Positions 1-64,000 of a stretch of 64,000 bases of DNA are shown piece after piece (the stretch's first letter is position 1; the number at the start of each line of letters is the position of its first letter). The DNA lies in assembly GCA_964016885.1 (NCBI GenBank), contig OZ024758.1:21948001-22012000 (forward strand). Reading direction: 5' to 3'. A program made the position numbers and the translations under genes. This stretch comes from Eledone cirrhosa (Eukaryota). The notes beneath the pieces are model-generated. The model was not told the origin of the DNA and searched no databases. It saw only the letters and a list, made by a program, of their open reading frames with translations.

Positions 1-370
1 TCTGGGAATGTCTGTGTGTGTGTCTGTGTTTGTGTGTGAATGTGCGTGTGTGTCTGTGAATATCTGTGAATGTCTGTGTGTGTGTCTGTATGTGAATGTG
101 TGTGTGTGTGTGTCTGTGTGTATATGTGTTTGTGTGTGTGTGTGTGTCTGTGTGTATATGTGTGTGTATATGTGCGTGTGTGTGTCTGTATGTGTGTGTG
201 TGTGTGTGTGTGTGAATGTGCGTGTGTGTCTGTGTGTGTTTGTGTATGAATGTCTGTGCGTGTGTCAGTGAGTCTGTGTCAGTGTGTGTATGAATGTCTG
301 TGTGTGTGTTTGTGTGTGTGTGTGTGAGCTTGTGTGTCTGTGTGCAACTGTGTCAGTGTGTCTGTGTGTG
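1..370. repeat. Degenerate (TG)n microsatellite
   Basis: Direct reading: TG dinucleotide tract with TC/TA/GAA interruptions. Confidence 0.95.
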
Positions 371-534
371 AATGAACGAATGAGTGGGTGAGTTTTAGGA
401 TGAGTGGGCGAATGAGTGAGTGATTGAGTGGGTCAGTGAAGGATGGAGGTAGGGATGAGTGGCTGAGTGACGACTGAGTGACGAGTGAGTGGATGAGTGG
501 GTGGGTGAGTGGGTGGCTGCTGAGTGATGTGTGA

Positions 535-1130
535 GTGGGTGAGTGAGTGAGTGAATCAGTGTTAGAGTGAGTGGGTGAGTGAGTGAGTGAATCAGTGCTA
601 GAGTGAGTGGTTGAGTGAGTGAGTGAATCAGTGTTAGAGTGAGTGGGTGAGTGAGTGAGTGAGTGAATCAGTGTTAGGGTGAGTGGGTGAGTGAGTGAGT
701 GAGTGAATCAGTGTTAGAGTGAGTGGGTGAGTGAGTGAGTGAATCAGTGCTAGAGTGAGTGGTTGAGTGAGTGAGTGAATCAGTGTTAGAGTGAGTGGGT
801 GAGTGAGTGAGTGAGTGAATCAGTGTTAGGGTGAGTGAGTGAGTGAGTGAATCAGTGTTAGAGTGAGTGGGTGAGTGAGTGAGTGAATCAGTGTTAGGGT
901 GAGTGGGTGAGTGAGTGAGTGAGTGAGTGAATCAGTGTTAGAGTGAGTGGGTGAGTGAGTGAGTGAATCAGTGTTAGGGTGAGTGGGTGAGTGAGTGAGT
1001 GAATCAGTGTTAGAGTGAGTGGGTGAGTGAGTGAGTGAATCAGTGTTAGAGTGAGTGGGTGGGTGAGTGAGTGAGTGAGTGAGTGAATCAGTGTTAGAAT
1101 GAGTGGGTGAGTGAGTGAATCAGTGAGTGG
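535..1130. repeat. (GAGT)n-derived minisatellite, ~33-41 bp unit GAGTGAGTGAATCAGTGTTAGAGTGAGTGGGT
   Basis: Core GAATCAGTG(T/C)TAG recurs with a variable number of GAGT units between copies. Confidence 0.9.
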
Positions 1131-1561
1131 CTGAGTGATAAGTGATTCATGAGTGATGAGTGAGTATTTCAGTGATGAGTGGAGTATATGTGTGAGTGTG
1201 TCTGAGTGTGAACGAAACCAAGAAATAAAACGATTAAAGAAAGAGAGAAAGTAAGGATAAAGGAAGAAGGAAGGAAGGAAGGAAGAAAAGAAAAAATATA
1301 GAAAGAAAACAAACAAATAGATAAATAAAAGAAAGAAAGAAAGAAAGAAAGAGGCAATGATTTGGTAAAAAAGATTGTTAAAGAGACGAGACAAAGTCAT
1401 GTGGATATTTGAGTCAAAGACAAAATATCAGTCCTGACAATATCATGAAAGACGAAGTTTTAACTAAACCACATAAAAAGATATATATATATATATGTGT
1501 GTGTGTTTGTGTATGTGTGTGTGTGTGTGTGTGTGTGTTTTTATATTTATACATACATATA

Positions 1562-1610
<49 letters not shown>

Positions 1611-1674
1611 ATATATATATATATGTATGTATATGTATATATTTGTATATATTAATATATGTCTATGTATATTG

Positions 1675-2015
1675 CAAACTCCATGGATTACTCGTATGTG
1701 GAGCTTGACCGCGGAATCAACTACCATCCTAGGAGTTTACCAACCCTTCAACCACATCTTCTTACGGAATCACCTTTATAACTCACCCACACACACACCC
1801 CAAAAAAAATTTTTTTTAGCACACGCCACCTACAACCACAACACGCTTAAACCCCACACACACGTGCTTTCCACCACATATTTACACCTTCAGCCTCCGG
1901 ATTCCTCTCCCCCCACCTCTCTATCCACACACGCACACACAGTCCGACCTACACCCCACCCCACACACACCTCTTCCTGAACATGCAACCCCGTTCTTCC
2001 CCCAACCCTTGCTTT

Positions 2016-2046
<31 letters not shown>

Positions 2047-2425
2047 GTACACCTACACACACACACCACCTTCAGCCCTCCCCGCTCGGACACCCCGTCT
2101 CCCTCTCCCCACTCCACCCGCCACCACCCCTACACACCCCACACCCTTCCACCACCTGTTTTACCCCATTTTAATTTTATTTTATTTTGATCATGCTTTT
2201 ATTTTTAATTTAATTCGCACCGTTTCCTCCCACCCCCCTTTTCGCTATATGTCTCTCCACCACTCCCCTACACACCCTTTGAACTCTCTTCCCACACACT
2301 TTTCACCTGAAGAAGGGCTTATGCCCTAAACGTCGTTCCCCACCACCACCCCACTCTCCAGAGCGTGAAATTAATAAACATTCGTTGTACTGCCTCTCTG
2401 TTTTGTTCCTGTTCAAATTTTCCAT
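1675..2425 (+). mobile_element. Probable Penelope-like element 3' remnant ending in a degenerate hammerhead
   Basis: CTGAAGA-A-GGGC-TTAT-GCCC-TAAAC-GTC at 2307-2334, then AATAAA and a short tail abutting (TA)n. This layout is typical of Penelope pseudo-LTR ends. Confidence 0.45.
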
Positions 2426-2458
<33 letters not shown>

Positions 2459-2531
2459 TGAGAGAGAGATACACGTAAATACATATATATATATGTGTGT
2501 GTGTGTGTGTGTATATATGTGTGTGTATATA

Positions 2532-2570
<39 letters not shown>

Positions 2571-2856
2571 AGGCTGTGAATGATTTAAGTTTTTTCTACT
2601 GTCGTGAGCTGTTGGGTAATCTGATGGAAGCAAGTTTGTTTTAGTTTTTCATATTTGTTATTTTTGTTGTTGTTGTTGTTTCATTTAATATAAATTATAT
2701 CTTTATCTTCACTTGTTTCTTGTCACGCTATTTCTCTGTTTAGATTTATGTATGTGTGTGTATATTTGTGTGGGTGCGTGTGTGGTTGTGTGTGTGTTTG
2801 TGTGTGTGTTTGTGTGTTTATGTCTGTGTATGTGTGTAAATATATATACATATACA

Positions 2857-2964
<108 letters not shown>

Positions 2965-3067
2965 GCATACATACATACACATATATATAGTGACACATAT
3001 AGATATATATAGATATATATATACATGTGTGTTCGTGTGTGTGAGGAATTATATGTATTTGTGTATA

Positions 3068-3189
<122 letters not shown>

Positions 3190-3214
3190 CATATACCATT
3201 GACTGTTCTCAGTG

Positions 3215-3600
3215 TTGACAATTCTGTTCCATTGTATTATATCTTTAAAGATCGCTGTAAAACTTTTTCCACCAGTTGATGGTTTGATGATACGACATTT
3301 TTCAAACGAGAACGATCTATCGTTGCTAGTGATTTAAATATCTCAGACTCAATGCTGTTCAGTTGGGTTCAATCAAGAATTTCCTTATCTTCCACGTGTA
3401 CACGATTGGAAATTTCCTTGGATACAAATGATTTCCTTGGATACAAATTAGAGGATAATTCCAAGATACCTGAAATGGTCATTTTGTTCAGCATGGTTGT
3501 TGTAAATTTAATTTGAACAAAATTATTTCTATTTCAATTGGAGATTAACCTAGGCCATTCGATTTATTTCAAATATTAAGTTCTGAACCAAACTTTCATT
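3215..3600 (-). mobile_element. Degenerate RTE-clade LINE, C-terminal part of the RT domain
   Basis: Minus-strand translation with stops and frameshifts gives IYNNHAEQNDHFRYLGIIL ... EDKEI ... IKPST ... YNGTE. This matches the RTE pattern DxFxYLGSxLS...EIxxRI...TKxxVY...LLYGxE. Confidence 0.65.
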
Positions 3601-3987
3601 TAGGAATCGATCTACAAGATCTCAGACCTCGTTTGCTTACCGAATGGGGTGGAACTCGTCAAACCTGACCAAGGAAATAATGTTTCAATTTGTGTTTCCT
3701 GTTGTGCGAGAGTACGACGCCTCTCTGGCGAGAATGGGCAGGACCACATATAAATAGTATCGGTCTGAGTAAGTGGAAAAGTTGGTACTAGTTCCATAGT
3801 TCATGTGTTGATAGTCAAAGTTGGAGTTCATGTTAACAGTTCGATTTAGCGTGTTGGATTGTTGGTTCTTAAAAGATTGTTGTTCCGTTACGTGTGTTTA
3901 TTGTCGTTTGTTTCGATTATATTGTTATTACACTGTTGCAGTTTATCCATAAGGACATAACACTTCCTTTGCTGCTAACATCTACCG

Positions 3988-5245
3988 GTCGCAGTTACTG
4001 TCAGGTCACAACTCCTGACAGATCGTAAGTCCTGTCAGGTTGCAGTTCCTGAAAGTTCGTAACTCCTGGCATGCCGTAACACCAGCGAGTTCGTTACTAC
4101 TGACATACCATAGCTCCTGTCACGTCGCAGCTCCTGAAAGGTCGTAACTCCCCGCATGTCGTAACAGCTGAGATGTCGTGACTACTGACATACCATAGCT
4201 CCTAGCAGGTCGCAGCTCCTGAAAGGTCGTAACTCCCCGCATGTCGTAACAGCTGAGATGTCGTGACTACTGACATACCATAGCTCCTGTCACGTCGCAG
4301 CTCCTGAAAGGTCGTAACTCCCCGCATGTCGTAACAGCTGAGATGTCGCGACTATTGACATACCATAGCTCCTGTCACGTCGCAGCTCCTGAAAGGTCGT
4401 AACTCCCCGCATGTCGTAACAGCTGAGATGTCGTGACTACTGACATACCATAGCTCCTAGCAGGTCGCAGCTCCTGAAAGGTCGTAACTCCCCGCATGTC
4501 GTAACAGCTGAGATGTCGTGACTACTGACATACCATAGCTCCTGTCACGTCGCAGCTCCTGAAAGGTCGTAACTCCCCGCATGTCGTAACAGCTGAGATG
4601 TCGCGACTATTGACATACCATAGCTCCTGTCACGTCGCAGCTCCTGAAAGGTCGTAACTCCCCGCATGTCGTAACAGCTGAGATGTCGTGACTACTGACA
4701 TACCATAGCTCCTAGCAGGTCGCAGCTCCTGAAAGGTCGTAACTCCCCGCATGTCGTAACAGCTGAGATCTCGTGACTACTGACATACCATAGCTCCTAG
4801 CAGGTCGCAGCTCCTGAAAGGTCGTAACTCCCCGCATGTCGTAACAGCTGAGATGTCGTGACTACTGACATACCGTAGCTCCTGTCACGTCGCAGCTCCT
4901 GAAAGGTCGTAACTCCCCGCATGTCGTAACAGCTGAGATCTCGTGACTACTGACATACCGTAGCTCCTAGCAGGTCGCAGCTCCTGAAAGGTCGTAACTC
5001 CCCGCATGTCGTAACAGCTGAGATGTCGTTACTACTGACATACCATAGCTCCTAGCAGGTCGCAGCTCCTGAAAGGTCGTAACTCCCCGCATGTCGTAAC
5101 AGCTGAGATGTCGTGACTACTGACATACCATAGCTCCTAGCAGGTCGCAGCTCCAGAAAGTCGTAACTCCCCGCATGTCGTAACAGCTGAGATGTCGTGA
5201 CTACTGACATACCATAGCTCCTAGCAGGTCGCAGCTCCTTGCAGG
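3988..5245. repeat. 85-bp minisatellite (5 x 17-bp subunits), 13 near-identical copies plus diverged 17-mers
   Basis: GTCGCAGCTCCTGAAAG starts at 4124, 4209, 4294 ... 5059, 5144 (period 85). Confidence 0.97.
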
Positions 5246-5510
5246 TAGCAAAACCTTCATAGACATTTACAAATATATCTGACAGAGCCTGTAGATTTTC
5301 AGGGCTACGCTTTCCGATGGTTTTATCATCAGCATATTGAAACTGACATAAAATATTCACGATAGTTTTTTTCAGTTATTTTGGATCTTCGATGTTTAAA
5401 CATATTCGATCCATAACGATATTGGATAAGAATTTTAGCTAAGATTTATGTTATTGATCTCAGTAGCGTAGCTCCATCGTATAGATTAAACAAGATAGGA
5501 GCCAATAGGG
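5245..5510 (-). mobile_element. Degenerate RTE/BovB-like LINE RT core (YADD)
   Basis: Minus strand reads LLAPILFNLYDGATLL...ILIQYRYGSNMFKHRRSKITEK, then after a frameshift FQYADDKTIGKRSPENLQALSDIFVNVYEGF. It carries the RT LAPxLF and YADD motifs with the RTE-type YRxDGxLFNxRRL insert. Confidence 0.85.
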
Positions 5511-5780
5511 AAAAAACAGATAAGGATTCCCTATGTAAGTATCTGCCTTGTCATATCTTTCTAGGGGTCTTTGACATCTCTTTAAAAAAATGAGTTTGAG
5601 CAACCGAAGCATCCAGGAACCCTTCGTAGATTGTCACGAGGCACAGTATCGAGTGATTTGATAAAAACATAAAATTTTATACAGAGAACGACAATGTTCT
5701 AGACATTTTTTCATGAATCTGATGTATGGAAAACATCATATCCACATTATATACATATAAAAATTAAACAAGATAGTGTA

Positions 5781-5968
5781 GTGGATTGGCAGTATCGGTA
5801 GAGGGTCGGACGCCATGCTTTGACGCATAGAGTTACGGCCCTTGCCATTCTGAATTCAAATCCCGCCGAAGTTAACTTTGCCTTTCATCCTTACGGGGTC
5901 GATAAAATAAAGTACCAGTAATGCACTGGGTAATTGCTGGCCTTGTGCCAAAAAGTAGAAACAATTAT
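5781..5968 (+). mobile_element. SINE (family A; tRNA-like head, central GCCTTTCATCCTTACGGGGTCGATAAAATAAAGTACCAG, tail GTAGAAACAATTAT)
   Basis: Matches the other copies in the window. It is flanked by the 20-bp direct repeat ATTATATACATATAAAAATT (5746-5765 and 5964-5983). Confidence 0.92.
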
Positions 5969-5983
5969 ATACATATAAAAATT

Positions 5984-6200
5984 CAAGCATAACAGACCAG
6001 ATCTCATGATATGGGACAGGGAAAAGAAGATATGCACAGTAGTAGAAGTTAGCTGCCCAGCAGATGCCAATATAATATCAAAGATTAGCGAAAATGAGAA
6101 TATCTATGCAGAACTAATGAGAAATCTGCAGATACTCCATATTTACTATACCTTCAGATTTATACCTGTGATTATTGTGGCACTGGGATTTGTTAGTAAC
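5984..6200 (+). mobile_element. Fragment of R4/Dong-like retrotransposon restriction-like endonuclease
   Basis: KHNRPDLMIWDREKKICTVVEVSCPADANIISKISENENIYAELMRNLQIL...FIPVIIVALG is near-identical to the copy at 41777-42130. It has the PD..E..K..Y endonuclease pattern. Confidence 0.85.
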
Positions 6201-6600
6201 TGGATGCAAACGAAGTCGCAGGTTTTATATCAGAGTGACCTTCTCCTCGCGAGATGTCTTAACAAAGACTAGGAGTCTTTCGCTCCACAAAACATGATGC
6301 CTGCCTCCTCGTTATCGAGTATGGCCATTGCACTATATAACATTAATTATTATCAATTAGTGTGCAATGCCTGTGCGTGAAGATTTTTTTAAAGTGACTC
6401 TCTGAGCGACAGTAGCTATAACACGAAAAGAAGAAAATATCAACATCATCGGTAACTACTGAACCGCAGGTTTTTATGTCGGAGTTATCCCAGTTTCCTG
6501 AGTTGCCTCCTCCTAGAAGAATGCCCCGACAGAGGCTAGGGGTCCTTCACTCCCGGTGGTTTAACTGCGCGATCGTGTATCCAGCCCGACTATTTCTATG
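6200..6600 (-). mobile_element. Two adjacent fragments of an RTE-5'UTR-like repeat family
   Basis: The reverse complement of 6395-6510 matches 54771-54890. The reverse complement of 6215-6260 (GAGGAGAAGGTCACTCTGATATAAAACCTGC) resembles 54176-54208, and 6305-6332 matches 55118-55145 in reverse. Confidence 0.6.
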
Positions 6601-6732
6601 TCCCCGCGCATATACATACACATGCATACATGAATATACATATGTATATATATATATACATACAGATGCATACATGTATAGACATATTTACACAATTTAA
6701 GATGGCCGTTGACTCTGGCATACATACATACA

Positions 6733-6764
<32 letters not shown>

Positions 6765-6809
6765 CACATATATATATATATATACACATATATATATATA
6801 TATATACAC

Positions 6810-6927
<118 letters not shown>

Positions 6928-7006
6928 GTATATATATATACACGCACACAACAGGTGTTTATTTCAGGTTTTAACAAATGTATATATATGTGTGTACCTA
7001 TGTATG

Positions 7007-7037
<31 letters not shown>

Positions 7038-7049
7038 TCTCATATATAC

Positions 7050-7142
<93 letters not shown>

Positions 7143-7191
7143 CATACATACATACATATATATATACATACATACATACATATACATATAT

Positions 7192-7283
<92 letters not shown>

Positions 7284-7453
7284 GTTGTTTATGTTGATGT
7301 GCACATCGCTGTATATACATGCGAGAGAGGAGACATTTTTCCATCGGTTCATCGAAGTTTCAGACGATAGAGATGATGTCACGTACAACATGGTGAGTCG
7401 AATCTTTGAACGCTTGTTGCACGTGACTGTCTGTTTGTTTGCGTGTGAGTGTC

Positions 7454-7516
<63 letters not shown>

Positions 7517-8060
7517 TTGCCTGTTTGCCTGTTTGTCTGTCTGCGTGTTTATGTGTTTGTGTGATTGTCTGTTTGTGTGTTTGTGTGTTTGTATATATGT
7601 ATGTTTGTTTGATTACCTGTTTGTGTATTCATGTGTGTTTGTATGCTTACGTGTTTGTGTGATTACCTGTTTGCCTGTTTGTCTGTATATGTGTATGTGT
7701 GTTAGTGTTTGTATGTGTGTATGTGTTTGCGTGTTTGTATGTTTATGTGTTTTTGTGATTGACTGTGTATGTGTGTATGTGTTTGCGTGTTTGTATGTTT
7801 ATGTGTTTTTGTGATTGACTGTGTATGTGTGTATGTGTGTTCGTGTGTTTATGTGTTTGTATGTTTGTATGTGTATGTGTTTGTGTGTAAGTGTATGTAT
7901 GTTTGTATGTGTTTGTGTGATTGCCTGTATGTCTGTATATTTGTGTTTGTGTTTGTATGGTTATGTGTTTGTGTTAGTGTTTGTATGTGTGTATGTTTGT
8001 ATGTACACGGTAAAATATAGATTTGAACTTAAAGTGCAGGTAAAAGAGAGAAAATGAGAA

Positions 8061-8250
8061 ATAATTGTTTCTACTTTAGGCACAAGGCCAGCAATTACCC
8101 ATTGCATTACTGGTACTTTATTTTATCAACCCCGTAAGGATGAAAGGCAAAGTCAACCTCGGCGGGATTTGAACTCAGATCGTAAAGGGACGTAACTATG
8201 CTGGAAAGCATGGCGTCCGACCCTCTACCGATACTGCCAATCCACCGCCC
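8061..8250 (-). mobile_element. SINE family A, full length, with 16-bp target-site duplication
   Basis: Reverse complement of the family consensus. TSD GAAAATGAGAAATAAT at 8050-8065 and 8253-8268. Confidence 0.95.
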
Positions 8251-8424
8251 TTGAAAATGAGAAATAATGTTTGTGAGATCAAGAATGAAAGAAAGAAAAA
8301 TGGAGAGAGAGAATAAGAAAGATATATATATAGAGAGAGAGAGAGAGAGGGAGATAAGTGTGTGTGCGTGTATGTCTGTGTGTGTGTGTCTGTGTGTGTG
8401 TCTGTGTGTGTGTGTGCGTGCTTG

Positions 8425-8755
8425 GTATAGCTCTTGGCTTGTCGCCTCTGCTAGCTCTTCCTAACAATTTCATCTTTAAATCTCCAGCCATGCCCTGCCA
8501 ATGTTACTCTACGCTCTTGGATGATGTCTGATACTGGACAAATTGTCCCCTACTGTCGCTCATTGGTCAGACGATCTCCCCAAGTGGCATGCAAAGTCAT
8601 TCTTAACATATCAATGCAGGCTCCATCTAACTTGCCTTCCGCTCTTCTGTTAATTTTGCTGGATTTATTTTTATGTGATGTGTAATTTTATTCTGTTTAC
8701 TAATTGTTATGGAAGAAGGAGTATGGATGAATGTTTCCATGAAAATTGTGTGATC
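8425..8755 (-). mobile_element. Degenerate RTE-clade LINE ORF2 C-terminal fragment
   Basis: Minus strand reads LDGACIDMLRMTLHATWGDRLTNERQ*GTICPVSDIIQERRVTLAGHGWR...RGRQAKSY. This matches LDGxYTRMLR...W...TN..LYG..P.VS..I..RR..LAGH.R...RGRP..TY. Confidence 0.75.
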
Positions 8756-8775
8756 TTTATTATTATTATTATTTA

Positions 8776-8980
8776 GGGCGGTGGATTGGCAGTAATGGGA
8801 GAGGGTCGGACGCCATGCTTTGACGTATAGAGTTACGGCCCTTGCCATTCTGAGTTCAAATCCCGCCGAGGTTAACTTTGCCTTTCATCCTTACGGGGTC
8901 GATAAAATAAAGTACCAGTAATGCACTGGGTAATTTGCTGGCCTTGTGCCTAACGTAGAAACAATTATTATTATTATTAT
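8776..8980 (+). mobile_element. SINE family A, full length, (ATT)n tail
   Basis: GGGCGGTGGATTGGCAG ... GTAGAAACAATTATTATT, flanked on both sides by (TTA)n. Confidence 0.95.
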
Positions 8981-9198
8981 TTTTAATTTGTGTTCCTGTT
9001 TTGCTTCTTGGATATATTTTTGTTTTATATTTTCATAAGGGTGGGGGGTTCTATTGTATTTTCCTTGTGTTTGAAGTTTCATTTATTGTACGTGCGGCCA
9101 TTTTTGTTGGCGTGTTGTCTCTCTATCGTTAAGGATTCTGGTTTTTATATGGTGGCGTCTGTTATGATGCTTTCTCTAGTTTCATTTCAAATAGTAAA

Positions 9199-9283
9199 AG
9201 TGCGTGACCTAGTGGTTAAGGTGTCGAACTCAAGATCACAAGATTGTGGGTTCAATCACTTGTGCCAAAAGTAAAAACAATTA
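9199..9283 (+). mobile_element. Internally deleted tRNA-derived SINE (head joined to family-A-like tail)
   Basis: A-box-like TGACCTAGTGGTTAAGG and B-box-like GGTTCAATC, immediately followed by CTTGTGCCAAAAGTAAAAACAATT. Confidence 0.55.
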
Positions 9284-9575
9284 AATTAAGCTACGCCATT
9301 TATCATCCAACTTTACTCGATGCTTCCTGAAATTCGCTAATACTACACTTGATATCCCTCTCCATACACACACAAACACGTGTATTTCATGACTCATACA
9401 CTTCATTTTCCTGACATTTGAACATTATTCTATGTACTATACATGCACCTTTGATGAGTTGTAGTGCACTTGAGCTCTGTACACAATAATTTCATTATTT
9501 TTATTATTATTTCACGCCTCTATCTAGAGTGGTATCTTATGGCAGGAAATCCTCAGCCAATCAGAGGCCATAGTT

Positions 9576-9764
9576 TTGGCAGTATCGGTAGAGAGTCGGA
9601 CGCCATGCTTTGACGTAATAGAGTTACGGCCCTTTCCATTCTGAGTTCAAATCCCGCCGAGGTTAACTTTGCCTTTCATCCTTACGGGGTCGATAAAATA
9701 AAGTACCAGTAATGCACTGGGATACGTGCTGGCCTTGTGCCTAAAGTAGAAACAATTATTATTA
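9576..9764 (+). mobile_element. SINE family A
   Basis: Aligns by eye with the other copies from TTGGCAGTATCGGTAG to GTAGAAACAATTATT. Confidence 0.93.
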
Positions 9765-10475
9765 TCATCGATAAATTTCTTACTTTAAGACTTCGAATTT
9801 TGTATTTAATAGAAAAATATTACACTTTGAACTTAGCCAAAAAGCCGAAATCAATTGGTAAATGTGATAGTATATACCATCAACCTAAAATGATGTTTTA
9901 CAATATATAGAAACTTGTACTGTCAAAAAGGGCAGTTTTTTTTTTATATTTTACTGGTCCAGTGAACGGTTTAATGAAAGTTATAAAAATTTGATTAAAA
10001 ATGTTGATAGTTTATTTACTAAAATACTATATTATTATTTACAAAATATTGATTGTTTTTACATTGGTTCTTTTCTATCGAATTCAAAAGTAACATATAA
10101 AATCGAAATGGAAGCAACGGAACGCACATCATTTTTGCATATTTAGTACTACTTATATTAGTTTTTGTATATTTAGTACTACTTATGTTAGTTTGTGTAT
10201 ATTTAGTACTACTTATATTAGATTGTATATACAAAGACATATACCTTTTTTATGTATTTTACTTATGTTTCAATAAATTCCATAATAGGAAGAAACATAG
10301 AAGACTTTCCAGCTATGACCATCTAGTCAATATATCATTTAATATAAATGGTATATATAGTATAATATGATGTATGAACATTTAATATATTTACGAATTA
10401 TATATATATATATACACACACACATATATATATATATATAAAGAAACATTTTATATATATATATATAAAATGTTT

Positions 10476-10510
<35 letters not shown>

Positions 10511-10564
10511 GTAGGAACATTTAATATATTTACAAATTATATTATATATATATATATATGTATG

Positions 10565-10606
<42 letters not shown>

Positions 10607-11094
10607 AGAATATTTTCGAAACATATATATATGTATATATATATATATAATGGTTCTTTTTCTTTTATATATTTCATTATGATGTTTTACTGAAACGAAA
10701 GTAAAATTTTGGTTGACTGGATGCTCACGGGTGGAACGCTATTATCTTATTTTCTATTATAGAATGTTTTGTATATAAAAGTATATATACAAACTTAATT
10801 ACATAGGAGTGTTGAAAAAGAAACTTAGTACACTACATTTGTCCTATTGTCGCTTCCGTTTTAGTTTTTGGTGTGTTAGAAATATACAGCACAACCGAAA
10901 GATTTACATGTAAATATCATTATACCGGAAGTCCTTTTATCAATGTATTCATAGCAAAACTGATTTCTAAAAAGACTTGGAGTTTACCATCGTTATTTAT
11001 TAGTAGAGGAAGATTGCATAAAACAACATAAATCTAACGTCTTACTGTAAAGTAGTCTCATTTCCTCTCAGACTCACTCTCACTCTCTCTCTCT

Positions 11095-11129
<35 letters not shown>

Positions 11130-11134
<5 letters not shown>

Positions 11135-11730
11135 CACTCACTCACTCACTCGCTCATTCACTCACTCACTCACTCGCTCATTCACTCACTCACTCGCTCA
11201 TGCATTGACTCATTCACTCACTCATTCGCTCACTCACTCACTCGTTCACTCACTCGTTCACTCACTCACTCACTCACTCACTCACTCACTCACTCACTCG
11301 TTCAGTTACTCACTCACTCGTTCACTCACTCACTCACCCACTCACTCGTTCACTCACTCACTCGTTCACTCACTCACTCACTCACTCGTTCACTCACTGA
11401 CTCGTTCATTCACTCACTCACTCACTCACTCGTTCACTCACTCACTCACTCGTTCATTCACTCACTCACTCACTCGTTCACTCGTTCACTCGTTCACTCA
11501 CTCACTCGTTCACTCGTTCACTCACTCACTCACTCGTTCATTCACTCACTCGTTCACTCGCTCATTCACTCACTCACTCGTTCACTTGTTCACTCACTCA
11601 CTCGTTCACTCGTTCACTCACTCACTTATTCACTCACTCACTCACTCGTTCACTCATTCACTCTCTTACTCACTCCTTCACTCTCTTACTCACTCCCTCA
11701 CTCGTTCCCTCCTTCACTCACTCACTCATT
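11130..11730. repeat. (ACTC)n microsatellite with ACTCGTTC variants
   Basis: Direct reading. Confidence 0.95.
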
Positions 11731-11858
11731 CCTTTTCTGTCTGTCATAAATACCTCATCTTAACATTTACTTAATACATACGTCTGTTGTCACACTGTTT
11801 GTCATTTCACAGTCAACAAAAACACTAAGCTCATTATGATATACGGATTATTATTATA

Positions 11859-12702
11859 GTGGATTGGCAGTATTGGTAGAGGGTCGGACGCCATGCTTTG
11901 ACGTATAGAGTTACGCCCTTGCCATTCCGAGTTCAAATCCTGCCAAGGTTAACTTTGCCTTTCATCCTTACGGGGTCGATAAAATAAAGTACCAGTAATG
12001 CACTGGGTAATTGCTGGCCTTGTGCCAAAAGTAGAAACAATTATTAGTTAGGGCGGTGAATTGGCAGTATCGGTAGAGGGTCGGACGCCATGCTTTCCAG
12101 CATAGTTACGTCCCTTTACAGTCTGAGTTCAAATCCCGCTGAGGTTGACTTTGCCTTTCATCCTTACGGGGTCGATAAAATAAAGTACCAGTAATGCACT
12201 GGGTAACTGCTGGCCTTGTGTCTAACGTAGAAACAATTATTATATCAGAATCGGTAGAGCGACAGACACCATGCTTTGCAGCACAGAGTTACGCCCATTT
12301 ACGTTCTGAGTTCAAATCCTGTCGAGGTTAACATTGCTTTTCATTCTTACGGGGTCGATAAAATAAAGTACCAGTAATACACTGGAGTCAATTTAATCGA
12401 CTTTCCCCTCCCCCCAAAATTGCTGGCCTTGTGCCTATACTATACTAGAAATCATTATTATTATTAGTAGTAGTATTATTGGATTGGCAGTAATCGGTAG
12501 AGCCATGGACACTATGCTTTGAAGCATAGAGTTGTGGCCCTTTACGTTCTGAGTTCAAATTTGATTTTTATTTTACGGGGTCGATAAAGTAAGGTAAAGT
12601 CATGCACTGAAGTCGATTTAATTGACTATCCCCTGCCACTCCTCCCCCCCCCCCAAATTACTGGCCTTGTGCCTATACTAGAAATACTTATTATTATTAT
12701 TA
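11859..12702 (+). mobile_element. Four head-to-tail SINE family A copies (11859-12046, 12051-12243, 12246-12480, 12481-12702)
   Basis: Each has the head, the GGGGTCGATAAA core and the GGCCTTGTG..TAGAAA tail. The last two are a longer, more diverged variant with an extra GTCGATTTAATCGACT...CCCCCC segment. Confidence 0.92.
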
Positions 12703-13329
12703 CTGCAGTACGATTTCGCTGCAGAAAAACTTGTCCTGAAGTAGGCCCCTGTTTTAAACTATTCTAATATATGTTTTCTCTAACATAAGTTGGGTGTCTT
12801 GCGTTTATTTGGTTATTGTTGTACTAAGTTAAATTTTATGTATGTATTTTTTTTTTTTTTTTTTTTTTTGTCAGATTCAAGTGAAGAAATTTGTTTTTTT
12901 TTTTTTTTTTTTTTTTTTTTATTTTTTATTTATTTTTTTTTTTTTTTTTTTTTTATTATTTCTACTTTCACAATAAAATTTATTTTCGACATACCTATGT
13001 TGTTGACATTGAAAGACAATTCCTAAAATAAAGATAGACAACTTCCTATTTCACAGAATGGAAAATAAAATGGAAATCTTTTTTCGTATTGGAAACTTTT
13101 GCCCAAACAACTGTAAAAACGTCACTACTGTTAACAACGCCCACATTAGCAATTACTATAGAATAAAAAAAAACTGAAAACGTTTATGTTTAGTTATCTG
13201 AAAATATCTGCAACAACTGCGATGACAACAGCGACAGTAGTGGTAAAATATAGTCAACGACAGCAGAGAAAGTATGATTCTGGTATAATACTGTCAACAA
13301 CTATAACGACAACTAAATACCTAATTCTA

Positions 13330-13715
13330 AAGTCTGTCTCAAGGTTCGTCAGGTTGGTTGGTGCTTGTCCCCCGGTTTTCGTGGCGTGAAGCGACTGAGA
13401 GTACGAGACTTTACCCCCCACCCACTGGACTGGGCGCTAGTCTATCGTAGAGTTAACGTCTGTCTCAGGCCAGGAGGTTTGTCAGACCCAGTGCTTATCT
13501 CGGTTTCGTGGCGTGAAGCGACTGAGTGTACAAGACTCCTTACCCACCCACCCACCCACCCCACCCCCCCCCGACCCCTGGACAGGACGCCAGTCTATCA
13601 CAGGGTTAAAATCTGTCTCAGGCCAGTGCTTATCTTGGTGTTTCGTGGCGTGAAGCGACTGAGTGTACAAGACTCCTCTCCCCTGGACAGGACTCTAGTC
13701 CATCACAGAGTTAAA
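13330..13715. repeat. Three tandem ~125-140 bp copies of a probable SINE-derived segment
   Basis: TTTCGTGGCGTGAAGCGACTGAG..TAC.AGACT...CTGGAC.GG.C.C.AGTC.ATC...G.GTTAA occurs at ~13377, ~13504 and ~13641. Confidence 0.75.
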
Positions 13716-13999
13716 CACCCAGACACTCATCGCTTCGATCACATCGGGAAGATAAAACCCACCACCAACACCAGCACCATCTCCCTCTGATCGGAAGAGG
13801 CAGCCATTATTCGACTGCATAGTTGCCATGGCGGTGGAAAGGAAGTGTGAAGGGCGAAAGGTTAAAAGATTCCTTCATTTATTACAAATTAGATACATCT
13901 CTGAAGATATGTGTTGAAATATTCATAGTTTAGTCTATGGGAGTAGGCTCTAACTGTTTACAGACCTCGGTATTTTCTAAAATATGTTTGTCTACTCAC

Positions 14000-14950
14000 A
14001 CAATGAAGTTGGTGTTGATATATTAATTCTAGCTATTGAGTATCGTTTCAGTTCTACCAATTATATATTCGATGATGGACACTTCTTTGACAGACCATAA
14101 TGGATTTAGTTGAACGGCTAAGTAACTTTTGTTAGTATTTCAGCTCATCACTTCATATTATTATAGCCAGTTGGTATTATTATGCCGATTTTTAAAACAC
14201 TATTGTGATTTTTGTCATAGAAAACGATGTTTGTATCATTATACTACACTGGCTGGTGGTCCGTCCGTAAGCTAAATCTCCATAGGATATTTGTATTGTT
14301 ATTTTCTAAGAAAAGTGAATACCACAGAATATTTTCTTTATGTAGGTAAAACTAGGTTATAAGGTGTGTATAGAGCGATTTTTCTACATTGTTATGTCTC
14401 AAAATATACTTCTGATACTTAATGCTAAATATTTTGATACAATGTATTTCTTCAGAAAACAGCGCATAGGCAACATCTGCTACTTACATTATAGAAATGA
14501 TAGATATTTCTCACAGTCTGTCTAATACTTGTGGTTTGTTCCTGTATATTCTTATTTTTGCTGTCCATTCCTACCGGATTTGTTTACCCAGGACAGTGTT
14601 AGTTTTTATTGTAGTCTAGAACATTCACTTCACAGAAACAGTAATTGCTATAGATTTTCTTTTTAGCCGCCAGATGCGCCATTTTCATGTCTATTTTTGG
14701 GTGCCTTAGTTTTAGATTTTAGCAATTGGAAATCTAAACTAATTATTTGGAAGAATTTTGCTGTTGCAATTCTGATCGATTTACCGGCGTTCGTGTTATT
14801 ATAGTGAAGAAAAGTACATAGTATACTTCTTTTCAGTTGAAAAGAATAGCAACTCTAATAATGGCTTTCTTAACTTCTTTTCTGACACCCAATACTTCTC
14901 TGCCATCTACTATTTAGATATTTTGAACTTCTGAAGTCGTCATACCATCA
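14000..14950 (-). mobile_element. Possible highly decayed LINE (APE endonuclease to RT start)
   Basis: Scattered minus-strand remnants in the expected order: VLGV, IISLDF(N)AK and PTGYNN..AEIL (compare KAxGxDxIxAEIL). There are many stops. Confidence 0.3.
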
Positions 14951-15204
14951 CTGGATTTATTGTAAAATGTTTTGTTTTTGTTTAGTTTTGGGGGTTCTTT
15001 TTTGTGTGTATTTTATTTTAGAATATGCCTCGTGTTGTAGTTTCTAAATTTGTTGACTTCCATTCCAGGACAGCAAATCATATGTTGTGGCTGGTACTGT
15101 AAATGTATTGATGACACAGGGGATATTTCTGCTATTTAAAGAGTTTTTTTTTTTTTTTGTTTTGTTTAGAATAGTTATGTTCGGTTAATATATAAAACTT
15201 TTAT

Positions 15205-15820
15205 TCTCATTCGTACAGCTTTTACAAAAGACAGTTATACTCGAACAAATGTTTCATATACCTACAAATTCTTATTCTGCTTAATACAGCTTACACCTTT
15301 TACAAAAGACAGTTATACTCTAACTTATGTTCCGTATACCTACAAATTATTATTCTCTGTACATATTTTACAAACACAGTTATACTCTAACTAACGTTCT
15401 GTATATTTACAGATTCTGACTCTCATTCGTACAGATTTTTAAAATACAGTTATACTCAAAACTAATGTCGTCTGCTTATTTATAAATTCTTGTTCTCATT
15501 CGTACATATTTAACAGTTATAATCTACAAATGTTCCGTATACCTACAGATGTTCTGTATACCAACAGATGTTCTGTATACCAACAGATGTTCTGTATATC
15601 TACAAATTCTTGTTCTCCCTCGTACAGTTTTTACCAACACAGTTATACTCTTACTAATGTATGTATATCTACAGATGTTCTGTATACCTACAGATGTTCT
15701 GTATACCAACAGATGTTCTGTATACCAACAGATGTTCTGTATATCTACAAATTCTGACTCTCCTTTGTACAGATTTTATACAGTTATACTCTAACTAATG
15801 TTCTGTATAACTACAGAATA
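15205..15820. repeat. Diverged ~70-85 bp tandem repeat with internal 19-bp ACAGATGTTCTGTATACCA expansions
   Basis: CAGTTATACTC and TACAAATTCT recur, and the 19-bp units are expanded at 15545-15605 and 15671-15750. Confidence 0.85.
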
Positions 15821-15884
15821 CTGAATTATTCATCTTGTTATTATTTGCCACCATGGCTACTAAAAATGCGTCATCATTTGGTAT

Positions 15885-16158
15885 CACAGCATCGCCATGT
15901 TTTAGATAAGTCTTCACAACACAGCCATGTTTTAGAGAAGTCTTCAAAACATCGCCATGTTTTAGAGAAGTCTTCACAACACCGCCATGTTTTAGAGAAG
16001 CCCTCACAACACCGCCATGTTGTAGAGAGGTCTTCACAACACCGCCATGTTGTAGAGAAGTCTACACAACATTGCCATGTTTTAGAGAAGTCTTCACAAC
16101 ACCGCCATGTTGTAGAGAAGTCCTCACAGCATCGCCATGTTTTAGATAAGTCTTCAGC
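15885..16158. repeat. 30-bp minisatellite CCGCCATGTTTTAGAGAAGTCTTCACAACA, ~9 copies
   Basis: GCCATGT recurs every 30 bp. Confidence 0.95.
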
Positions 16159-17330
16159 AGTGTTCAATGTGTTACAAACATTCAGACCAAGCTAACAGTC
16201 TGAGGATAACTAAATATCTTAACACTTTTGGTTGTATGTGTATATGTGAGTGTGTGTATACGTGTGAGTGTGTGCGTATATGTGTGTGTGCGTATGTGTG
16301 CGTATGAATGTATGTGTGCGTGTATTTGCGTGTGTGTGCGTGTGTTTGCGTGTGAACGTATGTGTAGGTGTGAGCATATGTGTACATGTGGGCGTGTGTG
16401 TACTTGTGAGCGTAGGTATGTGTGTGACCGAATGTGTACTTGGGAGCGTGTGTGTACGTTTGAGCGTATGGGTACGTGTAAGCGTGTGTGTATGTGTGAG
16501 TGCATGTGTACGCGTGTGTGTGTGTATACTTGTTAGCGTGTGTATAAGTGTGAACGTGTAAGTAAGTGAGAGCGTATGTGTACGTATGTGTATGTATACT
16601 TGTTAGCGTGTGTGTAAGTCTGAGTGCATGTGTACGCGTTTGCGTATGTGTACGTGTAAGCCTGTGAGGCCGTGGACGTGTGAGAATGTCTTCACCTTAT
16701 ATATATGACAAACTCTAAATTTCTTCAATAGGGGGGTGGGGGTATATTGAGCCCTTTTATGCCTTTTGTAAAACAAAACAAACAGAAAAAGAGAGCCATA
16801 TTGATCCCGCACAGCTGAGCACTGTCAATATACATAAACATTGCCTATAAAACACGGAATGCAAATAACGAAAAGAAGAGAAACAGATATAAAAATAAGG
16901 AAAAATATCCTAAATCTATCCAGGAAACTAATAGAGCTCTTCAATAAAAAGAAAAAAAGGTGATAAAACCACGCAAGAGGAACAGAGTTCAGGTTCTGTA
17001 GCATTAGAATTCTCCAAAAACATCCCTAACAGTTTAAACAACAAAGAATTTATAGGAGTTTAGGAAGGTCATTGATAACAACTTTTCACACAATAGCGTT
17101 AGAAATTTCTACCAAAAAAAAAAAAGGCGAATAACATATAATATGAATTAACATAGAAGCAAATTATAGCCACAAATCATGACATCCGAGATGAACTATA
17201 ATTTCACACTGAGAAGTCAAACTAAATCACGTTGAAGAACCACAAATACGATTTGTAGATGAGCTCCTTCATTGTAGACATTATCTTTACCAAAGTGATT
17301 CAGGTATACTTATTATTATTCATACACACT

Positions 17331-17366
<36 letters not shown>

Positions 17367-17675
17367 AAAGTTCTATTTAAATTTTTGGGATACAACAAGC
17401 AAATATTTTTATAACTGATATAAAGCACTCAACAAATAATTGGAGTAAAATTACGATATTAACAAATGGAAACTATATTTATAAAACCATATTTATTTCA
17501 TTATACATATTTCAAGGACACCAAGTTAAATTATGGTGTGCTTTCATCAGATAAAATATAATATAGAGCAGTTTTATAAATAAATATTGACATACCCTTA
17601 AAGAATTCAACCATTGAAATATGTATAATGAAATAAATATGGTTTTATAAATATAGTTACCATTTGTTAATATCG
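17367..17675. mobile_element. Hammerhead-bearing element (family H), internally inverted copy
   Basis: The 5' part is collinear with 52238-52308. Segment 17452-17614 is the reverse complement of the rest of the element, and the 3' ~62 bp is repeated in forward orientation. Confidence 0.85.
17494..17558 (-). ncRNA. Minimal type I hammerhead ribozyme
   Basis: The reverse complement is identical to 21019-21083. Confidence 0.8.
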
Positions 17676-17708
<33 letters not shown>

Positions 17709-18441
17709 TATAATAAGTAACAGGAATATAACAACATCACAGTTAGAGGATCAACATTTATTATGCAATTGACACGTGTTTCGCTATCTTACAAATGAAC
17801 AAGATCTAGAAAAGCTATTCCGAAATGGTTTTGTCGAAGAATTCAATTCCCACTAACGAAATCTGATCAATACTATATCCTGTATATATATATATATATA
17901 TATATAGTAACAATAATAAATTTGAAGACTAAAATCCAAAGAGGGCTCGATAAGGATAAATATATATCAAATATATAAGAACCGTAGAGCAAATATTTAT
18001 TTTAATAAATATATATATATATATAGATATATATATATTATAAAGGATCGGGACCTCAACGGCTGAGCTTTTGCCTTTTCAACAGCTAGTTCCAGACATA
18101 TATATATTTATCGAACTTTAATTAAATATATATATATATTGAATAAATATATATATATATATATATATATTAAATAAATATATATATATATTGATAAACA
18201 TTATATTGAGAAAGAGCGCCAATAAGATTACACATACAAATATTATTTTTAATGGTATACACACACATTCACACTCACGCGTGTCTATATGTATATCTGT
18301 ATGTGTATATGTATGTATATGTGTGTTTCTGTGTATATATATATACTATAGTTTTTATATATACATACATATATATACATATATACATATCTATGTATAT
18401 ACATATATACATATATATGTATATACATATATATATATATA

Positions 18442-18498
<57 letters not shown>

Positions 18499-18559
18499 GC
18501 ACACGTACATATATGTTTACATTTACGTTTACATGTATATATAAACATATGCATATGTT

Positions 18560-18597
<38 letters not shown>

Positions 18598-19042
18598 TTT
18601 ATTCATATATACATAATTATTTTTATAGTCATTGAATTAATATTTTGATTAAAATTCAGTAATTAAATAGTTACAATTGGAATTTAAATTATCTTCCGCA
18701 GTTCCCCCGCAGTCTATATATTTATTTATAAAGAACAATGGCGTTTAATGGGTGGCTAACTTGGTCGTCTGAATGGGAAACAGACGATAATATAACTAGA
18801 TAGGTAGCGAGAGAGATGGAAAGAGGGAAAGATAGGTAGGTAGGTAGATATGTTGATAGGTAGGTTGAGGGAGGGAGGGAGAGAGAGAGAGAGATGGATA
18901 GGTATGTAGGTAGATATGTTGATAGATGAATATATTGATAGGTAGGTAGGTAGAGAGATAGATAGATAGATATACATGTTCTAGGTAGGTAGGTAGGTAG
19001 GTAGGTAGGTAGGTAGGTAGATATGTTGTTAGATAGATAGAT

Positions 19043-19525
19043 TTCTTTATTAGCCACAAGGGCGCAACAAGAAAGGGGACAATACAAAGACATGCCGGGG
19101 ATTTTACATACAGTCGTGTAAAAAATATAAAAACAAACAATTTCAACAATCGAAATCCCCAATAGGGGGGAGGCGCCACAAATGGGTTGTTTAATACCCC
19201 GTCGATAGAACAACCCTCAACTCAAGGAGCGTGTTGTGCAAGTGCTCCTTTCTTCCTTTTGCTCTCTTCCTCAACCTACAGGCTTATAAACAGAGAAGGC
19301 CCAATCACTCGGGCCATTTTCGCTTCATTCACCCACCTTTCAGTAAATTTACTGGGGTGCAGTGCCTCTCTCTCCACCCTGATTCTCCTTCTAAAGTGAT
19401 ACTTAAAGAAGGGAATCAATTGTTGTCCGGAGAGAAAGGCATCTGTCCTCAGTCCTCTCAACCTCGCCCACCATATAACTTCTTTCACCATAGCCACCGT
19501 ACAGAGGAAAACCGCCTCTCTTTCG
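19043..19525 (-). mobile_element. 5'-truncated Tx1/L1-like non-LTR retrotransposon (ORF2 C-terminus + 3' UTR)
   Basis: Open frame EREAVFLCTVAMVKEVIWWARLRG...FFKYHFRRRIRVEREALHPSKFTERW...SL* shows the K..IW..R...F...W pattern of L1/Tx1 ORF2 ends. The UTR ends in AATAAAG and the insert is flanked by an identical 67-bp direct repeat. Confidence 0.75.
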
Positions 19526-19949
19526 TATATATGTTCTAGGTAGGTAGGTAGGTAGGTAGGTAGGTAGGTAGGTAGATATGTTGTTAGATAGATAGATAGG
19601 TATGTATGTAGATAGAACTTCAACAACAGCAACATCAAAACACCAACAAGAACAACAACACCATTAATATCAGCAACAATAGCAACTGCAACAACAAACA
19701 ACACCAACAACGACAGAAAATAACATCAACAACAGCAATAACACTAACAACAACAACAGCAACAACACCAACAACACTAACAACAACAATACCAACAGCA
19801 ACGCCAACAACAACAACAGCAACACTAACAACACCAACAACAACACCAACAACACCAGCTACCCTATATTTATCATTATCTCTTTAATCTAAAGAAGAAA
19901 GATATAAAGTGTTTTCTATGAAGATTTCCCTATGTCTAAAGATAAACTA

Positions 19950-20232
19950 TTAAAGTATATATTTAGAAAACCTTTTAGACTAGACTCTTCCTCTCTTATA
20001 TACACACATATGCACCTGGTGTATAAGTGTGTATATATAGTCCTTTTCTCTTATATACACATATATACACCATGTTCGAACACAAAAGGACAAGACTCTC
20101 TATTAAAGTATATATATATATATATATATAACTTTTATAGTCCTTTTCTCTTATATACACATATATACACCATGTCCAAATACAAAAGCACCAGACTCCC
20201 TATTAAAGTATATATATATATATTATATATAT

Positions 20233-20324
<92 letters not shown>

Positions 20325-20465
20325 GTTACAATGTGGAGAAGGAACACAGAAAGTAAAATAATTTGTTTTAAAAATTTTCTAACCCAGAAAAATAAAAAAA
20401 ATAACGGAAAAGAAAATATTTTTCTTCCTAATAATCATTTTCTCTCTTTCTCTCTCTCTCTCTCT

Positions 20466-20515
<50 letters not shown>

Positions 20516-20700
20516 CTTTTATAGTCCTTTTTCTCTCATATACACCAGGTCCGAACACAAAAAGACCAGACTCTGTTAAAGAATATATTTATTTAACTTT
20601 TATAATCCTTCTCTCTTACATACACATATTCCAAATACAAATGAACCAAACTCCCTATTAAAGGATATATAGAGAAACCCTTTTATAGTCACACCAAGGT
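19950..20700. repeat. Diverged ~85-95 bp tandem repeat interrupted by (TA)n
   Basis: CTTTTATAGTCCTTTTCTCTTATATACAC...AACACAAAA.GACCAGACTC.CTATTAAAG recurs 5-6 times. Confidence 0.75.
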
Positions 20701-20962
20701 AGGAAACCTTGAAGATTTTTTAAGAAAATAAAACTTATGTTGCAAAGGAAAGATTTTAAATGAAATAAAAACCCATAATATGTATATGTTTGTGTGTATA
20801 TATATATATATATATAGGAAAAAGTATGACTCCGACGGCAGAGCTCAAGCAGTTTCGACGGCTATTTCTAAGTATTGAGTACTCTGGTGCGTTATTGTCC
20901 ATCTGGTTCCTTACCACATTTCCTTTGTTATATATATATATATCCGGGAGCTTCCAACAGAA

Positions 20963-21125
20963 ATGGTCGCATTCTTTAAGGGTATGTCAATATTTATTTA
21001 TAAAACTGCTCTATATTATATTTTATCTGATGAAAGCACACCATAATTTAACTTGGTGTCCTTGAAATATGTATAATGAAATAAATATGGTTTTATAAAT
21101 ATAGTTTCCATTTGTTAATATATCG
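20963..21125 (+). mobile_element. Hammerhead-bearing element (family H), 5'-truncated copy
   Basis: Near-identical to 52308-52469 and flanked by (TA)n. Confidence 0.85.
21019..21083 (+). ncRNA. Minimal type I hammerhead ribozyme
   Basis: Stem I TATTTTAT/ATGAAATA; CTGATGA at 21027-21033; stem II AAGCACACCA/TGGTGTCCTT; GAAA at 21064-21067; quasi-palindromic stem III ATATGTAT; AUA triplet with predicted cleavage after 21075. Confidence 0.8.
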
Positions 21126-21308
21126 TATATATATATATATATATGTAGGTATGTATATATATAATGTATGTATGTATGTGTATATATAATATATGTATGT
21201 ATGTATATATATAATATATGTATGTATATATATATAATATATGTATGTATATAATATATGTATGTATGTATATATATAATATATATAATATATGTATGTA
21301 TACATATA

Positions 21309-21434
21309 TAATTGTTTCTACTTTCGGCACAAGGCCAGCAATTACCCAGTGTATTACTGGTACTTTATTTTATCAACCCCATAAGGATGAAAGGCAAAGT
21401 TAACCTCGGCGGGATTTGAACTCAGAATAGCAAG
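21309..21434 (-). mobile_element. SINE family A, 5'-truncated
   Basis: Reverse complement of the 3' two-thirds of the consensus. Confidence 0.9.
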
Positions 21435-21595
21435 TATGTATATATATAATATATGTATATATATAATATATATAATATATATATGTATGTAAGTATATAT
21501 ACATATATATAGATAAAAATAGTCCTTCATTACTGATGAAGGACTATTTTTATCATATGTAACCCATGTGCAACCACGCAGTATTCATTCTTCTC

Positions 21596-21642
<47 letters not shown>

Positions 21643-21865
21643 TTGATATATATTTATATATTTGATATATATTTATATATTTGATATATATTTATCCTTA
21701 TCGAGCCCTCTTTGGATTTTAGTCTTCAAATTTTTTATTATTACTATATATATATATATATATACACACACGAACACAAACATGCGCACAACATACAAAC
21801 GCACAGACGCATACACACACAATAGAACAGAGAATCAGACAGACAGTACCAGAGAAAGAGATAGT

Positions 21866-21952
<87 letters not shown>

Positions 21953-21957
<5 letters not shown>

Positions 21958-22111
21958 AATGACGCTAACATTTCATCTATCAATTGGTTGTTTAGATGAG
22001 AGAGAGAGAGACAGAGAGACAGAGAGACAGAGAAAGAGAGATAGATTAAATGACGCTAACATTTCATCTATCAATTGGTTGTTTAGATGAGAGAGAGAGA
22101 GACAGAGAGAC

Positions 22112-22142
<31 letters not shown>

Positions 22143-22320
22143 TTAAATGACGCTAACATTTCATCTATCAATTGGTTGTTTAGATGAGAGAGAGAGAGAG
22201 AGACAGAGAGAGCGAGATTAAAAGACGCTAACATTTCATCTGTCAATTGGTTGTTTAGATGAGAGAGAGAGAGAGATTAAATGACGCTAACATTTCATCT
22301 ATCAATTGGTTGTTTAGATG
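21953..22320. repeat. Five 46-bp direct repeats separated by variable (GA)n/(GACA) spacers
   Basis: GATTAAATGACGCTAACATTTCATCTATCAATTGGTTGTTTAGATG at 21953, 22044, 22141, 22216 (2 substitutions) and 22275. Confidence 0.95.
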
Positions 22321-22724
22321 AGAGAGAGAGAGAGGGGGGGAGAGAGAAGCCTAGTTTCATGATTCTGCAAGACTCAATGCATCACAAGAGTGCGAAGAGT
22401 TGACAGGAAAGTGGATGAAGAAATAATCTTTTGCCGACAAGCAACAATACCGCCAAAATTTGCTGCCAAACGTCTTGTGTAGAGATCGATCGCTTTTTAT
22501 TCGCATTCTGTATTGGCAACTCAGCGTGGAAGCCGAACAGTTGTGTGTTGTTGTGTTGTCTTTTTTGAAAATTCTCTCCTCATTGTTCGTTTGGATAAAT
22601 TGTTGTTTTGTCATTATGTATATATATATATGTGTATGTGTGTCTATATATGTGTATATATATATATGTGTGTGTATGTGTATTTGTATGTGTGTATTTG
22701 TGTGTGTGTGTATGTATATATACG

Positions 22725-22786
<62 letters not shown>

Positions 22787-23026
22787 CAAATATATATATA
22801 TATATATCCATATGCATATATATATGTATATATATATATATATATATATGAAAGACGTAAAATAAGAAAATTATAAAAATTAACTTACTTACATATATAT
22901 TCATATATATATATATGCAAATATATATATACAAATATATACATATATATAAATATATATAAATATATACATATATATAAATATATATAAATATATACAT
23001 ATATATAAATATATATAAATATATAC

Positions 23027-23057
<31 letters not shown>

Positions 23058-23074
23058 CATATGTATACATACAT

Positions 23075-23107
<33 letters not shown>

Positions 23108-23183
23108 TACATACACACACATATATATATATATATATGTATATACATATATATATACACACATACACACACACACAACAAAC

Positions 23184-23272
<89 letters not shown>

Positions 23273-23962
23273 TTCCTATTAATGTTCCTAGTTCCTTATT
23301 CAATCTTGTTTACTTTTCACTTTGTTTTGTTGTATTTTTGAAAATGTTGTTATAATTTTCTTTTTTTCTTTTATTTTTTATTTCTCTTCTTTTCTTTTAA
23401 GATTTTGATTTTTATTATTTTTATTTATTTATTTAATCTATTTATTTATTTAATCTATTTATTTATTTCATTTTTCTAATTTATTTTTCTATTTTTATTT
23501 ATCTTTTCTATTTTTTTTATTTTCCTATTTTTATTTATTTTTTGTTTTTATTTATTTTTTCTATTTATTTTTCTTATCTATTTTTATTTATTTAGTTTTA
23601 TTATTTATTTATGAAATTTATTTATTTGTTATTTTGATTTGTTTATTTTTCTAAAAATAATTTTCTATTTATTTATTCATTATTTTTATTTATTTTTTCC
23701 TATTTATTTATATTTATGTATTTATTCTTATTTATTTATTTCTATATATCTATTATTTATTTGTTTGTTCTATAGTTATTTGTTCTATATGTTTATATAT
23801 TTTTTCTAATTTTTTTATATCTTTTTATCTATTTATTCTATATATTTCTTTATTTATTCTATTTTATTTCTTTATTTATTTATTCTATTTATTTTATTCT
23901 ATTTATTTATTTATATATATATTCTATATATATTCTATTTATTTATAGATTTATATATATAT

Positions 23963-24017
<55 letters not shown>

Positions 24018-24260
24018 GTGTCTTTGTTTTTAATTCATCCTCCATTTTGACACGTTACAATCTCTGTTTACGACTTCTTAAATATTGTGAAATTAATCTA
24101 AATGTAAATAGAAAGGTTGCCATGAAATTGCTTTCCAAAATGTCTTTTTTTTTATTTTTCCCATCAGTTCCTTCTCTCTCTCTCTCTCTCTCTCGCTCTC
24201 GCTCTCTTTCTCATTTCTCTCTCTTTCTCTCTCTCTTTCTCTCTTTCTCTCTTTCTCTCT

Positions 24261-24291
<31 letters not shown>

Positions 24292-24302
24292 TTCTCTCTC
24301 TC

Positions 24303-24338
<36 letters not shown>

Positions 24339-24944
24339 CAAAATATCTTTTTCTGTTTCTCCCATCAGTTCCTTTCTTCTCTCTTTCTTTCTCTCTCTTT
24401 CTTTCTCTCTCTTTCTCTCTTACACTCTCTCTTTCCCTCTCTTTCTCTCTCTCTTTTTCTCTCTCTCTTTCCCCTTCTTTCTCTTTCTCTCTCTTTATGT
24501 CTCTCTCCCCCTCTCTCTCTCTCTTTTGATTATTTCTTATCTCTCTTTCTCTCTCTTGATTATTTCTTATCTCTCTTCTCTCTATCTATCTCTTTTTTAA
24601 TTCTTTCTTATCTCTCTTTCTTTCTCTTTCAATTCTTCTCTCCTTTGTTTCCTTCTTTTCTCTCTTTTTCTCTTTTAATTCTTTCTTCTCTCTTTTCTCC
24701 TTTTTCTTTCTTTTGTCTTTCATTTTTCTTTTTTTATTTATTTTTTCTTTCTTTTTTCTTTCTTTTTTCATTTTACTTCGCAACGTTGACACTATATTCT
24801 CATTTTGGTTTTATTGTCACTATTGTTGTTGTTGTTGTTGTTGTTGTTTTCCTTAACTATACTGTTGTTGTTATTATTATTATTGTAGTACTATTATTGT
24901 AGTACTGTTGTTGTTGTTGTTATTATCGTTGTTATTGTAATTGT

Positions 24945-25490
24945 TCCTATTGTAACTGTTGCTATTGTTACTGTTGCTATTGTTACTGTTGCTATTGTTA
25001 CTGTTGCTATTGATACTGTTCCTATTGTTACTGTTGCTATTGTTACTGTTGCTATTGTTACTGTTGCTATTGTAACTGTTGCTCTTTGTTACTGTTGCTA
25101 TGGTTACTGTTGCTATTGTAATTGTTGCTATTGTAGCTACTACTATTTGTTACTGTTGCTATTGTTACTGTTGCTATTGCAATTGTTGCTATTGAACTGT
25201 TGCTATTGTAACTGTTGTTGTTGTTGTTGTTACTGTTGTTGTTGTTGTTAATGTTGCTATTGGTACTGTTGTTGCTGTTATTGTTGCTATTGTAACTGTT
25301 GCTATTTGTTACTGTTGCTATTGTTACTGTTGCTATTTGTTACTGTTGCTATTGTTACTGTTGTTGTTGTTGTTGTTACTGTTGCTATTGTAACTGTTGC
25401 TATTTGTTACTGTTGTTGTTGTTGTTGTTGTTACTGTTGCTATTGTAACTGTTGCTATTTGTTACTGCTGTTATTGTTACTGTTGCTATT
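24945..25490. repeat. 15-bp (ACTGTTGCTATTGTT)n trinucleotide-derived repeat
   Basis: Direct reading. Confidence 0.9.
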
Positions 25491-25491
25491 G

Positions 25492-25658
25492 AAGCAACCG
25501 TCTCCAACTGATACGGGCTGGATCCCAAAAGAGACCAGCCTATCTCAAGGATGTTATCCAACCATCTTGGTCGGGGTCTACCCCTGGGTCTTCTGCCGGT
25601 TGGTTTTGCCCTTAAAATCTGTCCAACGATTCTTTCCTGAGACATTCTAACCTCATGT
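25492..25658 (-). mobile_element. RTE/Rex3-like LINE 3' fragment
   Basis: RMSQERIVGQILRAKPTGRRPRGRPRPRWLDNI carries the RTE C-terminal motif and is homologous to 62595-62770. Confidence 0.85.
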
Positions 25659-25684
25659 TGTGTCTAGATTTGTATAGAATCTGA

Positions 25685-26010
25685 TGTGGAGAGCATGCGC
25701 AGTTCAGAAGTCACCCAACTGGTGTGGAGAGCATGCGCAGTTCAGACGTCACCCATCTGGTGTGGAGAGCATGCGCAGTTCAGACATCAGCCAGCTGGTG
25801 TGGAGAACATGCGCAGTTCAGACATCAGCCAGCTGGTGTGGAGAACATGCGCAGTTCAGACGTCACCCATCTAGTTTGGAGAGCATGCGCAGTTCAGACG
25901 TCACCCAACTGGTGTGGAGAGCATGCGCAGTTCAGACGTCACCCATCTGGTGTGGAGAGCATGCGCAGTTCAGACGTCACCCATCTGGTGTGGAGAACAT
26001 GCGCAGTTCA
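25685..26010. repeat. 38-bp minisatellite TGTGGAGAGCATGCGCAGTTCAGACGTCACCCATCTGG, ~8.5 copies
   Basis: Period 38, starting at 25685, 25723 and onward. Confidence 0.96.
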
Positions 26011-26129
26011 GTTGTTGTTGTTGTTGTTGTCGACTTCGTTGTTGTTGACGATGATGTTAATGATGATGATGATGACGATAATGTGTGGGGGGTGATGGCG
26101 GTGAGGGGGCATCACTAGCCGCGTCAGTT

Positions 26130-27246
26130 GGTGACAATGATGATGATAAATATGATGATAACGATGATAATGATGGTGACGATGATGATGATGACAATAA
26201 TAACGATGATGATGATGACAACGATGATGATGACAATGACGATGATGATGATGACAATAATAACGATGGTGATGATGATGATGATGATGATGACGACAAT
26301 GACAATGATGATGATGATGATGACGATGGTGACGATGGTGATTACAATGACGATGATGATGATGATGGTGATGACAATAATAACGATGACGATGATGATG
26401 ATGACAACGATGATGATGATGATGGTGACAATAATAACGATGATGATGATGACGACGATGATGGTGACAATAATAACGATGATGATGGTGATGACAATAA
26501 TAACGATGACGATGATGATGATGACAACGATGATGATGGTGATGGTGATGACAATAATAACGATGACGATGATGATGATGACAACGATGATGATGGTGAT
26601 GGTGATGACAATAATAACGATGATGATGATGACGACGATGATGATGACAATAACAACGATGATGATGATGATGGTGATGGTGATGACAATAATAACGATG
26701 GTGATGATGACGACGATGATGATGACAATAACAACGATGATGATGATGATGACGACGATGATGGTGATGGTGATGACAATAATAACGATGGTGATGATGA
26801 CGACAATGATGATGACAATAACAACGATGATGATGGTGATAATAATAACGATGGTGATGATGATGATGACGACGATGATGATGACAATAATAACGATGAC
26901 GATGATGATGATGACAATAATAACGATGATGATGATGATGATGATGACAATAATAACGATGATGATGGTGATGGTGACGATGATGATGATGACAATAATA
27001 ACGATGACGATGATGATGATGACAATAATAACGATGATGACGACGATGATGGTGACAATAATAACGATGATGATGGTGATGGTGATGACAATAGTAACGA
27101 TGGTGATGATGACGACGACGATGATGATGACAATAATAACGATGATGATGGTGATAATAATAACGATGATGATGATGACGACGATGATGGTGACAATAAT
27201 AACGATGATGATGGTGATGGTGATGACAATAGTAACGATGGTGATG
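26130..27246. repeat. Compound (GAT/GAC/AAT/GGT)n trinucleotide array
   Basis: Direct reading; GACAATAATAACGAT recurs as punctuation. Confidence 0.95.
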
Positions 27247-28329
27247 CTACAAACAGTATTTATGATTTCTAGTTAAGTGGAATATTGAATCGTGACAGCC
27301 TTAAGATAACACTGTAGTTATGTTGTTATGTTGATGATGATGATGATGATGTTTATTTTTTGTTGTTGTTGTTGTTGTTGTAGCTGTTGTTGTTGTTGTT
27401 GTTGTTTCATAATATTTTCTCTCTCTTGTTTTAACCCTATAAACAAATAATTCCTTCATACACATACACACACACACACACACACATACACTGATACACA
27501 TATATACACACACTGACACATTCATACATACATACATACATACATACATACATACATACATACATACATACATACATACATACATACATACATACATACA
27601 GACAGACATGTACATATACATACACCGATACACATATACTCACACACATACACACATATATATACACACTGACACATACATACATACACATATACAGACA
27701 TGTACACATACATACATACACACATACAGACATGTACACATACATACACCGATACATGTATACTCACACACATACACACACTGGCACATACATACATACA
27801 CACATACAGACATGTACACATACATACACCGATACACATACATATTCCGATACATATATACTCACACACATACACACATATATACACACACTGACACATA
27901 CATACATACACACATACAGACATGTACACATATATACACCGATACAAACATATATATATATATATACACACACTAACACACACACTAAAACACACACAAA
28001 CATACACACATATATACACACACTACGCCAACATCCCCGCTTACACCACTTCCCCCACCAAGATCCCTCAAACCAACGCCACCACCACCATCATCACCAG
28101 CGCAACAGATACCACAGACACCAACGCCACCATCACCATCATCAGCATCAACATCCCACTACCACTATCATCATATCATCACAAATACCACCGCCACCAA
28201 AAACATGTAACTCCGCCAACACTACCACCACCAACACCAACATCACCAATACCACTGACGCCAAGAAAACCAACGGCAACACCACCACCACTACCACCAT
28301 CAACAGCAGCACCAGCAATATCAACAACA

Positions 28330-28470
28330 GCATCAACAAAATAATAACACGACCAACAACAACAACAATATCAACAACATGACGACAACATCAACAACAA
28401 CAACATCAATAACAACAACAACGACACCACCACCAACAACAACAACGACGACACCACCACCAATAACAAC

Positions 28471-28502
<32 letters not shown>

Positions 28503-28942
28503 CAACACCAACAGCACCACCAACAACAACAAAAACAACGACACCACCAACAACACCAACAACAACAACACCAACAGCAACAACGACACCACCACCAATA
28601 ACAACACCACCCCCACCAACAACAACAACAACAACACCAACAACAACAACAACACCACCACCAACAACAACAACACCACCACCAATAACAACAACACCAC
28701 CACCAATAACAACAACAACGACACCACCATCATCAACAAAAACAACATCAACAAAAACAACATCAATAACAACAACAACAACAACACCAACAACATCGAC
28801 GACGACGACGACACCACCAACAACAACAACAACGACACCAACAACGACGACACCACCAACAACAACAACGACACTACCATCATCAACAAAAACAACAACA
28901 TCAATAACAACAGCGACGACACCACCAACAACAACAACAATA
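28330..28942. repeat. (CAA/CCA)n compound trinucleotide tract
   Basis: Direct reading. Confidence 0.92.
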
Positions 28943-29079
28943 ATGTCGTAAGATATCGATATTATTTGTAAACTGTAATGAAGGTGATTGTGATCGAGAT
29001 AATCACGAGAAAACATCGATAAATTAAAATGAACTGATGCTTTTTCATTATTTTCGTTATTGTTCATGTTGTTGCTTTC

Positions 29080-29800
29080 TTTATTTTATATTATATATAT
29101 TTTATATTATATATATTTTATATTATATTATATATATCTTATATTATACTATATATATTTTATATTATACTATATATATTTTATATTATATATTATTTAT
29201 ATATTTTATTTCATACTATATATATTTTATATTATACTATATATATTTTATATTATACTATATATATTTTATATTATATATTATTTATATATTTTATTTC
29301 ATACTATATATATTTTATATTATACTATATATATTTTATATTATACTATATATATTTTATATTATATATTATTTATATATTTTATTTCATACTATATATA
29401 TTTTATATTATACTATATATATTTTATATTATACTATATATTTTTTATATTATATATTATTTATATATTTTATTTCATACTATATATATTTTATATTATA
29501 CTATATATTTTTTATATTATATATTATTTATATATTTTATATTATACTATATATATTTTATATTATATATTTTATATTATATATTTTTTATTTTTTATTA
29601 TATATTTTTTATATATTTTATTTTATAATATTTTATATTATATTATATTATATATATATTTTATATTGTATTTTACATATTTTATAGATTTATTTTATAT
29701 CATATATATATATATTATATTACATTATATATATATTTTATATTATATTAAATATATATTTTATATATTTGATATTATATTTTTATATTTTATATATTTG
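29080..29800. repeat. AT-only minisatellite (TATATTTTATATTATACTATA units)
   Basis: Direct reading. Confidence 0.9.
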
Positions 29801-29941
29801 TTATTTTATAGATGTTGTTGTTGTTTTTGTTGTTGTGGTTGTTGTTGTTGTCATTGTTGTTGTTGCAATATTTTTGAAAGACGATATTTTTCCATTTAAG
29901 CCATTTGGTAAAATGGTATTAAGCTACGGTGAACATAGTTA

Positions 29942-30600
29942 TGTTGTTGATGGTGATGGTGGTGGTTGTTGTTGGTGATAGTGGTGTTGTTGTTGTTGGT
30001 GGTGGTGGTGTTGTTGTGTGTTTTGTTGTTGTTGGTGGTGTGGTGTTGTTGTTGTTGGTGTTGTTGGTGGTGGTGTTGTGTGTTTTGTTGTTGTTGTTGT
30101 TGTTGGTAGTAGTGGTGGTGGTGGTGATGTTGGTGGTGGTGGTGGTGGTGTTGGTGGTGTTGTTGTTGGTGGTGGTGGTGGTGATGTTGGTGGCGGTGGT
30201 GTTGTTGGTGGTGGTGTTGTTGATGGTGGTGTTGTTGTTGGTGGTGGTGGTGTTGTTGGTGATGGTGGTGGTGGTGGTGGTGTTGTTGGTTGTGTTGTTG
30301 TCGTTGTTGTTGGTGGTGGTGGTGGTGATGTTGTTGGTGGTGGTGGTGATGGTGTTGTTGGTCGTGTTGTTGGTCGTGGTGGTGGTGTTGTGTGTGGTGT
30401 TGTTGTCGTTGTTGGTGGTGGTGGTGGTGATGTTGTTGTTGGTGGTGGTGTTGGTGGTGGTGATCGTGTTGGTGGTGGTGGTGATGGTGTTGATGTTGTT
30501 GTTGGTGGTGGTGTTGATGATGATGGTGGCTGTGATTGTGGTGGTGGGGGAGGGAGGTTGTGGTGGTGGTGGTGGTGGTGGTGTTGGTAGTGGTGGCGTC
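29942..30600. repeat. (GTT/GGT)n compound trinucleotide tract
   Basis: Direct reading. Confidence 0.92.
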
Positions 30601-30683
30601 AGTGGCATTGGTTATGGTGATGGTGGCGTCGATGTTATTGTTGGTGGAGGTGATGCCATATATATATGTTTTATTATTTGTAA

Positions 30684-30857
30684 TATCAGTAGAGAGTCGG
30701 ACGCCATGCTTTCCAGCATAGTTACGTCCCTTTACGATCTGTGTTCAAATCCCGCCGAGGTTGACTTTGCCTTTCATCCTTACGGGGTCGATAAAATAAA
30801 GTACCAGTAATGCACTGGGTAATTGCTGGCCTTGTACCTAAAGTAGAAACAATTATT
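30684..30857 (+). mobile_element. SINE family A with 9-bp TSD
   Basis: Consensus match; ATTATTTGT at 30673-30681 and 30852-30860. Confidence 0.92.
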
Positions 30858-31330
30858 TGTGTATGGTTGCTCTCAGAGTTTTTCACTAGTTGCCAGATCC
30901 ATCTGAATCTTCTGTGTATATCTATATTGTGTGTATATTGTGTATATACAGTATATACCATGTCTATCTATACTGCGTCTATATTATGTATAACTATAGC
31001 ATGTCTATCTATATTGTGTCTATATTGTGTATATACAGTATATACCATGTCTATCTATACTGCGTCTATATTATGTATAACTATAGCATGTCTATCTATA
31101 TTGTGTCTATATTGTGTATATATATACCATGTCTATCTATATTGTGTATATATATACCATGTCTAGCTATATTGTGTCTATTTATATTACCAGGTCCATT
31201 CTAATCTATTGTGGCTATCTATATTGTGCAAAAACTTTCGATCAACTGATTTTATTGGTATTATCTCCCTTGTTTGTTTCGTAGGTTTTATAAACGTCTA
31301 GTAAAGAGTTTATGTCAGTTAATTGCCTAA

Positions 31331-31519
31331 ATAATTGTTTCTACTTTTGGCACAAGGCCATCAATTACCCAGTACATTACTGGTACTTTATTTTATCGAC
31401 CCCGTAAGGATGAAAGGCAAAGTTAACCTCGGCGGGATTTGAACTCAGACTGTAAAGGGAGGACGTAACTATGCTGGAAAGCATGGCGTCCGACTCTCTA
31501 CCGATACTGCCAATCCGCC
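31331..31519 (-). mobile_element. SINE family A with 12-bp TSD
   Basis: Reverse complement of the consensus; GCCTAAATAATT at 31325-31336 and 31517-31528. Confidence 0.92.
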
Positions 31520-31653
31520 TAAATAATTTCAGTTGATCGATGTTTATCAACTCACTATATGACATACGTATGTGGCACTTCACTATAGTTTTATTTAGTA
31601 TGCAGAACGCATCCCTGGGTTTTTTATTTGTTTTGTTTTTTTTTGTTTTGTTT

Positions 31654-31730
<77 letters not shown>

Positions 31731-31916
31731 AGCAATAATACTGTTTTCATTACAATCACTATATCTCTATCTATGCTGATGGTGATTGTGGTGGTGATTG
31801 TGGGGATGTTGGAGATGGGAGTGGAGATAGGGGAGGGCTACTAACAACCCCCACCACCATCTCCCCATCACTCTTTTGCTGTTAAGCCATTTTAATTTAT
31901 TCTGTAAGGCATCAAA

Positions 31917-32053
31917 TGGAGATTTGTCAGAGTCATTAAAACCTTGGATAAAATACTTTATGGTATTCGTTCCGGATTTCTGCTCTCTGAGTTCAAATCC
32001 TGGCGAGGTCAACTTTGCCTTTCATCCAATCGGGGTCGATAAAATAAGTACCA
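31917..32053 (+). mobile_element. Older SINE sharing the family A central domain
   Basis: CTGAGTTCAAATCC...GAGGTCAACTTTGCCTTTCATCCAATCGGGGTCGATAAAATAAGTACCA with a different head. Confidence 0.8.
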
Positions 32054-32136
32054 CTCCAATACTGGTACTTATTCTTTGGTGATGGTGGTGATGTTGTTGT
32101 TGGTGGTGGTGGTGGTGGTGGTGTTATTGTTGGTCG

Positions 32137-32201
<65 letters not shown>

Positions 32202-32436
32202 CATCCTTCTCTGGAAGAAATCTGCTGTGTTCAGGCCTGGAGAGGGATGGGCTCCACCAGGCTTAAAATGTCAAAGAAACACTGTATTTCAATATGGCGC
32301 CCCTATTACTCCAGCAGAGGTTATGGGTCCATAACATATCATACCATTCTATACCATAGTATACCATTTTGTTACGTATACACTACTACACTGCTAGTTG
32401 CGATTCTATTTCTGTCTTACATTTTTTACTCATTAC

Positions 32437-32471
<35 letters not shown>

Positions 32472-32619
32472 CCTCTCTCCCTCTCTCTCTCCCTCGCCAT
32501 TACATCTCATTTTCCAGTAATGATGATTTGAAAAAGTGAGGATTGTTTTCATGCGTTCTAGCTCACAATTTACTGACAACCTCACAGCACTATCTGACAA
32601 CCACACAACACATTTGGAC

Positions 32620-33063
32620 GACCACACACTATACTAACAACCACACACCACACAACACCATTGGACACCAGTAGACCACCACACACAATACTAACAACAC
32701 TATTGGACAGCCCCACAATTCCCTAACAACTATACAACACTATTAGACAACCAAACAACACCATTGGACACCACACATCCACTAACAACCACACACCACC
32801 ATTAGATACCACACAACACCATTTAACAACCACTAACAGCCACACAACACCATTAGACACCACACAACACCATTTAACAACCACTAACAGCCACCCAACA
32901 CCATTAGACACCACACAACACCATTTAACAACCACTAACAGCCACACAACCACTACCAGCCACACAACACCATTAGACACCACACAACGCCACTTAACAA
33001 CCACTAACAACCACACAACACCATTAGACACCACGCAACACCATTAGACACCACACAACACCA
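32620..33063. repeat. ~51-bp CA-rich minisatellite (CACCATTAGACACCACACAACACCATTTAACAACCACTAACAGCCACACAA)
   Basis: CCATTAGACACCACACAAC recurs. Confidence 0.85.
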
Positions 33064-33582
33064 GAATATTCCAGAAGTTTACCCTTCATTTAATTAGTTT
33101 TTTTTTTTATATTTTATATCTTTCTTTCTTATTTGTTTTATTTTGTTTTTCTCTCCTTTTCTTCTTTATCTTTTCTATTTGTTTGTTTCTTGTCGTTCGG
33201 TGTTTTTAATCTTCAAGATCGTATTAATTTTAAATCCTTAGTCGTCATCATTAGATTATTAACACTTTGCCAAACACTTTATTTCTGTGTCTCAGTATTT
33301 CTCTCGTCGTTCTATCTCTTCCTGTTTGTCTCTGCGGCTCTGTCTCTCCTTCTCTTTCTCTACTTCTCTCTCTCTCTTTCTATCTCTCCTTCTCTATTCC
33401 TTTCTCTTTTCTCTCTTTCTCTCTATCTCTCTCTCTCTCTTTTTGTCTGTCTGTCTCTGTCTCTCTCCTTCTCTATTCCTTTCTCTTTTCTCTCTTTCTC
33501 TCTATCTCTCTCTCTCTCTTTTTGTCTGTCTGTCTCTGTCTCTCTCCTTTTCTATTCCTCCCTTGCTCTATCTCTCTCTATC

Positions 33583-33615
<33 letters not shown>

Positions 33616-33683
33616 CTATATATATACATGTATATATATGTATATATATATATATATACGTATACACACATTCATACACACAC

Positions 33684-33731
<48 letters not shown>

Positions 33732-34131
33732 TCACACATAAAAGCCAGAAAGGACCACTCAATACGTTTCATAGAGTTTTATATATATATTTGTTTTGTT
33801 GTGGACAATTACTTCTCTGTCTGAAGTTTCTGATATTATTAGACACCATTTTAGGTACTGGCAAGAAAAGATGATATGGCTCTTTAAGCACAGCTTCGAT
33901 TCCGAAATTGACGAGGGGCTCAAATCTTTACTCATTTAACAGCCAATTGTGTTAGTTATGTTTCTCTCATTACGGCATCTTGAGCAGATTGGCGTTATGT
34001 CAGGTTACCTACTTCGGTGATAACCTTCTAATGCTTAAAGTCGTCTGCAGCCAAAATATATATTTAGCTGTTTGATGATATTTGGGATGTCGGTTCTGTA
34101 AACTCTAAAGGGAAGCGAACTCAACAGTTGA

Positions 34132-34422
34132 GCTTCAGTAGATTATCTCGGCTCAATACTTGGAGTTCCTTGGAGAGTATTACTAAAGGCTTTTGTTAGG
34201 CTTCAGTAGATTATCTCGGCTCAACTTTTGGCATTCCCCGGAGATCATTACTCAAGGCTTTAGCTGGGCTTCAGTAGATTATCTCGGCTCAATATTTGGA
34301 GTCCCTAGGAGATCACCACTAAAGGCTTTTGCTGGGCTTCATTAGATTATCTCGCCTCAACTTTTGGAGTTCCTTGGAAAGCACTACTAAAGGCTTCAGT
34401 TGGGCTTCAGTAGATTATCTCG
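34132..34422. repeat. 68-bp minisatellite, ~4.3 copies
   Basis: GCTTCAGTAGATTATCTCG at 34132, 34200, 34268, 34336 and 34404. Confidence 0.92.
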
Positions 34423-34887
34423 ATCACTGCAATTTAGGTTCTGATTACCAGGAAACACCTAATCAGTTTTTCACAGACTGTATATATACCTATACTAATA
34501 GATAAATGGACATCTATTAGTCTAGCTTATCTATATACCTTTCGTCTTCTATTTACCCACTTATCTGTGAAGGTATGTGGCTTAATCTTTCCATCCCTCT
34601 CTATCTATCTATATCCTTCCATCTTTGTATCTATCTATCGATCTCCCCCTCCCTCTCTCTCTCTATCTATCTATCCATCTATCTCCCCCTCTCTCCCTCT
34701 CTATCTATCTCCCCTCTCTCTCTCTATGTAAATATATCTCTTCCTATCTTTCTTCGTCTCTTCAATTCTCTTCTTTTTTCTCTCCTTCCGATTCTCTATC
34801 TCTTTATCTCAGCCGTTTATCTGTGTGTGTGTATCTGTGTGTATATGTGTGTATGAGGATGTGTATGTCTGTGTGCATATTACACAT

Positions 34888-34948
<61 letters not shown>

Positions 34949-35134
34949 CGTATATATATATATATATATCGCTCACTCTCCCTCTCCCAACATCATTCTC
35001 ACCCTCCTCTGTTTCTCAATCTCTATTTCTCTCTCTCTCCCTCTCTCTCAGTCTATTTGCTCTTTCTAGAAAAATGTTTCTAAATAGAAATCAATAGAGT
35101 CTCTTTATATCTTCGTAGATGGGTTAATTCAGGC

Positions 35135-36300
35135 ATAGTATAGTCTACAGCTGTTAGTATATGTCAAGTATAGTGTAGTATAGTCTATAGCTGTTAGTAT
35201 ATCTCAAGTATAGTGTAGTATAGTATATAGCTGTTAATATATGCCAGGTGTAGAGTAGTATAGTCTATAGCTGTTAGTATATGTTGTATAGTATATAGCT
35301 GTTAGTATATGTAGTATAGTATATAGCTGTTAATATATGTCAGGTGTAGAGTAGTATAGTCTATAGCTGTTAGTATATGTAGTATAGACTATAGCTGTTA
35401 GTATTTGTAGTATAGTATATAGCTGTTAGTATATGTCAGGTGTAGTGTAGTATAGTATATAGCTGTTAGTATATGTCAGGTGTAGTGTAGTATAGTATAT
35501 AGCTGTTAGTATATGTCAAGTGTAGTGTAGTATAGTCTATAGCTGTTAGTATATGTCAGGTGTAGTGTAGTATAGTCTATAGATGTTAGTATATGTCAGG
35601 TGTAGTGTAGTATAGTATATAGCTGTTAGTATATGTCAAGTGTAGTATAGTATAGTCTATAGTTGTTAGTATATGTCAAGTATAGTGTAGTATAGTCTAT
35701 AGCTGTTAGTATATGTTAGGTGTAGTATAGTGTATAGCTGTTAGTATATGCCAGGTGTAGTGTAGTATAGTATATAGCTGTTAGTATATGTCAGGTGTAG
35801 TGTAGTATAGTCTATAGCTGTTAGTTTATGTAGTATAGTATATAGCTGTTAGTATATGTCAGGTGTAGTGTAGTATAGTCTATAGCTGTTAGTATATGCC
35901 AGGTGTAGTGTAGTATAGTCTATAGCTGTTAGTTTATGTAGTATAGTATGTAGCTGTTAGTATATGCCAGGTGTAGTGTAGTATAGTCTATAGCTGTTAG
36001 TTTATGTAGTATAGTATATAGCTGTTAGTATATGTCAGGTGTAGTGTAGTATAGTCTATAGCTGTTAGTTTATGTAGTATAGTATATAGCTGTTAGTATA
36101 TGTCAGGTGTAGTGTAGTATAGTCTATAGCTGTTAGTATATGCCAGGTGTAGTGTAGTATAGTATATAGCTGTTAGTATGTGTCAGGTGTAGTGTAGTAT
36201 AGTCTACAGCTGTTAGTATATGTCAGGTGTAGTGTAGTATAGTCTACAGCTGTTAGTATATGTCAAGTATAGTGTAGTATAGTCTATAGATGTTAGTATA
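35135..36300. repeat. 39/27-bp minisatellite TAGTATAGTCTATAGCTGTTAGTATATGTCAGGTGTAGTG
   Basis: AGCTGTTAGT recurs about 30 times with long and short unit variants. Confidence 0.95.
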
Positions 36301-36332
36301 TAGATAGATAGAAAAATATATAGATAGGTGGG

Positions 36333-36392
<60 letters not shown>

Positions 36393-36608
36393 AATCGAAC
36401 ATCCTAACATCTTATGTCATTCACTTGTATATTTCTGTCTCTTTCTGCTTGAGTTATGAGAAACAAACAAACAAAGAAATGTAGAAATGACTCCATCTTG
36501 TATAACACCGAAATCGTATCACTTCTTGAGGGAATCAAGTCTGTTTCAGATGTGGAGTAACATGGCGTCTTACTAAGGTTACCACTGATAGTATAAACCT
36601 TAATATTT

Positions 36609-36649
<41 letters not shown>

Positions 36650-36682
36650 CTTCATTTTTTAATTTGACCCTCCCAAAGTAAA

Positions 36683-36741
<59 letters not shown>

Positions 36742-37410
36742 ACATTCACACACATACACAAACACATACACAAATAAATATATCACATATATCACATACA
36801 CACGCATATACTTACACATATAAGCATATACACATACATACACACAAATGTGTCACATACACACACACATATATCATATACACACATATATATATATACA
36901 CCTACACGCCTACACAGACACACACATATATAAACACACATATATAAACACACATACACACACACACACACACTCATATATACTCATAGATATGCACACT
37001 TACAGAGAGGGGCAGAGAGAGGGAGAAAGGGAGAAAGTGTATGTGAGAAAGAGAGAGGAAGAGTGGGTGTATGGGTGAGAGAGAGAGAGAAAGTGTGTGT
37101 GTGAGAGAAAGAGAAAGAGTGTGTGTGTGAGAGAGGGGGGGTGAGAGAGAGGATGAGGAGAGAGAGAGGGGAGAGAGAGAGAGAGAGAGAGAGTTTGTGT
37201 GAGAGAGGGGGAGAGGAGAAGGAGTGTGAGGTGTGTGTGAGAGAGAGAGAGAGAGAGGGTGAGGACAGAGGGAGAGATACAGAATGAGGAAGAGAGACAG
37301 AGAGAGATAGAGAGAGAGAAAGAGTGTGTGAGAGAGAGAGAGAAGAGGTGTGTGTGAGAGAGAGAGGGTGAGGAGAGAGAGATACAGAGAGGGGAGAGAG
37401 AGAGAAAGAG

Positions 37411-37458
<48 letters not shown>

Positions 37459-37470
37459 AGGAGTGTGAGA

Positions 37471-37517
<47 letters not shown>

Positions 37518-37933
37518 GAGTACAGTGAGAGAGATACAGAATGGGGGAGAGAGACAGAGAGAGAGATAGATAGAGAGAGAAAGAGTGTGTGAAAGAGAGA
37601 GAGAGAGAGAGAGAAGAGGTGTGTTAGGTGTATGTGAGAGAGAGAGGGTGAGGAGAGAGAGACATACAGAGAGAGGGGGAGGGAGAGAGAGATAGATAGA
37701 TAGAGAGAGAGAGATGTCTACGGTACCATCTTATCTTTGTTTACATCAATTTAGTTTTACAGAAGGTTTTACCCTGTTATACTTCACATTGAACGATCAA
37801 CAGATCATATACACACATATATATATACACACTGAAATATATACATGAATATGTCTCTATATACATATATATATAGAGAGAGAGAGAGAGAGTGAGAGAG
37901 AGAGAGAAATGCATATATATATTTATGTATTTA

Positions 37934-37975
<42 letters not shown>

Positions 37976-38148
37976 TATATATATATATATATATATACAG
38001 TATATACACACACATATATATATATATGTGTATATATATATGCATATGTATATACGTACATGCATATTTATATATTATACATCTATACATACATATATAT
38101 ATACATATATACATACATATATATATATGTGTGTGTGTGTATATATAA

Positions 38149-38185
<37 letters not shown>

Positions 38186-38324
38186 ATATATATGTATGTA
38201 TATATATATATATACATGTATATATATATGTGTATATATATGTATATATATATATATACATGTATATATATATCTGTATATATATGTATGTATATATATA
38301 TATATACATGTATATATACATGTG

Positions 38325-38419
<95 letters not shown>

Positions 38420-38810
38420 GTATATATATATATATATATACACACATGTATATATACATGTGTATGTATATATATATATATATATATATCTGTATGTATG
38501 TATATACATGTATATATATATACATGTGTATATGTATGTATATTTATATATACATGTATATATGTACATATGTTTATATGTATATATATATATATGTACC
38601 CAGCATTAAAAAACCTCACCTTTATGGAACATCAATCAATCTACTGCAAATGAAAGGCAATGTTCGATTTATGTGGCGCCAATAACCCTATGGTCAGGTT
38701 TTCATTTCGTTTCGTATGTTTTTTAGATGAGTTTTTTTTTTAAATTCTCTTTTTCATTCTCTTTTCCTTTCTTTTTAGTTTTTATCTCTGTCTATTTCAT
38801 TTATTTTTAA

Positions 38811-38846
<36 letters not shown>

Positions 38847-39052
38847 TATTATTATTATTATTATTATTATGTGGTTGTTTATATTTGATTATTGTTTTTT
38901 TTATTTTTTTCGTTTGAATTAATGTTTATCTAGAAAGTATATTCCTTAAAACATAGATAATCGACTTTTTTTCCCAAACTAAGACAAGGCCACAAACTTC
39001 TTGCTACCGTGAAATAACTGAAAGCATTTTTACGTGACTTTTTTTCTCTCTC

Positions 39053-39114
<62 letters not shown>

Positions 39115-39288
39115 CATTCCCTGCCCCCACCTCTTCTCTGTATCTATCTATCTATCTATTCATTCCCTGCCCGCTCTTTCCTATCTCTATCTATTTATCC
39201 ATTCCCTCACCACCACCCCCTCCCTCCACCCTCTCTCTCTCTCTCTCTCTATTTATTTATCTATCTGTCTATCTATTTATCTGTTTAA

Positions 39289-39320
<32 letters not shown>

Positions 39321-39497
39321 CTGTTTCTCTCTATTTCTATCTTTCCCTCTTCTACTCGTTCGCTGTCTCTTCTCTGATCTCTATCTCTTTCCCTCTAACT
39401 TTATCTCTGTCTATTTATCTACCACATAATCAAATAATCAATCTCTCTCTCTCTTTCCCTCTCTCTCTCTTCCTCTCTCTCTCTCTCTCTCTCTCTC

Positions 39498-39533
<36 letters not shown>

Positions 39534-39574
39534 TGTCTCTCCCTCCCTCTCTCTCTCTATATATATACACAGAC

Positions 39575-39607
<33 letters not shown>

Positions 39608-39669
39608 TATATATATATACACACACATATATATATATACATATACACATATATATATAATATATATAC

Positions 39670-39739
<70 letters not shown>

Positions 39740-39795
39740 CATCCTGTCTCATCTCTCTCTGCAGTTATATACCCCGCAATCTTATACTCTCCACT

Positions 39796-39829
<34 letters not shown>

Positions 39830-39878
39830 CCCTCTCTCCCCATCTCTCTCTTTCTGTCTCTCTCTCTCTCTATCTATC

Positions 39879-39923
<45 letters not shown>

Positions 39924-40893
39924 TCCTTTGTCTTCCATCTCTCCCGTTATCTCTATATATCTACCACAAAATCTAGTTATCTCTACTCCACTATCTCACT
40001 AACTCTCGTTTACTCTCGCTAACTCTCGTTTTGTTTAGTTTTTGCTTTTTTTCGTTTTTTTTTTTTTTTGTTTCTCTCTGGATTTTTTTCACGTTTTCTT
40101 TTATAACTATTTTTTTCTCACATTTTTTTTATTTTTTTTTTTTTACTTTTTTTCTTTTCTTTTTATCTTTATTTTTATTTTTTAGTTTTTAGTTTTTGTT
40201 CAAATTTCCACATTTTACTGATTTAGCTTTAATCTTTCTTTATGTGTTTTATACTATTTTCAAAGACAAGCAGTTGTGTTAAAAGGTTTTTTGGTTGTTG
40301 TTGTAACTGTTGTTGTTGTTGTTGTTGTTTTGGTGTGGTTTCATTGTTGTTGTTTTTTTTGTTGTTTTTTTTTCAAAAAAAAAATATATGCTTATAAATT
40401 ATATAAAAAACATCGCCAAAAAAAATAATTGATGGCTCAATGCAATCTGTGCATTGGCTGGCGGAAATGTGAGAGAGGGGTTTTGTTGTTGCTATTGTAA
40501 CAGATGTTTTGTTGATGATGGTGATGTTGTTGTTTTTGTTGTTGTGTTGTTGATGTTGTTGCGTTGTTGTTGTTGTTGTGTTGTTATGGTGGCTGTTATA
40601 CTATTTTGTTGTTTTTTTTTTGCTTGCCTTGTCTTCCTTTTTTAACTGTGTGCATATATATATGTGTGTGTGTGAGTGTCTGTGCATCTGTGTATATATA
40701 TATATATATATGTGTGTATGTGTGTTTATATATATATATAAACGTACATATATACACGTATTTATATATGTATATATATAAATATATATATGTATATTAT
40801 GTAAACATTATATATACGTATATCTATGTATGCATATATATATATATATATATATATATGCATTATTTCTGTTTACCTTTTACATACATACAC

Positions 40894-40930
<37 letters not shown>

Positions 40931-41290
40931 TATCTTTCTCCCACATCTTTTATTTCTTTATTTATTTATTTACTTATCTATCTATTTATTTGTTCTTTTT
41001 CTTTTCCCTTTCCCTAGTTTTTTTCCCCCCTACATCCATGAGATAGGAGTTTGTTAATGTCATTTCAATATTGACTGGTTTTATTGACATAAAATCACGT
41101 TATAGTGAAATACATAAGCAACTAAAGAAAGAACTAGATTGAGCTAACACTCGGCCTCATTGTGTTGCGCAAGTCTTAGCACACGTTTTAACAACAGCTT
41201 AACGAAACACGCAACTTAAATAATCACAAACATACTCTCATACTATATTATGAGAGGTAGGAAGACGTGACAATCATTCCGTATATACTA

Positions 41291-41510
41291 TGTTCTTCTG
41301 GTTTTATAATTTCACAAAGTTTTACCAATAGAGAGAGAGTCGGTTTCTAACATAGACACAAGACTCTCTCATTGGAATTTACACAACCTCAACTAGGTAG
41401 ATATGTATGTATGCATGCATGTGTAGATATGGATGTTATTGTATGTGTGGATGTGTATGTTTTAAGTTGTATGTGTGCATGTGTATATGCTTTGTATCTG
41501 TACATGTGTA
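41291..41510 (-). mobile_element. Duplicated 3' UTR of the R4/Dong-like element
   Basis: Near-identical to 41547-41765 and separated from it by (TATG)n. Confidence 0.9.
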
Positions 41511-41548
41511 TGTATGTATGTATGTATGTATGTATGTATGTATGTATG

Positions 41549-42478
41549 TTCTTCTGGTTTTATAATTTCACAAAGTTTTACCAATAGAGAGAGAGTCGGT
41601 TTCTAACATAGACACAAGACTCTCTCATTGGAATTTACACAACCTCAACTAGGTAGATATTTATGTATGCATGCATGTGTAGATATGGATGTTATTGTAT
41701 GTGTGGATGTGGATGTTTTGAGTTGTATGTGTGCATGTGTATATGCTTTGCATCTGTATATGTGTATATGCAGTTATTAGATGCAAAATTTTTGGAATGT
41801 TTTACATATTTTTACTGTTCCATTAATGGATTGTACTTGTAATTTCCTAACTAGTTGTGTTCCTTCTGTTCCTGTGAAGACTAGCTTCTCAAAATTTGTA
41901 TTGAGGCAGTTACTAACATATCCCAGTGCCCCAATAATCACAGGCATAAATCTGAAGGTGTAATCAGGGTGGAGTATCTGCAGATTTCTCATCAGTTCTG
42001 CATAAATGTTCTCCTTTTCACTAATCTTTGATACTATATTGGCATCTGCTGGGCAGCTAATTTCCACTACTGTGCATGCTTTCTTCTCCTTATCCCATAT
42101 CATAATATCTGGTTTGTTATGCCTGCATTTTATTGGGGTTTTTACTGGAGCATTCCACCAGTACTCTTTCATATTATGTACATGGATGTCTTCCACGTTG
42201 CTGTAGCTTTTAATGTGTTTATTATCGGGGCTATCTTTTTTACGAACTGCATTGTACAGTGTTTTGGCCACTACATCATGCCTCATAGGTAGATAGTAAC
42301 GCGATGACATCTTTGGACAGCTGCTAATGACATGGGTGATATCCTCGATGTTAGTTCTGCAGAGTCTACACTTGTTATCACATCTAGGTGTTTTTCCTGC
42401 ATCCCTATCTCTTTTGTGAATCAGGTATTTCGTGCTAATCTCCTGTTCCTGGATTGCAAAAGCGTATCCTTCAAAGGA
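41549..42478 (-). mobile_element. 5'-truncated R4/Dong-like site-specific non-LTR retrotransposon (CCHC knuckle + restriction-like endonuclease + 3' UTR)
   Basis: Uninterrupted frame 42478-41777: [17 protein letters not shown]...CRLCRTNIEDITHVISSCPKM (CCHC), RHDVVAK, HNKPDIMIWD...VVEISCP...K..KENIY...PVIIGALG, ending in a natural stop. Both ends abut (CATA)n. Confidence 0.9.
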
Positions 42479-42577
42479 TATGTATGTATATATGTATGTA
42501 TGTATGTATGTTTATATGTCTGTATGTATGTATATATGTGTGTGTGTACATAGATAGATAGATAGATAGGTAGATGT

Positions 42578-43588
<1,011 letters not shown>

Positions 43589-43751
43589 AAGGAAAATCGA
43601 AGTAGTTTCAGATGTTCAAGTCCTTTATTATTAAAGGACTTGAACATCTGAAAGTACTTCGCTTTTCCTTATTCGATATTTACTTCGTCACTCCCATGTG
43701 GAATAATTACGTTGAGTGCTTGAATTGAATTGCATCAATATTTACCTTAAG

Positions 43752-43794
<43 letters not shown>

Positions 43795-43798
<4 letters not shown>

Positions 43799-44171
43799 CA
43801 GCTTTTACATGTCAATTTTATACATCTGCCTCATGTCAGCTAGTTTCACACGCTAAAATCGTAGATATACTATACTTCCCACCTAGATTGATGTTGTGAT
43901 TATTTCAAATAATTTATTGCTAGCATTGTTAGTATTGTTGTTATTGTTCTGATTGAATGCCATTACTACTATATATAGTAGCCATGCCTGTATATTCCTT
44001 TCATTCTCACAAGCCCCGATGAATTGACTGGTTATAACTTTGTATTGGTGATCGAATAACGTGAAAACAAGCGGGTAGCGATCTCTAGACCTACCAGTTC
44101 AGAGAAACAATTGTCAGCAATGAGATTAAAAACCTTTTTTGTATAGCAAACCATGCCAATCTTCTTTCCTG

Positions 44172-44175
<4 letters not shown>
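43795..44175 (+). mobile_element. Probable Penelope-like pseudo-LTR remnant with degenerate hammerhead (44013-44118)
   Basis: CCGATGA(44016-44022)-A-TTGACTGGT...ACCAGTTCAG-A-GAAAC-AATT-GTC(44115), then ATTAAA; embedded in (TA)n. Confidence 0.55.
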
Positions 44176-44250
<75 letters not shown>

Positions 44251-44480
44251 GTTAGTATTATATACACACTGATGCAAAGACAGAAAACATACAACTATAC
44301 ATATATATAAATTTGTTGTTTTATATGGGTGTATACACACTAAACACACTGACCCGTTACATAAATTGGGGATGTAGAAGGTAAAGTTAATAAAATTGTT
44401 ATGTAAATTTGTATATATATATATATATATACACCCTCCACATTTATGTATATATGATATGTGTGTGTGTGTAAATGTAA

Positions 44481-44521
<41 letters not shown>

Positions 44522-44632
44522 TATATGCTTATACACACACATATATATATATATATGTGTGTGTGTATAGGGAAAGAGAGGGAGGGAGGAAGGAGAGAGG
44601 AAAGTAGGATCGGATGTAGATAGATAGATATG

Positions 44633-44935
44633 TTTCTTTATTAGCCACAGGGGCACAAAAGAAGGGGACAAATACAAAGGGGGAAGTTTACATACAATAA
44701 AAACGTGTAAAATGTTATCACAAATGCAATTTAAAAAGTTAGTCGATTTTCCCCAATAGGGGGAGACAGTTTATATGGGTAACACATACCCCCAAAAAAT
44801 GTGCAACCCTCATCTCCAGGAGTACGAAGAGTTTGTACTCCTTTCCTCTCCTCCTCCTTTTCCTCAACCTACAGGCTGATATAGAGAGAAGGCCCATTCA
44901 CTCGGGCCATTCTCGCCACTTTCACCCACCTTTCA
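44633..44935 (-). mobile_element. Second, shorter Tx1/L1-like 3' end in (GATA)n
   Basis: TTTCTTTATTAGCCACA...CCCCAATAGGGGG...CCTCAACCTACAGGCT...GAAGGCCCA.TCACTCGGGCCATT is shared with 19043-19345. (GATA)n lies on both sides. Confidence 0.8.
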
Positions 44936-45084
44936 TAATAGATAGATAAATAGATAGATAGATAGATAGATAGATATGCGTGCTGCAGGATTAGACACGT
45001 ATGGTAATATACTACAGACACGCTCGTGTAAACCCAACAGAGATACATTTACATTATAGAGATGTTTAAATATATATATATATA

Positions 45085-45150
<66 letters not shown>

Positions 45151-45337
45151 GTTTATGTGTGTTTTGGGTGTATGTGTGTGCTAGTGTGTGATTAGGCGTG
45201 TGTATATTTGGTTATCAGTCACTTTTAAGCATATCCTTGTGTCCACATTGGATATATATATATATATATATATATACAGTGAGTATGAAAGATAGATATA
45301 TATATATATATATATATATATACGTGTGTGTATGTGT

Positions 45338-45409
<72 letters not shown>

Positions 45410-45578
45410 GTATCCTATACGTATCCCATATATCATTTATATATACATATATTTAATAGGCATACATACATACACACTCACATATATATACATACATACA
45501 TACATACACACTCACATATACATACATACATACATACATACATACATACATACATACATACATACATACATACATACA

Positions 45579-45610
<32 letters not shown>

Positions 45611-45650
45611 CATCCAGAAATATAAACAGACATAAATAGAAAACAATGCC

Positions 45651-46300
45651 TTCGGTTATGGTCGGTTTTAGTCGGTTATGTTCGGTTATGGTCGGTTTTG
45701 GTCGATTATTGTCGGTTATTGTTTAATGGAAAAATGCAATACTGTTTCTACAGCGGACACATGAAAAATACTCAAAATGGCTGATAACATCAGAATGGGA
45801 GAATGTCACATGATAGAAAGCCACATGATAGAAAGACACATGTTAGAAAGCCACATCATATAAAGCCACATGATAGATAGACGCATCATAGATAGTCACA
45901 TCGGAAATAGCCACATGGTAGAAAGCCACATGATAGAAAGACATATGGTAGAAAGACATATGGTAGAGAGCCACATGGTAGAGAACCACATGGTAGAGGG
46001 CCACATGATAGAAAGACACATGGTAGAAAGCCACATGATATAAAGCCACATGATAGATAGCCGCATCATAGATAGTCACATGGTAGAAAACCACATCGTA
46101 GATAGCCACATGGTAGAAAGGCACATGCTAGAAAGACACATGGTAGAAAGACACAGGGTAGAGGGCCACATGATAGAAAGACACATGGTAGAGAGCCACA
46201 TGATAGAAAGACACATGGTAGAAAGCCACATGATAGAAAGATACATCATAGATAGCCACATGATAGAAATCCACATGATAAAAATCCACATGGTAGAGAT
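45651..46300. repeat. 10-bp (GTCGGTTATG)n run followed by a 15-bp (GCCACATGATAGAAA)n array, ~33 copies
   Basis: Direct reading: 45651-45720 and 45805-46300. Confidence 0.9.
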
Positions 46301-46559
46301 ACCTCCCCAATAATAAGGTTCTCCATTAAGAGGTTTTGTGACAGAACAAACAGAAATTTATGAAACTACTTGGAATCAAGTATGTTTACATGTGTGTGTG
46401 TGTTTGTGTGTGTATGTATATGTGTGTACGTGCGTATGTATGTGTGTGTGTGTGTGTGTCAGTGAACAAACACACATGTATATGTGTGTGTTAAATCACA
46501 CACACACATACGCCGATGTGCATGTGTGCATGTGTGTGCGTGTGGCTCAGTCAACAGGG

Positions 46560-46626
<67 letters not shown>

Positions 46627-46851
46627 ATTTTGCATACACACGGATGTATGTGTGCAGTGTTTGTTTATGTTTTGTTATTGTTTTTGTTGTTACTACGCAC
46701 ACATACACACATTGGCTCACATATACACACATATATATATACACACACACAGTATTTGTGGATGTTTTACGATTTTTATTGTTGTTACTGCAACACGTAA
46801 TATATACACACATATATACACACATATACTCATTGCACACACGTAACATAT

Positions 46852-46894
<43 letters not shown>

Positions 46895-46960
46895 AACACG
46901 TAGCATTTACACACATACACACATTACACACTTAACATACACACATCACATATACATATT

Positions 46961-47016
<56 letters not shown>

Positions 47017-47749
47017 GTAACATACACACATTACATACACACACACACATATATACACACACACACATATATATATACACACACGTAACATACACTCATA
47101 CACACATATATATATACACACACATATACACACATATACACACACATATACACAGATTGTATCGTTTCACAGAGATATTTCATTGCTGAAATAATAAAAA
47201 ATGGCGACTTTTTTTTTTTCTTTCTTTTACTTTTCTTATTTTGTTTTCCTGTTCGAGCAATTAATAAAAATACCTTGTTGTGATGATGATGGTGGTGTGG
47301 GGGGGTGATGGGGGGTTATGGTGGTGGTGTTGGTGGTGGTGTTAATGGTGATGGTGTTGATGGTGATGGTGATTGTGTTGATGGTAGTGGTGATGATGAT
47401 GGCGATGGTAGTGATGATGGTGTTGACATTGATGGTGATGATGATGGTGTCGATGGTGATGTCGATGGTGATGATGATGGTGATGATGATGGTGATGATG
47501 ATGATGATTCAATTATCATTAACTCAATCATCAGATAAGAGGGATCTGAGCAGTTATTTGGTAGGTAGCAGAGATGTTCAAACAGAAGGCAATGTTCTGT
47601 GTTCGAATCCCACCCAAAATTACGACATAACCACCAGCCTAGTATTCTAATATTCGATAAATTCGATCGACCAAACAACGCCTCTCTATAAAACTCTGGC
47701 TTCATGCTAACGTCAAGAAATCGATAAATAATCTTTATTGATTTCTGAT

Positions 47750-47857
47750 GTTATCCGACTATCTGGCTTAAGGTTTACCCCTGGATATTCTGCCGGTTGG
47801 TTTTGCCTGTAAAATCAGTCCATTGGTTCTTTTCTGAGACATTCTAACCACATGTCC
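47750..47857 (-). mobile_element. RTE/Rex3-like LINE 3' fragment
   Basis: TTCTGCCGGTTGGTTTTGCC...CTGAGACATTCTAACCACATGTCCA is homologous to 25590-25658 and 62595-62665. Confidence 0.75.
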
Positions 47858-48330
47858 ATTCACCTGGCACACGAAACCTCTAAAGTAAAATTCGAACTCC
47901 CAAACTAGATGTTCTTAATCCAATACCTTTAGCATTTTAATCATGTTTACCTTCACAGTGTACTATTATAGAATAGAGATCCCTATTCCATTGGGAAAGA
48001 AAGACATAAAGAATACAGGGGTGGTTGTAAAGTATTTCTGGTTATGAAGGAACCAAGCTAGTTACGATAGTAATTAATCTTTCTATCTACGTCTTCAAAT
48101 AAGAATGAACACAGCCAAACTCGTCTATTTAATCTGTCTTTATCTTACCATATAATATTATAGTACGTTCGTAAAACAAATATTTCTAGAATAAATTCAA
48201 TTGGTTAGCGTTGTATGTGGGATATTTCGGTCTTCAAACACGAGTAAACACATAACCAAACTCGTCTATTTAATATGTCTTTGTCTATAGAACTATAGAA
48301 CTGTAGAAATATAGTATTATAATACTATAA

Positions 48331-48648
48331 CGGAGGTGTGCAACATATTCCATTGGCGGGCCCCTTTTGAACATTGGAACAACTATTAGGGCCATTAATA
48401 TCTATTAAGCACTATTCCAAAGATTCACCACAACTTCTTTCCATAACATGAAACTGAGAAATTATAACACACGTAACTCTATCAGCGAAGCCCTTTAGTA
48501 TAGGTCAACTAACAGAAAATCGTATTACGGTTACGAAAAAAATTCTGAATAAGCCTACAAGGTAAAACTAAAAACGATTATCGCAAGCGATTCTTACTGG
48601 TCTGGTGGGCCGGGGTGTGGCCCACGGGCCGCCTGTTGCTCACCCCTG
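48331..48648. mobile_element. hAT (Charlie-like) MITE, 318 bp
   Basis: Termini CGGAGGTGTGCAAC / GTTGCTCACCCCTG are degenerate CAGGGGTG..CAAC TIRs, with subterminal GGGCC motifs. 8-bp TSD TACTATAA/TACTATAG (48323-48330, 48649-48656). Confidence 0.8.
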
Positions 48649-49041
48649 TACTATAGTATTATAGTGCGTTCGTAAAACAAACACTTCTAGAATAAATTCA
48701 ATTGATTAGTGTTGAATGTGAGGTATTTCGGTCGAAAATTTAAGGTCGAACATCGAAAATTATATAAACTTTCCTGGAGGATAATCTCCTTTTAGTTCTA
48801 AACTCGTCTTTGCCTGTAAAGCGAAGATGATGAAATATGAGGTGACTGATCGAGATCAGAATGTCGAACATAATAGTAATAGAGTCAGAGATGTCGTTAT
48901 TAAAAGTTCATAACAACTTGACATTGGAATCATTCAATATCACACAAACATTTCCTCCGCCAACGGCTCAATCTGTTTAAACTCCTCTCCTAAATGCAGC
49001 TTTCTCTAAATAACTTCTAATTATGCTTCCTTCTCTCAATA

Positions 49042-49116
<75 letters not shown>

Positions 49117-49125
49117 GCCCTCTCC

Positions 49126-49162
<37 letters not shown>

Positions 49163-49643
49163 GTTTATATAAGCATTTTTATATATATGCATACGTACTT
49201 GTACGTGATTATATATAGGCGCGGGCGCGTGTAAGTATAGTGCAATATATATATATATATATATACGCGTGTGTGTGTGTGTGTTTATATTATACATATT
49301 AAGAGGTAATCTTGTTGTTTTGTTTGCTTTTGTGTTTGTTTTCATTTGTTTTTTGGGGGGATTTTTCTTTATTTTCTTTCTATTTCTTGTTTCCAGAAAT
49401 AACTTTACGTTGGAAACTTTCAAAATCAGTTTAAAAGAAATGAGGTGCTTTTTTTTCACCGAAGATACCTTCATGCTAAAATATCTTTTGACCTAGCTTC
49501 AAATTAATTTACATAACGCCATCTTGTACTTCCAAATACGTTTAGGATAACCTTGTTTGATATGATATATGGCGGCTGCATTATCTCTTTGAATAATAGT
49601 TAGCTGAAGCAAGAAAAACACGTGGAAAGACACCGACAGAAGA

Positions 49644-49738
<95 letters not shown>

Positions 49739-49922
49739 TGGAAAAGGGATGAAAGAGAGAAAAAGTGTTCCTTTATCTAATATTGTTGTTGAAATGTTGA
49801 AATTACATCTACACCGTGTTATTCTCTCAGGTAAACTCGTGGGTGTAAATAAGAAAAATAACGACCGTACATACATGCACATATATATTTATATATACAC
49901 CAAACATATATATATAAATCTA

Positions 49923-49982
<60 letters not shown>

Positions 49983-50040
49983 CCATCTTCACAAACACAA
50001 ACACTGCCATACCATAGATATACCCCTATACATGAATACA

Positions 50041-50094
<54 letters not shown>

Positions 50095-50099
50095 CACAC

Positions 50100-50131
<32 letters not shown>

Positions 50132-50182
50132 TTATATATATATACATATGCATGAATGCATATATGAACAAATATATATATA

Positions 50183-50254
<72 letters not shown>

Positions 50255-50962
50255 TATATATATATATATATAGATATATATACAAACATATATACATAGT
50301 TGCATTGATATATATACATAAACGCATATATATATATATATATATATGTGTGTATGTATGCATACACACATATATATATACAGTATGTATGTGTGTATGT
50401 GTGCATACACACATACATACATACATACATACATACATACATACATACATTTAAACATACATACATACACTACACACATACATACAGGCAAAACATGGCG
50501 TCTACAGTCACTTACGAACGTTCATTTCTAACCAATAATATAATAACAAACTTAAACCATTATTGTACTCACATCTATGCTATCAGCCTGTCTAACTAAG
50601 TGAAACTGATGGTATAAAGACACTGGCTATACAAGCAATCTTGATCTACGCTCCATAAAGACCGTTTGACTGACCGATCTGTTCTGGGGACAGAAAAGCT
50701 TGGATAATGTCTTACTGTAAGGTCGGCCGATTATTAGAGTCATTTAGCCGATTCCAATTACTGGGAGGTCAACGTGAGATAAGGAAAAGATAAATCCGTT
50801 ATTGGCAGACGTTTAACTAGATTAGATGTGAATGATAGGAGCCATAGATTCTCTTCTACATAGAATATAGACAGATACACATAAATAGACACGTACGTCA
50901 ATATACCTATATTGTATTCCTATATATATGTATATATACATTCTTGTGCATCTATGTGTATG

Positions 50963-51013
<51 letters not shown>

Positions 51014-51141
51014 TCTACTACTATAGGTTCGATTTAAACCTATTATATATATATATGTATATATGCATACGTGGGCTGTGAGCGTATGTATACATATATG
51101 TTTACATTTACGTTTACATGTATATATAAACATATGCATAT

Positions 51142-51181
<40 letters not shown>

Positions 51182-51333
51182 TATATATATATAAAGATAT
51201 TTCTAAAGATATATATATATATATCTTTAGAAATATCTTTATATATATATATATATATATACAAATATATGCATATGTTTATATATACATGTAAACGTAA
51301 ATGTAAACATATATGTACGTGTGTGTGTGTGTT

Positions 51334-51380
<47 letters not shown>

Positions 51381-51642
51381 TACATGTTTACATTTACGGT
51401 AGATAGATAGATAGGCAGATAGATTCTTTGATTGGTACATAGGTAGAGAGATAGAGAGGGTGAGAGAGAGATATTGATAGAAAGATAGATAGATAGATCG
51501 ATAGATAGATAGATTTCCAGAGCAGACGACAGATATATGATATTATAACCACACAGGAATACACAGACATACACAGCTCTATGGTTAGACGCTGAACTAA
51601 CTACATAGCGATACAAACATACTTATAACTATATAGAATATC

Positions 51643-51719
<77 letters not shown>

Positions 51720-51721
51720 TT

Positions 51722-51756
<35 letters not shown>

Positions 51757-52205
51757 GGTGGCTGCCAACTCGTTTTCGAGTACGGCCACTACTTTATATC
51801 CATGTAGGAGAAACCCTACCGATGCGCTGAACGAGTGTGACTTTTTAGTGCAGCCAGCGACTTGAAAACTCTGGTACAAACACTACACTTGTGACAATTA
51901 TTGACACATGGTGCTGGGCCCATGGTACCATGTGACGACAAGTGCAGAGAGATCTCCAGATATAAAGCAATGCCTGTGCTGTGAAGCTTTTATAGTGAGC
52001 AAAGGCACTGCACAAAGCCAGTCCCACTCTCTTAACCAAGATGATATTTACCAAAAAGAAGAACAAGTCAACATCCTGCAGGACTAAAAACAAAACCTGT
52101 CAAAGGGCAAAGAAGCTCTTAAGAGTCAATGGCCATCCAAAATCACCGGGAGAGATGACCCCTTAGCCTTTGTCAAGGCAGAATTCTAGGAGAAGGAAAA
52201 CTCTG

Positions 52206-52210
<5 letters not shown>
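51757..52210. mobile_element. Rearranged copy of the ~610-bp RTE-5'UTR-like element
   Basis: 51757-52075 is the reverse complement of 54227-54545, and 52071-52210 is a forward copy of 54060-54199. Confidence 0.88.
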
Positions 52211-52237
<27 letters not shown>

Positions 52238-52468
52238 AAAGTTCTATTTAAATTGTTGGGATACAACAAGCAAATATTTTTATTACTGATATAAAACACT
52301 CAGCAAATATGGTTGCATTCTTTAAGGGTATGTCAATATTTATTTATAAAACTAATCTATATTATATTTTATCTGATGAAAGCACACCATAATTTAACTT
52401 GGTGTCCTTGAAATATGTATAATGAAATAAATATGGTTTTATAAATATAGTTTCCATTTGTTAATATC

Positions 52469-52469
<1 letters not shown>
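52238..52469 (+). mobile_element. Hammerhead-bearing element (family H), longest collinear copy, 232 bp
   Basis: (TA)n(TG)n-AAAGTTCTA...TTAATATCG-(TA)n, with ends shared with the copies at 17367 and 55368. Confidence 0.88.
52365..52429 (+). ncRNA. Minimal type I hammerhead ribozyme
   Basis: Identical to 21019-21083; CTGATGA at 52373-52379 and GAAA at 52410-52413. Confidence 0.8.
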
Positions 52470-52530
<61 letters not shown>

Positions 52531-52538
<8 letters not shown>

Positions 52539-53050
52539 ATACTTTGGGAGGGTCATGTTGCCAATAAGAAACACACGCACCAGTTGCTTTCACTTCAATT
52601 TATTATAATAAATTTATAAATTTAGGAATTTATAAGTTTCCGGTTGGTTGGTTGGTTCCACAACCAGATGATTGTTTATATATTGTCAAAGTTCTTTCGT
52701 CACACATTATGTTACCTCTTCAGTGACTGGGGATTCTTTTCTTTGTTTTTGTGCCTCTCCTTTGTTCTGTCCTACGCCATCTTGTTTTTGTGTGTGTTGT
52801 GTGCTTAGTTTGCGCATGTGTTACATCCGGGTGTCTGTGTGTGTTTATATTTGTTTATTTATTTGTTTATTTACATGTTACTGGTTGGTTGGTTGTTCTA
52901 TGTGCGTGTGTGTTTTCATTTTGTCCTTAATTGTAAGTTGTGATGTTGCTGTTCCATTATTGGCAACATGACCCTCCCAAAGTATAACAATATCGGTTTC
53001 AACACACGTTTTCAGATAAAGAATCTTGCTAAACAAATTCAGAAAAGAAA
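52531..53050. mobile_element. Insertion in (TA)n with a perfect 37-bp inverted repeat and an unpaired 3' extension (Penelope-like architecture)
   Basis: ATATTGTTATACTTTGGGAGGGTCATGTTGCCAATAA (52531-52567) and its exact reverse complement (52957-52993), followed by a ~57-bp tail. A related TGACCCTCCCAAAGTA occurs at 36665. Confidence 0.65.
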
Positions 53051-53075
53051 TATATATATATATATATATATAAAC

Positions 53076-53191
<116 letters not shown>

Positions 53192-53443
53192 ACATATAGA
53201 CACACTTAGTCTCATTTCAGTAAACTCTGTTACAGAATAACAACATGGCCACCTTAATAGAGTTGCTCTCCCCTCTCACTATTCTCCCCTCTCATTACTC
53301 CTCTCTCACTACTTCCCTCACACTACTCCCCTCTTACTGAGAGATTCTTGGAATAAATTCCACAGACTAATTTCAAGATATTATTATCGACCAAATGTTA
53401 AACTTCCAAACCTCGTTACCGTCTGTAAACTTTATATATGTGT

Positions 53444-53488
<45 letters not shown>

Positions 53489-53935
53489 TGTGCGTGTGTG
53501 TGCGTGTGTGTGTGTGAGAGGGTGAGAGTGTGTGTCCGTGTCTGCGTGTAAGTGTGTGTGTATGTATATGTTTATTTATGCATGTATATATATGCATGTA
53601 TATATATATATATATATGTGTATATATATATATATAATATATATATATATATACATGTATATATGTATGTATGTATATATGTATATATATATATATGTAT
53701 GTATATGTATATATGTATATATATATATATATATGTATGTATATATATATGTATGTATGTATATATGTATGTAATTATATATGTATGTATATAAATATAT
53801 GTATGTATATATGTATGTATGTATATAAATATATGTATGTATATATGTATGTATGTATATATATATATATATACCAGTAGCACCAACTGGTGACCTGACA
53901 TAATATATATATATATATAAATATATATATATATT

Positions 53936-54545
53936 ATGTCAGGTCACCAGTTGGTGCTACTGGTAACATGTATCCCAGTACAACCTGTCTCATGGTCGGG
54001 TCGTTGGCGACTAAACTGGCAACCCCACCAAGGTTTCTTGGTGAGGAGGGTGACTTTGGACATCCTGCAGGACTAAAAACAAAACCTGTCAAAGGGCAAG
54101 GGAGCTCTTAAGACTCAATAGCCATCCAAAATCACCGGGAGAGATGACCCCTTAGCCTTTGTCAAGGCAGAATTCTAGGAGAAGGAAAACTCTGATATAA
54201 CACCTGCAACCCTGATGGTATCCAATGATGTTGACTTGTTCTTCTTTTTGGTAAATATCATCTTGGTTAAGAGAGTGGGACTGGCTTTGTGCAGTGCCTT
54301 TGCTCACTATAAAAGCTTCACAGCACAGGCATTGCTTTATATCTGGAGATCTCTCTGCACTTGTCATCACATGGTACCATGGGCCCTGCACTATGTGTCA
54401 ATAATGGTCACAAGTGTAGTCTTTGTACCAGAGTTTTCAAGTCGCTGGCTGGACTAAAAAGTCACATTCGTTCAGCGCATCGGTAGGGATTCTCCTACAT
54501 GGATATAAAGTAGTGGCCGTACTCGAAAACGAGTTGGCAGCCACC
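53936..54545 (+). mobile_element. ~610-bp non-coding interspersed element resembling an RTE-clade 5' UTR
   Basis: A second copy is present in the window. CTAGGAGAAGGAAAACTCTGA is recalled from invertebrate RTE 5' UTRs. The element is flanked by (TA)n. Confidence 0.7.
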
Positions 54546-54708
54546 ATATATATATATATATATATATACACACAGTATATATATACAGTATATTTATATA
54601 TATATATACAGTATATTTATATATATATACAGTATATTTATATATATATATACAGTATATATATATATATATATATATACAGTATATATATATATATATA
54701 TATATACA

Positions 54709-54774
<66 letters not shown>

Positions 54775-54921
54775 ACTCAGGAAACTGAGATAACTTCGAT
54801 ATAAAACCTGCCGCTCAGTAGTTACCGATGATGTTGATATTTTCTTCTTTTGGGGTTATAGCTACTGTCGCTCAGAGAGTGGGATTGGCTCAGTGCACGA
54901 TAGAATTAATTGATAATTATT

Positions 54922-55104
54922 AATAATTGTTTCTACTTTTGGCACAAGGCCAGCACTTACCCAGTACATTACTGGTATTTTATTTTATCGACCCTGTAAG
55001 AATGAAAGGCAAAGTTAGCCTCGGCGGGATTTGAACTCAGAATGACAAGGGCCGTAACTCTATACGTCAAAGCATGGCGTCCGACCCTCTACCGATACTG
55101 CCAA
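54922..55104 (-). mobile_element. SINE family A
   Basis: Reverse complement of the consensus. Confidence 0.92.
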
Positions 55105-55158
55105 ATAATGGTATATCGTGCAATGGCCATACTCGATAACGAGGGGGAAGCCATAATG

Positions 55159-55237
<79 letters not shown>

Positions 55238-55311
55238 CATATATACATATATATACATATATACATACATATATATGTATATATATGGCAATGCTCGAAC
55301 ACAAGTTTGCA

Positions 55312-55367
<56 letters not shown>

Positions 55368-55439
55368 AAAGTTCTACATTTGAAATATGTATAATGAATA
55401 AATATGGTTTTATAAATATAGTTTCCATTTGTTAATATC

Positions 55440-55440
<1 letters not shown>
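55368..55440 (+). mobile_element. Family H internal-deletion derivative (both ends kept, hammerhead core lost)
   Basis: TGTGTGT-AAAGTTCTA is joined directly to TTGAAATATGTATAATG...TTAATATCG-(TA)n. Confidence 0.8.
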
Positions 55441-55475
<35 letters not shown>

Positions 55476-55629
55476 TTGTGTGTTTGTGTGTGTGTTTTAA
55501 ATGGACTGTACTTATCGTGGAGTCAGGTTTCCTTTAAAAGCATCGATTACATTACATAGAGTTGGATATTTTACATAAATCTGTCCATGACATGTATTCA
55601 GCATATGTATTCAGATATATGAATAGTCC

Positions 55630-56185
55630 AACTGGTTCACTGAGAGTTATCATAGTCTTATGTATAACATCACCATTCACCAACGAAGATTGATGTCGCC
55701 ATAATCCTGGCTTCTGGTTCAGTCCAACTGGAAGCTTGAGCAAGTTTCTCTCACTATAACTCCTGTTTGGCCATTCACGAACGAATATATTGATTTGTCC
55801 ATGGGCTTCACTTCTTCTGGTTCAGTCAAACTGAGTGGGACCTTGAGCAAACCTTGAGCAAGTTTCTCTCACTATAACCTCCGTTTGGTCATTCACCAAC
55901 CAATATATTGGTGTCACCATAGGTCTGGCCTCTGGTTCAGTCTCACTGGAGCCTTGAGCAAGTTTCTCTTACTATAACTTCCGTTTGGTCGTTCAGGAAC
56001 AAATATATTGGTGTCACCATAGGCCTGGTTTCTGGTTCAGTCTCACTGGAAGCTTGAGCAAGTCTCTCTTGCTATAACCTCCGTTTGGTCGTTCAGGAAC
56101 CAATATATTGGTGTCACCATAGGCCTGGCTTCTGGTTAAGTCTCACTGAAACCTTGAGAAAGTCTCTTACTATAACTTCTGTTTA
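55630..56185. repeat. ~98-bp tandem repeat, ~5 copies
   Basis: TCTGGTTCAGTC..ACTGGA.CTTGAGCAAGTTTCTCT.ACTATAAC..CCGTTTGGTC.TTCA..AAC.AATATATTG recurs. Confidence 0.9.
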
Positions 56186-56287
56186 ACTAATGCCGCCTTT
56201 CCAGTGAAGTTTGGTAATCAGCGAGAATTATATGCAGGCATCTCGTATGTATGTATGTTTCTGTGTATATATGTATTTGTGTATATG

Positions 56288-56366
<79 letters not shown>

Positions 56367-56642
56367 ATCTTAGTCTTTCTCATAGTTACACACAAAAAAA
56401 TCTCTGCAAAATGAAAAAAACATACAAAATTATATTTAAAAATACATAAAAATGAAAGACATTCGAAGCAAACTATTACTGCTTATGTTTCCCGCGCTTA
56501 GCTTCATTTTCATCTTGAAGCAGGCATATGCATCTAATGCAATGTATAATAACAAATACTTAAAGTGATCATCGTTTTAATCGCTGCTTCTAATAGCTCG
56601 TTGATGACCGTTTTATCAATATATCATTGCAGTTTAGAAGAG

Positions 56643-56655
56643 GTTGCCTAGCAAC
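56643..56655. promoter_or_regulatory. Canonical RFX X-box GTTGCCTAGCAAC
   Basis: Matches the RFX consensus GTTGCC(N)TRGCAAC, inside a repeat-free island (56400-56905). This is a motif match only. Confidence 0.45.
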
Positions 56656-56925
56656 AGACACAGAGACGGGGTCGGTCTAAGAACATATCATATTTGAAAA
56701 CATAAATGTCAGTGGAGATGTGTTATCATCGTTTTACGATCTACTGAATTCAGGATGTTAATACTACAATAACAGCATAGGTGGGAAGCTATAATTTCGG
56801 ACAAAAACGTAGTCATGGCTTTCTCGCTAGATGAAGTGAAAATGAGGCTGTAACAAAGCTTCCTATATTTATGTTCGGTTGTATTGAAGGGAAATTAGTC
56901 TCAATTTGATTAATTTTTTTTTATT

Positions 56926-56985
<60 letters not shown>

Positions 56986-57002
56986 CATTTATATTTATAT
57001 TA

Positions 57003-57045
<43 letters not shown>

Positions 57046-57113
57046 TATGCATATATTTATTTATATTATGCATATATTTATTTATATTATGTATATATAT
57101 ATATTTATGTTAT

Positions 57114-57163
<50 letters not shown>

Positions 57164-57338
57164 TTTATGCATATATATATTTATATTATGCATATATATA
57201 TATATATATATTTATATTATGTATATATATATATATATATTATGTATATATATATATATATATTATGTATATATATATATATATATTATGTGTATATATA
57301 TATATATATATATTATGTGTATATATATATATATATAT

Positions 57339-57383
<45 letters not shown>

Positions 57384-57535
57384 TCATAAAACATTTTGAC
57401 AAGTTGAGTATGTAAATATATATCAAAGGAAATTACATTGATAGACAGAATTTCAGTATTTGGTACTCTCGAAAAATTATAAATGCAATAAAAATAGTAC
57501 TATTGTTGAATATACGCGTTAAGGCTCATATGTGC

Positions 57536-57646
<111 letters not shown>

Positions 57647-57773
57647 GAGGAGGAAGAGAGAGAGATTTATATATATTATATTATATATGTATATATATAT
57701 AGATATATATATAGAGAGAGAGAGTGAGATTTATATATATATATATTCATAAATATACATATTATATATTATA

Positions 57774-57820
<47 letters not shown>

Positions 57821-58132
57821 TATATATATATAGAGAGAGAGTGTAAGATTTATATATATTTATATATATATATATATTCATATATATACATATATATATA
57901 AATATATATATAGAGAGAGAGATTTATATATATATGAACATTTATATGTATATATATATATATATATATGGGTGGGTTTGTGTGAGTGTGTATGTGTGTG
58001 TGTACGTTTCAATTTAATATATATGCTTCGAAATGTATGTTTTTTATTCAGTTAGTCAACATATTATATTAGGTTTATATATACTCGTGTATATATATAT
58101 ATATATAAATTCTTTTCATTCAGTTGCTCATA

Positions 58133-58186
<54 letters not shown>

Positions 58187-58400
58187 AAATGTAAGTGTTG
58201 ATGTGTATGAAATTGAAGTAAAAGTCACAAACCCATGTACACATACATAGGTACTGAAATCCAGTTATATCTACATACGCGTAAATGATTTACAAATTGA
58301 AGTTGTGTGTGCGTTGGACTGTGTTACTGTATACATATACACACATACATATATATACATATATATATATATGTGTTATATATATATATATATATATATA

Positions 58401-58446
<46 letters not shown>

Positions 58447-58550
58447 TATAAACACTCATATATATATATATAAATACTCACATATATATATATATAAACA
58501 CTCATTTATATATATATATAAACACTCATTTATATATATATATAAACACT

Positions 58551-58625
<75 letters not shown>

Positions 58626-59008
58626 CCAAATAAATCAAAAATCAAAAGAATTTAATATTATTTTGCATTGACTTGCTAAAGAAAAAACCAGAGAAAACAA
58701 GTGCCAATATATTAAACTATAGCTTTAGAAAATATTCTTATTTTCAGTGCAAAGAGTCGGTGGGGAGTGTCTCCAAATAAACAGCTTTATACAGCTTTAA
58801 AATTGAAGTGTTAAGAACATTTAATCTTTTATAAATCCAAAACAGAGTGACATTATATTCATTTCCAACATTTCTGTTTTGATGTGGAACCTAGACATTA
58901 CATTTATTTGCCTACAAAGTTATGAAAGGTTCCAGACATCTAAATCTGTAATGAAGAAATATTTTTATAATTGTGAATTTCCGTCGAGAATTTTTCATCT
59001 TCCAAAAA

Positions 59009-59258
59009 TCTCAAATATATCTTTTAGATTGTACCGAGAGAGAGTCAGTGCTTTGAGAGTTCGTATTATCTTATACGCAGAGAAGACTTACAATATGTAG
59101 CCCCTTTTCTCCTGAATAAAATGAATGGAGTATCTTCTAAGCATCTCAAATATATCTTTTAGTTTGTGTCTAGAGACAGTCAGTGTTTTTTGAGTTCGGA
59201 TTATCTTATAGGCAGAGAAGACCTACAATATATGGCCTCTTCTCTTCAGAATAAAATA
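59009..59258. repeat. ~135-bp tandem duplication, with a third partial copy at 59534-59615
   Basis: TCTCAAATATATCTTTTAG...AGTCAGTG..TT..GAGTTCG.ATTATCTTATA.GCAGAGAAGAC.TACAATAT occurs twice. Confidence 0.8.
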
Positions 59259-60075
59259 AGTGGGCTTAAATGTTGTTTTATGGATGACTTTGTTTGGGGT
59301 TGTGTTAGCTTTAGTTTGTTTTTGGTGTATTTATATTCAGGTTAAAGCAATTTTTGGTTTACAATTTGGCAAGCTGACTAACAAAGTTCTAAACATTTCT
59401 TGCTCAAACTACACTAAGAAAATCCTTTTTCACTACACAGTTCACACTCACACATGTCAAATCACATGACAAGCTTCCACAACGCTGCTGCATGGTGAAG
59501 ATGTTTAGTGGTTAATTTATCGAACATCGGAAACAGTCATTGTTTTGAGTTCGGACTATCTTGTTGGCAGAGCCCTAAAATATATGTCCCCTTTCACCCG
59601 AATAAAATGAATGGGGTTAAATAACTGTAATCCTTAAAGCCCAGTAATGGCCCCCTCTGAACTCTATGCCATATGCTGCTGCCTAGTTGACCTAATAGTA
59701 GCGCCGACCCTGCGTGACTTTAAAAAAAAACAGATCTAGTCCTGTAAAGAAAATGAAGAGGGTTATTCTTGTACCATTTTCACTATGAATTCTTGTATTT
59801 CTTTGGGTCTCGCATCATCCAGATCCCTAATTAATGTCCTGGCGATAATATAGTGTTACCTGGTTGTTTTGAAGTTGAAACATGTGTAGACATTAATAAA
59901 ATGATTTGAGGCTCTGAATTCTTCTATTATAAGTGGTTAATACGTTGAGCTTTTTGGCATTTGGTAATAAACAGACTTTATACCTAATTTATTCTTCACC
60001 TATATAGAGATATAGAGATAGAGAGATATAGAGATATATGTATAAAGATTATAAAGATATATACATACATATATA

Positions 60076-60128
<53 letters not shown>

Positions 60129-60717
60129 ATACACATATATGTACATACATATATATATACATATGTATACATATATATCTATATATCCACACATACATAT
60201 ATATGTATATATATATCTACATACATACACAGATATATATACATACACAGATATATATATACATATATACATACACAGATATATATAGATATATATATAT
60301 ATATATATATAATAGGAACTGATAACAAGATTTCCCATGCCATTTGCATTAGTGAGGTTAATTTATAAGAAATGCTACCAGACTTGAGATAAAGTTTTAG
60401 GAACAAAGAGGGAAACGAAGATATTTTAAAAGGTTCATTGAAAACGGTATCGAAGTAAAGAGAAATTGTACATAGAAAACAGAAAGAGATAGTATATCGC
60501 CGTCGGAGCTTAATTTTATGTTTTATTAGGAGCTTGGAGAGATTCCAAACAGTTTTTCTACTTCATTATCTTTTGAAAGAAGTCTGTGTGAACACAGTAA
60601 GCCACTATGAAACTACTAGCAAGTTTAGGTTTCTGCTTAGTTTTCTGCAGTCACACTAACTTGTACTCTATCAGTTCTTACCTGTTCTGACGTTTAGAGA
60701 TGTAGGTGTAAGAAGAA

Positions 60718-61920
<1,203 letters not shown>

Positions 61921-62055
61921 GACCTATAAATCTGTGATATATGAGATCACGATTTTTCAGTCGGAAACCCGACATTTTATCAATTCCGCTAATGGCAAGA
62001 CATCAGCAATATAGTTAGAGATATAACAATATAGATATATGTAGATGTAGATGTA

Positions 62056-62412
62056 GCATGGCCGAATAGTTAAGAAGTTTGCTTTGTAATCATTAGGTTC
62101 TGGGTTCAAGCGCACCGTGTGACATCTTGTGTATGTACCATTTACCACAGCCTCGGGTAGAAGTCCCTAGCCTTGACAGTAAAATTAGGGAGATGAAAGC
62201 CGTCGTGTGGAATCTATCTATAACTCGAAGAGTTAGCCTTGTCGTACATTATGTTTCACTGAATCTCCCTGAGAATTACGCTATGTGTATACGTGTCTGT
62301 GGAGTGTTCAATCATTTACACATTCATTTCATGATCAGTCTGTTGTGGATCAATAAGATAGACTACACCTCTCCCATGAAATGTGCTGATTTGTGTAAAA
62401 TATAGAAGTAAT
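62056..62412 (+). mobile_element. Old tRNA-derived SINE (composite)
   Basis: A-box TGGCCGAATAGTTAAG and B-box GGGTTCAAGC, with a tail TGCTGATTTGTG..AAAATATAGAAGTAATT resembling the family A tail. Confidence 0.6.
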
Positions 62413-62419
62413 TAGGTTG

Positions 62420-62862
62420 GCAATTGGGTAATGATCGAAAGAATAAGGTCACGAATACTTGCGGCACAAATGCGGTTCCTCTGAAGGGTCTTTGGAGTAA
62501 CGATACTCGATAGAGAGCATAGCTCAGAGATCAGAGAGTCACTCTATGTAGAGCCGCTACTTCTCCGAATTGAAAAATCGCAGCTCCGATACTATGGACA
62601 TGTGGTTAGAAAGTCTCAGGAAATAATCGCTGCACAGATTTTACGGGCAAAACCAACAAACAGGAGACTCAGCGGTAGACCCCCCGAGCAAAGATGGTTG
62701 GATAACATCCATGAGTTTGGCTGGTTTCGCTTGGGGATCCAGCCAGACCAGTTGGAGACGGTTGCTTTTGACAGAACTCGCTGGGAGGAATGTTTGAGGC
62801 CTCTGCCTCACGACATTCTCAGGTATAAGAGGATGAAGAAAGAAGAAGAAGAAGAAGAAGAA
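62420..62862 (+). mobile_element. Rex3/Expander-like (RTE clade) LINE 3' end with (GAA)n tail
   Basis: WVMIERIRSRILAAQMRFL*RVFGVTILDREHSSEIRESLYVEPLLLRIEKSQLRYYGHVVR...KPTNRRLSGRPPEQRWLDNI, with one in-frame stop; ends in (GAA)n. Confidence 0.88.
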
Positions 62863-64000
62863 CTTAACACGAAGGGGTGTCACACTACAGGCAACGTCGT
62901 GAAATTTCGTAAATTAAATCTGTTCAGATCTGAAAACGTCGAACTTCTTTCATACGAGTATGTGAATGTGTGTGTGTGTGTATATATATATGTGTGTACA
63001 TTATATATTATGTATTATATATATATGTGTGTGTGTATATATATATATAAATAAATTAAGTTACTGAGAAGGCCTCAACGTGGTCTCTTGATATGCTTGA
63101 AATAGCAGCCAACTCTCATTATAAAAAAACACACACACACAAAAATGAAGAAGAAGAAGAAGAAGAAGAAGCTTATTCTACTGAATGACACTCTGGTATA
63201 AAACCTATGACCGGAGGACTTCGCTGTCGCCGTCTTAGCTTGCTTAGGCCAGGATAAATGAATCCTGAGTCTAAAGAATGGATTCAGTTCAGCGCTCAGT
63301 GCGCTGACTCGAAGGACATATCCTACGTCACCAACATCAAGCCCTAACTATCGCCTTTAAACATTAAAATGTTTTTCATTTGAAATTCTGGTTCTAATTT
63401 ACAGAGAAGTTGCAGTAACTTTATGGGGGAAACTACAATGGCTAATACTAGACATATCTAATTTGAACAACAAAACTGTGGAAGCTTTGTAAGAACAATC
63501 TTTAATCGATTTATATTCTTATTTTAAATTATCACACGAAGTTATTTCCATAGCTTCAAACAAAAAGGAAAAGATAAAGTTACATAGCAGAAATCGGACT
63601 CGACTTTCTATTAATTGAAGCCATCTTCAACATATATATATACGTTTTTTATGTACAATATATAATGGCATTATATAATGTTTAAAAGAATAGAAAGGAA
63701 ATAATTCTATTGCTGTAATGGTTTAGAAAAAATAAAGAAAACTATTATATAGATGCTATTTTATACAGTTTATACTGTTTATAGATATATGATATGATAT
63801 GAAGACGTAGGGCAAGCATATATAATCAGGAAAGCAAGCAAAGCTAACGTTCCTTTCCTGCTTTCGTATCGATGCATTTGAAATCTGTCAATGGTAAATA
63901 AAACGATGTAGCAGAAAGTCAGGCAGCCATGTTTGGTTGACTCGTATAAAGTAAAATAGACATCAAACTAGAGATGTAGACAAATAAACCTTTCTCCGTC

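Follow-up and report, generated by a model that had tools for sequence, protein, structure and literature searches.

A 232-bp sequence in TA repeats of Eledone cirrhosa is very probably two head-to-head 3' ends of a hammerhead-bearing, Hydra-type Penelope-like element

We analysed a 64,000-nt window of Eledone cirrhosa DNA (contig OZ024758.1, positions 21,948,001 to 22,012,000). An initial annotation had described positions 52,238 to 52,469 (the 232-mer) as a discrete, non-autonomous element of ~230 bp that carries a minimal hammerhead ribozyme. Against an un-inverted natural copy used as the unit reference (L008:1480-1752, 273 nt), the 232-mer is no unit in itself but consists of two 3' ends, each truncated on its 5' side, that meet head to head. 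The family has two 3' ends, A (~182-187 of the unit) and B (~269-274), 88 nt apart, and in un-inverted copies the tail directly adjoins site A. The plus-strand arm of the 232-mer was a 100% match to positions 22-185 of L008. The inverted arm matched the unit at 96% in reverse orientation, and the two arms overlapped by 2 nt. The features of the family in the window are as follows.

52207..52237, no strand: (TA)8(TG)7 tract at end B
52238..52310, minus strand: inverted arm taken from the 88-nt tail (unit ~197-269), with its 3' end at site B
52309..52469, plus strand: short arm, 5'-truncated 3' end of a Hydra-type Penelope-like element (PLE) (unit 22-182), ending at site A
52470..52533, no strand: (TA)32 target tract at end A
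52365..52429, plus strand: minimal type I hammerhead motif, predicted to be self-cleaving
52365-52372 with 52422-52429, plus strand: hammerhead stem I, 8 bp with one G.U
52373-52379, plus strand: CUGAUGA box
52380-52409, plus strand: stem II, with one C-C mismatch
52410-52413, plus strand: GAAA box
52413-52420, plus strand: stem III, a palindromic, self-complementary 8-mer
after 52421, plus strand: predicted hammerhead cut, at an AUA triplet
17363..17615, minus strand: long arm of the second insertion (unit 21-273), comprising the whole hammerhead (17494-17558) and the tail, with its 3' end at site B
17423..17446, minus strand: copy of the start-site motif after site A, ACTC-N12-GAGT-GCTT
17614..17678, plus strand: inverted short arm of the second insertion (unit 121-185), with its 3' end at site A
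20941..21124, plus strand: third insertion, single arm (unit 1-185) with the whole hammerhead (21019-21083), ending at site A
55365..55440, plus strand: fourth insertion, ~12 nt of inverted B end and an arm (unit 121-182) ending at site A

The window thus holds four insertions, the number given in the annotation, but their ends are not common to all: the two shared ends ascribed to the 232-mer belong to two oppositely oriented arms, each being the 3' end of its arm; the AAAGTTCTA end is missing from the 20941 copy; and the 17363 copy has its arms arranged differently. The fourth insertion (55365..55440) is without the CUGAUGA box.

Other repeats were observed in the window. The 3' end of a second hammerhead-bearing Hydra family lies at 20820-20929 and shares its TA tract with the 20941 copy; the 5' end and ORF start of this family, which has 36% protein identity, were found in L005. 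Another minimal hammerhead-like motif, of an unrelated family, occurs on the minus strand at 52695-52723, 230 nt from the 232-mer. A ~190-bp repeat of SINE-like size is present in nine copies at 87-95% identity.

5779-5968, 8060-8251, 8781-8970, 9576-9768 and 11857-12046: ~190-bp repeat, copies 1-5
12050-12241, 30676-30858, 31329-31519 and 54904-55105: ~190-bp repeat, copies 6-9

The 3' ends of the family were fixed and the 5' ends were not. The 3' end was A in 32 and B in 34 of 67 arms that were not selected by a search; the remaining arm ended elsewhere. Of the terminal ends, 197/213 led into a run of TA or CA, bearing out the annotated insertion in TA repeats. The 5' ends of unselected young arms were scattered from -147 to +238 relative to the unit, so that unit position 0 is ruled out both as a fixed 5' end and as the place where transcription starts. 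Arms of the first search clustered at unit positions 0 and 22 because of the query and TA microhomology there. A further 9/236 arms had 5' ends at unit 118-126, the 3' foot of stem II, a count made with no background comparison; examples are at 17614 and 55380 in the window and in L010 and L130. These ends possibly reflect an RT pause.

To follow the copies upstream, we took two loci that extend beyond the unit and searched with that stretch, retrieving 20 loci. The walk crossed a pyrimidine- and AT-rich 3'UTR into an ORF with RT and GIY-YIG domains. The family is therefore a new one of a described clade, not a non-autonomous retrozyme, and as an element it is ordinary. A whole element in L105 comprised 4,280 nt: a 47-nt 5'UTR, the ORF, a 1.75-kb 3'UTR and 273 nt of hammerhead and tail. 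Of 30 loci retrieved by means of the 5'UTR, 28 had the 5'UTR joined scarlessly to end B of the copy upstream, giving the arrangement pLTR-ORF-pLTR. An open ORF of 742 aa was present at L168:4483-6711; the pLTR of that copy belongs to a sister subfamily (88-91% identity). An AlphaFold model of the ORF protein had a pLDDT of 89.5, and its top five Foldseek matches were telomerase RTs. The protein had 208 homologs, the best at 40% identity, three of them labelled Argonauta hians. A Pfam search with a 658-aa ORF gave no RT or GIY-YIG match and one sub-threshold match to BLI1, and a PDB profile search gave a weak RT match (E 0.64).

Related elements were also seen. In L166, an upstream pLTR of one subfamily is joined to the body of another, possibly by template switching. 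A third Hydra family (L210-L221; ~50-60% protein identity) has a longer stem II, a different stem III palindrome and at least 263 pLTR-ORF junctions. Blind sampling yielded a 727-aa open piece of another Hydra-like ORF (L031:2-2182; 42-47% identity), near which a hammerhead was not recognised. RT fragments occur at L069 ~4900-5850 (minus strand) and L119:667-1932; we take these to be Naiad-like from their motifs.

Hydra-clade PLEs are described as having a telomerase-like RT and C-terminal GIY-YIG, RWK, DKT in place of DKG, no N-terminal GxKF/Y and a CxCX5C linker; they lack CCHH, have CxxC and CxH placed about a conserved E and N, bear a hammerhead in the pLTR and insert into (TA)n (PMC8557442). 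The element described here has a single ORF in which a telomerase-like RT precedes a C-terminal GIY-YIG, recognised by its motif and conserved residues (Y622, Y635, G637, R646, H650, E705 and N717). The L168 protein contains RWR at 37 (R for K), DKT at 118 and YRDD, CxCX5C at 601, CxxC at 699 and CxH at 726; there is one Cys between GIY and YIG, and CCHH is absent. DKG and GxK[FY] were looked for in this protein and neither was present. DK[TS] was found in 75/75 aligned proteins. The element also has the hammerhead in its pLTR and inserts into (TA)n. Judged by every motif test, it belongs to the Hydra PLEs; an assignment to Nematis or Naiad was ruled out on motifs.

The annotation had also proposed that the sequence is abundant and young, which was borne out: the exact 65-nt hammerhead sequence occurs in 2,413 copies in the 3.0-Gb genome (reversed control, 0). 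A degenerate pattern with an intact core, which spans several related families, gave 67,366 matches genome-wide (control, 0). In a blind sample of 79 stretches (790 kb, positions chosen blind), 21 clusters were similar to the hammerhead family, corresponding to a stratified estimate of ~64,000 loci (34,000-123,000), of which ~5,600 (700-40,000) were estimated to be young. Exact pLTR-5'UTR junctions numbered 79 genome-wide. On the four largest contigs, 300 kb of the sample contained 2 clusters of the family, and the 490 kb from the other contigs contained 19, though 55/79 full-length junctions lay on the four largest contigs. In contigs of three sequencing runs, the family was present in organism A and sparse in organism B, which has no bearing on expression.

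That short copies are much more numerous than full ones (2,413 exact hammerheads and 79 exact junctions) could be taken to mean that they are a separate non-autonomous mini-element or retrozyme, transcribed by itself and mobilised in trans by the Hydra protein. The clustering of first-search arms at unit positions 0 and 22 points the same way, and non-LTR retrozymes have been proposed to be PLE derivatives (bioRxiv 10.64898/2026.07.22.740005). However, unselected young arms start anywhere in the range given above, the clustering is accounted for by query and microhomology, and the hammerhead variants of the short copies are also present in ORF-bearing copies. Same-strand neighbours in ORF-bearing elements were 3.1-4.2 kb apart. 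Five other same-strand pairs were closer (335-1741 nt), but no array was seen in the loci examined. We consider a separate mini-element improbable. The copies are better described as fragments of a Penelope element, an outcome that the annotation had entertained, except that their 3' ends are fixed at two sites; the family appears as an already catalogued Penelope element in none of the literature searched.

The anatomy of the hammerhead agreed with the initial annotation. Direct comparison confirmed that the 65-mer is letter-identical at 52365-52429 (plus), 21019-21083 (plus) and 17494-17558 (minus), and both boxes, stems I-III and the AUA triplet were found at 52365-52429. The reading of the motif as a minimal type I hammerhead of the PLE pseudo-LTR kind, with a palindromic stem III, was right. 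A check with hammerhead models had been suggested; against Rfam, the 232-mer gave zero hammerhead matches at E<=10, and the 150 matches listed for the window were microsatellite matches to miRNA models. The fold of the motif was only mildly stable (z -1.8), and the active hammerhead fold, at -6.0 kcal/mol, lay above the MFE at -10.5. The core C3-A9, G12-A15.1, U16.1 and H17 were present, with three stems showing covariation. Pair 10.1-11.1 is A-U, whereas PLE hammerheads typically have G10.1-C11.1 (PMC4209133).

Variants were preselected for an intact core and a stem II of 30 nt; in the 49 distinct ones, 97.1% of cells were paired, and two stem II pairs changed on both sides (C-G to U-A in 7 variants, A-U to G-C in 2). 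Compensatory stem changes were also seen between subfamilies. A fully self-complementary stem III 8-mer was found in 30/31 variant classes, a result partly built into the search. The annotation had proposed weighing conservation of the core boxes against that of the flanks, and we did so in 131 arms (40 of 171 primary search matches having been dropped). Changes affected 23/1441 core cells (1.6%), 45/3013 3' flank cells (1.5%), 366/3930 stem II and loop cells (9.3%) and 117/1048 5' flank cells (11.2%): the core was more conserved than the 5' flank and than stem II with its loop, but no more so than the 3' flank. Position 7, which is free to vary in hammerheads, varied in 12/131 arms. Because the core is no better conserved than the 3' flank, the inserted copies show no sign of selection. 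Nor is the identity of the 65-mer beside variable flanks evidence of selection, since 3 differences in 161 nt would miss a 65-nt stretch with probability 0.21.

The distribution of the arms around the predicted cut site bears on the template. This site was spanned by 198/236 arms and only 1/236 started there; similarly, 23/28 upstream pLTRs read through it. The template was therefore uncut or re-ligated, as proposed earlier (PMC4209133), and cleaved 3' fragments were ruled out as templates. It may have been an uncut tandem RNA or a re-ligated circle; the data fit both alike. There was no signature of A-to-I editing (A>G 85, T>C 88).

In principle, the host could keep solo hammerheads for a function of its own, such as cutting read-through or intronic RNA; with 67,366 intact-core matches genome-wide, many must lie in transcribed regions. 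We regard this as very unlikely: the core decays at the rate of the 3' flank, the arms run across the cut site rather than starting at it, and single minimal hammerhead motifs of the related kind did not cleave as monomers in vitro (PMC4209133). To judge from related elements, the hammerhead of a solo copy is instead most likely a passenger. By the same analogy, a lone hammerhead would cut inefficiently, and activity would call for a dimer or for help from the protein. The site of action would be the pLTR-ORF-pLTR transcript, in which the partner hammerhead is ~4.2 kb away and cleavage would serve template processing. In the Poseidon element, cleavage needs the protein and is dispensable for insertion in vitro (PMC11167929).

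We then scored which 3' ends are combined in two-armed insertions. In total, 63 were AB, 2 were BB and none was AA. The 44 short head-to-head insertions comprised 42 AB, 1 BB, 0 AA and 1 unresolved; they derive from 50 rows, of which 6 with one arm running into the ORF were dropped, and two were read by eye. The first search, which supplied 23 of the 44, disfavours AA because it favours tail-bearing loci. In the blind sample of random DNA, 9/9 pairs were AB (p 0.002 if ends are independent at 50:50). Twenty long loci chosen by the 5'UTR gave 13 AB, 1 BB and 6 unscorable cases, another 20 loci read by eye gave 7 AB with the rest unscored, and the window copy at 55365 was one more AB. The BB insertions were L011 and L166, the latter being the chimera of two subfamilies. 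It has been noted qualitatively that the tail frequently occurs at just one of the ends (Craig 2021, PMC8557442). The arms overlapped in 6/9 random pairs; the region upstream of A is therefore often copied twice. The arms of one insertion agreed at 69/84 polymorphic sites, compared with 64% for random pairs. Arms of one insertion are thus closer but not identical, which fits one source; two templates per insertion are possible.

A repeated motif, RCTC..GAGY-RCTT, lies 7-9 nt downstream of each end in three families; in the family described here the spacing is 7-8 nt. The copy that follows A reads ACTC..GAGT-GCTT and the one that follows B reads GCTC..GAGC-GCTT, so that an A-U pair in the first is G-C in the second. 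In the 790 kb of random DNA, the motif had 31 matches, compared with 2-6 in five shuffles, and the matches were mostly in the ends of several hammerhead families. Both copies were present in the family with 36% protein identity (L005, one locus and one 5' end). In the third family, the motif was predicted and then tested, giving 263 matches (control, 0) with a Hydra ORF downstream in 12/12 loci retrieved. In a fourth family, the B-site prediction was not borne out: there were 4 matches, and no ORF accompanied any of them. The predicted start-site hairpin was no more stable than shuffles (z +0.38 and -0.65).

Overall, we are highly confident that the 232-mer represents two 5'-truncated, hammerhead-bearing 3' ends of an autonomous 4.3-kb Hydra-type PLE, set head to head in a TA repeat and likely made by nicking of two strands and RT start at two fixed RNA sites 88 nt apart. 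From the sequence evidence, A and B likely mark two RT start sites on one RNA. The element's protein would nick both DNA strands of the TA repeat and RT would begin at the two fixed sites. A protein dimer would bind one RNA, each subunit on one copy of the motif and each priming from one nicked strand, and the two cDNAs would stop at random and join through short overlaps. For a Poseidon element, cutting of both strands and RT starts at two internal sites that bound the tail have been reported in vitro; RNA 3' of the starts is required and the protein is predicted to be a dimer (PMC11167929). Against the scheme, the two strands did not differ in start site in that work.

How the two sites come to be paired is less certain. 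The simplest reading, one RNA with two subunits that each take one motif and one nicked strand, seems to us about evenly poised between right and wrong. We suggest, somewhat more tentatively, that the duplicated RCUC..GAGY-RCUU is the start signal of the Hydra-type PLE RT, that its copies set both starts and hence the tail length, and that a dimer on one RNA primes each site from one nicked strand. If true, start signal and dimer jointly explain the tail, the inversions and the rule of one A and one B. A weaker contender, though one to be taken seriously, keeps the same parent element and dispenses with the two-site dimer: one cDNA would start from B, with the A end made by endonuclease resolution, or a second RNA would be used in fixed order. 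The tail has been attributed to EN-mediated resolution (Craig 2021, PMC8557442), overlapping arms need a region copied twice (6/9 random pairs), and in a few pairs the arms disagree at subfamily sites (L015, L021). However, both ends of the tail map to RT starts in vitro (PMC11167929), single-armed insertions end at A or at B, and the same motif stands at the same distance after both sites in three families.

The way in which PLEs generate their tails and inverted ends is still unsettled (PMC8557442, PMC11167929). With the pairing counts and the repeated motif, a specific mutational test becomes available in a family that is young and retains an open ORF. A search of the openly accessible literature found neither the family nor the pairing counts nor the repeated motif. 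In an annotation of short repeats, these ends would be classed as a SINE or a retrozyme. At least 67,000 matches to the hammerhead pattern in the genome come from this lineage alone.

In L1 twin priming, both target strands prime on one RNA, giving a 5' inversion; the second primer starts at variable sites and the arms do not overlap. The insertions described here are similar in that two strands would prime on one RNA with a 5' inversion, but both starts are fixed and most arms overlap. A close parallel in vitro is Poseidon PAc of Anolis (Frangieh et al. 2024, PMC11167929), which likewise has two internal RT starts bounding the tail, an AT-rich target, copies reading through an uncut hammerhead and RNA determinants 3' of the start sites. 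By contrast, PAc belongs to another clade and its ORF starts inside the hammerhead, whereas here it starts 47 nt after the tail; the repeated start-site motif and the A/B pairing rule were found here, and the portion of that report available notes neither.

Compared with the Hydra clade as described (Craig et al. 2021, PMC8557442), in which a length under 3 kb is general but a tendency and not a criterion, the present element has 4.3 kb, because of its 1.75-kb 3'UTR. Its tail is 88 nt rather than 30-40, it has tens of thousands of copies, and its hammerhead differs from that of Hydra-1_Obim and from the Hydra rows examined in File S2; the family is therefore not Hydra-1_Obim. A report of 31 PLE families in an octopus does not mention hammerheads in the portion available (PMC13282606). 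Non-LTR retrozymes share with this family the type I hammerhead with a palindromic stem III (PMC7229834; bioRxiv 10.64898/2026.07.22.740005), short non-coding dispersed copies and a link to PLEs (bioRxiv 10.64898/2026.07.22.740005). Short head-to-tail arrays of the hammerhead family were absent from the loci examined. Retrozymes are head-to-tail arrays that lack an ORF (bioRxiv 10.64898/2026.07.22.740005), whereas the copies described here are truncated pieces, inverted or single, that come from an element with an ORF.
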